From an uncultured Spirochaetaceae bacterium (GTDB lineage Bacteria > Spirochaetota > Spirochaetia > SZUA-6 > RPPD01), in assembly GCA_964634205.1 (NCBI GenBank), contig CAZWKE010000001.1, forward strand, positions 33,325 through 97,324: a DNA stretch of 64,000 bases, in the 5' to 3' direction. This document shows, piece by piece, positions 1 through 64,000 of the stretch (positions are counted from its first letter, which is position 1; each line of letters opens with the position of its first letter). A model generated the notes under the pieces. That model was given only the letters and a program-made list of their open reading frames with translations. It was not told the origin of the DNA and did not search any database. The translations under genes were made by a program, and so were the position numbers.

Positions 1-82
1 ATAGTACCAGCCCCCCCAACAGAACAATAATCGCGGCGATAGTTACCGAAAGCACAATCCAAATCAATTTTTGATTATCCAT
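1..82 (-). CDS. 5' part of a membrane-anchored protein running off the left edge (possibly the SPOR-domain protein that follows coaE in spirochaetes)
   Basis: ATG at 82-80 gives MDNQKLIWIVLSVTIAAIIVLLGGLVL, a hydrophobic N-terminal anchor, 5 nt after the coaE stop. Identity is inferred from synteny only. Confidence 0.5.
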   Translation of the reverse strand, partial: MDNQKLIWIVLSVTIAAIIVLLGGLVL

Positions 83-87
83 ATAGT

Positions 88-675
88 TTAACCCTCCGCC
101 GTTTTTCTTTTCCGCAGGATTGCAGTTATCCGTACGGCAAGCATCTCGGCGCTTCCTTTATTGTATTCATAATAAATATCGACCCCTTTGGTCTTTAATT
201 TAGGGAAGATTCGTCTTTGGGCCAAAAATCTTTGCAGTAACGAGGGAATACTTAAGCCGTCCCGCCGCAAAGCCCGCTGCAGGCGAACAAAGAACGGCGC
301 TTTAATTACAATTACAAAATCACACAATAAGTGAAGGTCCATCCTGAAAAGCAGGGCCGCGTTAAGGACATAATCTTGCGCTTTATTTTCGAGGATTCGG
401 TTAATCTGTGTCTTCATGAGCGGGTGAAGGATTTCCTCCAGGCGCAACCTGTTTTTTTTACCGGCAAACACAAGTTTCCCCAGTTTCCGCCGGTCCACCT
501 CTCCATTGTTATCCAGAATGGTGTCCCCAAACTCCGCGATAACCTTTTGTTTCTCCTGTTCAAGCACACGGTGCCCGATTTTATCCACATCCACCACGAC
601 GAAACCGCGCTTGCCGAGGACCCCAGCCGCCAGATTTTTACCCGCACAGTATCTGCCCGTCACCCCGATTACCAT
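88..675 (-). CDS. coaE: Dephospho-CoA kinase
   Basis: N-terminal IGVTGRYCAGK P-loop, VDVDKIGH, VDRRKLGKLVF and LEEILHP motifs; directly downstream of polA. Confidence 0.93.
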   Translation of the reverse strand: MVIGVTGRYCAGKNLAAGVLGKRGFVVVDVDKIGHRVLEQEKQKVIAEFGDTILDNNGEVDRRKLGKLVFAGKKNRLRLEEILHPLMKTQINRILENKAQDYVLNAALLFRMDLHLLCDFVIVIKAPFFVRLQRALRRDGLSIPSLLQRFLAQRRIFPKLKTKGVDIYYEYNKGSAEMLAVRITAILRKRKTAEG

Positions 676-677
676 GA

Positions 678-3380
678 TTAATGGATATTCCCCCAGCTCT
701 CTCCAAGCTCTATATTTACCTTCAGTTTTACTTTCAGGTCAATAATATTTTCCATAATCCGGCGGATATACGGTTTTGCCCGATCAAGCTCGTTTTCCGG
801 AACCTCAAAAATCAACTCATCATGAACCTGTAAAAGGAGCGTAGTGGTCAAACCGTTTTTGAGGAGCTCTGCCGTAATATCGCGCATGGCACATTTTACA
901 ATATCAGCGGCGCTCCCCTGGATGGTGGTATTCACCGCGATACGCTGTGCGGCCATCTTTTCCATCCTGTTTTTGCTGTTGATATTAATCACTTCACGCT
1001 TCCTGCCCATGATGGTTTTTACATACCCGTTTTTTTCAGCGGCGGCAATAGTAGCTTCTCTGTAGGCCCTTACCCCGCTGAATCGCTTAAAATAGTACTC
1101 TAAAAAATCATCCGCGTCTTTCTTACTTATCTTTAAGTCCCTGGCAAGCCTGAATGACGACATCCCGTAAATTACCCCGAAATTTATGGTTTTTCCGATG
1201 CGGCGCTGTTCCGGGGTTACCTGGTCCCGCTCAAGGTTGAAGATTACCGCCGCGGTTTCGGTATGCACATCCCTTCCCTGGTTGAATGCCCGGATCAACA
1301 GTTCATCATCCGCCATATGCGCCAGTATTGCCAGTTCAATCTGGGAATAATCCGCGCTGAGGAAAATACAGGACGCAGCCGGGACAAATGCCTCCCGTAT
1401 TTTACGGCCTTCCTCATCTCTTATGGGAATATTCTGCAGGTTCGGATCCTTGCTGGAAAGACGGCCGGTTGTGGTGCCGGTTTGCATAAACCGGGTATGG
1501 ATCCTCCCGGTCTCCCTGTTAATAAGTTCAGGCAGGGTGTCAAGGTAGGTGCTCTTTAATTTTGCCATTGAGCGATGTTCCAGCATCATTTTGGGGACCG
1601 CGTCATCCGTTGTGGCCGCCAGTATCTCCAGCACCTGGGTATCGGTGGAATAACCGGTTTTGGTTTTTTTTACGGGTTTTAATTTTCGATCTTCAAACAG
1701 AATCTGCTGCAGCTGTTTGGGGGAATTAAGATTGAACTCCTTACCGCAGAGTGCATACACCTCTTTTTCGAGGGCTGCCATCTTTACGCCATAGCGTTCG
1801 CTTAAATCTTTTAGTTTTTGGGGGAGAATCCGTATGCCGGTCAACTCCATCTCCGCGAGTACTGTTATCAGCGGCACTTCAATATCATAAAAAACCCTTT
1901 CCAGTTCTTCCCGCTTTAACAACTCTTTTAGGTGAAGGTAGAGTTTCAATGTCATATCCGCATCTTCGGCCGCGTAATCCGTGGCTTTGGTAATATCGAT
2001 ATCCGAAAGCAGTTCCCCGCTTTTTGCTTCAATTAAATCGGAGTATTTGATGGTGTTATGATTCAGATATTTTTCCGCCAATTTATCGATGCTGTAGGCA
2101 CTCATGGCGCCGCTTTGCAAAACCCAGGCCGCAATCATGGTATCAAAAAAAATATTGGCGATGGTAACTCCCCAGCGCTTTAACACCTTGTAATCGTATT
2201 TGATATTCTGCCCGATCACCTTATACGCGGGATTTTCCAGAATCCCTTTCAGTTTTGCTTTTACCAACTCCGCATCGAGCACCTGTACCCCGGAAGCCCG
2301 AATGGGAATATAACAGGCCTTGTCCGGTGTTGTACAAAGGGAAAAACCGATGGGATTTGCCAGCATATCATCCTTGCTGTCCGTTTCCACATCAAAGGCA
2401 AAAAGCCCCTTCTCCTTTGCTTCCCCGATCCAGGAATCCAAATCCGCTTCCGTGATCACCGTATGGTATGTTTCCGCTTTGGTACTGGAAAGATCGAGTT
2501 CCTTTTCCACCTCACCCCCCAGTTCCTGCACCAGGGATTTCATCCCCTCTTTGGCAAACAGGGGGATGGCCCGGGAAAGTTTTAAAGGGGAAAGTTCAAG
2601 ATGTGTCAGATCGGTATCTACGGGCACGTCCGTGCGCAGCGTCACCAGTTTTTTACTCAATACGGCATCGTTTTTTGAGGAAAGGAGTTTCGTACGTTGG
2701 GTTTCAGGGGTAACCTCATCGATATTCTCATAAATTCGCTCAAAATCATTGAAACGTGAGAGCAATTTCTGGGCGGATTTGGGACCGATACCCTGCACCC
2801 CGGGGATATTATCGGACTGGTCCCCTGTCAGGGCCAGAAAATCCCTGACCTGTTCGGGATACACCCCGAGATGTACGAACACCTGGTCCCTGCGCCATTC
2901 CTCATAATCACCCCGGCCCTTTTGCTGGCGCAGCACCGCGACATTATCTCCCACCACCTGCAGGATATCCTTGTCTTTGGATACAATAAAACACTGCAGT
3001 TTCTGCTTTTTACACTCAGCGGCAATGGTGGCGATGATATCATCCGCCTCAAATCCCTCACAACTCAATACCGGAACCTCCAGTGCCTCAAGGATCTGCC
3101 GGATCACATCAATCTGAAGATGCAGTTCTTCGGGGGTGGCGTCCCGCTGGGCTTTATAGGCGGGATATTCATGGTGACGAAAGGTTTTGGCTTTTGAGTC
3201 CATTACCACAGCCAGGTGTGAGGGGTGACGCGCTCTTTTCAAAGCAAAAAAGGAACGAAAAAACCCGTAAACCGCCGAGGAATTTCTGCCTTCCGGATTG
3301 AACAGGGGCCTGTTTTTAAAGGCATAATACGCCTGGTAAATGAGATTATAACCATCAAGTAAATACAATGCGTTAATCAT
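678..3380 (-). CDS. polA: DNA polymerase I (5'-3' exonuclease, 3'-5' exonuclease, polymerase)
   Basis: LLDGYNLIYQAYYA, EADDIIAT, TTTGRLSSKDPNLQNIP, ADYSQIELAILAH, KTINFGVIYG, LQVHDEL; exonuclease motifs FDVET, NIKYD and YAAEDAD intact. Confidence 0.99.
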   Translation of the reverse strand: MINALYLLDGYNLIYQAYYAFKNRPLFNPEGRNSSAVYGFFRSFFALKRARHPSHLAVVMDSKAKTFRHHEYPAYKAQRDATPEELHLQIDVIRQILEALEVPVLSCEGFEADDIIATIAAECKKQKLQCFIVSKDKDILQVVGDNVAVLRQQKGRGDYEEWRRDQVFVHLGVYPEQVRDFLALTGDQSDNIPGVQGIGPKSAQKLLSRFNDFERIYENIDEVTPETQRTKLLSSKNDAVLSKKLVTLRTDVPVDTDLTHLELSPLKLSRAIPLFAKEGMKSLVQELGGEVEKELDLSSTKAETYHTVITEADLDSWIGEAKEKGLFAFDVETDSKDDMLANPIGFSLCTTPDKACYIPIRASGVQVLDAELVKAKLKGILENPAYKVIGQNIKYDYKVLKRWGVTIANIFFDTMIAAWVLQSGAMSAYSIDKLAEKYLNHNTIKYSDLIEAKSGELLSDIDITKATDYAAEDADMTLKLYLHLKELLKREELERVFYDIEVPLITVLAEMELTGIRILPQKLKDLSERYGVKMAALEKEVYALCGKEFNLNSPKQLQQILFEDRKLKPVKKTKTGYSTDTQVLEILAATTDDAVPKMMLEHRSMAKLKSTYLDTLPELINRETGRIHTRFMQTGTTTGRLSSKDPNLQNIPIRDEEGRKIREAFVPAASCIFLSADYSQIELAILAHMADDELLIRAFNQGRDVHTETAAVIFNLERDQVTPEQRRIGKTINFGVIYGMSSFRLARDLKISKKDADDFLEYYFKRFSGVRAYREATIAAAEKNGYVKTIMGRKREVININSKNRMEKMAAQRIAVNTTIQGSAADIVKCAMRDITAELLKNGLTTTLLLQVHDELIFEVPENELDRAKPYIRRIMENIIDLKVKLKVNIELGESWGNIH

Positions 3381-3820
3381 GATGAAATATCTATAAATTT
3401 CGGAGTACCGATTTTTTTATATGGTGAGCTTACATGAAATGTTTTGGAAGTTAAAGTATCCAACTCTTTTTTTATGCTCTTTAAGCTGTCTTTTACCAGA
3501 TCATTATTGTACCGATTGGCTTTCAGGGCCTGTTGTTTCAACTGCTCCAGGCGTGCGGTAAGTTCATCGATTTCAGGACACGGCCCTTTCACTTCGCTGT
3601 TGTACTTCCGTTTCCAGCTTTCAAGCGATTTATTGCAGGAGTCGATACTATGATTAAACCTCCGTTCCATATCGATATACACGGCCAGATTATCAGGATC
3701 GCTTTGCCGAATGACATGTTGTTCTTTTTTCAGAAGGGTAAGATAATCGGAAATGTTTTTATTGATTGTCTGCAGGACATTTTTCAGACTTTGAATTATT
3801 TTTTGAGAAGCGGTATCCAT
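3377..3820 (-). CDS. flgN: FlgN-like flagellar export chaperone
   Basis: 147-aa helical protein between fliS and polA, with ANRYNNDLVKDSL and C-terminal TPKFIDISS; stop overlaps the polA ATG. Confidence 0.65.
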   Translation of the reverse strand: MDTASQKIIQSLKNVLQTINKNISDYLTLLKKEQHVIRQSDPDNLAVYIDMERRFNHSIDSCNKSLESWKRKYNSEVKGPCPEIDELTARLEQLKQQALKANRYNNDLVKDSLKSIKKELDTLTSKTFHVSSPYKKIGTPKFIDISS

Positions 3821-3843
3821 AGGCCGTATAATAACTACCTTTT

Positions 3844-4272
3844 TTATCCTGCGATATTAATGCTGGAAGTGTTGTTTTGATTCTGTTCGGTTCCCGCTTT
3901 GTTCGCGATTTCAGCCCATGCGGAGCGGAGTTCAACAAGGTGTTTTTTGACTTCTTCAAGCGCCTTTTGGTCTTTTTTAATATTCGCGTCCAGAAGTTTG
4001 CGGTTCATATACATATAGAGACTGAACAGATTCTTGGCGATCTCCCCGCCTTTTTCAAAATTAATCGAAACCATGAGTTCGGTGATAATATCCTGAGCGC
4101 GGATGATGAAGTTGCTGACTTGTTCATAGGCTTGATGCTTTTTTTCGATTTTTTCCAAGGCCAGGTTTATATTTTTAATCGCCCCATCGTAGAGCATAAC
4201 AATCAGTTTCCCCGGGGTAGCCGTTTTTATCTGTGTTTCTCTATAGGAGTGAATGGGGTCCATCTTGTTCAA
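3844..4272 (-). CDS. fliS: Flagellar export chaperone FliS
   Basis: SYRETQIKTATPGKLIVMLYDGAI, LMVSINFEKGGEIAKNLFSLY, LRSAWAEI. Start is probably TTG at 4272 (GGAGG 10 nt upstream) or ATG at 4263. Confidence 0.93.
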   Translation of the reverse strand: MNKMDPIHSYRETQIKTATPGKLIVMLYDGAIKNINLALEKIEKKHQAYEQVSNFIIRAQDIITELMVSINFEKGGEIAKNLFSLYMYMNRKLLDANIKKDQKALEEVKKHLVELRSAWAEIANKAGTEQNQNNTSSINIAG

Positions 4273-4313
4273 AATATTGTATCCTCCCTCAAAAAGCTTT
4301 TCAGCCATTTAAT

Positions 4314-4340
4314 ATATCGACAACGTCCATTTTTAACTTA
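4314..4340 (-). promoter_or_regulatory. Sigma-28 (FliA/SigD)-type promoter of fliS-flgN
   Basis: Minus strand TAAG-N15-GTCGATAT versus consensus TAAA-N15-GCCGATAW, about 40 nt upstream of fliS. Confidence 0.65.
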
Positions 4341-4407
4341 AGGCTCTCCCTGTATAAATCTACTAATTTCTCTATTTTTTTCAATAGATTTTAGTTAAAA
4401 TATTTTT

Positions 4408-6717
4408 TTATTTCGCATGTTCCATGAGGGTAGAGACCGGAACCACTTTATACCCCAGTTTCAGCAGTCCATTGATAATGAGGTCCAGCCGTTGGAACAG
4501 GTAATCGTCCCTACCTCCTTTTAATGCCCCCAAACGGATGGGAATGATGGAACCCGGTTTTTTCATCTTGATAATGCGCTCCACCAGGTCTGCTGAATTG
4601 AAATATATACCGGAGCTGATATTTTTCTCATTCTTTGAAACCCAATCCAGGGTATCGATATCCCGCCCGATATATGAATAGTTCATGTCTTTGGATGCTT
4701 TAATAATCTCGGAATTAACAAAATAATACGGTGCGTGCCACAAAAGGGAAAGCTCTCTGGCCGAAACAGAGAAATACTCATCCTCATTGCGGGCCAATCC
4801 TTTTTTGATAAACTCCTCGTCGATTTGAAATCTCGCGTCGGTCATATTGAAATACGCATAAAAAAGTGACCCCACCTCATGACCGGATTCGGCTATTTGC
4901 TTTACGGCTTCCGGATACCGGCGGATAAACTCTCCGTTTAAGAAAAAAGTGCAGCGGATACCGTAATCGGAAAGCACCTGCAAGACTTCCGTTAATCCTT
5001 CCGTGGAATCGATGGCATTAAAAACCAGGGCCACCTCCCGCCGCCTGATGCGGGAACCGTGGTTAAAAAAGGTAAAATCCAATGGTGCTTCTTTTTCCGG
5101 ATAATTTTCATAGATATATTCTTTGAAGGGAAACAGGGGAACGGTCGTCAGGCCCTTCAGGTCCCGGACCATAATCATATTCTTATAATTACCGTATTCC
5201 TTGTCTTCTATATACACCCGATAATCGGGACCGGCTACCTGTTCTTCCGCCGGATTATACTCATTTACCGCCTGCCAGGATATTTCGGAGAGGGGCATAC
5301 TGTAACTGCGGGAATCCAACTTTGTCAGTACCGCGTCATCGGCCTTGGAAAATCCGTAGACGCCGGGTTGTGACAGTGTAATAAACTGCTTTGCCCGGGT
5401 AGTAAGATTGTACAACTCCGTGTAATCCGAACCGGCGATAATTACTTCATGATCCGATTTCCATAGTACCTGAAGGGCCTCTGGGTGGTTGATTTCGTGA
5501 AGTTTGTTCCATCTGCCGTAATCATACACATCGATACTGTCCTTTTTCAGGAGAGCAAGTTTTTTCCCATCGTCCGAAAGGACGATATCCTTTACTCCTT
5601 CTATGTTCAACTCCGCAAATGCCTTGTTTTCATTGACAATCGGAATTCCGATTCGATAAAGGCTCGTTTTGGCTTTGCCGTTTTCCAACCGCCGGGCAAG
5701 CAGCGTAATGTAATCATCGTCGGACCAGATTATCTTGGTGATCATGGCATTACGCGGAAGATAAAGATAAGGGAGATTGGTAATGGATTCCTTATACTGA
5801 GAATCTTCGGGGTTCAGCAGATAGAGGAATATATTTTTTCCACCCTTGTTATATAAGATCTTTTTCCCATCCGGAGAAATCCTATAGCTGTCAAAGTTGG
5901 ATTCAAAGGGAAAGGGTATTTTTCCCACAATGGTTCCCAGCTTTAGGAAATTAATGTATAAGGCCCTGGCAAAAAACTCACTTCCGGGCAGTTTATAAAC
6001 CAGGGTATCATTGATATAATACAGGTCCCCCAACTTGTCCCAATGTACGTGGGAGATGTTCCCGTCCGCGATATTTCGGTAGTTCTCCGCAATAACCCGG
6101 TTCTTCCGCAGTTGTTCGATTGAATAATAATAGATCTTATTTTCTTTGCTGTACACAAAATACTTCGAATCCGCAGACCACTCCACAGGGGGCTGCGAGA
6201 GTCTCAGCTCTATATGCCGGGATACCAGTACTTCCTTGTTGTTCTCGAAATCGTAAAGCATCAGGTTAGCGAAAGCAACGGAAACCGGTTTAAAATAAAT
6301 GATATAATTACCGTCCGGTGAGGTTTTCACAGGACTGATCTTACCACTCTCGATCTCATTACCATGGGCAAAAGCGGGGAATACCTTCACGGCCGTTATA
6401 TTCTTAAATCCGGCATCGGTCCTGAAAACCCCAAAGCGGTTCTGAATCTGTAAAACACTGTTATTGCCGAGAAGCATGATTTTTTCCGGGAAAAACGTGA
6501 GTTGCTTAATGGTTTTCTGTTTCAGATCACTCAAAAACAACGTATTATAGCTGCCGTACCCCGGAAAATCGGTGTTTGTTTGAAACAGGAGCGTATCATT
6601 TGTGGAAAGCTTTAAACCGGAAAAACTGATTTCCCCGGACGCCGACCAGACACAAAGAAAAAACATAATCAGCGCCAAAATCTGATGTTTTTTGCTTACA
6701 AGGTAGTTCATATTCAT
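4408..6717 (-). CDS. Exported protein with an N-terminal beta-propeller-like region and a C-terminal NodB/CE4 polysaccharide deacetylase-like domain (degenerate active site)
   Basis: Signal peptide; C-terminal VLQVLSDYGIRCTFFLNGEFIRRYPEAVKQIAESGHEVG and WHAPYY are CE4-like. Confidence 0.75.
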   Translation of the reverse strand: MNMNYLVSKKHQILALIMFFLCVWSASGEISFSGLKLSTNDTLLFQTNTDFPGYGSYNTLFLSDLKQKTIKQLTFFPEKIMLLGNNSVLQIQNRFGVFRTDAGFKNITAVKVFPAFAHGNEIESGKISPVKTSPDGNYIIYFKPVSVAFANLMLYDFENNKEVLVSRHIELRLSQPPVEWSADSKYFVYSKENKIYYYSIEQLRKNRVIAENYRNIADGNISHVHWDKLGDLYYINDTLVYKLPGSEFFARALYINFLKLGTIVGKIPFPFESNFDSYRISPDGKKILYNKGGKNIFLYLLNPEDSQYKESITNLPYLYLPRNAMITKIIWSDDDYITLLARRLENGKAKTSLYRIGIPIVNENKAFAELNIEGVKDIVLSDDGKKLALLKKDSIDVYDYGRWNKLHEINHPEALQVLWKSDHEVIIAGSDYTELYNLTTRAKQFITLSQPGVYGFSKADDAVLTKLDSRSYSMPLSEISWQAVNEYNPAEEQVAGPDYRVYIEDKEYGNYKNMIMVRDLKGLTTVPLFPFKEYIYENYPEKEAPLDFTFFNHGSRIRRREVALVFNAIDSTEGLTEVLQVLSDYGIRCTFFLNGEFIRRYPEAVKQIAESGHEVGSLFYAYFNMTDARFQIDEEFIKKGLARNEDEYFSVSARELSLLWHAPYYFVNSEIIKASKDMNYSYIGRDIDTLDWVSKNEKNISSGIYFNSADLVERIIKMKKPGSIIPIRLGALKGGRDDYLFQRLDLIINGLLKLGYKVVPVSTLMEHAK

Positions 6718-6766
6718 ACTCTTAGTAATATTCGGCAGCCTTTCAGGAAAATTCCATTATAAATTA

Positions 6767-7009
6767 TTATTGTTTTTTGAGGATAATTATTGAATCCAAC
6801 TCTTTCTCCAGTGTCCGGAGTTGTTCTTCAAGATGATCCAATCTTTTTAAATAGCTTGTTTTATTTCGTTCCTTTATGCGCTGCAAAGAGGTATCCACAA
6901 TCTCTTCCATAGAGACATTGTTTTTTTTGGGGATACCGCAAAACGGACAAAAATTGAAGGAGATATTAAAAATATTGCCGCAATGTTTGCAAAACGTCAC
7001 TGCTTTCAT
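6767..7009 (-). CDS. Small zinc-ribbon protein with a C-terminal coiled coil
   Basis: CKHC...CPFC pair followed by LKRLDHLEEQLRTLEKELD; AGAGG RBS. Confidence 0.7.
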   Translation of the reverse strand: MKAVTFCKHCGNIFNISFNFCPFCGIPKKNNVSMEEIVDTSLQRIKERNKTSYLKRLDHLEEQLRTLEKELDSIIILKKQ

Positions 7010-7061
7010 CCTCTTCTAGTATAAATACCAGGCCTGTGGTATTCAAGTATTTCTTATTAGA

Positions 7062-7089
7062 TTTTCGACAGCAATCGTTGTAACATTTA
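7062..7089 (-). promoter_or_regulatory. Possible sigma-28-type promoter of the zinc-ribbon gene
   Basis: TAAA-N16-GTCGAAAA (-10 matches 6/8). Confidence 0.35.
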
Positions 7090-7119
7090 GCCTGCGGGAA
7101 TACCCCTCCGGCCCGGCTA

Positions 7120-7649
7120 TTATGGTTGTTTGTTCTCCTCTCCGGCACTCCCTGGGGGTACTCTTCTAAAGATAACCTGTTTTGCCGGCGGCTTTTTATT
7201 GCTGGAATAGATTACCTCCTTCGGTTTTATCCTGCGCAGACTGACAATCCCCACAACGGTAAGTAATAGTAAGATGATAAAAGCAAGTATATTAAACGGT
7301 TGAGGGGGAAACGCCAGGTTCACTTCGGAGAGGGTTTGACCACTCAGTGTTATCCGGGCGGATACGGTCTGATTGGATAATCTGGCCTCAATATAATAAT
7401 TGCCCGGTTTAGGAATGTTGATGACCAGCGGGGAGATGCCGGCGTACTCACTGTTTATAAATATTTTTGCGTGGGCGGGGGTGGTAATAACCTGGAGGGT
7501 CATATTGCCGGGAGGTTCGGCTGCGGTTGTATCCCCGGCAAAGGAGGTTGGGATAAAAACCACTACACAGAAGAGAAAAAAGGTTGTACATTTGATCCCA
7601 CCCGTCATCATAAAATAAGGCCGGCGTTTTAAGCCGGCCTCTCTCAACA

Positions 7650-7650
<1 letters not shown>
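7120..7650 (-). CDS. PEGA-domain membrane protein
   Basis: LQVITTPAHAKIFINSEYAGISPLVI is a PEGA pattern; signal peptide plus a C-terminal TM helix; start overlaps the enolase stop (TAATG). Confidence 0.75.
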
Positions 7651-9002
<1,352 letters not shown>

Positions 9003-9147
9003 TCAAGGCCGCTGTAGTAATTTTGAGACTGCCCGCAAGGCCGGAAGCCGCCGGAATCCCTAAATCCGCCCTGGATTTTTATTCACTCGATTTATTTGAA
9101 ATTTGTTGTATAATGATAATAAAAAAGAAAGTAAAAAGGAGAAGATC

Positions 9148-12100
9148 ATGAAGTACGCATCTCTCATTATTTCACTTTTATGCCTTTTTTACCTTTCCTG
9201 TGGAAGCCATACAAAAATTGATTATGAAGATTTTATTGATACCAGTGCGGACAATTTTTCCGAAGCCATGGAGATTAAGCTCCAAGGCAGCCTGGATTTT
9301 TCGGAAACATCCATAAATTACTTTGATATAAATAAGATTGAAACCGGCGAATTTAAAATAGCCGAAGACGACAGCCCGCTTACGATCACGGACTTCGGCC
9401 CGGTAGGAGAGCTGCCCGTAGAAATGCGGCGGCCCACCATCTATGTGGTATTTTCCCATGCGATTGTTCCTTTAAGCAGGCTGGGCGCGCCCATGAAAGA
9501 ATCGCCCTACATGGAGATAAATCCCAAAATTCCCGGTGTATTTCGTTGGTACGGTTCCAAACTGCTCAGCTTTGAGCCCGAGGAATCATTTTTTACCGGC
9601 GTACAGAGAACCTATACGGTTACCGTTTCAGCGGACGTACAGTCTCTGGGTAAAAAGAAACTGGGTAAGGAACATAAATTTTCCTTTTTTAATGAATACC
9701 TGAATATCGCTTCATTCCATCCCGGAACCCCGGCCGATCAGTACAATATTAATTATAATGATGTCCCCCCGGATGTGGCACAGAACATGACCGTACGCTT
9801 TACCTATCCCGTTGAGCTTAATCTTATCCGCCGTTATCTCCGGGTTGAGTGCGATAACCGGAGTTTCGGGTTCAGCCTTTCACGACCGGAAAAAAGTAAT
9901 GATAACATCCCGGACAATCTCATCCGGAGATCGGTAATCATCACTGTACAGCAAAAGCTTCCCCAAAACAGTAAAGTAATCCTGACTATGCTGAAAGGCG
10001 CCCGTTCACGGGAAGACTGCCGGGGCACACCAAAGAATATCCAAAAGAGTTACCATACCCTGACCCCGTTTGTTTTCAGAAGAAGCGATCATTACAATTA
10101 TTCCTTTCCCCGGAGTGAGAAAGGAGATATCAATCCTGTATACCTGGTATTCTCTCATCCGCTTGCCAGGGACGATATTGAAAAATTTTTTTCGACCTCT
10201 TTTCATCTGACGAATCTAAAAGATAATATTCAGGTATGGTATAACACGGTAAAAATCTCCAACCTGCCGGTAGTCTATGATTCCAGTTATACCATTCATA
10301 TCAACAAAAACCTGAAAGATATCTACGGCCGCAGCCTGGGGACCGATCTGGAAGAGAAAATTAAGGTGGGAAAGGCGGCAAGCTATGCCTACTTTCCCAA
10401 CACCGGCACAAAAATGCTCGAATCCGAGTTCCCGCCGAAAATAATCTTTGAGTATCAGAACATATCGAGCGGCAGGTGGAAAATCGGGACGATTTATGAT
10501 CCTTACCCTTACAACGGCGTTTCCTTTCCCGACAGCGAGTTGGAGGATTTTGATTTTTCGGCGGAGGTACCCAATAAAAAGCGCTACGAGGTGGTGGACC
10601 TCTCTCCCTACCTGAACAAGTCCGGTAAGGGGTTTGTGGGGGTAGCCTGGAATTTCAGGTCCACGGGCAGAAACGGAAAGCTCTTGCGGGGGTATCAGCG
10701 GAACCTTAACCTCCAGGTAACCGATATAGGCATAACCACACGCTACGCCTATAATAAAGTCATTGTATGGGTGGCCTCGCTCTCCAGCGGAAAGCCCATG
10801 GCGGGGGCGGACGTGACCCTGCTCCGCAAACGTACGCCCAAGGCCTCTTCCCGCACCAATACACAGGGGATAGCCGTCTTCAATCTGCCCCCCGGTGAAT
10901 ACAGGAGCAAATTCTCCGATTATAACAACCGCGATTACCTGCGCATCCGGGTGGAAAAGGGCAATGATAAAGCGGAGTTCGTGCCCAACTACTCTCACAA
11001 CATGTACCATTTCGGAATCTATAATTATGAAAGACCGACAAGGATTGAAAGTCCCCGAATGGAAACCCTGCTTTTTACCGACCGCGGACTGTATAAACCG
11101 GGAGAAACGGTCACCTTCAGGGGCATAGACCGTACGTGGTCGGCCGGTACCTATTCGGTATACCGGGGACCGTACAGCATAAGCGTCAGAGAGCGAAAAT
11201 GGAAAAGCAAACCCTTCTATCAGATTACCGGCACCACCAGCGGTACCGGAGGATTTTACGGCAGTTTTAAAATACCGGATAACATGGAACCGGGGTACTT
11301 CACTATCGAATACGCGCGGGACTCCAGAAACAGGCGCAGTGTGGGGTTCCAGATTGCCCATTTTCGGAGACTGAGTTTTCAGGTTGATTTGAGTAAACCG
11401 GAGCGTGACTATTTTATCGGGGACAACCTTTCTTTCCGGGCCGAAGCAAGTTATCTGGCCGGGGGAGCAGTGGCCGGTGGTACCTACAGTTATTACTGGT
11501 TCAAACAACCGACCTATTACAAACCGCCCGGTAAAAAATGGAAGGCCTACCGATTCGGCCCTTCCGGATGGGGTTCGCAGATCAGTCTGGGTTCGGGCAA
11601 GGGGACACTTGGTATTCAGGGCACAGCGAACATCAGTCAAGAAACCACCGCGGACGGCCTGAAAGGCAAACCGTATCGCTATGGTGCGGAAATAATTGTG
11701 AACGACATCAGCCGGCAGGAAATATCCACCCGCCAGTATGTTATTGTGCATCCGGCCCGTTTTTACATCGGCGCCAAGGTGGGAAAAGATTCGGACGGCT
11801 GGTGGTCCAGTTTTGTTCCGGCAGGCAAGGCGTTTGAGGCTGAGATAGTACTGGTAAAACCTGAAGGGCAGACATATACCCGGGAAACCACGGTAAAGGC
11901 GGAACTGATAAAACGGACATGGAAACTGGCCCAACAGCAGGGCGTATACGGAAGAATAAATACACGTTACGAGATGGTGGAAGAGGTGGTACAGCGCGAA
12001 ACATTGCATATCGGGAACGGTTCCGGCAAGGTTGGCCTTACACCCAAGGACGCGGGTTCCTATATTTTACGCTTTACCGCAGCGGATACCCGGGAGCACC

Positions 12101-14994
12101 CCGTACTGACGGATGTCTATTTATACGCAACCGGAGCGTCATGGGTACGCTGGAATACCAGGAACCCCCAGGATATCGATCTTGTGGTTGATAAGGAAAG
12201 TTATAATGTGGGCGAAAAGGCCAGGGTTTTGATCAAATCCCCGCTTCCCCAGGGTGATTACCTCTTAACCATCGAACGTGAAGGAATATTTGCAGAGAAA
12301 CTCATTCATCTTGAGGGTTCGGCACAATTGATTGAGGTCCCCATCACTGAAAAATATGTTCCGATTGTATATGTCGCACTCTCAAGCTACTCAAAAAGGG
12401 AAGCAACAGCTTCCTCTTACTTTGATCCCGACCTGGGAAAACCCAAAGGCTATTTCGGGATTGTCCCCGTTCATGTCGGCACCGAGACAAAGACCTGTAC
12501 GGTGGAGATTATTCCGGGCAAGGACATTTACAAACCCGGCGAAAAAGCGGAGGTGACCATTCTGGTGAAGAAAAACGGAAAACCGTTACCGGGAGCCGAG
12601 GTTACCTTTTTAGCAGCCGACCGGGGAGTACTGGACCTGATCAACTACCATGTGCCCGATCCGATAAGTTTTTTTTACAACAGTAATAAGTTCCCCCTTG
12701 GGGTGCTGGGCGCCGACTCGCGCTCATTGCTGATAGATCCGGTCACGTATGAGGTAAAGGATCTGCAGGGGGGCGGGGGCGAGGCCGGAAAACTCCAGCA
12801 CCGCAAGGATTTTGTACCCCTGGCGGTATTCAAACCCTACCTTGTTACCGATTCACGGGGCAGGGCCGTCGCCCGCTTTACCTTCCCGGATACCCTTACC
12901 ACCTATCGCTCCACCGCGTTGGTGGCAAAGGAACAGATATTCGGTATTAAAGAACAGGAGATCATGGTACAGAATCCCATCAATGTACGCACGGCCCTGC
13001 CGCGGCGGCTGCGTGTGCGGGACACGGCGATCGCCGGGTGTGTACTGACAAACTTGAGCAAGAAAGCGTACACGGTAACCGTATCCCTGCAGCCGGATAT
13101 TCTTGGCATCCACGGACCAAAAGAAAAAAGCGTACAACTCGGGGGAGGGGAGAGTAAGGAGGTGACCTTCAATCTAATGGCTGAAAAACAGGGCGAGGCA
13201 ACCCTGGTGTTTACCATCCGTTCTGCGGTACTCTCGGAAGAGTTGGAGCACAAACTGGTGGTGGAAAAACCCCTCATTACCGAGGCTTTTACGGTCATGG
13301 GAAAAACAGAGTATAATGATAACGCGGACAAGACAAAGAAGGACGAGCTCTACGCAGAAGAGGGGGTGATCATCCCGCAGAGTATTGCCCCGGGGTACGG
13401 CAGCCTCACCATCCGTCTTGATTCCACCCGGCTGACGGCCCTGGCCGAGGCGGTAGGCTATCTCATTCATTATCCGGAAGGTTGTGTGGAACAACGATTG
13501 TCAGCCATTCTTCCCTTTATCCTGTTCGGGGACAAGCTCGAACAGTTCGGTTCGGAATACAGCAGGTACAATGCGTCGCAGCTTATTGAATCGCTCTTCG
13601 CGTTATTGGCAAAATACCAGCATACCGACGGAGGTTTTAACTTCTGGCTGGACCGCATCGGACGCTCCAGTCCCTTTGTATCCGCCAAGGCCGCCCATTA
13701 TCTTTACCTTGCGAGGGAAAGAGGCTATAAAATTCCCTCCGATTTCAATGAAAACAAACTCCTTTCCTTTTTACGAAGTTTTTACCATAGCAAATATATC
13801 AGTGATTATATCAAGATATACGCACTTTATATCCTGACACTTTTCGGTGATAATGTGCGAACGCAATTGGATACGTTCGCCGATAAGGGGGACAGCATCG
13901 GGTTGTCCGGCTATGCCATGCTTGGCTTGAGTTATTATCGGCTTGGTGATGCGGGCAGGGCCAGGACCATGCTGTCACGCCTGAAGAAGTTTACCATGGT
14001 GGGAACCCGCTCCATCGATCTTGTGGAAACCTACGAACACCGCTACTATTTTGACTCCATGGTGCAGAAGCTTGCTCTCCTGCTTATGCTTTACCAAAAG
14101 CTTGACCCGGGAAACGACATGCTGCAGCGAATCACCTTTACCCTGATGGGCAGACAAAAATACGGGTACTGGAACAATACCTGGGACACCTCCTGGGCGC
14201 TTATCTCCTACAGCCGCCTCTTACGCGGAGAAACGGGCAGCGATACAAACTTTACCGCAACCGTCAGCCTTAACGGAAAATCCCTGATCAATCATGTTTT
14301 TCAGGGGATTTCCAAAGGAAATTTTGTAAAGCGGTACGAACTGTTTCACGGCCCTCTGGCACAGTTAAAACGCAACACCCTTTTCCCCCTGCGCCTGGGC
14401 AAAAAGGGCAGGGGTATGCTGTATTACAGTGCAAGCATACGCTACGCGCTTCCCGCCGAAATCGCTCCGGCACGTGATGAGGGATTCAGTGTATTTTCCG
14501 AAATCTATGACCTTGACGGAAAAAAAGTTGAAGGAAGAAACCTTGAGCTGGGGAAAACCTACAGAATGCATACCGTCATCTCCAGCTCCAAACGGCGGAC
14601 ACTTGTAGTCTTACGGGTACCGGTACCGTCGGGGGCGGAGGTTATTGATGCCTCGTTCGTTACTTCCGGCCGCTATTATAACAAGGGCGGGGTCAATACC
14701 AGGCAGTGGGTTCGGGAGACCATCTACGGCGATCAGTTTACCTTTGTGGGGGAGGGTTCTTACTACATGACTCCCGGCGGCCTGTTCTTTGATTTTTACG
14801 GTCCCGAGCAGAAGATCCTGGACAACGAGGTGAAATATTACTTTGACGATCTGTATCGTGGGAAACAGGAAGTGACCTTTTTATTCAGAACCACCTCAGC
14901 AGGCATCTACCCGACCCCGCCCGCATCGGCAGAGTGTATGTATGAGGAGGAGGTATTCGGACGTGCACAGGGACGGCTGCTGGTGATAAAATAG
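9148..14994 (+). CDS. Bacterial alpha-2-macroglobulin lipoprotein (YfhM/A2M family)
   Basis: Lipobox LFYLSC, FTDRGLYKPGETV, thioester motif YPEGCVEQ, TFPDTLTTYR, PASAECMYEEEVFGR; AGGAG RBS before ATG 9148. Confidence 0.93.
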   Translation: MKYASLIISLLCLFYLSCGSHTKIDYEDFIDTSADNFSEAMEIKLQGSLDFSETSINYFDINKIETGEFKIAEDDSPLTITDFGPVGELPVEMRRPTIYVVFSHAIVPLSRLGAPMKESPYMEINPKIPGVFRWYGSKLLSFEPEESFFTGVQRTYTVTVSADVQSLGKKKLGKEHKFSFFNEYLNIASFHPGTPADQYNINYNDVPPDVAQNMTVRFTYPVELNLIRRYLRVECDNRSFGFSLSRPEKSNDNIPDNLIRRSVIITVQQKLPQNSKVILTMLKGARSREDCRGTPKNIQKSYHTLTPFVFRRSDHYNYSFPRSEKGDINPVYLVFSHPLARDDIEKFFSTSFHLTNLKDNIQVWYNTVKISNLPVVYDSSYTIHINKNLKDIYGRSLGTDLEEKIKVGKAASYAYFPNTGTKMLESEFPPKIIFEYQNISSGRWKIGTIYDPYPYNGVSFPDSELEDFDFSAEVPNKKRYEVVDLSPYLNKSGKGFVGVAWNFRSTGRNGKLLRGYQRNLNLQVTDIGITTRYAYNKVIVWVASLSSGKPMAGADVTLLRKRTPKASSRTNTQGIAVFNLPPGEYRSKFSDYNNRDYLRIRVEKGNDKAEFVPNYSHNMYHFGIYNYERPTRIESPRMETLLFTDRGLYKPGETVTFRGIDRTWSAGTYSVYRGPYSISVRERKWKSKPFYQITGTTSGTGGFYGSFKIPDNMEPGYFTIEYARDSRNRRSVGFQIAHFRRLSFQVDLSKPERDYFIGDNLSFRAEASYLAGGAVAGGTYSYYWFKQPTYYKPPGKKWKAYRFGPSGWGSQISLGSGKGTLGIQGTANISQETTADGLKGKPYRYGAEIIVNDISRQEISTRQYVIVHPARFYIGAKVGKDSDGWWSSFVPAGKAFEAEIVLVKPEGQTYTRETTVKAELIKRTWKLAQQQGVYGRINTRYEMVEEVVQRETLHIGNGSGKVGLTPKDAGSYILRFTAADTREHPVLTDVYLYATGASWVRWNTRNPQDIDLVVDKESYNVGEKARVLIKSPLPQGDYLLTIEREGIFAEKLIHLEGSAQLIEVPITEKYVPIVYVALSSYSKREATASSYFDPDLGKPKGYFGIVPVHVGTETKTCTVEIIPGKDIYKPGEKAEVTILVKKNGKPLPGAEVTFLAADRGVLDLINYHVPDPISFFYNSNKFPLGVLGADSRSLLIDPVTYEVKDLQGGGGEAGKLQHRKDFVPLAVFKPYLVTDSRGRAVARFTFPDTLTTYRSTALVAKEQIFGIKEQEIMVQNPINVRTALPRRLRVRDTAIAGCVLTNLSKKAYTVTVSLQPDILGIHGPKEKSVQLGGGESKEVTFNLMAEKQGEATLVFTIRSAVLSEELEHKLVVEKPLITEAFTVMGKTEYNDNADKTKKDELYAEEGVIIPQSIAPGYGSLTIRLDSTRLTALAEAVGYLIHYPEGCVEQRLSAILPFILFGDKLEQFGSEYSRYNASQLIESLFALLAKYQHTDGGFNFWLDRIGRSSPFVSAKAAHYLYLARERGYKIPSDFNENKLLSFLRSFYHSKYISDYIKIYALYILTLFGDNVRTQLDTFADKGDSIGLSGYAMLGLSYYRLGDAGRARTMLSRLKKFTMVGTRSIDLVETYEHRYYFDSMVQKLALLLMLYQKLDPGNDMLQRITFTLMGRQKYGYWNNTWDTSWALISYSRLLRGETGSDTNFTATVSLNGKSLINHVFQGISKGNFVKRYELFHGPLAQLKRNTLFPLRLGKKGRGMLYYSASIRYALPAEIAPARDEGFSVFSEIYDLDGKKVEGRNLELGKTYRMHTVISSSKRRTLVVLRVPVPSGAEVIDASFVTSGRYYNKGGVNTRQWVRETIYGDQFTFVGEGSYYMTPGGLFFDFYGPEQKILDNEVKYYFDDLYRGKQEVTFLFRTTSAGIYPTPPASAECMYEEEVFGRAQGRLLVIK

Positions 14995-15029
14995 TACCGG
15001 CTTTTTTATAAATAAGAACGGCATCAGTC

Positions 15030-17306
15030 ATGAAATCCGGAGATACCATTAAGAATATACTTATCACCTTGGTTGTTTTGCTGCTCCTCATCCAGCTCTT
15101 CTTTACCTTTCTGCCGTATCCGGAACTTACCCGTTTCAGGGAAAACCCCTACAGCCTCCACATCCTGGACCGGAACGGAACCCTGCTGCAGGTACTTGCC
15201 CTGGGAAACGGACTGAGACGGGAGTTTATTCCGCTTAAGGATGTCCCGCCAATCATACTCAGGGTATTTATAAGCGCCGAAGACGCTAATTTTTTTACCC
15301 ACCGCGGCTACGACCCGGTTGCCTTATTTCGCGCCTGGGAACAGAACCTGCGGCACGGGGAAATTGTCTCCGGCGCCTCGACCATCACCATGCAGCTTGC
15401 GCGTATCATCTCACCGCATAAAGGAGGATACGCGGGAAAAATAGAGGAAATATTTCATGCGCTTCTTATTGAAGCCAGAATGAATAAAACCGATATTCTT
15501 GAACTCTGGCTGAACAGCATACCCTTCGGTTTCAACACCGTAGGCATTGCTTCGGCCAGCAAGGTGTTCTTCGGGGAGCCCCTGCAAAGTCTTTTACCGG
15601 CGGACTGTATTCTCTTGGCACTCATACCGAGAAACCCGGCAAAATATAATCCACTCCAAGGCGGCCGAGAGATAGTACAGGCAGGGCTTGCGCTGGCACG
15701 GCGAATCGGTATTCCCCTGAGCGCGGCCGAAATCGAACAGGCCCTGGAGAGGGCAAAAAATTTTGCCGGAAAATACCATTGGCCGTTTTTTGCTCCGCAT
15801 TTTGTTCATTACGTGACCGAACACCTTTCACCGGCTGAGTTGGCTGCGGGGAGACCGGTGTATACTTCACTGGATCTGGAACTGAACCGGCGGGTGGAGG
15901 CGGCTATAAAAACAAAAATAGCGGCCGCCTATTCCAACAGAATCCAAAATGGGGCGGCATTACTATTGGACAACAGGACCGGTGAAATTCTGGCATACGT
16001 GGGTTCACAAGACTATTTCGACCCGGAATACAGCGGCCAGATCGACGGCATCCAGATCAGGAACCAGCCGGGCTCAACCCTGAAGCCATACCTCTATGCC
16101 CTTGCCCTGACCAAGGGCTTTACCGCGGCATCCGTGCTGCCCGACATCCCCACCGATTTCGGGGGAGAAGAGGTCTACATTCCCCTTAACTTCAACGAGC
16201 GCTTTAACGGGCCGGTCCGCCTGCGGGTGGCTTTGGCGTCCTCATTGAATGTTCCCGCCGTCTATCTCCTGGAACGCCTGGGGGTTAAAAACTTTTCCGA
16301 TAAGCTCATTGAATTGGGATTTAACTCATTGAAAGACCAGGCGTCATCCGTAGGTATAGGGCTTGCCCTGGGAAACGCCGAAGTCAGCTTATATGAGCTT
16401 GTACGGGCATTCTCAGTGTTTCCTCGGGATGGAAAACTGTTACCGACCACCTGGAGAAGACGATCCAGGGAGGGGAAAACGGATTTCATCGACGGGAAAC
16501 AGGTGTTCGATCCTCTTTCCGCCGGAATTATCAGAGACATCCTCTCCGACGAAGAAAGCAGGATACCCGGATTCGGCCCGGATTCAATCTTAAATACACC
16601 GTTTCCCGCTATCTTTAAAACCGGGACCTCCAACCAGTTCAATAATATCTGGGCCGTCGGGGCGACTCCCCGGTATACAATGGGTGTGTGGATGGGAAAT
16701 TTTTCCGGGCACACGGTAATCGGGGCCCCGGGCAGTTCCCTGCCCGCGCAGGTGGTTGTTCAAGTTCTCTCACCGCTTTCCGTCCCCGGGGAAAATTTTC
16801 CGAAAATTGCAAATGCACAGCGGATTCAAATCTGTACCCTCTCCGGGGGGAAGGCCACGCCCCTCTGCCCGGCGACGACCATGGAATACTTTCCGCCCGG
16901 TACCGAACCCGCTCCCTGTACCTATCATGTTGAGGTTAACGGTCGGGTTATTATCAACTATCCGCCCGAATACCAGCTCTGGGCAATGGAAAGCGGGCAT
17001 GTCTACGACATACGGCGGACGACAGGAACATCCGGGGATAGTACCTCCGGGAAGGTACGGATAATCCATCCCGCGCCTGATGCGGTATTCTTTTATGATC
17101 CCGCTATCCCCGCCGGGGAACAGGCCGTTCGCATTGAGGTCATCAGCCAGGATCCCTCCTCCAGCGTGGAATTATCTGTGGATGGTGTACCGGTGGCACA
17201 GGGATTTTCACCGCTTGCCTGTACCATCCCCCTGGTACCGGGAGAGCATAGGGTCCTGGCCCAAGGGAAAAACGGATATGATGAGCTCCATTTCGAGGTA
17301 CGCTGA
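15030..17306 (+). CDS. pbpC: Penicillin-binding protein 1C
   Basis: Transglycosylase motifs AEDANF, GASTITMQLARI; transpeptidase motifs PGSTLKP, SLN, KTGT; C-terminal PBP1C Ig-like domain; adjacent to A2M. Confidence 0.95.
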   Translation: MKSGDTIKNILITLVVLLLLIQLFFTFLPYPELTRFRENPYSLHILDRNGTLLQVLALGNGLRREFIPLKDVPPIILRVFISAEDANFFTHRGYDPVALFRAWEQNLRHGEIVSGASTITMQLARIISPHKGGYAGKIEEIFHALLIEARMNKTDILELWLNSIPFGFNTVGIASASKVFFGEPLQSLLPADCILLALIPRNPAKYNPLQGGREIVQAGLALARRIGIPLSAAEIEQALERAKNFAGKYHWPFFAPHFVHYVTEHLSPAELAAGRPVYTSLDLELNRRVEAAIKTKIAAAYSNRIQNGAALLLDNRTGEILAYVGSQDYFDPEYSGQIDGIQIRNQPGSTLKPYLYALALTKGFTAASVLPDIPTDFGGEEVYIPLNFNERFNGPVRLRVALASSLNVPAVYLLERLGVKNFSDKLIELGFNSLKDQASSVGIGLALGNAEVSLYELVRAFSVFPRDGKLLPTTWRRRSREGKTDFIDGKQVFDPLSAGIIRDILSDEESRIPGFGPDSILNTPFPAIFKTGTSNQFNNIWAVGATPRYTMGVWMGNFSGHTVIGAPGSSLPAQVVVQVLSPLSVPGENFPKIANAQRIQICTLSGGKATPLCPATTMEYFPPGTEPAPCTYHVEVNGRVIINYPPEYQLWAMESGHVYDIRRTTGTSGDSTSGKVRIIHPAPDAVFFYDPAIPAGEQAVRIEVISQDPSSSVELSVDGVPVAQGFSPLACTIPLVPGEHRVLAQGKNGYDELHFEVR

Positions 17307-17343
17307 ATATTAAAAAACATATATATCTTTAGTAATTTTTGGA

Positions 17344-17372
17344 TTGTTATTTTGGGTGTATATGTTTATAAT
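17344..17372 (+). promoter_or_regulatory. Sigma-70 promoter, probably giving a leaderless mRNA for the HD-GYP gene
   Basis: TTGTTA-N17-TATAAT with an in-frame GTG 6 nt after the -10. Confidence 0.55.
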
Positions 17373-17378
17373 AATTTT

Positions 17379-18611
17379 GTGGCAAACAGCTCGGCAAATA
17401 TAAGCAAAATTCTCAAACTGGAATCCGAATTCAACCGCATCCAGGATGTTGATATATTGCTGGAGAGAATACTTACGGAGGCCCGACGCATGCTTCAGGC
17501 CGACGCAGGTTCTATTTATATTGTCGAAGGTAATAAACTGACCATTAAATACTCCCAGAATGATACAAAACAAAAAGAACTTCCGCCGGGGCAAAAACTT
17601 ATTTATTCGATATTTAAACTGAACGTCAATAAAAAAACCGTTGCAGGGTATGTGGCCTGCACAGGCGAAATCGTAAATATCCCCGACGTTTATACCATTG
17701 CCCCCAACGCCCCTTATCACTATGATCCCAGTTTTGATAAACTGGCCGGATACAAAACCGGTTCCATGCTTACCATCCCCTTAAAATTAAACACGGGAAC
17801 CCTCATCGGCCTGATCCAGATTATCAATAAAAAGAATGCCGCCGGGGAAATTATCCCATTCACTAAAAACGATGAGCTTCTGGCCATGCATTTCGGGAAT
17901 AACGCCACCGTTGCGCTGCAGAGGGCCCAGATGACCAGAACCATTATCCTGCGGATGATTAAAATGTCGGCTTTACGGGACCCCAAAGAAACCGGTATGC
18001 ACGTTAACCGGGTGGCCGGGTACGCGGTTGAAATCTATGAACGATACGCCAATAAACACGCCATCCCGGAAAAAGAAGTACAAAAAAACCGCGACATGCT
18101 GCGTATGGCCGCCATGCTGCACGATGTCGGTAAGATCGCCATCTCCGATACCATTTTAAAGAAACCCGGGAAACTCAACCAAAGCGAATTTGACATTATG
18201 AAGGGCCACACCTACCTGGGGGCGAGGCTTTTTATGGACACACAATCGGAGTTCGATGAGGTCGCCGCCCAGATTGCCTTAAGCCACCATGAAAAATGGA
18301 ACGGGAAAGGATACCCGGGATATATCAATATCGCCAATGGCAAACCAAAAAAAAAGGATAAGGACGGGAATCCCAAAGGACTTAAGGGAAAACAGATTCC
18401 CCTCTGGGGAAGAATAGTTGCCATAGCGGACGTATACGATGCACTCTCATCCAAACGGGTCTATAAAGAAAAATGGGAACAGGAAAAGGTATTGGAAGAG
18501 ATTAATAATCTATCGGGCAGCAGTTTTGATCCGGAGCTGGTGGATATTTTTTTTGAGGTCCTCCCTCATATAAAACAGATCTCCGAACGCTACGCCGAGG
18601 AATTAGAGTAA
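17379..18611 (+). CDS. GAF + HD-GYP domain c-di-GMP phosphodiesterase
   Basis: GAF region (ADAGSIY, YKTGSMLTIPL), HDVGK, HHEKWNGKGYP, RIVAIADVYDAL. Start GTG 17379 is inferred; the ORF track uses 17352. Confidence 0.9.
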   Translation: MANSSANISKILKLESEFNRIQDVDILLERILTEARRMLQADAGSIYIVEGNKLTIKYSQNDTKQKELPPGQKLIYSIFKLNVNKKTVAGYVACTGEIVNIPDVYTIAPNAPYHYDPSFDKLAGYKTGSMLTIPLKLNTGTLIGLIQIINKKNAAGEIIPFTKNDELLAMHFGNNATVALQRAQMTRTIILRMIKMSALRDPKETGMHVNRVAGYAVEIYERYANKHAIPEKEVQKNRDMLRMAAMLHDVGKIAISDTILKKPGKLNQSEFDIMKGHTYLGARLFMDTQSEFDEVAAQIALSHHEKWNGKGYPGYINIANGKPKKKDKDGNPKGLKGKQIPLWGRIVAIADVYDALSSKRVYKEKWEQEKVLEEINNLSGSSFDPELVDIFFEVLPHIKQISERYAEELE

Positions 18612-18642
18612 GCCTTCATCACCTTGGGGTTATGGTGTTTTT

Positions 18643-19452
18643 GTGAATAAAGATGTAACCGATTCGGTAAAAATTTATTTTATAGAACCCATCGAAATGA
18701 TCTCAGTAGTCATCGATACATTAATCAAATTAAACTTTGAGGCATATTCCATTTCGGAAATCTATAAACATAAACTTATTTCCGTCTTAAAAACAAATCC
18801 CCGCAGCGTTGTGTATATCTGTGTAATGAGTGATTCAAGCCTGGATGAATGGATGGAATACCTTGATGAGCTGCAGAAACTCACGGAAGTCCAGCTCCAG
18901 GTAGGTGCCTTCATCTACAGTAAAATGCCTTTTGACGCTAAAATACGCTTTCTGGAAAGGGGTATTGCCACGATTCCCTTTGAAAGTCTGAAACTCCATA
19001 CACTACAGACCCTGAAAAAAATCCTGACATATTTTGAGGCCGGTGGAAAGAAAAAATATGTATCTGCTCCGACCTCCGGTATCTGCCAGGCGTATTTCAA
19101 GATAAAAGGGCAGCCGACCCAATTACATGCCGACATTCTCTCACTCTCGGTATTTGCTTTTTCCTGCAGGATTAAACAACAGGACCGGCTTCATTTCGGC
19201 ACCGGCGCTTATTACCGGGACGTCACACTCTTGCTTCGTGGTCGCCGTGTGGGTATTTCCGCCCAGTTTATCGGTTTCGGTAAGGACAATCCTCATATTG
19301 GAATCTTCAAGATAGTTGTTGCTTCAACAGAAGGTGCCGCCGGCGGATATCATAATCAACTTCCCCATGATGTAAAGAACAAACTCTATGCTGCCGTGAA
19401 ATCGTTTTTAAAAGACAATTTAAAAAAGAAAATCGATGCAATTCCCGATTAG
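18643..19452 (+). CDS. Hypothetical protein: receiver-like N-terminal fold plus a degenerate PilZ-like C-terminal domain
   Basis: KKKYVSAP and DILSLSVFAFSC resemble decayed RxxxR and D/NxSxxG motifs; 31 nt downstream of HD-GYP. Fold call is inference. Confidence 0.5.
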   Translation: MNKDVTDSVKIYFIEPIEMISVVIDTLIKLNFEAYSISEIYKHKLISVLKTNPRSVVYICVMSDSSLDEWMEYLDELQKLTEVQLQVGAFIYSKMPFDAKIRFLERGIATIPFESLKLHTLQTLKKILTYFEAGGKKKYVSAPTSGICQAYFKIKGQPTQLHADILSLSVFAFSCRIKQQDRLHFGTGAYYRDVTLLLRGRRVGISAQFIGFGKDNPHIGIFKIVVASTEGAAGGYHNQLPHDVKNKLYAAVKSFLKDNLKKKIDAIPD

Positions 19453-19479
19453 AAAGACTTATGGAACACCGACAGAGGG

Positions 19480-19851
19480 TTATTCCTCAGCCCGCGTAAG
19501 AACAGCCACATTATACTGATCAGCATCTTCAAGATAGAGTGCCAGTGAAATGACATTATCGTTTACCATATAATAATACACTGTTACGGTACTATCCTCA
19601 ATCTGCAGGGTAAAGCGATCTCCTTTGTCACTCAATTGATAATGCATGGTGATCTCACCATCAACCACAAGGGTGGTGTCGTCTTTAAACTCCCAGGTCT
19701 GCCTGTCGCCCTCGGCAATCCTGCTCCTGCCCCCACTCAAAATAAACTGGGGGAACAGGTCCCATTTCCCCAGCAAGGGATTTCCGCCGCCATTGGCAAA
19801 TACCTGAATACTGACGCTTATACACAGAAGGAACAGCAGTACCTTTTTCAC
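19480..19851 (-). CDS. Secreted lipocalin-like beta-barrel protein
   Basis: Signal peptide then NPLLGKW (GxW motif) and beta-rich sequence. Confidence 0.5.
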   Translation of the reverse strand: MKKVLLFLLCISVSIQVFANGGGNPLLGKWDLFPQFILSGGRSRIAEGDRQTWEFKDDTTLVVDGEITMHYQLSDKGDRFTLQIEDSTVTVYYYMVNDNVISLALYLEDADQYNVAVLTRAEE

Positions 19852-20330
19852 AGTTTATACCCGAATGTGCGCAACAACTCTCTGCGCTTTTTTTTATCAT
19901 CCGCGCTTTCCACTCCTTTTGGGGAAAATCCGTCAACCACCCCAACGATCCCTCTTCCCTGTCCTGTTTCCGCCACAAGAACCTGCAAGGGATTTGCCGT
20001 GGCGCAGAAGATCCTGGTGACCTCCTGGCACTGTTTGATTTGATTGAGCACATTTATCGGGAACGCGTTTTTCATGATGAGGAAAAAGGAATGTCCCGCA
20101 CCGACGGCCTTTGCATACGTTATCGCCTGTGTTACCAGCTGTTCGTCGTTTCCCTCTGTTCTGATCAGACACGGTCCGGAGGCTTCACAAAAGGACAACC
20201 CGAACTGCACCCCCGGAACCGCGCAAACCATTATTTCCGCGATGTCCTCCGCAGTCTTGATGAAATGAGACTGCCCGACAATAATATTACAGTTTTCAGG
20301 AAGACCGATATCTACCGGAATGATATCCAT
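19848..20330 (-). CDS. Adenosine-specific kinase family protein (DUF355)
   Basis: NIIVGQSHFIKTAED, FCEASGPCLIRTEGND, FCATANPLQV, GRGIVGVVDGFSPKGVE. Confidence 0.88.
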   Translation of the reverse strand: MDIIPVDIGLPENCNIIVGQSHFIKTAEDIAEIMVCAVPGVQFGLSFCEASGPCLIRTEGNDEQLVTQAITYAKAVGAGHSFFLIMKNAFPINVLNQIKQCQEVTRIFCATANPLQVLVAETGQGRGIVGVVDGFSPKGVESADDKKKRRELLRTFGYKL

Positions 20331-20350
20331 ATACTCACCTCCGAAAAAAA

Positions 20351-22048
20351 TTATTGATTCAGGGCATCCAGATCTATCTCCGCAACCGTACAGGGCATTT
20401 GCACACCCCAGTTCTCCAGAATCACGGGATGAATCTCGCCCATGATACCCACCTGTTGCTTGTTATTAACAATCCCCGCACTCCGCCCCCTGATAAAACG
20501 AGGATCATCAAGTTCCTGCAGGGAATACTCTTTGTTAAGGTAAAAAAACAACGCGGAAACCTTGGCGCTGATATCATTAAAACCCGCCTCCCTGTCCGCA
20601 AAGAAAAAGGTAAGGAAGTTCTTTGTAACCGAACCGTAATTTTCATTTTTGTTTTTCAGTACCACCTTGCCGACCTCAAAGATCAGGTGCGGGTAGACTG
20701 CATTCCCTGACATGGCCTCGGAAGCCAGCAGATTGGGAATAATGGAATTTCGTACCATCTCATAGCTTTCGGTCATTGGATTGGCGATTTCGATTATATT
20801 TTCACCGGGAAGATTCATTTTTTCCACAAAGTCTTTTTTTGATCCCAGATAATTATAAATCATCTCCTGAAAACCAAGCCCGGTCATGATGTCTCGCGCT
20901 CTGCGTGAAAACTCTTCCTGGGGAGTAAGCCGGCCGATGGTAAAATCTTCCGGGGTGAGCGGGGTGAATTTTTGGAGGCCCCGTCCCATCATAATTTCTT
21001 CTACAACATCCACGGGATGCATAAAGTCATTCCGGTATTCCGGAGGGAATATGGTCAGTTCTTCCTTTTCCACGCTGACTTTGTTGCCCATTTTCCGGAT
21101 ACAGTCCGCCGCCTGTGCCACGGGGAGTTCGTCTCCCAGCAGTTTGTTTGCGTAACCGATATCCAGTGAAACCGGCTTTTGAAAGTAAAACGGAGTGATA
21201 ATTTCATGTCCCCGCGGGGTATCATACGGATAACATACCTTGACCGGTTTGATGGTAAAACCGGCCTCGGCAAAATCACACGCGGCCACCGATGTAGCCA
21301 GAAGCAAGGTGTCCAGGTCCGTGCCCGTCAACTCCACAAAGACTTTGCTGTCGCCTATCTCTACGGCGCCGATTGTATCACTGTTGATAATGGGAGGAAA
21401 GCTTAACACGTCTCCCTTGTTGTCCTTTAAAAAGGGATATTTACTGAAATCCTTTACGATATAACCGAATTCCACTCCCTTGGGGTGCTCACTCAATATT
21501 TGTTTGAGGTTGTATTCCTTTTTTAGTCCCAGGGGGATGAACCGTGTCGTATCCGGATCCGCGGCAATATAGTGCACGGGATATTCGATACTATCGGAGC
21601 GATAGATACCCATGGCGATGGTCTTGCGTTTGCTGCCGTAGTTTCCGCACAATTTTTCCTGGGATTGGATCAGGTCGATAAGCAGGGCCTCTTCGATTGC
21701 GGGCCCTTCGGCCGTAAAGGCGGCGATATAGGGCCGGATGTGCTGCAGCTCATTATCCACAAAAATGACGCGATCGCCGGTATCCTTCTTTTTACCTGAT
21801 ATTGAAAAAAAATCAAACGTCGGCGCCTGGGTTCCCAGAAAGATTTTCAGCTGCCGGGCCAATCCGATGGTAGACCATAAATCCGGTCGGTTGGTGTCAT
21901 TCAGTTCGATTTTGAGAATTCCCTGGTCCTTATCCACATCATCCAGTTCAGCCTTGGCGGTCTCCAGAACCTCAATCAGTTCCGTCTGGTTCAATTTCCT
22001 CCCGAGGTATTTGAAAAAAAGCTTTTCGTTCACTTCAATCTTGGGCAT
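20351..22048 (-). CDS. pheT: Phenylalanine-tRNA ligase beta subunit, archaeal/eukaryotic type
   Basis: 565 aa, MPKIEV start, NRPDLWS, HPVDVVEEI; lacks the bacterial OB-fold and FDX-ACB extensions. Confidence 0.93.
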   Translation of the reverse strand: MPKIEVNEKLFFKYLGRKLNQTELIEVLETAKAELDDVDKDQGILKIELNDTNRPDLWSTIGLARQLKIFLGTQAPTFDFFSISGKKKDTGDRVIFVDNELQHIRPYIAAFTAEGPAIEEALLIDLIQSQEKLCGNYGSKRKTIAMGIYRSDSIEYPVHYIAADPDTTRFIPLGLKKEYNLKQILSEHPKGVEFGYIVKDFSKYPFLKDNKGDVLSFPPIINSDTIGAVEIGDSKVFVELTGTDLDTLLLATSVAACDFAEAGFTIKPVKVCYPYDTPRGHEIITPFYFQKPVSLDIGYANKLLGDELPVAQAADCIRKMGNKVSVEKEELTIFPPEYRNDFMHPVDVVEEIMMGRGLQKFTPLTPEDFTIGRLTPQEEFSRRARDIMTGLGFQEMIYNYLGSKKDFVEKMNLPGENIIEIANPMTESYEMVRNSIIPNLLASEAMSGNAVYPHLIFEVGKVVLKNKNENYGSVTKNFLTFFFADREAGFNDISAKVSALFFYLNKEYSLQELDDPRFIRGRSAGIVNNKQQVGIMGEIHPVILENWGVQMPCTVAEIDLDALNQ

Positions 22049-22051
22049 TGA

Positions 22052-23602
22052 TCAACTCCTTCTGCGTAAGCGTACCTGCTCAATATCAGCCTGAAATAAA
22101 TCGCGGATATCCTTTAATCCCAGGGACATAAGGGCCATACGGTCGATACCCATTCCCCAGGCCAGCACCGGTACATGAACGCCCAGAGGAACGGTCACTT
22201 CGGGACGGAATATCCCGGCGCCCCCCAGCTCAAACCAACCCAGTTCCGGATGCTTTATGTGCACCTCAACGGACGGTTCGGTAAAAGGGAAGTACCCCGG
22301 TACATATTTCACCTCTTTGGCACCCGCCACCTCTTCGGCAAACATTTTCAACAGTCCCAGCAGGGTGCGCAGGTTTACGTCTTCACCCAACACAATCCCT
22401 TCGGTCTGATAAAAATCCGCAAGGTGGGTTGCGTCAACCTTGTCATAACGGAAACAACGGACCACCCCGAAATACTTTCCCGGTATCTTTGCCTTTACCA
22501 GCGCTTTAGCGGAAAGAACCGTGCCCTGGCTGCGTAAAATAAGTTTTTTGGTAAACTGCTTGTCGAATTTATATCCCCACCCGCGGCTGCCTGTCTGCCA
22601 GCCGTTCTCGTGCGCAAGCGCCACCTGGGTCAGATAGGGCTCACGAATCGCCTTGGCCTGCCCGGGCTCCTTGATATAATACACATCATGAATATCACGG
22701 GCCGAATGAAACTGCGGCATAAAAAGTGCGTCACAATTCCAGAATTCGCTTTCCACCAGCGGGCCATCGTACTCTTCAAATCCCAAGGACACAAGTTTGT
22801 CTTTCAGTTTGTCCAGGAACTCAACATAAGGATTTTTCCTTCCCAGAAGGACCCTCACCGGTGGGGTGTTGAGATTGTAACTGCGAAACCCTTTGTTCCG
22901 CCATTCCCCGTTTTTCAAAATTTCAGGTGTAAGTGTGCCGATTTCTTCTCCGGTGACACCCTTTTGCAGCAAAGCCTTTTTCACGGCCTCACCCTGGGTG
23001 GTAAGGACATAGGTAACCTCATCCCGTTCGGTCTGTTTACAGATACTTGTGGCCGAGCCGCGTTTTTTTGCCAGAGAAGAAGCCAGGTTTTGCAGTTCAG
23101 GCCTTAACTCCATATGTTTTAACAATTTCTGTTCGTGGAGCAGCTTCAGCAACTCACGGATGCTTTTCAGTCTTGTATTTTTTGCGGTATCCTTGATAAA
23201 AACCGCCTTGTTTTCATTCATGGCAAGAACACCTTCTTTGGAAAGCATCCCGTACGCGGAGCCCACATCCTTGTTCTCAAGTTCGGTACGCTCCACCAGT
23301 TCGGGTACGGTAAGTTCCCCGTGGTTTTCCAGTAATGTCATTATTCTTTCTTCCGGAGTCCCTTTTTTGAAGTATTCCTGTCCCAGTTCGGTTATTTCAT
23401 AGGAAACAACCGTAAACCGCTCGGTTTCCGCAAAAAGTTCCTTTGCACTCAACCAACTGAACACCTGGTTACACTGTCCCAGGTTAAAGGAAAGTCTCTC
23501 CATTAAAAGAGCAGGGGTAATTTTTTCACCCTGTTCCACAACACGAAGCACCTTGATTTCGAGAGGATGGAGGGTCCGGATAATAGTATCAACAGCGTCC
23601 AT
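22052..23602 (-). CDS. pheS: Phenylalanine-tRNA ligase alpha subunit, archaeal/eukaryotic type
   Basis: About 516 aa with a long N-terminal extension; EFWNCDALFMPQFHSARD, CFRYDKVDATH, YFPFTEPS, GIDRMAL. Start ATG 23602 has a GGAG RBS. Confidence 0.95.
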   Translation of the reverse strand: MDAVDTIIRTLHPLEIKVLRVVEQGEKITPALLMERLSFNLGQCNQVFSWLSAKELFAETERFTVVSYEITELGQEYFKKGTPEERIMTLLENHGELTVPELVERTELENKDVGSAYGMLSKEGVLAMNENKAVFIKDTAKNTRLKSIRELLKLLHEQKLLKHMELRPELQNLASSLAKKRGSATSICKQTERDEVTYVLTTQGEAVKKALLQKGVTGEEIGTLTPEILKNGEWRNKGFRSYNLNTPPVRVLLGRKNPYVEFLDKLKDKLVSLGFEEYDGPLVESEFWNCDALFMPQFHSARDIHDVYYIKEPGQAKAIREPYLTQVALAHENGWQTGSRGWGYKFDKQFTKKLILRSQGTVLSAKALVKAKIPGKYFGVVRCFRYDKVDATHLADFYQTEGIVLGEDVNLRTLLGLLKMFAEEVAGAKEVKYVPGYFPFTEPSVEVHIKHPELGWFELGGAGIFRPEVTVPLGVHVPVLAWGMGIDRMALMSLGLKDIRDLFQADIEQVRLRRRS

Positions 23603-23719
23603 AACAACAACTCCACGCATAGAATTATAAACTCTTAATAGGTAACCTTTAATGGAAAGATTGTAAAGGGGTTGGTAGGTTTTTTATCGCAGTTTTATAT
23701 AACGGATAATTACCGTTTA

Positions 23720-23992
23720 TCAGGAATCCTCTTCCAGAACCTTAATTTCATGATGGGCCGATTCCTGAACCTCTTCGTATTTTCGGCCCTCATCTATTAA
23801 TGCCCGGAATGTATCAAGTGTGGCCGGCGTTACCGTAAATCCTTTTTCCAGCGCCAATTCCTGTAATACGGGCCGCTTCAAATTTTGGTTCTCAAAAAAT
23901 CCGAAAAACCCTTCAAAATGAACGGGTTTACCGCTGATGACGCAGGTTCCCTTTACCGGTTTATCGATAAGCATCAAGTAAATCATAGACAC
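23720..23992 (-). CDS. Hypothetical protein (90 aa)
   Basis: GAAGG RBS; fills the intergenic gap; no recognisable motif. Confidence 0.55.
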   Translation of the reverse strand: MSMIYLMLIDKPVKGTCVISGKPVHFEGFFGFFENQNLKRPVLQELALEKGFTVTPATLDTFRALIDEGRKYEEVQESAHHEIKVLEEDS

Positions 23993-24076
23993 ACCTTCCT
24001 TTTCTTCCCTTTAAATAGTAATGAAAACCTCTGCGGTTTTCAACAGTTCCACCTATTCTTAAGAATGCTTTTTTTA

Positions 24077-24100
24077 TAGTGCTACGAAGCTTGTTGTTTT
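24077..24100 (+). repeat. Solo copy of the IS terminal inverted repeat
   Basis: TA+GTGCTACGAAGCTTGTTGTTTT matches the IS right end (reverse complement GTGCTACGAACCTTGTTGTTTT) at 21/22. Confidence 0.75.
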
Positions 24101-24156
24101 ATCCCTTGATTGCATGTACGCGTGGTTCGATAAATAGTATATTAGGGAAGAAGGAA

Positions 24157-25260
24157 ATGATTGCCATGAAAAAAACAGTGTTTCTCCTGCTGGGAATAAT
24201 CGTCTGCATCTGGTCGGTAAACGCACAATCGAGTGGAAGGCTTAATCTTACCTTTATGGGTGATATCATGGCCCACGACGTTAATTACCGCATGAAAAAC
24301 TATAACCTGATTTATGAGGATGTAAAGGATCTTTTGTTAAACGACGACCTGTCATTTGCCAATCTTGAGTTTCCCGTTGACGGGGACCTTCCGTATTCCA
24401 CCTATCCGCGATTTAATGTGCACTCCGCGTATGTGTTCGCGGCTGTGAAAGCGGGCATAGAAGTGTTTTCCCTGGCAAACAACCACTCTCTGGACCAGGG
24501 AGCAAAGGGAGTACAAAAAACCCTCTTATCCTTAGTCGCCTTAAAACAACGCTTTGGGGGAAGACTGTACTTTTCGGGTATTCGCAAAAGTCTCGAACAA
24601 AAGATAACCCCACAGATTATCTACCGCAATGGACTGAAAATCGGGTTTTTGGCGGTGACCCAATTTTCAAATCTCCCCCAGGATAAGCCTTATATAAACG
24701 TAGTTGATTATAATGATGAAAAGCAGGCCAAATCTTTTTTGGCCATGTTGAAAAAAATTACCGGTGCTTATGACCTTTTTATACTTTCCTTTCACGGGGG
24801 AATTGAGTATGCAACCGAACCGGATCCTAAAAAAGTCACTTTTTTTAAAGCATTAATCGATGCCGGTGTTGATATCGTCTACGGTCACCATCCCCATGTA
24901 CTCCAGCCGTTTAAAATCATTACTAAAAACGGGAATAAGAAACTGATTATCTATTCCATGGGAAATTTTATTTCAGGACAGACCTGGTTTATAAACCCCA
25001 AAAAGCCGTACAGCAAACGTGCCAATACCGGTGATTCGGTATTATTGCGGGTCTCGGTGGTTATTACCGGTGGAAACTCCGATATCGACCGGGTAGAACC
25101 CATACCCATAACGCATTACATCAAACCCGACAAGGACATTGTCGTAAGAAGACTTAAACCGCTTGCCGCAAGAAAACTTCACGGATTCTGGTCCCGCTAC
25201 TACCAGGTCCGCCTTGAATTAATGAAAGAGTTTTTACACAGCCTTTCTATAACGCCCTGA
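24157..25260 (+). CDS. CapA/PgsA family metallophosphatase-like exported protein
   Basis: FMGDIM, FANLE, SLANNHSLDQG, SFHGGIEY, GHHPHVLQP, YSMGNF. Start is ATG 24157 or 24166. Confidence 0.9.
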   Translation: MIAMKKTVFLLLGIIVCIWSVNAQSSGRLNLTFMGDIMAHDVNYRMKNYNLIYEDVKDLLLNDDLSFANLEFPVDGDLPYSTYPRFNVHSAYVFAAVKAGIEVFSLANNHSLDQGAKGVQKTLLSLVALKQRFGGRLYFSGIRKSLEQKITPQIIYRNGLKIGFLAVTQFSNLPQDKPYINVVDYNDEKQAKSFLAMLKKITGAYDLFILSFHGGIEYATEPDPKKVTFFKALIDAGVDIVYGHHPHVLQPFKIITKNGNKKLIIYSMGNFISGQTWFINPKKPYSKRANTGDSVLLRVSVVITGGNSDIDRVEPIPITHYIKPDKDIVVRRLKPLAARKLHGFWSRYYQVRLELMKEFLHSLSITP

Positions 25261-25323
25261 CCTGACAGTGTGAACAGCCGGAATGAAGGATTCGGGTTTT
25301 GGGATCGTAACTGGTATGCTGTG

Positions 25324-26664
25324 CTACGAAGGCAGCGCAACCGAAAAAAGCCGGCGCAATTCAGCCGCGAAATAGAGTGAACCCGTCGCCAGCACAGGAA
25401 CTACTTTCCCGGAAAGAGAAAGTGCTTTTTTTAATGCGCGGGCAGGGTTTTTTTCCAGTGTGGTCTGTTTATTTAGCCGGTAAAAAGCCTTGTACACCTC
25501 CCGGGGATCACTCCGGCGAAAAGATCCCGGGGTGGAAATAATGATATGAAGGAATTGGGGAGCCAGGATTGCGGCCATTTCCTCTATTTTTTTCCCTGTT
25601 ACCGCGGCAAACAAAAGGATCCCCCTTTGCCCGGCCAGATGACTAAAGCTTGAAACCGCCCTGGAAACCGAGCCCGGCGTGTGGGCCCCGTCAATAATAA
25701 CAAGCGGATTTTTATTCAGCACCTCCATCCTGGCCGGCAAGAAGGCCGTACTGAATCCCTGTTTAATCACATCATCCGGAAGTTCGGGATACAAGGTGTG
25801 CAACACCAAAAACGCCAGGGAGGCATTCTCAGCCTGGAAAGCACCCGGGAGTAATAGCTGGAAATTCCGTTCCTTATCACCCGCCATGACAAGGCTGAAC
25901 TCCGTGTGCTCGACCGAATCAGACACCACCAGCCGTTCTATGGCTTCATCCAGAAAATACAGGGCCGCATTATGAGCTGCCGCATACTCCCTGACCACCT
26001 TTTTTACCGCCCGATTCTGAAATCCGCAGAAAACCGGAATATTCCGCTTTATTATTCCGCATTTTTCCGCGGCTATTTTTTCCAGTGTATTCCCCAGGAT
26101 TGCTTCATGCTCCATTTCAATCGGTGTCAGCACAACCGCCGCAGGGTTGACGATATTAGTTGCGTCCAGCCTACCCCCCAGACCGGTTTCCAGGATAATG
26201 TATTCACATCCCTGACGTTTAAAGGCCAGCCAGGCCAGGAGTGTCATCAATTCGAAAAAAGAGGGCTGTTTCCCCCCGGGAAAATCTGCTTTGGGGATTC
26301 TCCCCAAAACCTGTTGTAACTCACCGCAAAGCCCGGTGAACACATCGATAGCAACCGGTTCGCCGTTTATAACAATACGCTCCAGAATTGAACTGACATG
26401 AGGCGACGTGTACATCCCCGTATGTTTTCCGGCGGCCCTCAACCCCGCTGCCAGAAAACACGCGGTTGAGCCTTTTGCCTTGGACCCGGCGATATGTATG
26501 ACTTTGAAACCTTGTTGAGGATTACCGAAACGCTTAAGTAAAAACCGCATACAGTCAAGTTTATACTCACTTGATTTAATGGCAGCGGTGTCTCTTTCCA
26601 GGTTAATAAAGGAATACAGGTATTTTACGCATTTCTCAAACAGGGCTTGGTTACGTTTTTTCAT
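25324..26664 (-). CDS. folC: Folylpolyglutamate synthase / dihydrofolate synthase
   Basis: IHIAGSKAKGST, YTSPH, ETGLGGRLDATN, IAAEKCGII, IIDGAHT, TGSLY. Confidence 0.95.
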   Translation of the reverse strand: MKKRNQALFEKCVKYLYSFINLERDTAAIKSSEYKLDCMRFLLKRFGNPQQGFKVIHIAGSKAKGSTACFLAAGLRAAGKHTGMYTSPHVSSILERIVINGEPVAIDVFTGLCGELQQVLGRIPKADFPGGKQPSFFELMTLLAWLAFKRQGCEYIILETGLGGRLDATNIVNPAAVVLTPIEMEHEAILGNTLEKIAAEKCGIIKRNIPVFCGFQNRAVKKVVREYAAAHNAALYFLDEAIERLVVSDSVEHTEFSLVMAGDKERNFQLLLPGAFQAENASLAFLVLHTLYPELPDDVIKQGFSTAFLPARMEVLNKNPLVIIDGAHTPGSVSRAVSSFSHLAGQRGILLFAAVTGKKIEEMAAILAPQFLHIIISTPGSFRRSDPREVYKAFYRLNKQTTLEKNPARALKKALSLSGKVVPVLATGSLYFAAELRRLFSVALPS

Positions 26665-26708
26665 CTACAACTGACCACACCGGAATATAAAACAGGAAAG
26701 GCAAAAAA

Positions 26709-26792
26709 TGCTGTGGAAAGGACTTGAACCTTCACGGGGTAACCCCCACTAGCCCCTCAAGCTAGCGTGTCTACCAATTCCACCACCACAGC
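26709..26792 (-). tRNA. tRNA-Leu(GAG)
   Basis: GCTGTGG acceptor stem, anticodon arm CTAGC-TTGAGGG-GCTAG, class II variable arm, GTTCAAGTC; CCA not encoded. Confidence 0.95.
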
Positions 26793-26901
26793 TCGTAATA
26801 CGGTGCGTATTAATATAATAAACAAAAATCTTTTTTGTCAAGGCATAAAGGATTGTGGAATACTTGAAGCAAACGGCGATATTATGCAGTATATATATTG
26901 T

Positions 26902-28257
26902 ATGAAACAAAAAATCCACTATGTATGTTCGCAGTGCGGACACGCCGAACCGAAATGGTTGGGGAGATGTCCGGAATGCGGTAACTGGAACACCCTGCGG
27001 GAGGCTGAAAAGCAAACCGGCGGGAGTGTGAAGAAGACCGGAACCAACCTTACCACCGTCCCGCTTTTCTCTGTGCAAAAAAAAGAGGATATGCGTTTTG
27101 ATTGCGGAAATGAAGAAATAAACAGGGTATTGGGCGGGGGTATAATGAAAGGGTCGGCCATTCTCATCGGAGGGGAACCGGGCATCGGGAAGTCCACCCT
27201 GATGCTGCAGCTTTCATCCAGTATAAAAACAAACGGCAGAATATTATATATTTCGGGTGAGGAATCTCCCGCTCAATTGAAAATGCATGCGGACCGACTG
27301 GGTATCAAAAAAGCCACTATTGAAGTATTTCCGGAAACCGAAATTTCGGCCATCAATACCGTCCTTGATCGGGTTAATCCCGTACTGGTAATTGTAGACT
27401 CAATTCAAACCATCATCGACCATGAATTGGGCATGGTCGCGGGCAGCGTCAATCAAATAAAATACTGTTCACAGGAACTTATCGAATGGGTGAAAACAAG
27501 ATCCGCGGCCCTGTTTTTAATCGGGCATGTTACCAAGGAGGGCAGTATTGCCGGTCCGAAGATTATCGAGCACATGGTTGATACGGTACTATCCTTCGAG
27601 ACCGCTGACAACGATATACGTTTTTTGCGTACCAACAAGAACCGCTTCGGTTCAAGCGATGAGATCGGTATTTTTAAAATGTCGGAAAGCGGGCTTGTCC
27701 CGGTAAAAAACGCAGCTACCCTGTTTCTGGAGCAGCGGGCGGGGGAGCTTCCTCCCGGCATTGCCATTACTCCTTTGTATGAGGGCTCCCGCGTACTGTT
27801 GGTGGAGATCCAGTGTCTGGTGATTCCGGCCAAGGGAGGGGTTTCACGGGTCTTTTCCGATCGCATCGACGCGCGCATGGTATCCAAGGCCGCCGCGGTT
27901 CTGGAAAAACACCTGAATATACGGCTTACGGATTATGATATTTATGTGAATGTGGCCGGCGGACTACAGGTCAAAGAGGTGGGCGTGGAGCTCCCGCTGT
28001 GCCTGGCCCTTTATTCGGCCCGGCTTTCCGTACCCCTGCCGCATGCTACAGCCATATGTGGGGAGGTAAGCCTGGCCGGGGAGATCCGGACCATTAAACG
28101 CCTTGATCTCCGGGTAAAAACCGCCTCAGAATTGGGATTTTCATCCATACTTGGTCCGCAGGTTGAGGAAAAAAACTCCATAAAAGACGCAGAATATAAA
28201 GGATACGCTTCGTTGAAAGAGGCGGTGCTTTCTATTTTTAAACGCCGACAGCAGTAA
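26902..28257 (+). CDS. radA: DNA repair protein RadA/Sms
   Basis: CSQC..GRCPEC zinc finger, GEPGIGKST, KNRFG, Lon-like C-terminus GEVSLAGEIR. The real start is MKQK at 26902. Confidence 0.97.
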   Translation: MKQKIHYVCSQCGHAEPKWLGRCPECGNWNTLREAEKQTGGSVKKTGTNLTTVPLFSVQKKEDMRFDCGNEEINRVLGGGIMKGSAILIGGEPGIGKSTLMLQLSSSIKTNGRILYISGEESPAQLKMHADRLGIKKATIEVFPETEISAINTVLDRVNPVLVIVDSIQTIIDHELGMVAGSVNQIKYCSQELIEWVKTRSAALFLIGHVTKEGSIAGPKIIEHMVDTVLSFETADNDIRFLRTNKNRFGSSDEIGIFKMSESGLVPVKNAATLFLEQRAGELPPGIAITPLYEGSRVLLVEIQCLVIPAKGGVSRVFSDRIDARMVSKAAAVLEKHLNIRLTDYDIYVNVAGGLQVKEVGVELPLCLALYSARLSVPLPHATAICGEVSLAGEIRTIKRLDLRVKTASELGFSSILGPQVEEKNSIKDAEYKGYASLKEAVLSIFKRRQQ

Positions 28258-28324
28258 CGTAAAGCGTGAGCTGCCCGCCCTATCAACCGTGCTTTCGCAG
28301 GGAAAGCTCTGACAATATGGTCCC

Positions 28325-29506
28325 TTATTTAGCACCTAACAGCGAGGTAATAAGAGATATCCCCACCCAGGTTCCGATCATACTTCCCACGCCGGAGAGA
28401 AAAAACACCCAGAATATTTTCAGCACCCGGTTTGTATACAATCCCTTAAACTTATTTAAATCTTCATACAGGGATTCAAAATCCTTCACTTTCGGCTTCA
28501 TCACATAATATTGGATTAAGCCGGCAACCATCCCCGCACCCACAACCGGTGTCAAAGAGGTAAACGGCGCGGCAATGAATACAACCAGAATGGTCAACGG
28601 ATGGGCAAGGGCCAGAATCGCCCCCAAGGCCGAGGGAATTCCATTTGCTAAAAACCAGGTCCAGGCCATACTAATGCCCTTTTCCGCGCCTCCGAGGATA
28701 ACTCCCAGCACTATCAGGCCGATAACAATCACCGTAACAAACCAGGGGATGAGCTTGATAATAATTTTTTTCGGCGGAATGACATCGATATCGGAAACAT
28801 TGTTGGCCTGTTCTCCCTTTTCCAGGCGCCGCAGGTTGGCGATAATTCCCTCAACATGGCCGGCGCCGACAACAGCAACCAGTTTTTTCCCGGGAGTATT
28901 GAAGATCTTTGTTGCCAGGTATCTGTCACGTTCGTCTATGAGGACTTCTTTTACCGACGGTAAATACCCCGCCAGCTCCTCCATCATATTGTGCATCAGG
29001 CTTTTTTCCTTGAGTTTTTCCATTTCCTCTTCGGAAAGTTTCTCTTTGGTAAACACCGAGGTCAAAAGCGCGGCCAGCATTTTATTCTTACCCCAAAAAC
29101 TCGACTTGGACCAGGCCCGGCGCAAGGTCACCTGCACCTCCCGGTCGCAAAACTCACAGGGGATCTCCAGTTCTCCCGCCACCTGAATTGCCTTCAGCAT
29201 TTCCTCCCCCGGTTTTACCCCGACATTCAGACCCAGCCGCCGTTGAAAAGAGGCAAGTACAATATTGGCCAACAACAGGAAGCCCTTGCGTTCCTTTAAT
29301 ACCCTGGTGATATCCAAATTCTTCCAGACATTAGTTTGGGTCAACGTCTGATAGCGTGTTTTATCCAACTCCACACATACCCGATCGGGTTTTTCCTTCC
29401 GGATAACCTCTTCAACCTCAAGGACACTTGCCTGAGAAACATGGGCTGTGCCCACAAGGGTGATTTTTTTCCCGTTTACCGTAATTGTCTGAAGCATCTC
29501 ATTCAT
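28325..29506 (-). CDS. TraB/PrgY (Tiki-type) family protein
   Basis: LVGTAHVSQAS, VCVELD, PGEEM, LIDERDRYLA, VGAGHVEGI; C-terminal TM helices. Confidence 0.9.
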   Translation of the reverse strand: MNEMLQTITVNGKKITLVGTAHVSQASVLEVEEVIRKEKPDRVCVELDKTRYQTLTQTNVWKNLDITRVLKERKGFLLLANIVLASFQRRLGLNVGVKPGEEMLKAIQVAGELEIPCEFCDREVQVTLRRAWSKSSFWGKNKMLAALLTSVFTKEKLSEEEMEKLKEKSLMHNMMEELAGYLPSVKEVLIDERDRYLATKIFNTPGKKLVAVVGAGHVEGIIANLRRLEKGEQANNVSDIDVIPPKKIIIKLIPWFVTVIVIGLIVLGVILGGAEKGISMAWTWFLANGIPSALGAILALAHPLTILVVFIAAPFTSLTPVVGAGMVAGLIQYYVMKPKVKDFESLYEDLNKFKGLYTNRVLKIFWVFFLSGVGSMIGTWVGISLITSLLGAK

Positions 29507-29534
29507 ATTGATTTCCTTTGATCTAATTTAAGAA

Positions 29535-30920
29535 TTATTTTGCCGAAAACTTATCCAGTTCATATCGGGCAAGACGTCTTTCCGGATATCCCCACGCATC
29601 AGTATCCACAACCTCCTGCAAAAAGGTAACGGCCGAATGCTTTTTATTTTGCAGAAGAAAGTTCACCGCAAGGTAAAAAAGCATTTGCGCACGAACACGG
29701 GGGATTTTTTCATCGTTGGCCATAGCCAATACCGAGGATTCGGCCGACGGTTCAAGATAATAACGGGCAATATGGTACTGCCACGAACCGGATGGCATAT
29801 TTTTAAGATTTGATTTTAAATATTCCTTGGCCTGCTTTTCCTTTCCCGCTTTTTTCAGGGTAACCGCAGCCAGCAAAATGTCCGAAAATTTTTCTTTCTC
29901 ATACCCGGCAGCCTTGGCAAACATTTTAGATGAATCCAGGAAACGATCCTGTACATAATACAGAATTGCCAATGAGTCATAAGCAAAGTAATATTCCGGT
30001 TTAAGGCTGATTACCTTCTCATAATCACGGGTCGATTCCGCTTTCAGCCCTTTCTCTTCCAGTATTCCGGCACGGAATATATAGGCCACAAAATTATTCG
30101 GATCAAGCTTGATTGCAGTATTAAAATCCTGCAGGGCGCGATCTCTTTTCCCCATGCTTAAAAGCAGCCTGCCCCGGTCAAAATAGCTGTAATAGTATTC
30201 ATTATCCAGTGTAATCGCCTTGTCCAGATCGGCAAGGGCCTCTTCCTTATGGTTCAATGTCCTGTTGGCCCTGGCCCGGTCGATATAAGAAAAGGGATAA
30301 TCAGGCTCGGCCGCAATTGCCTTGTTCATATATTGAAGTGCCTGTTTATACTTTTTCTGATGATAATTCACATTACCCAACCCCAACAGGGCGACAAGAT
30401 TGTTATTATCCGCGGCGACCACCTTGTTAAACATACCCTCGGCTTTTTTATAGTCTTTATCATATAAATATATGGCCCCCAGGGCGGAAAGCGCGTCGGT
30501 ATGAGCGGGATCAAGGGAAATCACCCGCTCAAGCAGGGCTTTCTGGGTTTTTTCATCACCTTCCAAGCCTTTTAGTATGGCTTTATTGTACAGCGCTCCC
30601 GTGTTGTCCGGTTCCTGTTTCAATACTCCGTCAATCTCATCCTGTGCCTGTTTTAGTTTGCCGGCGAACAGCAGCAACCTCGCATAAAGCAGTTGGGTTT
30701 CCGTATCCCCCGGTTTTTCTTTGAAAGCTTTTTCATAAGCCTCCAGGGCCTTGTCGGGTTTCCCCAACATTAAAAAGTTCGAAATACTCTCAAAAGGGCT
30801 TTCAAAAGCATCGGTTTTCCGTGTGGAAGGGTTGGCGGTCTTACAGGAAAAACCAAGCGAGATCAATAGCAGCATACAACCAAAACAAATAAAGCCGAGA
30901 GATCTATTTTTCATTCTCAT
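29535..30920 (-). CDS. Tetratricopeptide-repeat lipoprotein
   Basis: Lipobox LGFSC and about 9 TPR-like 34-aa repeats. Confidence 0.88.
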   Translation of the reverse strand: MRMKNRSLGFICFGCMLLLISLGFSCKTANPSTRKTDAFESPFESISNFLMLGKPDKALEAYEKAFKEKPGDTETQLLYARLLLFAGKLKQAQDEIDGVLKQEPDNTGALYNKAILKGLEGDEKTQKALLERVISLDPAHTDALSALGAIYLYDKDYKKAEGMFNKVVAADNNNLVALLGLGNVNYHQKKYKQALQYMNKAIAAEPDYPFSYIDRARANRTLNHKEEALADLDKAITLDNEYYYSYFDRGRLLLSMGKRDRALQDFNTAIKLDPNNFVAYIFRAGILEEKGLKAESTRDYEKVISLKPEYYFAYDSLAILYYVQDRFLDSSKMFAKAAGYEKEKFSDILLAAVTLKKAGKEKQAKEYLKSNLKNMPSGSWQYHIARYYLEPSAESSVLAMANDEKIPRVRAQMLFYLAVNFLLQNKKHSAVTFLQEVVDTDAWGYPERRLARYELDKFSAK

Positions 30921-31063
30921 ACCTTTCTTTGAAGATATTTAATATAATCCGCTTCCTTTATTTATACAAGCGTAATAATGAAAAATAATACATCACTCCG
31001 GGGGCAGTTTTGCATGCCTGCGACAATTCTCATTTCAAGCCATGCAATTCTGAAATTGCCGGC

Positions 31064-31092
31064 TTGACTATAAAAGCCTGGTGTACTATAGA
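31064..31092 (+). promoter_or_regulatory. Putative sigma-70 promoter of mazG
   Basis: TTGACT-N17-TATAGA, 5 nt before the ATG. Confidence 0.45.
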
Positions 31093-31097
31093 GAGAT

Positions 31098-31907
31098 ATG
31101 AAAGAGACAAATCCCACAATTAATGCAATCAAGGAAGCATTCGCCCGACTCTATGATATTATCAGCGAACTCAGGGGACCCGGGGGTTGTCCCTGGGATA
31201 AGGAACAGACCCCCTATACCATCAGAGAGAACCTGTTGGAAGAGGCGTACGAATGCATCCACGCCATAGAAGAAAAAAACGACGAAAATTTTAAAGAGGA
31301 ACTGGGCGACCTGTTTCTGATCCTGACCATGCTTTCCCGTATGAGTGAAGAAGACAACCGGTTTACCTTATTAGCAGTCCTTGAAGGAATTTGTGAAAAA
31401 TTGATCCGTCGGCACCCTCACGTTTTTAAAAAAAAGGAAGCTAAATCGGTTGAAAAAATCCTTCAACACTGGGATTACATAAAGGAGCATATCGAAGGGA
31501 AAAAATATAAACATTCGATTTTTGAAAACCTGTTAAAACCCATCCCCCCCCTTGAACGTGCGTATCATATTCAAAAAAAAGTATCCAAAATAGGTTTTGA
31601 CTGGGAAAATCCTGAACAGGTTTGGGACAAAATTCATGAGGAGATGCGGGAGCTGCAGGAGTCTTTCAGCGGAAAGAACAGCGATGAGTTGGAGATGGAA
31701 ATCGGCGATCTTTTTTTTACATTGGTAAACTTCTCACGACTGGCGGGATTTAATCCCGGTCTTGCCCTGGAGCGCTCGAATAAAAAATTCATTGCGCGTT
31801 TTCAGAAGGTAGAAGAGAAACTGAAAGAGATGAACATCAAACCCGAAGATGCGGGGCTGGAACTTATGGACTCTTTATGGGAGAGTGTAAAAACATCCAA
31901 GCCTTAA
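31098..31907 (+). CDS. mazG: Nucleoside triphosphate pyrophosphohydrolase MazG
   Basis: LRGPGGCPWDKEQT, EELGDL, KLIRRHPHVF, EIGDLFF. Confidence 0.96.
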   Translation: MKETNPTINAIKEAFARLYDIISELRGPGGCPWDKEQTPYTIRENLLEEAYECIHAIEEKNDENFKEELGDLFLILTMLSRMSEEDNRFTLLAVLEGICEKLIRRHPHVFKKKEAKSVEKILQHWDYIKEHIEGKKYKHSIFENLLKPIPPLERAYHIQKKVSKIGFDWENPEQVWDKIHEEMRELQESFSGKNSDELEMEIGDLFFTLVNFSRLAGFNPGLALERSNKKFIARFQKVEEKLKEMNIKPEDAGLELMDSLWESVKTSKP

Positions 31908-32554
31908 TAACGCTTTCCTTTGAAACTGATACGGATCTGCTTGTACAGACCGTCACCTTCACTTAGTGTTTCTATATCTTCAACATCATTCAGCGTAGTA
32001 TGAATAATCCGCCTTTCAAAGGGATTCATTGGTTCAAGTAATCGTGATCCGCCGGAGCGTCTGACCTGTTCGGCAACTCTTTCGGCCAATGAGACGATTT
32101 TCTGTTGTCTTTTGGTGCGATAATTTTCCGTATCAACAATAACTCTCATTCTGTGATTCTCGCCCATGCGCCCGATCACGGCATTGACAATCAGCTGGAT
32201 TGCGTCCAGTGTTTTGCCCCGTCTTCCGATCAAAAGACCCGAATCCCGGCTGACAATACTGATTCCCAACTTATCACTCTCTTTGAAATTTACTTCAACC
32301 CTCCCGTTCAACTCCATTTTATCAATCAACTGCTCTATGAAATGGATGATCTCCTGCTGCTCAGCATTATCTACCGAAAGCTGTTCTGCCATTTGCGCCT
32401 GTACACTTATTTTTACCGAACCTTTGGAAAACAGTCCCTTTTTTTTAGACTCTATTACCTGGTAATCCAGTTGGCCGGGTGCAATGTGCAGAGTATTACA
32501 CGCATTTTCAATTGCTGCCTCTAAATCATTTCCCTGAAATTCAATTGTACCCAT
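31904..32554 (-). CDS. jag: Jag/EloR (KhpB) RNA-binding protein
   Basis: Jag N-terminal domain, KH motif LLIGRRGKTLDAIQ, R3H motif MNPFERRIIH. Confidence 0.95.
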   Translation of the reverse strand: MGTIEFQGNDLEAAIENACNTLHIAPGQLDYQVIESKKKGLFSKGSVKISVQAQMAEQLSVDNAEQQEIIHFIEQLIDKMELNGRVEVNFKESDKLGISIVSRDSGLLIGRRGKTLDAIQLIVNAVIGRMGENHRMRVIVDTENYRTKRQQKIVSLAERVAEQVRRSGGSRLLEPMNPFERRIIHTTLNDVEDIETLSEGDGLYKQIRISFKGKRY

Positions 32555-32559
32555 ATATA

Positions 32560-34311
32560 TTATCTCCTCATATAGGATTTCATACTCGTAAGTCGTGGTT
32601 TTTTCGGCTTTGGAGGTCGGTTCTTAAAGTATTTCCGATACACCAGCATCTGAGCCGTGGTTAGGATGTTTTGTACGGTCCAGTACAACACAAGACCGGA
32701 AGGCAGATTGTACAGGATAAAGAAAAATACCCCCACCAGAATATAGGGCAGCATTTTCATCTTATTGTCCGTCCCCGTGCTGGTCTGGGTTAATTTCGAA
32801 GACACAACCTGTGTCGCAAGCATAATAATGGGGAGCAGCCTCAGATACTGCCAGTTTAAAATGGGGATGGTAAAATTAAAGGCAACAATATATTCCGGTG
32901 AGGAAAGATCATTGATCCAACCGGGAATAAAGACCGCGTTCCGCAGGCCGAAATGTTCCTGCAACAGTATATACAGCGCGAACATTATCGGCAGCTGTAA
33001 CAACTGCGGGAGACAGCCCCCCAGGGGATTCACCCCTTCCCGCCGATACAACTCAGCCATCTCCATATTCAATTTTTTCGGGTTGTCCTTGTATTTTTCT
33101 CTGAGCTCGGTCATTTTTGGATTGAGTTCCTGCAGCCTGCTCATGGACTCATAACTTTTTCTGGTCAACGGGAATACCAATACCTTGATAAGGATGGTTA
33201 ACAGGATGATGGCGATGCCGTAATTGCCCACAAGACTGTAAAACAGGTCCAATGGATATTTGAGGATATCCGCGATAAATCCAATCAGAAATACCGAAGG
33301 AACCACCTCATCAAGATGCCGGTCCTGCAGACCGTATGAATTGTCTTTGGCCGTATTGTACTTTGCCAATAAGGAGCGTTTCTTCGGTCCGATATATACT
33401 TTAAAGGTATCTTCTCTGCGCTGCGTTTTGTCATACGGGCGCTCAATATCAAGCGCCGAACGCACCGGAACAGTTGAGTCCAGCTTTCGTGAATCAAATA
33501 CCAGTCGTTGGGGATCGAAAGACGGCAGTACCAGCATGGTATAATACTTGCCGATAATACCCGCCCAGATTATCGTGGACTTTTTCACAGTCTCGGTCTT
33601 TCCCGGTTCGACATTTCTCTCGTTTCTCCCCCGGTCATAATACACAAACTTGCGGTACTCACCTCGTCCCTCAAGTTTGGTAAAGGCCGGACCAATCTGC
33701 GGTCCGATACTTAAGGTGTACATAACCCCGTTAAAATCCAAATTCAAATTGTCATTTGTCTTGTTCTCAATCGCAATTTTCAACTCAAACATATACTCAT
33801 CGGGATTAAGAATATAGGTTTTTCTTACGATAAAAGGAACATCCTTGTAGGAAAAGGTACGGAAAAACTCAATGGAATTCTTCGATTCATCAATTTTATA
33901 CTCATAAACCGCATTCAGGGCCTGTGCCTTGTAATCCCCAAAATGCAGCAGAAACGGATATTCCGCGTTTGCAGCGGTATTATCCCCCGTAAAAACCATC
34001 TCCGTACGCTCTCCGTTAGATTCCTTCAGTCTGATGGAACGAATCACCCCCCCCTTATTGGAAAAGGTAATGATATAGTCTTTATATTCTTTCTGCAGCT
34101 TGATATTATTATTTACCGACGGCTCTTCTTCCAGCGGCATCACGGTAATCGCCGGCTTTTCTTCTACCACCGGCTGTTCCTTTTGAGGAGTTGGTTTTTT
34201 TACGTCTTCATGGGTGGGAGCCTTCGGGGGGGCGATAATATTCATCACCAAAGACCATACCAGGAAGATGCCCACTAAAAAAATAATTGTTAATCCGGTT
34301 CTTTTGTCCAT
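32560..34311 (-). CDS. yidC: Membrane protein insertase YidC
   Basis: GNYGIAIILLTILIK, NPLGGCLPQLLQLPI, WINDLS, PSGLVLYW. Confidence 0.97.
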   Translation of the reverse strand: MDKRTGLTIIFLVGIFLVWSLVMNIIAPPKAPTHEDVKKPTPQKEQPVVEEKPAITVMPLEEEPSVNNNIKLQKEYKDYIITFSNKGGVIRSIRLKESNGERTEMVFTGDNTAANAEYPFLLHFGDYKAQALNAVYEYKIDESKNSIEFFRTFSYKDVPFIVRKTYILNPDEYMFELKIAIENKTNDNLNLDFNGVMYTLSIGPQIGPAFTKLEGRGEYRKFVYYDRGRNERNVEPGKTETVKKSTIIWAGIIGKYYTMLVLPSFDPQRLVFDSRKLDSTVPVRSALDIERPYDKTQRREDTFKVYIGPKKRSLLAKYNTAKDNSYGLQDRHLDEVVPSVFLIGFIADILKYPLDLFYSLVGNYGIAIILLTILIKVLVFPLTRKSYESMSRLQELNPKMTELREKYKDNPKKLNMEMAELYRREGVNPLGGCLPQLLQLPIMFALYILLQEHFGLRNAVFIPGWINDLSSPEYIVAFNFTIPILNWQYLRLLPIIMLATQVVSSKLTQTSTGTDNKMKMLPYILVGVFFFILYNLPSGLVLYWTVQNILTTAQMLVYRKYFKNRPPKPKKPRLTSMKSYMRR

Positions 34312-34336
34312 TGTTTGTTACTCCTCAATCGTATTA

Positions 34337-34546
34337 TTATTTTACGGGATCGTAGCCGCCGGGATGAAACGGATGGCATTTTAAAAGCCTTCTGACCGAA
34401 TAATACAATCCCTTAAAAAAGCCATGCTTTAAGAACGACTCTTTCGCATACTGCGAACACGTAGGAAAAAATCTGCACGAGGGAGGAAAAAGCGGTGAAA
34501 TCATTTTTTGATATAGCTTTATAATAAATACAAATACATATTTCAT
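34337..34546 (-). CDS. yidD: Membrane protein insertion efficiency factor YidD
   Basis: [26 protein letters not shown]. Confidence 0.96.
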
Positions 34547-34905
34547 AATTTACTCTCTTCCTCCGTTTTCAGCAGGAACCTTCGCTTAAGGAGCGTTAAA
34601 AAAAATCCCCTCAACGCTACATACGAATATAAACCGGGTGAAAGAATAAATATAAAATCAAACCCGTCTTTTATCCCTTGTTTTCGTTCTCTGTATATCT
34701 CTTTAAGAATACGCTTTTGCCTGTTCCTTTGTACGGCATTCTTAAAGCCCCGTCTGGTAAAAAAAGCAACCCTGTTATAATCCCTATGGTTTGCTTTATA
34801 AAGAAGTGTTAATGCTTCTCCTCTGATTCTTTTCGCCGTATGAAGCAGTTCCTCAATATCATCTCTTTTATGTAATCTCTCAACTCGTGTAAGGTTTCTT
34901 TTCAT
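34543..34905 (-). CDS. rnpA: Ribonuclease P protein component
   Basis: [10 protein letters not shown] (RNR motif); lies between rpmH and yidD. Confidence 0.9.
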
Positions 34906-35041
34906 CTGCAACAGAGAGCTTCATTCTTCCTTTTCTTCTGCGTCTGTTTAAAATGAGTCTTCCGCTTTTGGTTTTCATCCTCGCCCGGAACCCGAATTTT
35001 CTGTTTCGTTTCGTTCTACTGGGCTGGTATGTCCTTTTCAT
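34880..35041 (-). CDS. rpmH: 50S ribosomal protein L34 (53 aa; not in the ORF track)
   Basis: Manual translation: [53 protein letters not shown]. Confidence 0.97.
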
Positions 35042-35155
35042 GATCGATCTCCTCTTACTATATCGTTATATTCTTTCAATTTCAATAATCAAAATAACAG
35101 GATGTATTGAGAATTTATTGCTGTACTGCAGCATCCATCGAAAAAAACTGTATGG

Positions 35156-35184
35156 AGTATACTTATTTATACTTCAATTGTCAA
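35156..35184 (-). promoter_or_regulatory. Sigma-70 promoter of the rpmH-rnpA-yidD-yidC-jag operon
   Basis: TTGACA-N17-TATACT. Confidence 0.8.
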
Positions 35185-35198
35185 CTGTTCGGGAGGTA

Positions 35199-35651
35199 TT
35201 AAGGTCTTTTACGGATTGATTTATACAACTGCTGCAATACGGCTTTTAGTTCAGTGTTTTTAATGGTTTTCAGCTGTTCTTTCAGGTCGATATTACTCAA
35301 TTCTTCATTTTCACGGTCCGTTTCGTCCCCAACCGGTTTTGTCTGCTTTTGTTTCTGTTCTGATTTTTCGCTGCGTAAGGTTATTTTTATGTTTTTAATT
35401 CCAAGCTCCGGATACGTCCTTTTTATCACCGAGATTAGGCGGTCTTTTTTTATTGTTATCATTTGAAGCCATGCCGGATGAGTGGCGGTTAAAAGAAGTG
35501 TCTCCTTTTTAATATCGACCAGTTTGATATTCTTCGCGGCCTCTCTTCCCAATATACCTTCCCAGTTGCTGAAAAAAGCAGCATAACGCCGCCCTTTCCC
35601 CGATAAGCTGCCCTTGAATGCTCCTTTTAAAATATCTCCGGCTCGTTCCAT
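35199..35651 (-). CDS. DUF721/DciA family protein
   Basis: WEGILG..AAKNIKLVDIKKETLLLTATHPAWLQ pattern; follows recF. Confidence 0.8.
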   Translation of the reverse strand: MERAGDILKGAFKGSLSGKGRRYAAFFSNWEGILGREAAKNIKLVDIKKETLLLTATHPAWLQMITIKKDRLISVIKRTYPELGIKNIKITLRSEKSEQKQKQTKPVGDETDRENEELSNIDLKEQLKTIKNTELKAVLQQLYKSIRKRP

Positions 35652-36730
35652 TTTTCCAGCGTCCCGTTCCTGATATGATATTTCAATGTACCAGCTTTTT
35701 CATAGGAAGCAAAGTCCTCATCGGGAAGAAAGGAAAAAAAGGCCTGCTCATACTGCGGAAGCAGCCTGATAATACTCTCCCTTTTTGGTTTATCAATTTC
35801 AAGCAACACATCGTCAAGCAGTAAGAGGGGTTTTTTACCGGTTATTCCCATATAAAACTGTGCCTGGGCGGCCTTTAATATTACTGAAATCAATCGTGTC
35901 TGACCTGTTGATGCAATCTTTAAAAAATCCTTATCCCCCAGATAAAAAAAGAACCTGTCCCTGTGGGGGCCGCTCGTGCTCGTCTTCCAAGCTATATCCC
36001 GCTGTTTTGTTTTGCTGAGAAACATCGCAGCATCTTCTTTTGTTTCACAGTCTTTCCACGACGGTGCATAACGAATAACCAGCCGCTCTCCCAATCCGGC
36101 GATTTTTTGAAACAAATCAGAGAAAATTGTATTAAATGATTCCGTTATCTGCTTACGTTTTTCCTGGATCTCCATACCGTATTGCGCTGTTTTTATATTA
36201 TACACTTCAAGTATGTCTTTTTTTCCCTGCTTTAAAATACTATTTCGATATTTCAGTATCCTGTTGTATTTTCGCAGCACATCAATAAAAACGACATCAT
36301 AAATACAGAGTGTCTGATTGAAAAATCTTCGCTGCATAGGGGGAGATCCGCTTACAATCTGCATGTCACTGTGTGAAAAAACCACACAGGGAACATTTTG
36401 CACCAGTTCCTTCCTGTCTTGTACTTTTTTGCCTTCTACCGCTATTTCCTTGCTGGTATTCCTGGAAAGCCGCACGGTGATTTGTTTACTGAAATTATCC
36501 TGATCGATAAACTCTCCCCTGATTGCCGCTGTGGTACTCCTATTATTTATCATTAATGCATCCTGGTGCACCCTGAAAGATGAACCGTAACAGAGCAGAT
36601 ATAAGGCTTCGATGATGTTTGTTTTCCCCTGGCCGTTTTCACCAATAAAAAAAACCTGTGAAGGTCCGAGAGCTATATGTACATCTCTAAGGTTTCTGAA
36701 ATCATGAAGCGTTAAGGAGGTGAATCCCAT
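35627..36730 (-). CDS. recF: DNA replication/repair protein RecF
   Basis: FRNL, IGENGQGKTNIIEA, GPHRD, ASTGQ, LLLDDVLLEID. Confidence 0.97.
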   Translation of the reverse strand: MGFTSLTLHDFRNLRDVHIALGPSQVFFIGENGQGKTNIIEALYLLCYGSSFRVHQDALMINNRSTTAAIRGEFIDQDNFSKQITVRLSRNTSKEIAVEGKKVQDRKELVQNVPCVVFSHSDMQIVSGSPPMQRRFFNQTLCIYDVVFIDVLRKYNRILKYRNSILKQGKKDILEVYNIKTAQYGMEIQEKRKQITESFNTIFSDLFQKIAGLGERLVIRYAPSWKDCETKEDAAMFLSKTKQRDIAWKTSTSGPHRDRFFFYLGDKDFLKIASTGQTRLISVILKAAQAQFYMGITGKKPLLLLDDVLLEIDKPKRESIIRLLPQYEQAFFSFLPDEDFASYEKAGTLKYHIRNGTLEKWNEPEIF

Positions 36731-37836
36731 TAATCTTTTTGTAAAGGCATTACAATATTGAAATAATCATCATTCCCGGAAGGCTTCACCGTAAGTGCCT
36801 TTTTATTATCCGTAAACTCAATCATTATTTTCTCGGTTCCTATTTCCCTGATAGGCTCCAGTAAATAAAGGTAGTTTACCGCAATACTAATGTCCGGACC
36901 GGAATACTCACACTCAAGTTCTTCTCTGGCCATTCCGATTTCGCTTTCTTCCGAGCTGACCGTAAGGGTATTCCCTTGTATTGCGATGAACACCCTGCGG
37001 GATTTGTTCTCCACTAAAATTGATACCCTTTTCAGTGATTCCAAAAGCGATGTTTTGGATACGATTACATTGTATTCGTGTTGTTCGGGGATTATTTTTT
37101 GGTAATTGGGAAATTTCCCCTCGATCAAATTCGACGAAAAAAGATGGTTATCAAGTTTTACAAAGACATTCTTTTCAGTTATCGCCAATAAGAGATTCCC
37201 TTCACCCGAGGCGTTTTTTCTGATGATATGTAAAATCTTGGGAGGTACAATAACCCCGTTAAAGTCATTTACCTGTCCGGGGAATCCCTTTTTTATCAGG
37301 GCCAGTCTTCTCCCGTCCGAGGCCACCATGCTGAGATTATTTTCAATTTTTTCCAGAAAAACCCCGTTCAAGAAAAACCTGGTCTCGTCATCCGAAATTG
37401 CAAATATTGTTTTTGAAACCATATCAACAAATTGTTTTTGCGGAAACTCCATATAAAGATCATCCGCAATTCCGTGCTGTTCCGGAAATTTGTCCGGCGG
37501 GATGCACTTCAGTTGAAATTGAATACTGCTCTTTTCGGGTACAATCGAAAGGTAAACAGTATCCTTTAACTCAAAGCTGATCTGACCGTCCGGCAGTGAA
37601 CGCAGGATATCAAGCATGCGGTCACAGAGTACGGCAACCGTACCTTCGTTTGTAATCTGAACCGGAATTTGGGATTTATAGGCCACCTTGAGGTCCGTAG
37701 CGTTTAAATGAAGCAGTCCGTCATGCACATCAAGTAATACGTTGGAGAGAATGGAGATGGTGCTCTTTGTCGATATGGTATCATGAGCAAGCAATATTTC
37801 TTTTAAAATACTTGATTTTTCACATGAAAATTTCAT
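36730..37836 (-). CDS. dnaN: DNA polymerase III beta sliding clamp
   Basis: ATDL, DETRFFLNG, ASDGRRLA, GKFPNY, IVMPL. The real start is MKFS at 37836 (AGGAG RBS). Confidence 0.97.
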   Translation of the reverse strand: MKFSCEKSSILKEILLAHDTISTKSTISILSNVLLDVHDGLLHLNATDLKVAYKSQIPVQITNEGTVAVLCDRMLDILRSLPDGQISFELKDTVYLSIVPEKSSIQFQLKCIPPDKFPEQHGIADDLYMEFPQKQFVDMVSKTIFAISDDETRFFLNGVFLEKIENNLSMVASDGRRLALIKKGFPGQVNDFNGVIVPPKILHIIRKNASGEGNLLLAITEKNVFVKLDNHLFSSNLIEGKFPNYQKIIPEQHEYNVIVSKTSLLESLKRVSILVENKSRRVFIAIQGNTLTVSSEESEIGMAREELECEYSGPDISIAVNYLYLLEPIREIGTEKIMIEFTDNKKALTVKPSGNDDYFNIVMPLQKD

Positions 37837-37849
37837 TACTCTTACTCCT

Positions 37850-38020
37850 ATTATTATTAATATATTAATTAGTAGTAGTAATAGTAGGCACACTTAATAT
37901 GTGTAAAACATGGATAAAGTGTTATCAAAAAACAAATTAAAACAATAATAAGTCTTTATTGTTTTCCACATTTTACACAAACAGTAACAGTTTATTAAAA
38001 TATACACAAGAGTATTCACA
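37850..38020 (-). other. oriC unwinding region: DnaA boxes, DnaA-trios and AT-rich stretch
   Basis: Boxes at 37900-37908, 37909-37917, 37962-37970, 37971-37979, 38000-38008 and 38012-38020; TAG TAG TAG TAA TAG TAG trios at 37870-37887; AT-only run at about 37850-37870. Confidence 0.88.
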
Positions 38021-38036
38021 GCTTAATAACGTTTTT

Positions 38037-39404
38037 TTAACCGGAAGCGTTTTTCTCTTTTATTGCTTTTATTAAATGCTGGATGGTCGGTTCTAATGTT
38101 GGATCTGTTTTGATTCTGTTTTCTATTTTCTGGCAGGCATGCATAACCGTAGTATGATCCCTTCCCCCAAAATCAAGACCGACTTCAGTGGTGGAATATT
38201 CGGTTACTTCACGTGAAATATACATGGCTATCTGCCGTGGAAAAGCGATGGCCTTTGTTCTTTTTTTACATTTCAGGTCATTGCTTGATATGCCAAAGTA
38301 GTTGGCAACCACTCGTTGAATAAGGTCAAGCGGGATATTTTTATGCTGGGGTTGTGAAAAAAAGTCTTTCAATTGCTGGGCCGCAATATCGATGGTTATT
38401 TTTTTGTTCACGAGATCACCGTAGGCGATGAGCTTGGTCAGTGCCTTTTCAAGATCACGGACGTTTGTGGTGACATTTTTACAGATAAGATCGATAACTT
38501 CGTCGGGTATGGCTATCTTTTTATTTTCGATTTTTTGCTTTAAAATCGCGATTCTTGTTTCATAGTTGGGGGGTTGAAGATCAACATTCAAGCCACGCTC
38601 AAACCTGCTTCGCAGCCTGTCGGAAAGTGCCTTAAGCTCAGATACGGGGCGGTCACAGGTAAATACCATCTGTTTGTTGGCGTCATATAACGCGTTAAAA
38701 GTATGGAACAACTCCTCCTGGGTTTCCACCTTTCCCGGGAGAAAATGAATATCATCAATGAGCAGTACGTCAACCTTGCGATATTTGTTTTTAAAACGAT
38801 GCGCAGATTTTTCTTTTATAGCCAAAATAAATTCATTAGTAAAGGTTTCAGCGGTAACGTAAACAATTTTCAAATGAGGAAACTCCCTATAGGCTGAATT
38901 TCCGATGGACTGAATCAAATGGGTTTTTCCCAGACCGACCCCGCCGTAGATAAGACAGGGATTATAAGCGGTCCCGGGGTTTTTGGCGATGGCGATGGCG
39001 GCATTAGCGGCAAAAGAGTTGTTTTCCCCGATGACGAAGTTTTCAAAACTGTAGTCTTTGTTGAACTGGGGATGAGTCCGCACCGGCTTTTGCTGGGGAG
39101 CCACCGGTTTTTGCTTTATTTCCGTTTCAGAACTGTTATTAACCCTGGACTGAATATTAAAGCCGATCTTTATCTTATTCCCGGAGAGATCAAACAGTTT
39201 GTTTTCCAGCAATGGGAGATAGCGTTTTGTCACCTGGTCTTTATAAAATGAGGACGGGACATTCAGGATTATCTGTGATTCATCGGAAGTATGATATTCG
39301 ATGTTCTTAAACCACATAATGAATTCCTGCTCTGTTATTTCATGCTTGATCTGCGTGATCACTTCCTGCCAGAACGGTTTATAATCCCAATGTTCGGAGT
39401 TCAT
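38037..39404 (-). CDS. dnaA: Chromosomal replication initiator DnaA
   Basis: YNPCLIYGGVGLGKTHL, LLIDDIHF, RLRSRF, FGGRDHTTV. Start is MNSE at 39404. Confidence 0.99.
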   Translation of the reverse strand: MNSEHWDYKPFWQEVITQIKHEITEQEFIMWFKNIEYHTSDESQIILNVPSSFYKDQVTKRYLPLLENKLFDLSGNKIKIGFNIQSRVNNSSETEIKQKPVAPQQKPVRTHPQFNKDYSFENFVIGENNSFAANAAIAIAKNPGTAYNPCLIYGGVGLGKTHLIQSIGNSAYREFPHLKIVYVTAETFTNEFILAIKEKSAHRFKNKYRKVDVLLIDDIHFLPGKVETQEELFHTFNALYDANKQMVFTCDRPVSELKALSDRLRSRFERGLNVDLQPPNYETRIAILKQKIENKKIAIPDEVIDLICKNVTTNVRDLEKALTKLIAYGDLVNKKITIDIAAQQLKDFFSQPQHKNIPLDLIQRVVANYFGISSNDLKCKKRTKAIAFPRQIAMYISREVTEYSTTEVGLDFGGRDHTTVMHACQKIENRIKTDPTLEPTIQHLIKAIKEKNASG

Positions 39405-39443
39405 ATAAAGGATTCTCCACTTTATCTGCAAAAAATTAACAGG

Positions 39444-39669
39444 TTATCCACAATAAAAAATATAACTGTAAAATTAATTATACAGTCAATGGTAACCCGA
39501 AAGATACATTTTTGTATCAAATTTCTACCAAAATCCCTAATTATATATGCTGCAAGCATTTATATTTTGAATATTAGGAAAATATAATATTTCTTTTTAG
39601 ATATAATCAAAAATACCGTTTACATCTACGCTTCTGATATGAAAAATAATTATTCACAACTTACCCACA
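39444..39669. promoter_or_regulatory. DnaA boxes upstream of dnaA (second oriC half and/or autoregulation)
   Basis: Perfect TTATCCACA at 39444-39452; TTATTCACA at 39650-39658; TTACCCACA at 39661-39669. Confidence 0.75.
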
Positions 39670-39743
39670 ACCAAAAGCTGTGTCTGTAACACGAATAAGC
39701 AGTGTACCTTATATTTTGGTTTTTTTCAAGATTAAATAATTAA

Positions 39744-40334
39744 TTATTCCAGCTTGTTTCTTCGTTTGAGCGCTTGTGAGAGGGTAAGTTTGTCCGCGTA
39801 TTCCAGGTCACCTCCTACCGGCAGTCCCAGCGCTATACGGCTGACGGTCACCCCCGTAGTTTTTATTATCTTAGCCAGGTAGAGTGCGGTCGTATCACCC
39901 TCTACGGTGGGATTTGTGGCGATAATTATTTCTGTAATTGCGGTACTTGTTATTCTGTTTATTAATTCCTTTATGCGTAAATTGTTCGGGCCGATCCCGT
40001 CGAGTGGGGAGATGACCCCCCCCAGGACATGATAGAGTCCGCTGTGTACATGAGTGGCTTCGATAGTAAGTATATCCTTGGCCTCTTCTACAACACAGAT
40101 TACGGTCTTATCGCGTGATGCATCTTGGCAGATCGGACAGGGATCGGTCTCCGCAAAATTACCGCAAATCCGACAGCTTTTCAGATTTTTCTTCAAGGCA
40201 AGTAATGCGCCTGCCAGAGACTCGGTTTTTGAATCGGGGGATTTCAGCAGAAAATATACAATCCTGGACGCGCTTTTTTTCCCCAGTCCGGGAAGTTTGG
40301 CAAGCTGGGATATTACCTGTTCAATGATATTCAC
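39744..40334 (-). CDS. recR: Recombination mediator RecR
   Basis: LPGLGKKSA, C4 zinc finger, YHVLGG, ATNPTVEGDTTA. Confidence 0.97.
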   Translation of the reverse strand: MNIIEQVISQLAKLPGLGKKSASRIVYFLLKSPDSKTESLAGALLALKKNLKSCRICGNFAETDPCPICQDASRDKTVICVVEEAKDILTIEATHVHSGLYHVLGGVISPLDGIGPNNLRIKELINRITSTAITEIIIATNPTVEGDTTALYLAKIIKTTGVTVSRIALGLPVGGDLEYADKLTLSQALKRRNKLE

Positions 40335-40335
40335 G

Positions 40336-40659
40336 TTATGGTCCTAAAAACCCGGGGGGTAATTGCATCCCGCCGCTGAGTCCGGAGAATTCCTCTTTCA
40401 TCTTTTCCCGTAATTTGGTAAGGGCATCGGAATACGCAGCGCGTATAAGGTCCTGCAGCATTTGAATGTCTTTGGGATCGACCACTTCCGGTGCCAGAGA
40501 GACATCAAGAACCTCCATTTTACCGTTGAGTTTAATTTTTACCATGTCACCACCGGCCGTCCCTTCGATGACAAGGTCTTTGAGTTTTTCCTGCATTTCA
40601 GCCATGCGTGATTGTATATTTTTGAAGTTCTTTAAAAATTCCATTGGATTAAATCCCAT
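40336..40659 (-). CDS. ybaB: YbaB/EbfC nucleoid-associated protein
   Basis: GTAGGDMVK, DIQMLQDLIRAA; lies between dnaX and recR. Confidence 0.93.
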   Translation of the reverse strand: MGFNPMEFLKNFKNIQSRMAEMQEKLKDLVIEGTAGGDMVKIKLNGKMEVLDVSLAPEVVDPKDIQMLQDLIRAAYSDALTKLREKMKEEFSGLSGGMQLPPGFLGP

Positions 40660-40661
40660 TC

Positions 40662-42197
40662 CTACTCTCCTTTTACTACCGTACCTTTGAATACCTTTTT
40701 AATAAGATTTTCATCGTCATCGGAGACCGGCCCTTGTCCGGTTCCGGCCTCTTTAATAAGCTCAATCTTCACCGCCAGCTGGCTCCCTGCCAGTTTGGCC
40801 GCGATTTCCGAAACCGTGGATCTTTCTCCCATGACAAACTCGGCGGAGAAAGCGTCTTTGTCCGGAAACAACAATAACAGCGTGTTGTCATGAAGTCTGC
40901 ATTCGGTGCATTTTTTTAAGGAGGAAGCAAGCGTAAGCTTTTTCTTCCCTATGGTTTCGATGATCCCTTGAAGTATTGCCTCGCCGGAAAGTGCTTTGGC
41001 CGGCTGCGGCTCCTGCGAAGCCGTGGAACGGTTTCCCTGCTTTTTTTGGGGGGCGGTACCGATATCGGCTTTGAGTTTTCGGACCGTCTCTAATAACTCA
41101 GAAGGCGTAATCAATGTCTGCAGGCTGCAAAGCCGGGACAGCAAAAGTTCCAGTTCAAATTTTTGATTCAACGAAAACCGAAAATTCCGGTAAAGGTGAA
41201 GGATGAGGTCCAAGGCTTTTTCTATCTGTTGTATTGTGAAGGTGTCGACGGTCTCCTTGGGAAAGGTATCAGGTGAGCACCCTAGGAGTGATTCCTTTGT
41301 AATCCCGCTTTTTAGAAAAAGAAGGTTGCGAAAGTATTCCGCCAGGCCGATAACAAACTGCTCCTCGGAAATCCCCTTGCTAAGGGTGTCGTCCGTGGCA
41401 TGCAGTACCTCACGCATATCTCCCTGAGTAAGTTTCTGTATCAGTTTCCCCATCTCTTCGGTTCCGACAATACCCATCTTCTCCTGGATCTTAGCCATAA
41501 CGATATTGTTTCCTGAAAAGGAGACAATCTGATCAAACAGCGTATACGCATCCCGCAGAGAGCCGGTGGCTTCCTTGGCAATCCAGATAAGAGACTCGTT
41601 GTCAATGGTAATAGACAGGTCCTTGGAAACCTCTTGTATTTTATTTTTGATATCGGTGAGTGAAATAAGACGAAAATTAAACTGCTGACATCTGGAGCGG
41701 ATGGTCGCCGGAACTTTATGCACCTCGGTTGTGGCGAAAATAAAAACCACATGGGGCGGCGGTTCCTCGATTGTTTTCAGCAGGGCATTGAAGGCGCTGT
41801 TGGAGAGCATGTGTACTTCATCGATAATGTATACCTTGTAGCGAAAACTACTCGGAGCAAAAAGGACCTCATCGCGGATCTCCCTGACGTCGTTCACGCT
41901 GGTGTGAGAAGCCCCGTCAATCTCGATCACATCGAACGATCTGCCCTCATTAATCGCCGTACACGAATCACAGGCCCCGCAGGGATTTGCGGTAAGCCCC
42001 TGTTCACAGTTTAATGATTTGGCCATGATTCTGGCGGCAGATGTTTTTCCCACCCCTCGGGGACCGGAAAAAAGATACGCATGGGCCACCCGTTTTTGCA
42101 CTACTGAATTTTTCAGAGCGGAAACAATAAACTCCTGCCCCACTAATTCATCAAATGTCCTGGGTCGTTTTTTTATCGCGGTTACTTCGTAGGTCAT
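40662..42197 (-). CDS. dnaX: DNA polymerase III subunit gamma/tau
   Basis: RPRTFDELVGQ, GPRGVGKTS, DEVHMLS, LLKTIEEPP, SRCQ. Confidence 0.98.
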   Translation of the reverse strand: MTYEVTAIKKRPRTFDELVGQEFIVSALKNSVVQKRVAHAYLFSGPRGVGKTSAARIMAKSLNCEQGLTANPCGACDSCTAINEGRSFDVIEIDGASHTSVNDVREIRDEVLFAPSSFRYKVYIIDEVHMLSNSAFNALLKTIEEPPPHVVFIFATTEVHKVPATIRSRCQQFNFRLISLTDIKNKIQEVSKDLSITIDNESLIWIAKEATGSLRDAYTLFDQIVSFSGNNIVMAKIQEKMGIVGTEEMGKLIQKLTQGDMREVLHATDDTLSKGISEEQFVIGLAEYFRNLLFLKSGITKESLLGCSPDTFPKETVDTFTIQQIEKALDLILHLYRNFRFSLNQKFELELLLSRLCSLQTLITPSELLETVRKLKADIGTAPQKKQGNRSTASQEPQPAKALSGEAILQGIIETIGKKKLTLASSLKKCTECRLHDNTLLLLFPDKDAFSAEFVMGERSTVSEIAAKLAGSQLAVKIELIKEAGTGQGPVSDDDENLIKKVFKGTVVKGE

Positions 42198-42231
42198 AGC
42201 ATAGTATACAAAATATAATAGAATTTAAAAA

Positions 42232-42355
42232 CCCCTTTAGTGCTCACCAAGCTGATTGCAGCTCATTTACCATTCGCTTACCGCTGCTACCTTCCGGTCC
42301 TGACGGAGTTGGGCGACGGCAAATAGTGCAGAGCCTGGATAATACACTAAAGGGG
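42232..42355 (-). ncRNA. ffs: Signal recognition particle RNA (4.5S/SRP)
   Basis: Minus strand carries TCAGGACCGGAAGGTAGCAGC (domain IV); the ends CCCCTTTAGTG/CACTAAAGGGG pair; directly upstream of dnaX. Confidence 0.93.
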
Positions 42356-42357
42356 AA

Positions 42358-42445
42358 CGGAGAGAGAGGGATTCGAACCCTCGGTACCCGGGTAGAGTAC
42401 ACACGCTTTCCAAGCGTGCACCTTCGGCCTCTCGGTCATCTCTCC
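42358..42445 (-). tRNA. tRNA-Ser(GGA)
   Basis: Anticodon arm CACGC-TTGGAAA-GCGTG, normal class II arm, discriminator G. Confidence 0.96.
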
Positions 42446-42492
42446 TCATGCTGTCAAAAAGCAATTAATGTGTTTCCATCTACTTGTTTTTG

Positions 42493-42633
42493 CGGAGAGA
42501 GGGGGATTCGAACCCCCGGCCCCTCACCAATTACATGGGGTATCAGCCGCCGAATTAAGTGGCCCTTCCCATGTATTTGATGAGGGGCAACGGTTTTCGA
42601 GACCGCCCGATTCAACCGCTCTCGCATCTCTCC
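42493..42633 (-). tRNA. tRNA-Ser(CGA) with a 72-nt extended variable arm (141 nt total)
   Basis: GGAGAGA/TCTCTCC acceptor stem, G discriminator, anticodon arm GCGGT-CTCGAAA-ACCGT and T arm GGGGG-TTCGAAT-CCCCC all intact. Confidence 0.9.
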
Positions 42634-42642
42634 GTAAGAATT

Positions 42643-42716
42643 TGTGCCCAAGAGGACTCGAACCTCCGGCCTTTAGATCCGCAATCTAACGCTCTATCCA
42701 GCTGAGCTATGGGCAC
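42643..42716 (-). tRNA. tRNA-Arg(GCG)
   Basis: Anticodon arm TTAGA-TTGCGGA-TCTAA; GTGCCCA/TGGGCAC acceptor stem. Confidence 0.95.
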
Positions 42717-42725
42717 AGTAAAAAA

Positions 42726-42813
<88 letters not shown>

Positions 42814-42824
42814 TTTGTATATGA

Positions 42825-42909
42825 CGGAGAGAGAGGGATTCGAACCCCCGGTGAGTTGCCCCACAACGGTTTTCAAGACCGCCTCCTTCAACCACTCGGA
42901 CATCTCTCC
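42825..42909 (-). tRNA. tRNA-Ser(TGA)
   Basis: Anticodon arm GCGGT-CTTGAAA-ACCGT; class II arm. Confidence 0.96.
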
Positions 42910-42942
42910 GTATGCTCCATATATGGATTTGCAAACAGTATA

Positions 42943-42971
42943 ACTATACTCATGCGTATTACATTTGTCAA
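42943..42971 (-). promoter_or_regulatory. Sigma-70 promoter of the tRNA-ffs cluster
   Basis: TTGACA-N17-TATAGT, about 33 nt upstream of tRNA-Ser(TGA). Confidence 0.8.
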
Positions 42972-43022
42972 TAAAAATGAGTTTGAATGATCGTGTCGGC
43001 CATGCCGCCACCGTCTGACGAG

Positions 43023-43892
43023 CTACCCGATATTCTTGCTGATAATATCATAAATTCTATCCAGGTCGTCGGCGGAAAAATAACTGATTTCAATCTTGCC
43101 TTTTTGCAGGGTCCCCTTTATAGATATTTTCGTGCCCAACGCATTAATAAACTTTTCTTTAATGTCCTCAATCTCCGGTATTTTTTCGGGCTTTTCAGGA
43201 AGACGCGGCTCGGTTTTTTCTTCAGGTTTCCCCTGGAGTTTTGCGGCCATGGATTCGGCTTCGCGCACTGAAAGGAATTTATCGACGATGCTGTTATAGA
43301 GAATGATCTGCCCCGAGGTGTCCTCAACCGACAGAATGGCGCGTGCGTGGCCCGCGGATATTTTCCCCTGCTGCAAGCCATCCTGCATCATCTGCGGCAG
43401 CTTTAACAGACGGATACTGTTGGCGATTGTAGAGCGGCTTTTCCCCAGGTGCCCGGCCAATTCATCCTGGCTGACCTTTGTCAATTCCAACAAATTTTTA
43501 TACGCGCGAGCCTCCTCGATGGGAGTAAGATCCTCTCTTTGTATATTCTCGATCAGGGATATTTCCAGTTTCTCGGCTTCGGAAAAATCTTTGATGATTA
43601 TCGGCAGCTTGTCTAATCCGGCCATTTTTGCCGCACGATAGCGCCTTTCCCCCGCGATTATAATGTAGGTCCGGTCTGCTGTTTGCTCTACCAGTATAGG
43701 CTGCAGCACACCCTTGGCCTTGATTGAATCAGCCAATTCCTTGAGACTCTGCTCACTGAACTGCTTCCGCGGTTGATTCGGGTTGGGGCTGATCGACCGG
43801 ATGTCAGCTTCTATCTGACTCCCGGTGTTTTCTTTGTTTTGGGACCCCTGGAGCAAGGCTTCGATTCCTTTCCCCAATGCTTTTTTAGACAT
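43023..43892 (-). CDS. parB: Chromosome partitioning protein ParB
   Basis: KKALGKGIEAL, PNPNQPRK, IIAGERRYRA, ENIQREDL. Confidence 0.97.
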   Translation of the reverse strand: MSKKALGKGIEALLQGSQNKENTGSQIEADIRSISPNPNQPRKQFSEQSLKELADSIKAKGVLQPILVEQTADRTYIIIAGERRYRAAKMAGLDKLPIIIKDFSEAEKLEISLIENIQREDLTPIEEARAYKNLLELTKVSQDELAGHLGKSRSTIANSIRLLKLPQMMQDGLQQGKISAGHARAILSVEDTSGQIILYNSIVDKFLSVREAESMAAKLQGKPEEKTEPRLPEKPEKIPEIEDIKEKFINALGTKISIKGTLQKGKIEISYFSADDLDRIYDIISKNIG

Positions 43893-44640
43893 ACTCTACA
43901 ACCTCTTCCGCAAGTTTTTTGTAGCTGACGGCACCGATACAATCGGGATCGTATTTGTTAATCGGGACGGAATAAGAAGGAGCTTCACTGAGGCGGACAT
44001 TACGGGGAACGACGGTTCGGAAAACTTTGTCTTTGAAATATTGGGTGACTTCCTGTACGACTTCATGTGCAAGACGGGTCCTTGTGTCATACATGGTAAA
44101 AAGAATCCCCCCGATTTGCAGGTCGGGATTGATTCCCTGTTGCACTGTTTTAATGGTTTGCAGCAGAGAGTTCAGCCCTTCAAGTGCGAAGTATTCACAC
44201 TGCAAGGGAATAAGCACATAATTCGCTGCGGCCAGACCATTAATCGTCAGGATTCCAAGAGAGGGTGGGCAGTCGATCAGAATATAATCATAATTGTGTT
44301 TAAAACCGTCAAGCGCCTTTTTCAAATAATATTCGCGACCTTCCACATCGGCTAATTCCACCGTTGCCCCTGAAAGATTAATGCTTGAAGGTATGATAGA
44401 CAGCCCGGGAACTGCTGTCTCCTGTACAGCCTGGTTGCCGGAAACGTGTGCGGTAATAACCTCGTATATTCCCGGTTTCTGGTTGTCCGCCCCGACGTTG
44501 CTTGAACAGTTGGCTTGTGAATCAAAATCAATAAGTAATACTTTCTTTCCCATTTCAGCCAGGTAGGCTCCGATATTTACCGCTGATGTGGTTTTCCCGA
44601 CCCCACCCTTTTGATTGGCAAAAACAATTATTTTTCCCAT
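43885..44640 (-). CDS. parA: Chromosome partitioning ATPase ParA/Soj
   Basis: NQKGGVGKTT, IDCPPSLG, QCEYFALEG, VRLSEAPS. Confidence 0.97.
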   Translation of the reverse strand: MGKIIVFANQKGGVGKTTSAVNIGAYLAEMGKKVLLIDFDSQANCSSNVGADNQKPGIYEVITAHVSGNQAVQETAVPGLSIIPSSINLSGATVELADVEGREYYLKKALDGFKHNYDYILIDCPPSLGILTINGLAAANYVLIPLQCEYFALEGLNSLLQTIKTVQQGINPDLQIGGILFTMYDTRTRLAHEVVQEVTQYFKDKVFRTVVPRNVRLSEAPSYSVPINKYDPDCIGAVSYKKLAEEVVEYV

Positions 44641-44690
44641 TACGATACCTGTGGTTAAAGATATTATGTACTATATCAGAAAACCTTTTA

Positions 44691-44710
44691 TAGTGCTACG
44701 AAGCTTGTGG
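44691..44710 (+). repeat. Solo copy of the IS terminal inverted repeat
   Basis: TA+GTGCTACGAAGCTTGTGG matches the IS left end (ATGCTACGAAGCTTGTGG) at 17/18. Confidence 0.75.
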
Positions 44711-44918
44711 TTTTTATTTATTTTATTCATGTAAAATTAATAAAATATCCTTACGGTAAGAAAAGAGCAATAATTAACCTGGAAAGAACAAAATGGCTTT
44801 TACTATTATAAAAATAATTGCAAAATTTATTGCATATTCAGGCACATAATAATATCTTATAGGTGAAGGAAAGCGGGCGGATTATAGTTTAACTGCCAGA
44901 TTACAAAGGAGAGAACTT

Positions 44919-45143
44919 ATGTTAAAAGCACAGGTTGAAAAGGCACTTAATGATGTACGTCCCTCGTTACAGGCTGACGGTGGCGACGTGGAACTTGTTG
45001 ATGTGAATGAACAGGGGATCGTAAAAGTAAAGCTGACAGGTGCCTGCCATGGATGCCCGATGTCTCAAATGACATTGAGTAATGGTATTGAACGGTATCT
45101 AAAAAAGCAAATACCCGATGTCACTAAAGTTGAAGCCGTATAA
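44919..45143 (+). CDS. NifU C-terminal domain (Nfu-type) Fe-S carrier
   Basis: VRPSLQADGGDVELV, GACHGCPMS (CxxC); AGGAG RBS. Confidence 0.92.
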   Translation: MLKAQVEKALNDVRPSLQADGGDVELVDVNEQGIVKVKLTGACHGCPMSQMTLSNGIERYLKKQIPDVTKVEAV

Positions 45144-45161
45144 TAATCTAAAAATAGATAT

Positions 45162-45193
45162 AAAAAAGACCGCTTTTATGCGGTCTTTTTTTT
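45162..45193. terminator. Bidirectional intrinsic terminator
   Basis: A6-GACCGC-TTTTAT-GCGGTC-T8. Confidence 0.8.
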
Positions 45194-45208
45194 GTTTCAC
45201 GTGAAACA
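45193..45208. promoter_or_regulatory. parS centromere-like site
   Basis: Perfect palindrome TGTTTCACGTGAAACA, about 550 bp from parA. Confidence 0.92.
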
Positions 45209-45217
45209 TTTTTTTTA

Positions 45218-46469
45218 ATGCTACGAAGCTTGTGGGAAAAAGCAAAACGCAGGTCAAGGGTGTAATACATTGGTAGGATATCCTCTTTTGAAAGGAGAAA
45301 GCACAATGAAAATACCCGAGTTTTGCCCCAATATGCTGTGTAAGCTGCACGACAAGGATAACACAAAAAAACACTGGTTTGCCAGGCACGGCAGGTATTA
45401 TACTAAAACCTTCGGGGTGGTACAGCGCTTTGTCTGTCGCTGTTGCAATAAAACATTTTCCACCCAGACACTTAACATTGATTATTACGCAAAAAAGAAG
45501 CTTGATTATCATGAGTTGGTAAAAAAGCTTGTGTCCACAAGTAGTCAGCGGGATATGAGCCGGGACTTCAAGGTATCTCTGGGTACGGTAAGGAATAAGC
45601 TCGACCGCTTGTCACGACAAGCAATGGCTCTGCACCAGACACTCAAACAAGAGGTAAGCGATCAGGCTGTGGTAGTGGCTGACGGGTTTGAAAGTTTTTG
45701 TGTGTCACAATACTTTCCCAACAATATCCATCTTTTGGCCCTGAAGGATTCCCAGTATATCTGCTATACAAACTATGTAACCATCAGGCGGAAGGGGCGG
45801 ATGACCCCTAAGCAGAAGCTGAAAAGAGAAAGGCTGGAACGGCAGTTCTGGGCCCCGTATAAGGGGATCGAGCTTGAGTTTGCTGAGGTATTGGATGAGG
45901 TAGTCCGGATCCGGGACAACTCCGTATATCCTCGGTTTACCTTCTATACTGATGAGAAACCTGAGTATGTACGGGCCATGAGCAACCATCCTCACGTCAG
46001 CAGCCTGAAACAGCGGCAGCAGCTTGTGCATGAGCAGATATCTTCCCGGAAAGCCCGAACCATCACCAATCACCTGTTTGCGGTAAACTACCTGGACAGA
46101 CAGATCAGGAAGGACCTGGCCGGGCATGTGCGGGAGACCGTGTGTTTTGCTCGTAATGTGAATGACTGTATGAACCGGCTGAACGTATATTTTATGTATC
46201 ACAATTATATAAAGGTGTTTCGGGAAAAACAGCGGCATAAAGATAAGCGGACCCATGCCGAGGTGGCGGGAATTCCTAAGGTGAGCATCCGTAAAGCATT
46301 GCGCTTCATTTTTACCAGGAGGCGATTCTTGTCCTTGGAATCCATTACCGGTTTCAATCTCCGCTTATGGCAGAGACAGTTGTTTACTCCCTTAAAACGC
46401 AGGGTGGAATATGTTCCTAAGTATGCTTTTGCTTAAATGCTCATCTCAAAACAACAAGGTTCGTAGCAC
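45218..46469 (+). mobile_element. Insertion sequence (1252 bp) with about 18-bp TIRs and a putative TA target duplication
   Basis: Left ATGCTACGAAGCTTGTGG; right (reverse complement) GTGCTACGAACCTTGTTG; TA on both flanks; one transposase-like ORF inside. Confidence 0.8.
45306..46436 (+). CDS. Transposase (zinc ribbon + HTH + DDE-like; IS1-related architecture)
   Basis: CPNMLC...CRCC, HTH SQRDMSRDFKVSLGTV, acidic motifs ADGFESF, TDEKPEY and YLDRQIR, HNYIK; AGGAG RBS before ATG 45306. Confidence 0.75.
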   Translation: MKIPEFCPNMLCKLHDKDNTKKHWFARHGRYYTKTFGVVQRFVCRCCNKTFSTQTLNIDYYAKKKLDYHELVKKLVSTSSQRDMSRDFKVSLGTVRNKLDRLSRQAMALHQTLKQEVSDQAVVVADGFESFCVSQYFPNNIHLLALKDSQYICYTNYVTIRRKGRMTPKQKLKRERLERQFWAPYKGIELEFAEVLDEVVRIRDNSVYPRFTFYTDEKPEYVRAMSNHPHVSSLKQRQQLVHEQISSRKARTITNHLFAVNYLDRQIRKDLAGHVRETVCFARNVNDCMNRLNVYFMYHNYIKVFREKQRHKDKRTHAEVAGIPKVSIRKALRFIFTRRRFLSLESITGFNLRLWQRQLFTPLKRRVEYVPKYAFA

Positions 46470-48898
46470 TAACTATCTTTCTCGTCGCGGGCTATTCCCA
46501 CAACATAATCATCATCTCGTATAGAAACGATGCACACACCCATTGCGGTTTTGCCCATTTCCGGAATGCTTTTCAGTTTCAGCTTAATTGTATTGCCGGT
46601 AGAGGTAATGCAGATCAGGTCGTCTTTTTTACGGATATTAAGGGCACTGACAAGTTTCCCGGTTTTTTCGCTCACCTTGTAACATGTCTGCCCCTTGGTC
46701 CCTCTGCCGTGAGGTTTAAAATTATCATAAAGAATTCGTTTGCCGTACCCCATACTGCTGATAAGTACCATATGCTCATCCTTTTGGATGGTAATCGCGG
46801 AAATGACTTTATCATCCGGAGAAAGACGGATGCCTATTACCCCGTGTGAGGTTCTTCCTGTAGGGCGTACGGATTTTTCCTTAAAGCGTAATGCGTAGCC
46901 CTTGCTGGTAACAAGCAGGATATCCTCATTCCCGGCAGAGAGGTTGGCGCCGATCAGCCGGTCGTTCTTGTCCAGGTTGATGGCGATGATCCCCCGCTGG
47001 CGAGCGTTTGAAAAATCACTTGTTTTTACCTTTTTCACAATGCCTTTGCTGGTTGCCATAAAGACGTAATTGTCCTCGGAGAAATCGCTGAGGGAAGCGC
47101 AGGTGGTGATATCCTCATTTTCAGAAAGCGCCAGAAGGGCCTTTATGTGCTGACCCCGGGAGATTTTGGAACCCTCGGGAATCTCGTGTACCTTCAGCCA
47201 GTAGGCTTTTCCCTCGGAAGTAATAAACAATATATAATCATGGGTAGAAGCGATGAAAATTTGGGTGATAAAGTCCTCATCCTTCAATTTGGAAGATGAG
47301 CTTCCCCTGCCCCCGCGGTTTTGCCGTTTATAGATAGAAAGCGGCAGACGCTTGATAAAGCCTTTGTTGGAGATGACGATTACCATGTCTTCTTTTACGA
47401 TCAAATCTTCAATATCAAGTTTTTCGACCTCGTCTGCCACGATTTCCGTTTTCCGTTTATCACCGTATTTTTTGGCAATCTCTTCCATTTCTTCTTTTAC
47501 GACATTCAGAATTTTTCTCTCGCTTGCCAGCAGGTCTTTCAGGCAGGCGATTAGTTTTTTTATTTCCGCCAGTTCCTCGATGATTTTTTGGGTTTCCAGG
47601 CTTGTCAGTTTTTGCAGGCGCATATCCAGGATGGCCTGGGCTTGTTTGGTACTGAGTCCAAAACGCTGTCTCAGGTTTTTCCTGGCCAGATCCACTGTTT
47701 TTGACTGCTTTATAATTTTGATAACTTCATCAATATTATCCAGCGCTATTTTTAAACCTTCCAGGATATGTTCACGTTCCAGGGCCTTTTTCAGATCAAA
47801 CTTACTTCGGCGGATAACCACCTCTTTCCGGTGATCAACAAAACAGGAAATTAATTCTTTCAGATTGACAAGCTTTGGCTTCCCGTGAACCAGGGCGATG
47901 TTGTTGACATTAAAGTTTATCTGCAATTGAGTGTTCGTGAATAACTGGTTTAAAATAACTTTTGGAATCGCACCCCGACGCAGCTCGATGACAATGCGAA
48001 TACCGTTTCTGTCGGACTCGTCCCTGAGATCGGAGATTCCGTCAATTCTATGCACTTTCACCATGTCGGCGATTTTTACAATCAAACTGGACTTGTTTAC
48101 CTGGTAGGGGATTTCCTTGACGATGATCGCATCCCTGCCCCCTTTCAGGGTTTCCAGCACGATCTTGGCGCGCAGTACAATTCTTCCCTTGCCGGTTCTA
48201 AAGGCATCTTTTATTCCTTTTATACCGTAGATTATTCCGCCGGTGGGAAAGTCCGGCCCTTTAATAAAGTATAATAGCTCTTTGGTTGTTATTTTATGAT
48301 TTTCGATGTATGCGGAAGTGGCGGCCGCGATCTCATTCAGATTGTGGGGTGCCATATTTGTAGCCATACCTACGGCGATTCCGCTTGCTCCGTTGGCCAG
48401 TAAAAAAGGAAACGCGCCGGGAAGGACAAACGGTTCCTGGAGCGAATCGTCATAGTTGGGAACAAAGTCCACCGTCTCTTTGTTGATGTCGCGCAGCATT
48501 TCCTCGGCGAGTTTGGCCATACGTGCTTCGGTGTACCGCATGGCTGCGGGAGGATCTCCGTCAACTGAACCGAAGTTCCCTTGGCCGGTCACCACCGGAT
48601 AGCGCAGAGAAAAATCTTGTGCCAGGCGTACCAGTGCATCATAAATTGATTGGTCACCGTGGGGATGGTATTTCCCCAGTACATCGCCGACAATCCTTCC
48701 GGTTTTTTTAAAGGGCCGGTCGGAACGCAGACCCATTTCATTCATGGAATAAAGAATTCTCCGATGAACGGGTTTCAGGCCGTCACGTGCGTCAGGGAGT
48801 GCCCTGCTGACGATTACGGACATCGCATAGTTTAGATAGGATTCTTTGACTTCATCTTCAATGGCTACAGGAATAACCCGGCCGATATGGTCACTCAT
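46469..48898 (-). CDS. gyrA: DNA gyrase subunit A
   Basis: [30 protein letters not shown], GyrA-box QNRGGRG, pinwheel CTD. Confidence 0.98.
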
Positions 48899-48920
48899 AT
48901 TAGACTCCCGTTAATTGGTG

Positions 48921-50843
<1,923 letters not shown>

Positions 50844-50869
50844 TTATCGTTCCTAAAATGGGATAGCAT

Positions 50870-50898
50870 ATTATAGTATGTCCCCCAAAAAAAGTAAA
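50870..50898 (-). promoter_or_regulatory. Sigma-70 promoter of gyrBA
   Basis: TTTACT-N17-TATAAT. Confidence 0.65.
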
Positions 50899-50961
50899 GC
50901 ACTCTGCGCCGCTCGGAAATGCAAGCATATGCAAAATATAATAAATATTATATATGAAAAA

Positions 50962-52383
50962 TTATATTTTATCGATCAGAATGGAACATTTTCCCGACGG
51001 AATGGGAAGTGTTTTCTTTTTTTGGCCGATTATATTCACTGTAAAATAGTACAGCTTTTCGGATTCCAGTTTGATCTCCCATCCCCGTGCGCTTTTATTG
51101 CTTAATATGGTTATCAGGTTTCGCTTCAAAGACAGGTCTTCAATACCCATAATTTCCAATGTGGGGATTATCCAGTCGACTGTTTTGCGGGGGAGTGAAA
51201 TCGAAAGTCCGATAACATTCTCAATAATCAATGCAACAGTCGAGAGTGCCGCATAGGGCAGGTACAGATTACGGGGAAAATTATCCTTTTTGGACCATTT
51301 GGCCTTTCCTTCCTTTACCGGACAATAGGCCTCCCAAAGTGTCCCCGGACTGTTGTCCGCCGGGTGGGCGCTGTCCAGAATATAGTAGAGGTGGCGGATG
51401 GCACACTCACGAGCCAGATCGAACCTGCCGTATTTTTCCAGGCCTTTTATTACAATATAGGTAAATGGGGGAAATACCGAACCACGAAAGCCGTTCCCTG
51501 TTCTATCAAACTGTTTGCTGTTGGCGGAAAGCGAGGGGAATGGATTTTCCACACCGAATTCCTTGGGATTGGTAAGGTGGGCAATCAGTTTTTCCGCTCT
51601 TTCCTCGTTCGGTATCTCCGCCAGCAGGGGCCAGAAGGAGGCGATGGTCTTGGTACGGACCTGTTTTTCTTTTTTATCAAGATCATAGTAAAAGCCGTCG
51701 TCACTGTTCCACATCAGCGAATTGATTCTGGTCTTCAAGGAAAAATAATATCGTTTATAGCGATAACTTTTTTCTTTGTCGTTCAGAATATCGTAAAGCA
51801 GCGACATATACAGGGCATTTAACGCCTGCTGTGAATTGAAGTCAATTGGATATTCCATTTCACTGCGGGGAGCATTTTCCATCATTGTAGCAATCAGGGG
51901 AACGGAGTACAGCCCGTTTTCCTTTTTAAGCTTACTTTCCAGCCAGTGATAATACAGATCGAGTTTTGATATGATTTCTTTTATGCGTTTCTTCGAACCG
52001 ATTTTATGGTAAATATTAAACTCCGCCCAGGAAAAAAGCGGCGGAAGCACCCCCGCGGGGTTTTTTTTATGAAATATCGGGTTCCCATCCTTTTCACTGT
52101 ATTCACCGTAAATAGCCCCGTTCTCTTCCTGCTTTGCGTAGAAATTATCCAGCATGGGAGTGACGGGGAAGTTCTTATTGCTGTACACCAGGAAGAATGT
52201 GGAAAAACAGGCGGCAAACTGGTTGATGCTTTCACTCTGCGGATAATTGAAATATTTGGAGTGAAAACCGTTTTCAGAAGTGCCTTGTTTCCATGAATTT
52301 TTTATCCAGTTCCATGTCTGGTTGTAGAGGTCGACAATGTCCTGATCGTAAAAATGAACCTTGGGGAATTCTTTCTTTAACAC
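50962..52383 (-). CDS. MGH1-like / GH63-type (alpha/alpha)6 glycoside hydrolase
   Basis: MENAPR, WNSDDGFYYD, TIASFWPLLA, GSVFPP, LWEAY. Confidence 0.75.
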   Translation of the reverse strand: MLKKEFPKVHFYDQDIVDLYNQTWNWIKNSWKQGTSENGFHSKYFNYPQSESINQFAACFSTFFLVYSNKNFPVTPMLDNFYAKQEENGAIYGEYSEKDGNPIFHKKNPAGVLPPLFSWAEFNIYHKIGSKKRIKEIISKLDLYYHWLESKLKKENGLYSVPLIATMMENAPRSEMEYPIDFNSQQALNALYMSLLYDILNDKEKSYRYKRYYFSLKTRINSLMWNSDDGFYYDLDKKEKQVRTKTIASFWPLLAEIPNEERAEKLIAHLTNPKEFGVENPFPSLSANSKQFDRTGNGFRGSVFPPFTYIVIKGLEKYGRFDLARECAIRHLYYILDSAHPADNSPGTLWEAYCPVKEGKAKWSKKDNFPRNLYLPYAALSTVALIIENVIGLSISLPRKTVDWIIPTLEIMGIEDLSLKRNLITILSNKSARGWEIKLESEKLYYFTVNIIGQKKKTLPIPSGKCSILIDKI

Positions 52384-52392
52384 TCGTGCTCC

Positions 52393-53481
52393 TTACCAAA
52401 AATCTCTGTTTTCTGTTTGCCGTGCTACCTCGGTGTAAATTTTCCGATAAAGCTGGTGAAGCGGAATTTTCGTCGATTTACTCAATGAAATGACATCTTC
52501 GATTTCCGGAACGGCCTTTATACATTTATCGTCTAAAAATCCGTATTTTACATGTATTTCACCGAAAGAAGACTGAAAATTTCTCAACTCACGTTTGAGG
52601 ATTCTTCGTTCCGTGACGTACCTGCGCAGACCGAAGGTTGAGGTTGTCTGCAACAATAATTTTTCAATCATAACACACTGTTCCGGCGCACAGAGTACCT
52701 GTATCAAAAAACCCGGTCTCCCCTTTTTCATGGTAGCCGGCATAATACTAAAATCAAGCGCTCCCCGCTCCAGAATAAGCTGCATGGCCGCGGCGATTAT
52801 TTCCGGGGTGGAGTCATCGATGTTCGTCTCCAGTACAACAATAGTATCCGCCTGCCCCCCTGCTTTTCCCTGATGATATTCGAACAATTTAGCCGTTACA
52901 TCAGGGGAAAGCGGATCCGCAATTTCTGTAATATTGTTCAGTTCCATTTCGCAATTTTCCGTAAATGGTGTAAAAAATGTATTGAGAAATATTGCGCACA
53001 GCGCAGATATTTCTCCGGCCCGGATACTCGTCAGGATGCGTGTCCCTTTAAAAATCTCAAATACCTCAGCCGCTGAGTGTAATCCTATACATGGTGTTGA
53101 TACTAGAAATTTATTATTAATTTTGTTTTGTAATTGTATAATGCAAATATAAATAAATAAGGACCAGGGGTCAAGATTTTTCAGATCCGCCTGTTTTACG
53201 AACCGTCCGGCTTGTGGTGCGTCTGCTGCAAGAACCTGAAAATATACTGTACAGTCCATGCTGTTATATGACGCAAGCGTATTTTGCAGTTTTTGCAGAT
53301 CCTGTTCGGTTTTCGGCTTTTCCAAAAACGCGGTAATATCTTTTATAAAAGGAAACGGTTTTTTACGGTTGAGCTCCAAAAATAATTCGGATAAAACTAA
53401 GGGAGCAGGCGATGTAAGTTGAAAAAGTGCGGCATAAAGCAGTTCGGGTGATACCCCGGTTGAGAGATCCAGCAGATACAT
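52393..53481 (-). CDS. larC: LarC-family protein with a conserved C-terminal half and a degenerate, His-poor N-terminal half
   Basis: LETNIDDSTPE, MKKGRPG, TSTFGLRRY, FGEIHVK, PEIED. Confidence 0.8.
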   Translation of the reverse strand: MYLLDLSTGVSPELLYAALFQLTSPAPLVLSELFLELNRKKPFPFIKDITAFLEKPKTEQDLQKLQNTLASYNSMDCTVYFQVLAADAPQAGRFVKQADLKNLDPWSLFIYICIIQLQNKINNKFLVSTPCIGLHSAAEVFEIFKGTRILTSIRAGEISALCAIFLNTFFTPFTENCEMELNNITEIADPLSPDVTAKLFEYHQGKAGGQADTIVVLETNIDDSTPEIIAAAMQLILERGALDFSIMPATMKKGRPGFLIQVLCAPEQCVMIEKLLLQTTSTFGLRRYVTERRILKRELRNFQSSFGEIHVKYGFLDDKCIKAVPEIEDVISLSKSTKIPLHQLYRKIYTEVARQTENRDFW

Positions 53482-54228
53482 CTATTCCCCGATCCGGTTG
53501 ATAAGCGCCGCGGTATACCCTGCCCCAAAGCCATTGTCTATATTCACCACGGTTACCCCCGGGGCACATGAGTTGAGCATGGTGAGCAATGGCGCAATCC
53601 CGTTTAGGTGCGCTCCATACCCCACAGAAGTGGGGACGGCGATTACCGGACAACTTACCAATCCGGCAATGACACTTGCCAAAGCCCCGTCCATTCCGGC
53701 TACCGCCACTATTACCCTGCTTTCGCGCAGTGTATCTATTTTTGAAAGCAGACGGTGAATGCCCGCCACCCCGATATCCCAATAGGTCTGGACGGCCGCA
53801 CCGGCTGTCTGTGCCGTAATCGCGGCCTCCTCTGCCACCGGAATGTCCGAAGTACCTGCCGATACCACCGTTACCCTGCCGCAGGCTTTTTCCTGTGTGC
53901 CGATGACAATAACACCGCTGGTCTCAAAATAGCGTACCTGCTTAAAGTGTGCACGCAAAAGTGCTGCCGTTGATTTTTTTGCCCTGGTAAGCAGCACCGG
54001 CAAGGTGCGTTTTGCTATCTCCCGGGCAATAGAAAGGACCTGTTTATCGGTTTTATTTTTACAATAGATCACTTCGGGAAATCCCGTACGCAGCTCCCGG
54101 TAAACATCAACTTCCGCAAATCCCAGGTTTCCCGGAATCAAACCGGTTATCCTTTTTACGGCCTCTTGCGGACTGAGAGTGTGCTGTTTGATCTGTTCCA
54201 GCAGATCCAATAAATTTTCATGTTTCAT
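53482..54228 (-). CDS. larB: Nickel-pincer cofactor biosynthesis carboxylase/hydrolase LarB
   Basis: RELRTGFPEVIYC, SAGTSDIPVAEEA, DIGVAGIHRL, AGMDGAL, PTSVGYG, VVNIDNGFGA. Confidence 0.93.
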   Translation of the reverse strand: MKHENLLDLLEQIKQHTLSPQEAVKRITGLIPGNLGFAEVDVYRELRTGFPEVIYCKNKTDKQVLSIAREIAKRTLPVLLTRAKKSTAALLRAHFKQVRYFETSGVIVIGTQEKACGRVTVVSAGTSDIPVAEEAAITAQTAGAAVQTYWDIGVAGIHRLLSKIDTLRESRVIVAVAGMDGALASVIAGLVSCPVIAVPTSVGYGAHLNGIAPLLTMLNSCAPGVTVVNIDNGFGAGYTAALINRIGE

Positions 54229-54242
54229 GTTGCACCGTTAAA

Positions 54243-54271
54243 ATATTAATCTTGTAACAAAAAGGAGTCAA
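54243..54271 (-). promoter_or_regulatory. Sigma-70 promoter of larB-larC-GH
   Basis: TTGACT-N17-TAATAT. Confidence 0.65.
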
Positions 54272-54347
54272 ATCTTTTTTAAAATTAGTAATTGTATGTT
54301 ATATTTATAATATACTTACGATAATAAACTAAGAAGGAAACTGGAAA

Positions 54348-55853
54348 ATGGTGTATAAAAAAAGATACATAATTTTTATTTGTGTCTCTTTTCTTCTATT
54401 AATAATAAATATTTTTGTATGGGCGGAAGAACAAAAAATCGTTTTGGGCAGGGTGGACGCCTGGCAGGCAATAGCCGCTTTTGACGGCGTGCATATGCAG
54501 AAGGGAAAATGGGGATTTTTGGACCTGGTTCTTGATTATGGTGAATACCAGCCCGAGCAAAATACGGATATCCTGCTGCATTTTAACGGCAGTCCGGTAC
54601 ACGAAGAAAGCAGACATTACCGGGTGGATATGCAAAAAGCATTGGTTTCCACTGATTTCGCGAAGCTGGGAAAGGGAGCGGCGGCGTTTCGAAACCGTGG
54701 CGGATGCCATCTGGTTCCCCGGGGACAGGCATTGTTTAATGCCGGTACGGTGTGGGATGATTTTTCCATAGAGTTCTGGCTTTACCCGGCAAATCTTTCA
54801 CAGGGAGAAACAGTGATTTCCTGGCGTGGACTGCGGGTGGCGGATAATGAACTCGTTCCCCAAAGTTTCGAATGCAGGGTTGAGGACAGAAGTCTGGTAT
54901 GGATTTTTAATAATTTTTTTGTTTCACCGGACAGCAAGAACTATTCTTTTAAACTAAAAGGGTACAGCAAACTTCTCCCGCGTACCTGGCATCACCACCT
55001 GTTGCGCTACGACAGCACACGCGGGATTCTGGAATATCTGGTGGACGGGATTCCTGAGGGTGTTATCTATACGACCACAACATTCAGTGCCGGCGGCTCT
55101 GTGGCCAGACCGGTATTGGGAGAACCCGATGACGCGCAACTTGTAATCGGAAAGAATTTTACCGGTTTTCTTGATGAGTTTCGTGTTTCACGGGAGTATA
55201 TTAACAAAGCAAAGCTGGGAAAATATCCGTCACACAGCGGCAGTGCGGTAAGTAAAGTCTTCGATTTGGGTTACTCCGGGACACGGATTAAAAGAATTAT
55301 CGCTTCCATGGATAAGCCGGCCGACTCGGAAATTTATTTTTTTTATCGCTGCAGCGACCGGTTTCGCACCGCAAGCAGCCTTGCCTCACCCTGGGTACAG
55401 TTTACTCCCGGTACCGAATTCCCTGATTCGGTAAGCGGGAGGTACATACAGCTTCGGGTTGAATTATTTCCGGACGGTCGACAGGAGTATTCTCCGACCA
55501 TACATGAGATTACTATTATGTATGAACCGGACCTGCCCCCGATCAGCCCCGTGGGATTTAAGGTAAAACCGGGGAACGGCAAGGTGACCTTAAGCTGGAA
55601 AAAAGCCAATGAAATGGACGTGAAAGGGTATATGGTGTTTTATGGAACCGGCCCCTTGAACTATATGGGGACGGGAAGTGACCAGGGCCCGTCACCGATA
55701 GACGTCGGCAATGTGGATAGTGTCCGGATTACCGGGCTTGAAAACGGCCGACTGTATTATTTTTCTGTTGTTGCCTATGATTCTTCCACCCCCCCCCACC
55801 TCAGTGATTTTGCGGAAGAAAAAAGCGCCAGACCCTCTGAGGTTTTGGAATGA
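54348..55853 (+). CDS. Exported LamG/ConA-like + fibronectin type III protein
   Basis: Signal peptide; FSIEFWLYP, WHHHLLRYD, FTGFLDEFRVS (LamG); GNGKVTLSWK..VKGYMVFYG..LENGRLYYFSVVAYD (FN3). Confidence 0.85.
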   Translation: MVYKKRYIIFICVSFLLLIINIFVWAEEQKIVLGRVDAWQAIAAFDGVHMQKGKWGFLDLVLDYGEYQPEQNTDILLHFNGSPVHEESRHYRVDMQKALVSTDFAKLGKGAAAFRNRGGCHLVPRGQALFNAGTVWDDFSIEFWLYPANLSQGETVISWRGLRVADNELVPQSFECRVEDRSLVWIFNNFFVSPDSKNYSFKLKGYSKLLPRTWHHHLLRYDSTRGILEYLVDGIPEGVIYTTTTFSAGGSVARPVLGEPDDAQLVIGKNFTGFLDEFRVSREYINKAKLGKYPSHSGSAVSKVFDLGYSGTRIKRIIASMDKPADSEIYFFYRCSDRFRTASSLASPWVQFTPGTEFPDSVSGRYIQLRVELFPDGRQEYSPTIHEITIMYEPDLPPISPVGFKVKPGNGKVTLSWKKANEMDVKGYMVFYGTGPLNYMGTGSDQGPSPIDVGNVDSVRITGLENGRLYYFSVVAYDSSTPPHLSDFAEEKSARPSEVLE

Positions 55854-58800
55854 GAACAATGACCCTTGAAGAACGATTGGCAAGGGCGCGCACCGGCTTT
55901 CTCTTCGGTGAATATGATATGGTCGAGCGGATGCTGGAAAAAATAGTTCTGGAAAAGCCGCATCTTCCGAATGTATACAATATTCTGGGCAGTGTGTATG
56001 AGCGCAAAGGGAAATATAAGGACGCCATACAGGCATTTCATAAGGCGATTGAGTTAAAACCCGACAACGGCGAGGCATATAACAACCTTGGGGTGGCCTA
56101 TAAAAACTCGGGTGATACGGACAAGGCGTATACTATTTTACAGAAGGCATTGCACGTTACCCGCAACAAGGTGGATATTTATTATAACCTGGGAAATTTA
56201 TATCGGGACAGGGCTGATTATGAAAAATCCGAGGAGTATTACAGAAAATCATTGGAATTGAATCCTGCCTATATTCTTGCCTACAATAATCTGGGGACGG
56301 TTCTGGAAAAGATGAAACGCGATGACGAGGCTGTCAGGGTTTACCGCCAGGGATTACAGATTGATATCAATCATCCGCGTCTGCATTATAATCTTGGGGT
56401 TATTTTTAAACGAAACGGTCTTTTTAAACAGGCCAAAAGTGAATTCGAGTTCGCATTGCGGATCAGCCATGGGTGGACCCAGGCAATGAACAATCTTGGG
56501 GTTGTCTACCAGGAGTTGGGGGAGCCTGAGCGGGCTTTGCAGATATTTCGGGATATTTTAAAAACCGAACCGCAGAATTCAGAGGTACATAATAATATCG
56601 GGGTATTGCTGCAGAAACAAAAAAATTATGATGAGGCGGCAGACGCGTTCAACACGTCAATCCGCTTTAATCCACAGTATACAAGAGCTCATTTTAATTT
56701 GGCGCTGCTTTTTGCCGAAAGGGGCTTTCACAAAGAGGCCTTGGAACAGTTACAGAAAATAAAGGAGTTTGATCCCCATGACATCCAGGTACAGTTCAGG
56801 GAAGGATCCGTACTCATGGTTTTGGGGCGTTTTGATGAGGCCAAAAAATGCTTTATGCGCGTGTTGGCACAGGATCCCTCGTCGATCGACACATTGGTCG
56901 CTCTCGCTAATATCTGCATCAAGCAGGGTGAAATACAAACGGCATACGATATTCAGAAGAAGCTTGCGGCTCTTGGTTACCGTAATGCCGAGTTCCACCT
57001 GGAACTGGCCTTCATCTACAGGGAGAAAGCGAATTTTAAAAAGGCCGAGCAGGAGGTAAAATTATACCTTGAACAGAATCCCGGGGATGAGAACGCCCGA
57101 TTTCTTCTCGCGGATCTCTGTTATAAACAGAATAATTTAAGCTTCGCGCAAAATATTCTTGCAGGACTGATTAAAGGAGGAAGCACACAAGAGGAGGTGT
57201 ATTATCTTCTTGCCGGAATCTATCGTGAGCAGGGAGATTATCCCAGCGCAGTAGCGGTGTTAAAGCAGATTGTGGAAAAGCAGGGATCAAGCGAGGAAAT
57301 ACAGGATGTGGATAAACTGACCGAATCACTGAAACTTTATGAAGAAACTATCAATGAATATGAAAAAGAACATGAGGAGCAGTGGCAAAGAAACCTGATA
57401 AAATACCGTGACCTGGGAGAGGATCTCGAAAAAGAACAGGCGGACGACGAGGACGCCTTTTTGTTTGATGAACAGATATCCGATGAAGATGATGCCGTTC
57501 CCATTATCAAGGTTGGCGGAATGGAACCGGTTTTGGCGGTGAGGGAAGAAGAAGAGGAGCTAACGCTTGAAGAAAGTCCCGAACCAATACCTGAAACAGA
57601 AATAAAAAAGGTGATTGAAATCAAAGAAGAAAAGGCGCCTTCGTTGATGAATCTGCTGGATGGCCAGGAGCTTTACCGGGAAAGTCCGCACGCGCCTTTC
57701 CCCCAGGCCGGTTATGCGGCGCCGGCCGCGCCTCCTTCAGCCGTATCCGGCACGGTGGGAGCTGCCGGTACCGGCGGCCATGGGAGCCCGGGTAACAGGG
57801 AAAGTGCGTACGGCCCGGGCGACTCCGGCGGTGCAGGCGGCAGCGAAACGGGAACTGAAGCGGAATACCGGCAGCCCGGGGAAGAGCGGCCGGAAGAGCA
57901 GCTTGCGGGATATGAAAATACACTGAAAAGCCTTACCAATACGCTGCAAAACGCGGTGGATGCAGCCGGCAGGGCGATACAGCAGAATGCGCAAAACATA
58001 CAGAGCAGGGGAGGTGCCCGGGTTTCAGGGCCCCCGCCGCAAGGAGGGGGAATGCCGCAGTATGCTCCGCAATATATTGTGGTGCCGCAGTCTCCGCTGC
58101 CGGTTGAAATATCATATCGTGCCGGGAAACAGGGGGAACCGGAGGAGAACCCGGACCTGGAAAAGGACCGTTCCGGCCGGGCTGTCAACGATGAGGTTGG
58201 GGAGGAACTCGATCGGCAGGAACATACCGAAATGGAACTTCCGCAGCAGCAGGAGTCCGATGATATCGGGCAAGAGGCTGTGGAGGAAGATGTTACGGCG
58301 GAGCAGGAGGAGCCCGAAATTGAGTTGCTTGAACAAGCGGAGGATGCGCTGACATCTGGGAATGAAGATATGCTTTCGCCCGGGGAGGCGGAGACTGAAG
58401 GTGATGAGTTGGAGATTGATGATGCGGAATCCGGCGAGACGGCAGCAGGGGCTTTCCCTACGGAAAAGGATGACGAGAACCTGGGAATGCTTCAGGAAGA
58501 AGCGGAACAAGGTATAACCGTCTCCCCGATTAATCAGGAGCAGGCTGCTTTTTTCGGGGAAAAACCTCGAATTCAAAATAAACAATCGGGAAAACTTCTT
58601 GACTATTTAGCGAATATGGCAAATTATTTACCACAAGACGAGCAGTTTTTGCGATTAGAAAACGAAATCCACCTGAAAATGCAGAAAATACGTGCAAAAC
58701 TGTCAGGGAGCAAAGGGTTAATGAGAAAGATAAGGGAACATTATCAGGCCAATCCAAGGCCGGCTGTTTTACCTATTACCGCCGACGCCATTACCTCTAC

Positions 58801-58906
58801 CTTTAATTTTATAAAGAATCTTTCTTCCTATGTCCCCAACAAAGAGACGGGAACCCAGCTTGCTTTAAAGATCGATTCCATCTTAGACAAAATGAGGAGT
58901 GTATAA
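55850..58906 (+). CDS. Large cytoplasmic TPR protein with an acidic low-complexity central region
   Basis: More than 12 TPRs (e.g. AYNNLGVAY, IYYNLGNLY), then E/D-rich and P/A/G-rich segments and a helical C-terminal domain. Confidence 0.88.
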   Translation: MRTMTLEERLARARTGFLFGEYDMVERMLEKIVLEKPHLPNVYNILGSVYERKGKYKDAIQAFHKAIELKPDNGEAYNNLGVAYKNSGDTDKAYTILQKALHVTRNKVDIYYNLGNLYRDRADYEKSEEYYRKSLELNPAYILAYNNLGTVLEKMKRDDEAVRVYRQGLQIDINHPRLHYNLGVIFKRNGLFKQAKSEFEFALRISHGWTQAMNNLGVVYQELGEPERALQIFRDILKTEPQNSEVHNNIGVLLQKQKNYDEAADAFNTSIRFNPQYTRAHFNLALLFAERGFHKEALEQLQKIKEFDPHDIQVQFREGSVLMVLGRFDEAKKCFMRVLAQDPSSIDTLVALANICIKQGEIQTAYDIQKKLAALGYRNAEFHLELAFIYREKANFKKAEQEVKLYLEQNPGDENARFLLADLCYKQNNLSFAQNILAGLIKGGSTQEEVYYLLAGIYREQGDYPSAVAVLKQIVEKQGSSEEIQDVDKLTESLKLYEETINEYEKEHEEQWQRNLIKYRDLGEDLEKEQADDEDAFLFDEQISDEDDAVPIIKVGGMEPVLAVREEEEELTLEESPEPIPETEIKKVIEIKEEKAPSLMNLLDGQELYRESPHAPFPQAGYAAPAAPPSAVSGTVGAAGTGGHGSPGNRESAYGPGDSGGAGGSETGTEAEYRQPGEERPEEQLAGYENTLKSLTNTLQNAVDAAGRAIQQNAQNIQSRGGARVSGPPPQGGGMPQYAPQYIVVPQSPLPVEISYRAGKQGEPEENPDLEKDRSGRAVNDEVGEELDRQEHTEMELPQQQESDDIGQEAVEEDVTAEQEEPEIELLEQAEDALTSGNEDMLSPGEAETEGDELEIDDAESGETAAGAFPTEKDDENLGMLQEEAEQGITVSPINQEQAAFFGEKPRIQNKQSGKLLDYLANMANYLPQDEQFLRLENEIHLKMQKIRAKLSGSKGLMRKIREHYQANPRPAVLPITADAITSTFNFIKNLSSYVPNKETGTQLALKIDSILDKMRSV

Positions 58907-58909
58907 GGT

Positions 58910-59779
58910 ATGGAGCGGGAAAACGTATTATATGTAATGAAATCATATATCGAAAAAATGCCCAGCCTCCCGACCACTGTGGCCAAAATTTTACAGCTTT
59001 GCAATGATCCAAAGACCTCCCCGACGGACCTGAACAAGTTAATCGGTCTTGACCCGGTATTAATGGGGAAGGTAATGAAGCTTATTAACTCGGCTTATTA
59101 CGGACTTTCACAGAAGATCACTTCATTAGTGCGTGCCATTATTATGTTGGGTATTAATACCGTAAAGAACCTGGCGTTAAGTACCGCGGTGTTGGCAAGC
59201 CTGGGGAAAAAAACTGATTTTCAAGCCTTAAATATGGAGGGTTTTTGGAAACATTCCATCTGTGTGGGCAGTACAGCCAAATTAATCGCTAAAAAACGTA
59301 ATGTTGATCCCAAGTCGTTGGAAGAATATTTTATCGCGGGGCTGCTCCATGATATCGGCAAGATACCATTGAATAACAGGCTGTCCAAGCAGTTTATCGA
59401 GGCTTTGTCCGAGGCTGAACGGTCGCGGCATCCCCTCTATTTTGCTGAGCAGCATATTCTGAATGTGGACCACTCGGAGATCGGAAAACAGATCGTGGAA
59501 AACTGGAAACTCAGTAAGGATATAGAAGACGTGGTCCTGTTTCATCACAATTTAACCGAATACCAGGGAGATAACACCGATATCCTGTATACGGTGGCTA
59601 TTTCCAACTATTTTGCCAACATCAGTGAGTTGGGTTTTTCCGGTGATCGTTTTCCCGAGAAAGTACAGGAAGACGTCTTCGGTTACCTCGGCATCGGTTG
59701 GCAATACCTGGAACAGATCGAAGATGATATAAAAAAGGAAATCGAAAAAGCACAAATCTTTCTTGAAGTTGTGAAATAG
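58910..59779 (+). CDS. HDOD domain protein
   Basis: MPSLPTTVAKI, DPVLMGKVMKLINSAYYG, FWKHS, AGLLHDIGK, ENWKL. Confidence 0.93.
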   Translation: MERENVLYVMKSYIEKMPSLPTTVAKILQLCNDPKTSPTDLNKLIGLDPVLMGKVMKLINSAYYGLSQKITSLVRAIIMLGINTVKNLALSTAVLASLGKKTDFQALNMEGFWKHSICVGSTAKLIAKKRNVDPKSLEEYFIAGLLHDIGKIPLNNRLSKQFIEALSEAERSRHPLYFAEQHILNVDHSEIGKQIVENWKLSKDIEDVVLFHHNLTEYQGDNTDILYTVAISNYFANISELGFSGDRFPEKVQEDVFGYLGIGWQYLEQIEDDIKKEIEKAQIFLEVVK

Positions 59780-59790
59780 GAGTGTGATGC

Positions 59791-60717
59791 ATGGCGTTTC
59801 GCATGCGCTTTTGGGGCGTGCGGGGATCGATACCCTGCCCGGGGCCGGATACGGTAAGATACGGGGGAAACACCGCGTGTATTGAGCTGCGTTTTCAACC
59901 CTTAAACCGGCTGATTATTGTTGATGCGGGGTCGGGGATCCGGGCTTTAGGCGATCAGATAATGAAGCAGGACCTGCCAAAAGGCCCGATAAAAACACAG
60001 ATTTTTCTTACCCATACCCATTGGGACCATATCATGGGGTTTCCCTTTTTTACTCCCATTTATATTCCGGGGACGGAACTTACCATTTTCGGACCGGTTA
60101 CCTATGAAGAGGACACGCTGGATAAAATTGTCGGGGATCAGCTCCGCTACCGCTATTTCCCCGTACGCCAAAGTGAGCTGGCGGCCAAAATCGATTATGC
60201 CCAGCTGCAGGAGTGTGAAAAAGACCTGGGAGACGGAATCATAATGCGGACCAAGTATCTGAATCATCCCATCCTTTGTTTGGGATACCGTTTTGAATAC
60301 CAGGGCAAGGTGCTGTGTACGGCTTTCGATACCGAGCCTTTCAGAAATGTTTTCGACCAGAATAAGGACTCTCCCGACTTCGATGAGGAAGCCTTTAAAG
60401 AAGGTGAGATCGTGGCAAAACAGGAGAATGAGAAGGTGCTGCAGTATTTCAAAGACGCGGATGTGGTAATTCATGATACACAATATACGCATAAAGAATA
60501 TACGGCCGGAAAGATCGGTTGGGGGCACAGTACCTTTGAGTATGCCATAAACGCGGCCCATAAAGCCAACGTAAAAAAGCTGTTCTTTTTTCATCATGAT
60601 CCCCTGCGCCGGGATGATGAGCTTGATGAGCTGATTGCGTTTTATAAGAACAAGATAAAGGGGAAATCAGCTCTGGAAATTGAGGTGGCACGCGAGGGAT
60701 TGACACTTGACATCTAG
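59791..60717 (+). CDS. MBL-fold metallo-hydrolase (RNase Z / class II phosphodiesterase-like)
   Basis: FWGVRGSIP, YGGNTAC, DAGSG, THTHWDHIMG, HDTQY, GWGHST, FHHDP. Confidence 0.93.
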   Translation: MAFRMRFWGVRGSIPCPGPDTVRYGGNTACIELRFQPLNRLIIVDAGSGIRALGDQIMKQDLPKGPIKTQIFLTHTHWDHIMGFPFFTPIYIPGTELTIFGPVTYEEDTLDKIVGDQLRYRYFPVRQSELAAKIDYAQLQECEKDLGDGIIMRTKYLNHPILCLGYRFEYQGKVLCTAFDTEPFRNVFDQNKDSPDFDEEAFKEGEIVAKQENEKVLQYFKDADVVIHDTQYTHKEYTAGKIGWGHSTFEYAINAAHKANVKKLFFFHHDPLRRDDELDELIAFYKNKIKGKSALEIEVAREGLTLDI

Positions 60718-60791
60718 GTATTGTTTTGGTTTTATTAAAAATAGAATGGCAAAAATCATCTCATATTTTATACTTTAGTTATACGACTAAT

Positions 60792-60864
60792 GGGGGATTA
60801 GCTCAGTTGGTAGAGCGATAGGTTCGCAATCTATAGGTCAGGGGTTCAAATCCCCTATCCTCCA
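60792..60864 (+). tRNA. tRNA-Ala(CGC)
   Basis: GGGGGAT/ATCCTCC acceptor stem with G3-U70; anticodon arm ATAGG-TTCGCAA-TCTAT. Confidence 0.95.
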
Positions 60865-60900
60865 TTTTCTCTTAGAGTGCCGGAAACAAGGGGGTAAGGT

Positions 60901-63900
60901 ATGAGATTTGTGAATTTATTACGTATTTGCCTGCTGGCAGGTTTTCTGTTGACCGGGGTGTATGGTTTTGCGCAGGCGGCAGACGACGCTGCCGCCGGTA
61001 AAACAACGGGAAAATACGATCCTATTTTTCCGGATGAAAATAAAAACCTTATTTTTATAGAGGGTGAGCATGCCGTGGCCACCAATTTCTATAAGGAACC
61101 GATTAAAAACTTCGGCTGTTCGGGTAAAAAAAGCCTGCAGCTGAACAAGGCCACCGCGTTACAGGGTGGGGCTGCCTATTACGCCGACTTTCTGTTTTAC
61201 GCGGAAGAGGCCGGAACATATGAATTGTGGTACGGCGGAACCCCGCCGGGACCCCGGGGGGAAGACCTTGAATCCTATTCTTCTCCCTTTACCTATATCA
61301 TCGATGACACTACCAAAGTTAATGTTTATAGAAGAAAGATGGTGGTGGTTGATCAGTATACTCCTTCGTATTACTGGAACATGGTGGGTCCGGTCAGGTT
61401 GTCAAAAGGCAGACATAAAATACGCTTTCAGGTAAGTGAACGGCGCCGGTACGACGGCCGTTATTACTTTTACCTGGATTGTTTTTTCTTTGTAAGGGGT
61501 GCGGTGGGTAAGCCGGTACCGGAAGTGTTCCCCAAGAACATGAATAAAAGAAGTATCAACAGGCCCTTTCTGGCAATCGAAGAATATCTGAAAAGAATTA
61601 ACCAACGGCCGAACCAGATAGCACCGTATATTGAAGTTTCCATGGTTTTTTCACTCATAAGCGATTACCTGAGTGCCTTGAAATACCTGAAGAGAGCCCG
61701 GGCTTTGGACAGGAACAATTTGGAGGTATTGCTGCTTATCGCCAAAAATACCATCTGGGACGGTAACGTGGAGGATGGGTTACAGGCCTATCGGGAGTTA
61801 CTGGCCCTGGATCCCAAGCGCTACGATGTCTGGCTGGAGGCGGGCAAGGTGGCGGCCTGGACCGGGCGCTACCAGGACTCGATTGAGTTTTTCAAGCAGG
61901 GTCTGGAGCAGTACCCTGATGATATCGGTCTGCGCCTGAATTGGGGAATTACACTGGAATGGTCCGGAAAGGTGCGGGAGGCCGAAGGCATCTATAATCA
62001 GGTGATGGAACAGGCCAAGGGGGACAGGAAACTCCTTCTTAAGCTGGCCCGTGAATATGAAATAAACGGGTATCCAAAGCGGGCCGAGGCTGTTTACGGT
62101 TATATGCAGGACCAATTTCCGCAGTATCTTGAGTCGTACATCGGCCAGCAGGAGCTGTACAGTAACAGCGGAGAAACCGAGAAAGCGGCCGAGGTCAGCA
62201 AGAAAATCAGGGAACGTTTTAACGAATCCGCCAAATTAAACGCCTATCTGGCCATCCAAAAGGAAAAACAGGGATTACGGGAAGCATTGCTGGCCCAATA
62301 CCGGAAGGAGCTTGAGCGTAATCCGGACAACCTTGATTTACGCGAGCTTCTGGCCCAGACACTTTTCTGGAACGGAATGGTAAGAGACGCGGTAAACGAA
62401 TATCTAAATATTATTACAAATCATACCTATCGGGAAATTAAAGGTTCGGACAGCCGGGCGTTTTCCCTGCTGGAGTCGCTGGACAAGCTCTATATCTTAT
62501 ACACCTATTTCAATAATATTCCGCATGTGGCTGCGGACAAGAAGAATGAGGTTGATAAACAGTTGGCGGTTCTGCAGCGTACCACGGCGGACTCTAATGA
62601 CGTGACGGCCCAGATAGACTCCACGCAGCAGGATATCGAGTCCTTGCGCTCTTCCCTGACCGGTGAAAAGGGAAATGACGACAAGGTCAATGCTTCCATT
62701 GCCAAGCTGCAGGAGACATTAAAGGAGCTGCAGCAGCAGAAGACCGAATTGAGTAAGAAGATGATCGAGGATAAAAATCTTGTCGGTGAAAAGATAAAAG
62801 AGGGTTATGCGTATTTTGAACGTTATACCGAAGCGGTCTCCGCGCTTGAGGAGCTGATAAAAGGAACCGGGACCATCGCCCAATCCGAGGACAAGGAACA
62901 GCAGACCTTTGAAAAGGTGAAAGAGACGACCACCTGGAAATGGGACAAACCGCTGGTGATGGGAGAGCTGCGGCAGCTGGAATCGCAAAAACTTTTTCTG
63001 GCCAAGTATATCATCGCCAAAATTGCGCAGTCGGAAAAGCGTTACGGTGATGCGGAAAACCAGATAAAGGATAAAGTACAAAATGAAAAGACCGTCCAGC
63101 CCGAAACCAAATATCTCTACCTGGAAACACTGATCTGGCAGGGCAAGGGCAGGGACGCGCTTACCTATATGGATAAAGAACTCGGCTCAATCAGTGAATA
63201 CGCGCCGTATGCCGGAGACGTGAAGAATTTTCTGGTAAAATACGCGGCGGTGGGCAAATACACAGGCAGGGTAAGCGATGATTATGCGCAGGAACTGCAA
63301 AACCTTGCCGACAAGTTCTCGGGGATTATTTCAGAAGCAAACAGCAACAGGCAGCGAACCGCGGATACCATCGATCAGCTGATCGACCTGTACCACCAAC
63401 GGCTGGTGCGCGCCTTTTTTTACAATCAGCAGAACACCTATTTGCTGCGCAATGAACTGGGAAAATTCTACCTTCAGGACAAAAATCTGAACGCGGCCAT
63501 CAGCCAGTTCAAACAGGTGTTGGATATGGACCCGAATGACATCGCCGCCGTCTACCAGTTGGGCCTGGTGTACCGCTGGAAAGGGAACTGGAGCGCGGCC
63601 ATGAATCAGTTTAAGCGTGTCTATGATAATGATCCCACCTATGAGCAGGCCGCGGCCTTTTATAACGACCTGGCACGCCAGCACTGTGACCTGGTGCAGT
63701 ATGCCTTTAAATATGTGGCGGAAACAGCCAACTATATTGAGACAACCGGCGCGGCTTCATCAAGGGAAAACACACTGGATTTTACCCACCCCTTTGATAC
63801 CACATTCGCGCTGAGAGCCGCCTATAATCTCGATTATTTTACTTATTACAAGGTCTGGGACGCGGGCGGGCAGCCCTATACCTATAATTATCATGATCTG

Positions 63901-64000
63901 CTGCTCGGTCTTTCCTATTATAATCTGGACTGGGGGCTGCGCATCACCCCGTTTGTGGGCGCCAAACTGCTGTTGAAGGACGCGTTCTATAGAACCATGC
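60901..64000 (+). CDS. Large exported TPR/coiled-coil protein with a probable C-terminal beta-barrel; partial, runs off the window (not in the ORF track)
   Basis: Manual translation shows no stop for 1033 codons: signal peptide, beta-sandwich-like N-terminal domain, TPRs, coiled coil, more TPRs, then aromatic alternating strands. Confidence 0.85.
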   Translation, partial: MRFVNLLRICLLAGFLLTGVYGFAQAADDAAAGKTTGKYDPIFPDENKNLIFIEGEHAVATNFYKEPIKNFGCSGKKSLQLNKATALQGGAAYYADFLFYAEEAGTYELWYGGTPPGPRGEDLESYSSPFTYIIDDTTKVNVYRRKMVVVDQYTPSYYWNMVGPVRLSKGRHKIRFQVSERRRYDGRYYFYLDCFFFVRGAVGKPVPEVFPKNMNKRSINRPFLAIEEYLKRINQRPNQIAPYIEVSMVFSLISDYLSALKYLKRARALDRNNLEVLLLIAKNTIWDGNVEDGLQAYRELLALDPKRYDVWLEAGKVAAWTGRYQDSIEFFKQGLEQYPDDIGLRLNWGITLEWSGKVREAEGIYNQVMEQAKGDRKLLLKLAREYEINGYPKRAEAVYGYMQDQFPQYLESYIGQQELYSNSGETEKAAEVSKKIRERFNESAKLNAYLAIQKEKQGLREALLAQYRKELERNPDNLDLRELLAQTLFWNGMVRDAVNEYLNIITNHTYREIKGSDSRAFSLLESLDKLYILYTYFNNIPHVAADKKNEVDKQLAVLQRTTADSNDVTAQIDSTQQDIESLRSSLTGEKGNDDKVNASIAKLQETLKELQQQKTELSKKMIEDKNLVGEKIKEGYAYFERYTEAVSALEELIKGTGTIAQSEDKEQQTFEKVKETTTWKWDKPLVMGELRQLESQKLFLAKYIIAKIAQSEKRYGDAENQIKDKVQNEKTVQPETKYLYLETLIWQGKGRDALTYMDKELGSISEYAPYAGDVKNFLVKYAAVGKYTGRVSDDYAQELQNLADKFSGIISEANSNRQRTADTIDQLIDLYHQRLVRAFFYNQQNTYLLRNELGKFYLQDKNLNAAISQFKQVLDMDPNDIAAVYQLGLVYRWKGNWSAAMNQFKRVYDNDPTYEQAAAFYNDLARQHCDLVQYAFKYVAETANYIETTGAASSRENTLDFTHPFDTTFALRAAYNLDYFTYYKVWDAGGQPYTYNYHDLLLGLSYYNLDWGLRITPFVGAKLLLKDAFYRTM

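Follow-up and report, generated by a model that had tools for sequence, protein, structure and literature searches.

Can a tRNA gene whose variable arm is a 70-nt hairpin be a working tRNA gene, and what happens to the hairpin in its transcript? The question is raised by a tRNA-Ser(CGA) gene in a stretch of 64,000 nucleotides, the whole of which was analysed and is called the window here.

A tRNA-Ser(CGA) gene with a giant variable arm

A preliminary description of this DNA placed a canonical tRNA-Ser(CGA) with a 72-nt variable region at 42493-42633, and the observation is confirmed. The gene lies on the minus strand at exactly those coordinates, and the Rfam tRNA model matches it from end to end (model positions 1-71, 45.2 bits against a gathering score of 29, E = 7e-09), with ~70 nt between anticodon arm and T arm aligned as a single insertion. 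The 72 nt resolve into a 70-nt hairpin (42519-42588) preceded by a single U and followed by a single C. The parts of the gene are as follows.

42493..42633, minus strand: tRNA-Ser(CGA) gene with giant arm, 141 nt (Rfam tRNA model and sequence; CCA not encoded)
42589..42633, minus strand: 5' body, comprising acceptor 5' strand, D arm, anticodon arm and the U preceding the variable arm (sequence and Rfam)
42567..42588, minus strand: variable arm, proximal helix, 5' strand, 22 nt (in-register pairing with 42519-42540; covaries)
42541..42566, minus strand: variable arm, distal part, with the end of the 8-bp helix, internal loop, distal helix and loop UUAAUUCG (hypervariable between lineages)
42519..42540, minus strand: variable arm, proximal helix, 3' strand, 22 nt (pairing and covariation)
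42493..42518, minus strand: 3' body, comprising C48, the T arm GGGGG-UUCGAAU-CCCCC, acceptor 3' strand and discriminator G73 (sequence and Rfam)

Apart from the size of the arm, the gene has the features of a class II tRNA-Ser. The acceptor stem GGAGAGA/UCUCUCC has 7 bp and the T stem 5 bp, the D and T loops are canonical, the D arm (CGAG/AUCG) is of the serine type, and the anticodon stem GCGGU/ACCGU carries the loop CUCGAAA with the anticodon CGA at 42597-42599. The discriminator is G73 at 42493, and the variable arm is paired with one unpaired base on each side; the normal-armed Ser tRNAs of the window and of the related loci L140, L138 and L075 share this U-[arm]-C junction. An assignment to tRNA-Sec or to the allo-tRNAs, which have 8/5, 9/4 or 9/3 architectures and UCA or other non-Ser anticodons, was rejected, as the window gene is 7/5 with the anticodon CGA.

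The arm had been described as one long hairpin, and folding recovered the same structure: from the base outward, helices of 12 and 8 bp separated by an A-A mismatch, then the internal loop AAG/GAUAC, and a distal helix closed by the loop UUAAUUCG. The predicted folding energy of the whole 141-nt RNA is -76.4 kcal/mol (z = -6.1), lower than that of any of 200 shuffled sequences. Folding, both of the single sequence and of the alignment, mis-pairs the invariant D/anticodon domain, and that region was read from the Rfam alignment and from pair counts for named structures.

Genomic setting and predicted expression

Five tRNA genes lie in one orientation here (Ser-UGA, Ser-GCU, Arg-GCG, Ser-CGA, Ser-GGA), and the giant-arm gene takes fourth place. 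After the cluster come the SRP RNA, dnaX, ybaB, recR, dnaA, dnaN and recF, and before it parA, parB (Pfam labels taken from syntenic relatives) and gyrA. This is the origin region of the chromosome in an uncultured member of the Spirochaetales; its DnaX relatives are labelled Spirochaetales, Spirochaetaceae or Spirochaetia by their sources.

42943..42971, minus strand: promoter-like site TTGACA-17-TATAGT, 11/12, 32 nt upstream of the first tRNA of the cluster
42823..42910, minus strand: tRNA-Ser(UGA), normal arm, first gene of the cluster, 88 nt (ARAGORN and Rfam)
42726..42813, minus strand: tRNA-Ser(GCU), normal arm, 88 nt (ARAGORN and Rfam)
42642..42717, minus strand: tRNA-Arg(GCG), 8 nt upstream of the giant-arm gene (ARAGORN and Rfam)
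42358..42445, minus strand: tRNA-Ser(GGA), normal arm, 88 nt (ARAGORN and Rfam)
42242..42340, minus strand: small SRP RNA (ffs), downstream in the same orientation (Rfam RF00169, 60.6 bits)
40662..42197, minus strand: dnaX (DNA polymerase III gamma/tau), the synteny anchor for fetching relatives

The three neighbouring tRNA-Ser genes, for GGA, GCU and UGA, thus have short arms, as the preliminary description had stated. Since a promoter-like site lies upstream and no terminator-like site was found in 42150-43150, the giant-arm gene probably belongs to an operon with essential RNAs. The codon UCG is used 8.3 times per 1000 codons, similar to UCA at 8.9.

Several other features of the region deserve mention. 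The A+T-rich recR-dnaA intergenic region (window 39432-39790) holds a cluster of inverted repeats (I2, I4, I12) and is a candidate replication origin adjoining dnaA. An ORF of 1963 aa lies at window 9103-14994 on the plus strand, and two plus-strand ORFs of 269 and 388 aa (18643-19452 and 45270-46436) have no Pfam match at E <= 1e-5. One sub-clade of relatives has a PhzF-family gene between parB and the tRNA cluster (L135:739-1536, L136:583-1380, L140:1-626), with an additional fatty-acid hydroxylase gene there in L140; both genes are absent from the arrangement in the window.

Recurrence in related Spirochaetales

Relatives were gathered from syntenic loci, reached through DnaX homologues, and by two pattern scans, and giant-arm genes were located in them by pattern and permissive Rfam scans. 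The same 141-nt gene is present in three other JGI assemblies (L003, L126, L128), the sole difference being one loop base that turns UUAAUUCG into UUACUUCG. This change (L003:421-442, L126 and L128, against window 42548-42555) creates a C(UUCG)G tetraloop, which is likewise found at the tip of the L054 arm.

The preliminary description had proposed a search for further long arms in Spirochaetia, and this search revealed homologous giant arms at the same position in related lineages. Altogether 12 distinct giant arms (69-103 nt, in tRNAs of 140-174 nt) come from at least 10 related Spirochaetales lineages, their sources being window/L003, L133, L132, L004, L129/L131, L005, L127, L135 (two genes), L137, L054 and L006. 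Where a locus includes dnaX, the encoded protein is between 79% and 51% identical to that of the window.

L133: arm 69 nt
L132: arm 72 nt
L127: arm 81 nt, gene cut by contig end
L004: arm 103 nt, tRNA 174 nt
L129 / L131: arm 103 nt
L005: arm at least 67 nt, cut by contig end
L135 / L136: arms 89 and 90 nt, two genes
L137: arm 88 nt
L054: arm 69 nt
L006: arm 72 nt

The scan of metagenomes required the D-arm sequence of the clade and an arm of 46-106 nt. No giant arm shorter than 69 nt was found in scans that allowed arms down to ~45 nt. Among the at least 118 matches listed from species genomes, only L006 and L054, both Spirochaetales, have genuine giant arms; 63 of the matches listed have a second T loop inside the gap and represent either a tRNA followed by its duplicated 3' end, resembling an att site, or tandem tRNAs, and those remaining among the matches listed are mostly fused partial tRNA copies or archaeal inserts. 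Viral contigs gave 115 pattern matches, none with a giant arm.

Some loci are uninformative, either with a contig that ends 95-111 nt upstream of dnaX (L001, L002, L134, L139) or with sequence masked by N (L143 and part of L006). Many assemblies break in or beside the tRNA/SRP cluster, for which the sequence common to the four tRNA-Ser genes is the probable cause, and this region is therefore under-represented in assembled genomes. At L004, L054 and L137 the contig or the fetched stretch stops inside the tRNA cluster.

Selection on the structure of the arm

The tRNA body is invariant in the clade of the window itself, and more distant lineages differ from it by compensated pairs only; the 5' body (42589..42633) has the same sequence in all clade-I relatives. 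The serine anticodon is held throughout. All ten Ser(CGA) rows have the loop CUCGAAA; where the DnaX of the source organisms is available, it is 51-79% identical to that of the window. The giant-arm Ser(UGA) gene of L135 has CUUGAAA.

Comparison of the arms points to selection as well. The first 22 arm positions pair with the last 22, in one register, in every sequence. In an alignment of 11 distinct homologous sequences with trimmed tips, 17 of the 22 proximal pairs have changed on both sides; standard pairs fill 94.6% of the cells of this helix, and sliding the partner strand by 1-3 columns lowers the value to 39-51%. None of 500 shuffles attains the observed pairing and covariation values, and RNAalifold predicts the proximal helix unaided. 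These results bear out the suggestion of the preliminary description that the arm is selected for its structure and is not a random insertion. It had also allowed for close relatives with a normal arm and neither covariation nor other examples; normal-armed relatives do exist, yet other giant arms were found as well, and the 11 aligned sequences covary.

The uninterrupted duplex is long, with 22 consecutive pairs in L132 and at least 24 in L004. Beyond the first 18 pairs the tips vary freely in size (33-67 nt), G+C content (0.22-0.65) and stability (folding z from +1.0 to -3.3), and no motif is conserved in the tips across the lineages compared. The tip of L004/L129/L131, for instance, has 67 nt at 22-24% G+C and no significant fold. 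Read from these alignments, the giant arm combines a duplex under constraint, at least about two helical turns long, with an unconstrained tip.

Probable movement of the arm between genes and lineages

Distribution and sequence of the arm suggest that it moves. L135 and L136 have nearly the same arm (89-90 nt) in the tRNA-Ser(UGA) and the tRNA-Ser(CGA) of one cluster (L135:1735-1894 and L135:2092-2252). Both the D arm and the T stem of the giant-arm tRNA-Ser(UGA) are still those of Ser(UGA), which indicates that the arm alone was copied. The likely route, judged from the flanks, is through the 19-nt and 16-nt stretches on either side of the arm that both genes have in common save for the first base of the anticodon. 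Normal arms of 14-17 nt are found in both genes of L140/L142, where the DnaX of L140 is 77% identical to that of L135, and in the genes present at the L138 and L075 loci.

Between lineages, four types of arm base can be told apart: A (GCCCGACCA...), B (GCCCAGCACUCA...), C (GCCCCUCAYCAA...) and D (GCCCCGCUA...). The window has type C, yet L005, its nearest relative by DnaX (79%), has type A; type C is found again in L135, with a DnaX only 59% identical to that of the window, and type B is seen in L127, in L054 and, with one pair changed, in L137. Arm types therefore cut across the DnaX tree, a single-gene neighbour-joining tree, and this points to a spread of the arm by homologous recombination.

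The 64-kb window contains neither a second copy of the arm nor a related hairpin family, according to inverted-repeat and pattern searches, and BLAST against plasmid and phage collections gave no match; dispersed copies of the MITE or REPIN type are absent from these sets, which are the ones covered. The preliminary description had also considered an intron or a captured mini-element. Of this idea, the movement in the manner of a cassette stands, given the discordance with the DnaX tree and the copy in the Ser(UGA) gene of L135; a self-splicing or bulge-helix-bulge (BHB) intron does not, and a repeat copy was not found in the sets searched. Taken together, we are confident, though short of certain, that the gene is real, conserved, selected and mobile by recombination.

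Comparison with known systems

The arm resembles the intervening sequences (IVS) of 23S rRNA, known from helices 25 and 45 in Salmonella, Leptospira, Coxiella and other bacteria. IVS are excised by RNase III without re-ligation, and horizontal transfer has occurred in Leptospira. Like them, the arm is extra RNA at the tip of a conserved, solvent-exposed helix, and it is missing from close homologues (normal arms in L075, L138 and L140/L142 versus 69-103 nt). In both, the ends form a long stem, here structurally conserved, around an interior of variable length and sequence. Both are distributed sporadically and without regard to host phylogeny (here a single-gene DnaX tree set against arm types), with signs of lateral exchange and spread among paralogous copies, and the host RNA would in both cases stay functional. 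The arm does not reside in 23S or 16S rRNA, as its host RNA is a tRNA, and the likeness is one of working at most, not of family membership. Excision by RNase III is an established fate for the rRNA elements, whereas for the spirochaete arms it is a proposal. The spirochaete arms also have no ORF at 69-103 nt, whereas some rRNA IVS are several hundred nt long and encode an S23p-type protein; the IVS of Coxiella is described as a selfish element of 428 nt in helix 45.

A second parallel is artificial. Masuda et al. (Nucleic Acids Res 2017, PMC5397188) engineered V-Spinach tRNA-Tyr, a 183-nt tRNA with an elongated aptamer in the variable loop that is stable in E. coli, loses 2.7-fold in aminoacylation, binds EF-Tu normally and supports growth by suppression. 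It shares with the spirochaete genes the class II bacterial tRNA and an elongated variable-arm insert of ~100 nt; the insert is an aptamer with a G-quadruplex, whereas the spirochaete arm is a plain duplex. The fusion was stated to be larger than any natural tRNA, from which it follows that a natural case was not known to its authors.

With ordinary class II tRNAs and tRNA-Sec the spirochaete tRNAs share the 7/5 cloverleaf, G73, an arm between 44/45 and 48, and the SerRS identity element. Natural class II arms measure ~10-25 nt, in contrast to 69-103 nt here, and tRNA-Sec, which is called the largest tRNA structure in reviews and primary papers, has roughly 90-100 nt as opposed to the 140-174 nt of the spirochaete tRNAs. 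Two-piece tmRNA from permuted ssrA genes, found in alpha-proteobacteria and cyanobacteria, is a bacterial precedent for a tRNA-like domain made of two chains once a segment between them has been removed. It arises by gene permutation, however, and is not an elongator tRNA, and the two-piece spirochaete tRNA considered below is a proposal. Archaeal non-canonical introns and split tRNAs also interrupt the tRNA gene outside the anticodon loop, but they need a BHB motif, a splicing endonuclease and a ligase, whereas the spirochaete arms are continuous bacterial helices.

Fate and function of the arm

SerRS identifies its tRNAs by G73, by the base of the variable arm and by the way this arm is oriented; the arm sequence and the anticodon play no part. 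Since the junction geometry is unchanged, SerRS is expected to charge the giant-arm tRNA with serine still, and UCG would then be read by it. The mechanism that we propose starts from an ordinary variable arm of 14-17 nt that, in one Spirochaetales clade, would have been replaced by a cassette consisting of a selected helix of ~20 bp or more and a freely varying tip of ~25-65 nt. Identical tRNA sequence on either side would let homologous recombination transfer this cassette from one species to another, as well as between the Ser(CGA) and Ser(UGA) genes within a cluster. Bacterial RNase III generally accepts near-perfect duplexes of 20-25 bp, and as one of two helical turns is its default substrate, the enzyme would probably cut the rod, with loss of the tip. 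The result would be a tRNA in two pieces, joined by what is left of the arm stem, by the acceptor stem and by the tertiary core, and a need for a long stem to hold the halves together would explain the upkeep of ~20 pairs. By analogy with the rRNA elements, we give cleavage by RNase III into a two-piece tRNA not quite an even chance. The whole chain, in which the window gene is a functional, expressed tRNA-Ser(CGA) with an IVS-like cassette whose rod is cut by RNase III, is our tentative first choice at the same grade, a little short of even. That bacteria have split elongator tRNAs of this kind, with the tip removed by RNase III and UCG (in some lineages UCA) read by a two-piece tRNA with a long arm duplex, we regard as possible, at a chance somewhat further below even.

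Alternatively, the rod might stay in a mature tRNA-Ser of 140-174 nt, which would be charged, carried to the ribosome by EF-Tu and used there while the rod extends into solvent. Helicity would then be selected for rigidity, folding and nuclease resistance, whether or not the rod has come to serve as a handle. The preserved junction with the core suits this reading, which we consider a serious but more doubtful possibility than cleavage. The stability of tips such as those of L003 and L054, which end in UUCG-type tetraloops, is a hint at selection on RNA folding beyond the proximal helix. The minimum of 69 nt over all arms points to a length requirement, and the absence of shorter ones would amount to a lower limit that cutting and discarding does not obviously predict. 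Against retention, near-perfect duplexes of this length are normally cut by RNase III in bacteria, and the tips have no conserved motif to bind a partner. The unstructured, A+U-rich 67-nt tips of L004/L129/L131 resemble targets of single-strand nucleases and are unlikely to persist uncut. The precedent of V-Spinach tRNA-Tyr, with its insert in the same loop, also works in both directions: a stable and active 183-nt tRNA means that removal of the rod is not required for function, but another paper (PMC7590224) rates V-Spinach fusions as having only marginal tRNA activity.

Other explanations fare worse than either cleavage or retention of the rod. Conceivably the giant arm bars the tRNA from the ribosome, and the Ser-tRNA serves aminoacyl transfer to envelope components or natural products, or has a regulatory or decoy role. 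The architecture does lie far beyond the normal size range of tRNAs, and other bacteria have dedicated non-proteinogenic tRNAs. Such a role is improbable, however: the CUCGAAA loop and the anticodon stem are invariant or covarying in the ten Ser(CGA) rows, which would be unexpected without decoding, the only Ser(UGA) gene of the L135 cluster is armed as well, and the codons UCG and UCA are in normal use.

A true intron, with the arm removed and the halves re-joined to a tRNA of normal size, would fit a defined interruption site in a tRNA gene and an unconstrained interior, but is less probable still. The arm is too small and variable for a group I or II ribozyme and matches no ribozyme family; a permissive Rfam scan of 42440-42660 yielded the tRNA and chance matches to microRNA-like hairpins only, and with an unconserved interior this led us to reject self-splicing introns and small ribozymes. 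A BHB intron, which has two 3-nt bulges around a 4-bp helix, was likewise rejected, given that the first 10-22 pairs are continuous with single mismatches at most. Moreover, bacteria have no splicing endonuclease of the archaeal type, and the ends left by RNase III (5'-phosphate, 3'-OH) are not substrates of RtcB-type ligases.

The gene could also be dead or dying from a selfish palindromic insertion of the MITE or REPIN kind, tolerated as tRNA-Ser(UGA) can read UCG. Its rod-like hairpin and the failure of standard tRNA finders to see it might be taken that way, yet this is very unlikely indeed. The body is invariant and the arm covaries over lineages that have diverged as far as stated above in DnaX, the arm is present in the Ser(UGA) gene of L135 too, and neither a second copy in the window nor a match in the plasmid and phage collections was found; conserved body, conserved anticodon and covariation rule out a pseudogene. 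The remark in the preliminary description that a CGA isoacceptor is often dispensable is weakened here, as Ser(UGA) in the L135/L136 cluster is itself armed and the CGA body and anticodon loop are invariant in ten rows. Finally, an assembly artefact, which the preliminary description had named as a danger, has a negligible chance and misassembly is ruled out: several assemblies do break near the tRNA cluster, but the gene was recovered in four independent ones, L003, L126 and L128 besides the window, and more than ten further assemblies carry homologous arms.

Giant-arm genes missed in annotation, and the consequences

ARAGORN, which the preliminary description had suggested running together with a folding program, returned the neighbouring tRNAs and missed every giant-arm gene, including that of the window and both of L135; folding gave the hairpin described above. 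Rfam at the gathering threshold also missed the window gene in a scan of the whole window, as well as most other giant-arm genes. With standard annotation such genomes therefore seem to be without tRNA-Ser(CGA), and L135 seems to be without tRNA-Ser(UGA) too, so that the decoders of both UCA and UCG appear to be missing.

We found no description of a natural tRNA with such an arm in the full-text literature, a body of text with most subscription journals outside its coverage. Within the literature searched, a tRNA-Ser with a mobile, IVS-like arm is without precedent. If the rod is retained, these would be by far the largest natural tRNAs, and ribosomes, EF-Tu and SerRS would tolerate in nature an extension of ~30 bp or more, so far known from engineered fusions only. 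If it is cut, the IVS phenomenon would extend from rRNA to tRNA; we know of no fragmented elongator tRNA in bacteria, and the spirochaete case would be the first. Either way the arm is a natural, covarying and movable cassette inside a core gene of translation, and it could serve as a scaffold for the tagging of tRNAs.

Other interrupted or repeated tRNA-Ser genes

The scans also brought up tRNA-Ser genes of other architectures. In L009, L045, L049, L062, L063 and L085 (Acidobacteria), a tRNA-Ser(UGA or CGA) is followed within ~30-60 nt by its own 3' part as a direct repeat. Direct repeats of the 3' part of tRNA-Ser, ~30-60 nt after the gene, are also present in L014, L021, L071, L107, L112, L117 and L119 and in L040 (Photobacterium). 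The repeated part comprises the T arm, or the variable-arm hairpin and T arm, plus the acceptor 3' strand, a pattern that integrative elements commonly leave on insertion at a tRNA gene; in the L014 group it includes a degenerate copy of the anticodon-stem region. Archaeal-type tRNA-Ser genes (acceptor GCCGGGG and similar) with weakly structured inserts of 52-87 nt between the anticodon and T arms were encountered in L034, L041, L092, L095, L103, L106, L038 and L047, of which L034 and L041 are Bathyarchaeota, L038 Nanohaloarchaea and L047 Aenigmatarchaeota by title. These inserts are presumably non-canonical BHB introns.

Follow-up and report, generated by a model that had tools for sequence, protein, structure and literature searches.

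Does the TA that stands on both sides of the insertion sequence (IS) at the end of gyrA record a duplicated target, as in IS630/Tc1-mariner elements, or does it belong to the element itself? The question arises in a 64,000-nt stretch of DNA (the window; all coordinates are positions within it, on the forward strand). Here, the first-pass annotation had read the TA as a target duplication made by a transposase with an IS1-like zinc ribbon and helix-turn-helix (HTH), and had suggested a poorly classified IS family. We consider it probable that the element belongs to the IS1 superfamily, carries the TA within its ends, underwent a secondary deletion at its left end, and is now a fixed copy.

An insertion between gyrA and its parS

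The locus comprises the following features:

44919..45143, plus strand: NifU-like gene, 74 aa (PF01106 on the same protein)
45162..45191, strand ".": bidirectional intrinsic terminator hairpin, common to nifU and, formerly, gyrBA
45193..45208, strand ".": palindrome TGTTTCACGTGAAACA, which we take to be parS from the established consensus
45209-45216: T tract adjoining parS, 7 or 8 T depending on the strain (T8 in the window)
45215..46473, plus strand: insertion sequence, ~1,259 bp, with ends placed by comparison to homologous relatives that lie between direct repeats (~3 nt uncertainty per side)
45215..45235, plus strand: left terminal inverted repeat, TTA ATGCTACGAAGCTTGTGG
45306..46436, plus strand: transposase gene, 376 aa, a single ORF
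46452..46473, minus strand: right terminal inverted repeat, reading TTA GTGCTACGAACCTTGTTG on the minus strand and overlapping the last codon and stop of gyrA
46469..48898, minus strand: gyrA, 809 aa (Pfam DNA_topoisoIV and DNA_gyraseA_C on the identical protein)

The element at 45215..46473 is a true insert. Its 19-nt inverted repeats (45215-45233 and 46454-46472) are 89% complementary, its ends read TTA(A/G)TGCTACGAAGCTTG, and TA occurs at 45216-45217 and again at 46470-46471. Base 45218 in the left end is A, compared with G in the right end, the solo copies, and the relatives. Two genomes of the same genus (G002 and G003) are free of the IS: there, the gyrA TAA is followed after 0 or 17 nt by parS, and then contiguously by the terminator and nifU. 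Both the sequence and these congeners bear out the initial description of an IS with terminal inverted repeats that cuts gyrA off from its parS and its terminator. The arithmetic of the junction was also correct, as the gyrA TAG crosses it (the stop is the reverse complement of 46469-46471, in a 3' end reading GAT AGT TAG). Deleting 45218-46471 in silico, that is, the IS and one TA, yields ...GAT AGT TAA, six A, and then parS. The IS end now provides the last two bases of the gyrA Ser codon and the stop codon. As had been proposed, the insertion appears neutral for GyrA, which is essentially intact and ends in ARDEKDS* where congeners end in ARDEKEE*, ARDEKE*, or ARDENE*.

Relatives had also been suggested as a place to look for the empty site. 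They showed the IS to be absent from G002 and G003, but their junctions have diverged too far (71-74% identity) for the exact pre-insertion bases to be read from them. A model of TA duplication predicts an empty-site allele reading exactly ...GTGAAACATTTTTTTTAACTATCTTTC.... When metagenome contigs were scanned with exact patterns for every form of the empty site, no match was found. When the empty site was sought for a relative with 72% protein identity, all contigs with its flanking genes ended at the IS. A congeneric sister species (G001) has 3.3 kb of inserted DNA at this position, carrying an ankyrin-repeat gene and one other gene. No transposase remnant was found in that insert, and a resemblance to the IS left end, noticed on visual inspection, did not reach significance in blastn or tblastn.

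The transposase as a remote relative of IS1

The transposase has a zinc ribbon (C7, C12, C44, and C47), an HTH spanning roughly residues 68-110, and a predicted RNase-H-fold core with D126, D216, and D264. The AF2 model (pLDDT 90.5) places D126 within strand 1, D216 where strand 4 ends, and D264 in the helix that follows strand 5; strand 5 leads into this catalytic helix without an intervening helical insertion. Foldseek matched the model to retroviral integrases, ISCth4, Metnase, and Mu transposases. The third putative catalytic position is Asp (D264), nearly invariant across the family, rather than the final residue of the D-D-E triad of IS1, and D216 and D264 are spaced by 48 residues. From these positions, the three residues would form a catalytic D-D-D triad in which D264 replaces the IS1 glutamate.

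Model searches placed the protein close to no curated family over its full length. Pfam gave no match for the transposase, and PF03400 matched 0 of 27 family members. In NCBIfam, the transposase matched the IS1 and ISL3 models weakly and in its N-terminal part only. The IS1 model (NF033558) gave 22.7 bits, below its cut-off of 100, and aligned over profile positions 19-107 only; it was reached below cut-off by 24 of the 27 members, and the IS1/IS1595 zinc-domain model was matched by 13. The ISL3 model (NF033550) gave 23.4 bits (cut-off 180), over profile positions 47-118, which cover the zinc ribbon and HTH only. We rejected the ISL3 family on the lack of a full-length model match and of a helical insertion after strand 5 in the AF2 model. 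Membership in IS630/Tc1-mariner was rejected on the D-D spacing (48 residues, not 34-35) and on the lack of a family-model match, the IS630 model (NF033545) being touched by a single member of the 27 (E = 2.6e-3).

Profile-profile comparison reached further. With hhalign, the family alignment (A3) matched E. coli InsA at 93.8% (E = 1.7e-7, residues 37-103) and an alignment of PF03400 IS1 transposases plus InsB at 94.3% (E = 1e-7, 234 columns). The latter paired all three catalytic positions (ADGFES/CDEIWSF, TDEK/TDGL, and NYLDRQ/SYVERQ). E. coli InsB alone gave no match, and the catalytic-domain homology to IS1 is remote only. Clustering at 50% identity divides the family into ~1,000 clusters, almost exclusively from Spirochaetota, and a keyword literature search returned nothing specific. 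Two earlier suggestions were thereby strengthened: the IS1-like N-terminus, through the InsA match, and the poor classification of the family, which is covered by no full-length Pfam or NCBIfam model. These sequence comparisons suggest that the element probably belongs to a branch of the IS1 superfamily that is large, uncurated, and distant from IS1.

Direct repeats enclose the TA in relatives

Eleven related copies are flanked by direct repeats of 7-10 bp (8-10 bp in 10 of the 11), which enclose TTA...TA(NN) at a distance of 3-5 nt from the conserved repeat core. At 36 genome loci, with offsets of 1-6 from the repeat core, perfect 8-mer direct repeats occurred 5 times versus 0.09 expected, and 7/8 matches 4 times versus 1.0 expected. 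An independent set of 47 metagenome loci contained 2 perfect direct repeats versus 0.13 expected. The two closest relatives, L165 (68% protein identity) and L004 (72%), have the same terminal repeat sequence as the window IS. The 10-bp repeat of L165, AAAACATTAT, lies outside an element reading TTA-GTGCTACGAAGC...GTAGCAC-TATC, and the TATGTTT repeat of L004 lies outside an element reading CTTA-...-TAAT. Because the direct repeats in relatives lie outside the TA, we place the TA inside the element, and the flanking TA is probably part of the terminal repeats rather than a mariner-style target duplication.

The first-pass reading instead placed the element at 45218-46469, with TA as the target in the manner of IS630/Tc1-mariner, such that an IS1-headed transposase would have mariner-like targeting. 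TA indeed stands on both sides of the window IS and adjoins the repeat core in about two-thirds of family ends, and taking out the IS together with one TA leaves gyrA with a natural end (TAA, 6 nt, parS). For the window copy itself, this is the simplest reconstruction, a point that weighs against our own explanation. We nevertheless consider it unlikely. Longer duplications at other copies, which the annotation had itself named as evidence against TA duplication, were found at the 11 loci, including the two nearest relatives. Several copies of one subfamily have AA...TT at the position of the TA, which is an inverted repeat and cannot be a duplication, and the left dinucleotide varies (AA, AA, CA, and TA) among the four copies of a single IS carried by the complete genome G250. 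The catalytic spacing and the lone marginal hit to the IS630 model described above also argue against it. The apparent paradox of an IS1 head with mariner targeting disappears, because the putative duplications in relatives are longer, as in IS1, and the catalytic domain aligns with that of IS1.

Duplications are nevertheless far from universal under the preferred placement of the TA inside the element. They are clean in only ~10-25% of related copies and absent in most others, as well as in the window copy, which has no 7-10-bp flanking direct repeat. None was found among the four G250 copies in left/right, left/left, or right/right pairings, and no clean duplication flanked the MITEs of that genome (seven or more, ~85 nt). 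Insertion by this family may often leave no duplication, or the chemistry at its ends may vary.

A fixed copy and its solo ends

The genome contains one full IS copy only. Eight other assemblies share this insertion, with the ORF intact, and every assembly with the window's own IS has it at the same gyrA site, with no second insertion site. Across strains, the transposase coding sequence differs at 26-34 of 1,131 sites, with pN/pS of 0.22-0.48. The window copy is an old, fixed, vertically inherited single copy.

About ten solo end-copies are dispersed in the genome, intergenic and with uniform boundaries. The solo unit consists of a T tract, TA, GTGCTRCGAAGCTTGTKG (the 18-nt repeat core), and a T tract. 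Those in the window include:

44690..44710, plus strand: solo IS end, TA GTGCTACGAAGCTTGTGG, 17/17 identical to the left end and present in all strains
24076..24096, plus strand: second solo IS end, intergenic, with a T tract and TA before it

The solo end at 44690 has the orientation of the left end and lies 525 bp upstream of the IS, between parA and nifU. Most solo ends precede genes that are unrelated, and several face a gene 70-390 nt downstream. We considered these neighbour genes (several of ~390-410 aa) as a hidden transposase family, and they were unrelated housekeeping genes. The sister species G001 has 5 solo motifs and no transposase. One of these has no counterpart at the orthologous place in the window genome, with intergenic DNA too diverged to delimit the inserted piece. 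Solo ends and ~85-nt MITEs also occur beside active-looking multicopy relatives.

It is conceivable, if quite unlikely, that the single fixed transposase and the ~ten uniform solo ends are a working pair, in which the protein either regulates through scattered operator-like sites that arose from its own ends or moves the solo ends in trans as minimal one-ended elements. The same low expectation applies to a separate idea, that of an undescribed, Spirochaetota-restricted D-D-D clade of the IS1 superfamily.

Domestication, in full or in part, would have the transposase binding the ~ten solo ends upstream of unrelated genes, as a regulator or with the ends as mobile promoter/operator modules. It draws on the ratio of one full copy to ~ten uniform intergenic ends, several of them facing genes. 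Its other support comes from the fixed site, the missing duplication, the mutated terminal base of the left repeat, the intact ORF with pN/pS of 0.2-0.5, and the motifs that G001 keeps without a transposase. We consider it very unlikely. All three predicted catalytic Asp are intact, and the pN/pS range represents weak constraint over a small divergence among strains. The non-orthologous G001 solo implies that solo ends behave as insertions or scars rather than conserved operators, and solo ends and MITEs accompany active-looking relatives as well. Finally, a 1.8-kb composite that runs from the solo end at 44690 to the right end at 46473 and brought in nifU, the terminator, and parS is hardly credible: the solo is a 17/17 copy of the left end in inverted-pair orientation to the right repeat, but nifU, the terminator, and parS are ancestral rather than cargo, because IS-free congeners share the order parA-nifU-terminator-parS-gyrA.

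Proposed course of events

Returning to an IS of the IS1 superfamily with TA in its ends, the transposase would combine a zinc ribbon/HTH, a compact RNase-H-fold core, and a helical C-terminal extension of ~100 aa. Its InsA-type zinc ribbon and HTH presumably recognise the repeat core (T)TA-NNNNNN-C(G/A)AA(G/C)CTTG. Wherever an insertion has left a preserved footprint, the family would duplicate 8-10 bp of its target (7 bp at one locus) in the manner of IS1, and the window copy would have inserted in the last gyrA codons, nearly the only insertion-tolerant place in this essential gene. As this copy is without a target duplication, we infer a secondary event at its left end. The family prefers T-rich targets on the left flank, and a suitable candidate is therefore an adjacent deletion of the kind made by IS1, reaching into the T tract next to parS, although such a deletion would be an extra, unobserved event. 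The IS separates gyrBA from its terminator, such that gyrBA transcription would run antisense through the transposase gene. This read-through, already suggested by the first-pass annotation, is plausible because no minus-strand terminator was found inside the IS.

Implications

The finding is mostly an ordinary one, a variant of a known IS type, and its importance is modest. Nonetheless, more than 1,000 Spirochaetota protein clusters now labelled 'hypothetical' or 'transposase-like' could be assigned to the IS1 superfamily. Defined ends and an active site with Asp for Glu could improve annotation and IS-aware assembly of spirochaete MAGs. Others would also be spared pursuing the puzzle of an IS1 head with mariner-like targeting. 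An essential gyrBA that has for some time been without its own terminator, with parS 1.26 kb away, offers a natural test of the origin-proximal gyrA-parS arrangement. The solo ends and 85-nt MITEs could serve to study the persistence of IS ends once the transposase is lost.

Comparison with known systems

IS1 (E. coli InsA/InsAB' and the single-ORF PF03400 transposases) is the closest match. Both arrange a zinc ribbon, an HTH, and a compact RNase-H core in that order, without an insertion domain, and profile-profile homology extends over InsA and the whole catalytic domain. IS1 typically duplicates 8-9 bp of its target, and some relatives of the window IS have putative target duplications of 8-10 bp. 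IS1 makes adjacent deletions, and the many copies of the window family without duplications are expected of elements that do so. The differences are considerable, however. The window family falls below Pfam and NCBIfam thresholds and is almost confined to Spirochaetota, unlike IS1. Its transposase has Asp rather than Glu at the third catalytic position and is 376 aa long with a ~100-aa C-terminal extension, whereas IS1 transposases have ~230-280 aa. The element measures 1.26 kb versus ~0.77 kb (~770 bp) for IS1, and has a single ORF in place of insA/insB with a -1 frameshift. IS1 ends follow a GGT.../GGnnnTG-type consensus, whereas those of the window family read (T)TA-GTGCTACGAAGCTTG.

IS630/Tc1-mariner elements resemble the window family in having TA beside the terminal repeats, as most copies do, and in that some members are D-D-D. 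They differ in that the TA of the window family is enclosed by longer direct repeats. Moreover, their D-D spacing is 34-35 versus 48 residues, their N-terminus is a paired-type HTH rather than a zinc ribbon, and their sequence models gave no match.

The family may already have a name in ISfinder. There, the ISMhu11 subgroup of the IS1 family comprises long, single-ORF relatives of IS1 with variable duplications of 0-10 bp, a range that would match the mixed picture in the window family.

The gyrA-parS junction and its empty site

The insertion sequence (IS) lies between gyrA on one side and parS and a terminator on the other. Re-reading positions 44900-46800 together with the ORF list confirmed all coordinates of the first-pass annotation. 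The IS has an inverted repeat of 19 nt (45215-45233 and 46454-46472) with 89% complementarity.

Features of the locus
44919-45143, plus strand: NifU-like gene (ORF list)
45162-45191, both strands: bidirectional terminator hairpin, 12-bp stem, T runs on both sides (terminator scoring)
45193-45208: perfect palindrome TGTTTCACGTGAAACA (sequence reading), which corresponds to the established parS consensus
45209-45216: T tract of eight T, then A-A-TGCTACGAAGCTTGTGG... (plus-strand reading)
45306-46436, plus strand: single transposase ORF of 376 aa, starting with ATG (ORF list)
After the transposase ORF: IS right end, ...CAACAAGGTTCGTAGCAC-TAAC (plus-strand reading)
46469-48898, minus strand: gyrA, ending GAT AGT TAG

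Strains differ in having 7 or 8 T in the left junction tract (45209-45216). The third-last gyrA codon (46478) also varies among strains, encoding Lys or Asn (ARDEKDS or ARDENDS).

We used the joined flanks as a 400-nt query to search 41 related genomes for the uninterrupted site. The whole query was matched in one piece in two genomes of the same genus. In gyrA sense, one (G002) reads ...GAA GAA TAA with parS immediately after, and the other (G003) reads ...GAA TAA, 17 nt, and parS; in both, parS is followed by the hairpin terminator and then nifU. This arrangement implies that gyrA-stop/parS/terminator/nifU is the ancestral order and that the window carries a 1.26-kb insert, which agrees with the earlier claims that an IS had inserted here and split gyrA from parS. 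The empty site anticipated in relatives was therefore found as a site without the insert, but its identity to the window junction (71-74%) is too low for the exact pre-insertion sequence to be read. A 1.8-kb "composite" from a solo end (a lone IS-end copy) at 44690 to the IS right end was considered as the importer of nifU and parS and rejected, because this gene order is also found in IS-free congeners. In a third congener (G001), the junction is occupied by an unrelated 3.3-kb insert (L109, G001:C53:2300-6400) that carries an ankyrin-repeat gene (534 aa) and a 279-aa gene, so the junction is a variable spot in the genus.

Target duplication

The first-pass annotation proposed that the element duplicates a TA target. 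To compare flanks, both ends of 36 genome loci were anchored on the repeat core (the conserved part of the terminal inverted repeat), with mismatched flank pairs giving the expectation. The dinucleotide adjoining the core was TA at approximately two thirds of ends. Several copies had AA to the left and TT to the right, which is an inverted repeat and thus not producible by duplication. Perfect 8-mer direct repeats occurred 1-6 nt outside the core at 5 loci (0.09 expected), and 7/8 matches at 4 loci (1.0 expected). These direct repeats span 7-10 bp, with just one shorter than 8 bp (TATTTTTTTC, GGCGGTGACC, TGTAAAGAAA, TAAGCCTTT, GAATCATT, and TATGTTT), and have a constant geometry of about 3-5 nt, TA included, between each repeat and the core. 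A second, independent group of 47 loci from metagenomes yielded two further 9-bp repeats, AAAGGCTTC and GAATGTTTT, versus 0.13 expected.

For this subfamily the nearest relatives are decisive: L165 (68% protein identity, identical repeat GTGCTACGAAGCTTGTTG) reads AAAACATTAT-TTA-[IS]-TATC-AAAACATTAT, and L004 (72% identity) reads TATGTTT-CTTA-[IS]-TAAT-TATGTTT. Since their direct repeats lie outside the TA, the TA is inside the element. Flanks of other copies, these two included, thus contradict TA target duplication; they indicate that TA is part of the element's ends and that the family, where such repeats survive, duplicates 8-10 bp, as IS1 does.

Most family copies among the loci examined had no target duplication. 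None was found at any of four copies of one IS in a complete spirochaete genome (G250), whose left dinucleotides are AA, AA, CA, and TA. Part of the copies without duplication reflect chimeric assembly across repeats, and part may be real, as IS1 biology would suggest for an element that can also generate deletions and cointegrates. At the loci of a 72% relative (L002-L006), two left and two right flanks occurred in all four combinations across metagenome assemblies. This reflects either chimeric assembly at the repeat or copies that have recombined, and duplications should be read from MAGs with caution.

Separately, the right flanks of many insertions (L022, L025, L029, L031, L038, L083, L015, L040, L200, and L247) contained an AAGG(C/T)TTG-like sequence, located either inside the duplication or 4-6 nt past the right end. 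This sequence is similar to the repeat core of the element itself (CAAGGTTCG / CAAGCTTCG), and the transposase may prefer targets resembling its own ends.

Origin of the window copy

Homology places the window element at 45215-46473 (TTA...TAAC). With this boundary, the IS supplies the gyrA stop and the final two bases of the Ser codon. The ten bases outside the element (AACATTTTTT on the left, TATCTTTCTC on the right) agree at 5 of 10 positions, no more than chance would give in T-rich DNA. Excision with zero duplication would leave gyrA without a nearby stop, and some native bases including the original stop must therefore have been lost. We propose that an adjacent deletion may have run from the left end of the IS into the T tract next to parS, because the usual left flank, in surviving duplications and at every solo end, is T-rich sequence ending at the left repeat. 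The first-pass reconstruction, with TA retained as a duplication and a TAA stop, 6 nt, and parS, is the simplest for the window copy alone; with direct repeats outside the TA in its relatives, we consider it improbable.

Solo ends and miniature derivatives

Exact copies of the left-end core occur in the window at 44694-44710 and 24080-24096.

Solo ends in the genome
44690-44710: solo end unit in the window
24076-24096: solo end unit in the window
C1:27150, C1:32701, C1:165423, C15:39858, C39:8397, C78:124: solo ends on contigs elsewhere in the genome

The window genome, an 85-contig MAG, has approximately ten solo ends versus one full IS. Their limits are uniform (T tract, (A/G)TA, GTGCTRCGAAGCTTGTKG, T tract), with the rest of the IS absent. 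They are intergenic, and several are directed towards a gene lying 70-390 nt downstream. All strains have the one at 44690. Five such motifs, but no transposase, are present in the sister species G001, and one of the five lacks a counterpart in the window genome. In the complete genome G250, a 411-aa family member is present in four full copies (G250:C1; L145, L151, L155, and L156), alongside at least seven MITEs (about 85 nt each) built from two facing ends (ACTGACGCCAGTTTTGTTGTT ... AACAACAAAACTGGCGTCAGT; L252-L258); no clean target duplication was found at these full copies or MITEs. The simplest view of solo ends and MITEs is that they are scars and miniature derivatives; a regulatory role for solo ends is possible but unsupported.

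Age of the insertion and consequences for gyrBA

Two short transposase fragments in the window genome (C20:21624-21944 and C37:35292-35435; 41% and 38% identity) belong to different members of the same family and are remnants of earlier invasions. An identical or near-identical transposase is present in eight other public assemblies, between nifU and gyrA in every one. Across these assemblies the IS junctions are equal except for the 7/8 T length change, and the coding sequences show 26-34 differences over 1,131 positions (pN/pS 0.22-0.48) with the ORF intact in all. The common site, junctions, and intact ORFs imply that the insertion is older than the split of the strains, and this comparison indicates an old and fixed copy.

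GyrA length is within one residue of its congeners despite the insertion, bearing out the view that the protein is little affected. No minus-strand terminator was found inside the IS, and gyrBA transcription is therefore predicted to run antisense across the transposase gene. It should continue to the hairpin at 45191, and would help to explain the quiescent single IS copy.

Relationship to IS1

Pfam returned zero matches for the 376-aa transposase, and NCBIfam gave weak N-terminal matches to ISL3 and IS1 models, far under cut-offs, consistent with the suspected poorly classified family. Among 27 diverse family members, 24 touched the IS1 model, 21 the ISL3 model, and 13 the IS1/IS1595 zinc-domain model. 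The family is large: a word-indexed search gave more than 1,400 matches, and at 50% identity it forms 1,004 clusters. An encoded relative was present at 419 genome loci, of which the best 80 are almost all from Spirochaetota (MAGs and isolates).

In the family alignment, C7, C12, C44, and C47 are invariant, as are Y262 and R268, and D126 (ADGFES), D216 (TDE), N261, D264, R265, and K269 are nearly so; the motif NYxDRxxRK covers the region of N261, Y262, D264, R265, R268, and K269. The AlphaFold model, predicted with high confidence (pLDDT 90.5), has an RNase-H fold with D126 on strand 1, D216 at the end of strand 4, and D264 on the helix after strand 5, and has no insertion domain between them. 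Its Foldseek matches were retroviral integrases and the ISCth4, Metnase, and Mu transposases.

Profile-profile comparison with E. coli InsA gave a 93.8% match covering the second zinc knuckle and HTH, supporting the IS1-like N-terminal head noted earlier. An alignment of genuine IS1-family transposases (PF03400), assembled for the purpose, matched at 94.3% (E 1e-7, 234 columns) over a stretch that begins at the HTH and takes in all three catalytic positions, with D264 aligned to the glutamate of IS1. The family belongs to the IS1 superfamily as a distant D-D-D branch. Some relatives of the window element have IS1-like direct repeats of 8-10 bp. The family differs from IS1 in having Asp (D264) where IS1 has glutamate and an extra C-terminal extension of approximately 100 residues.
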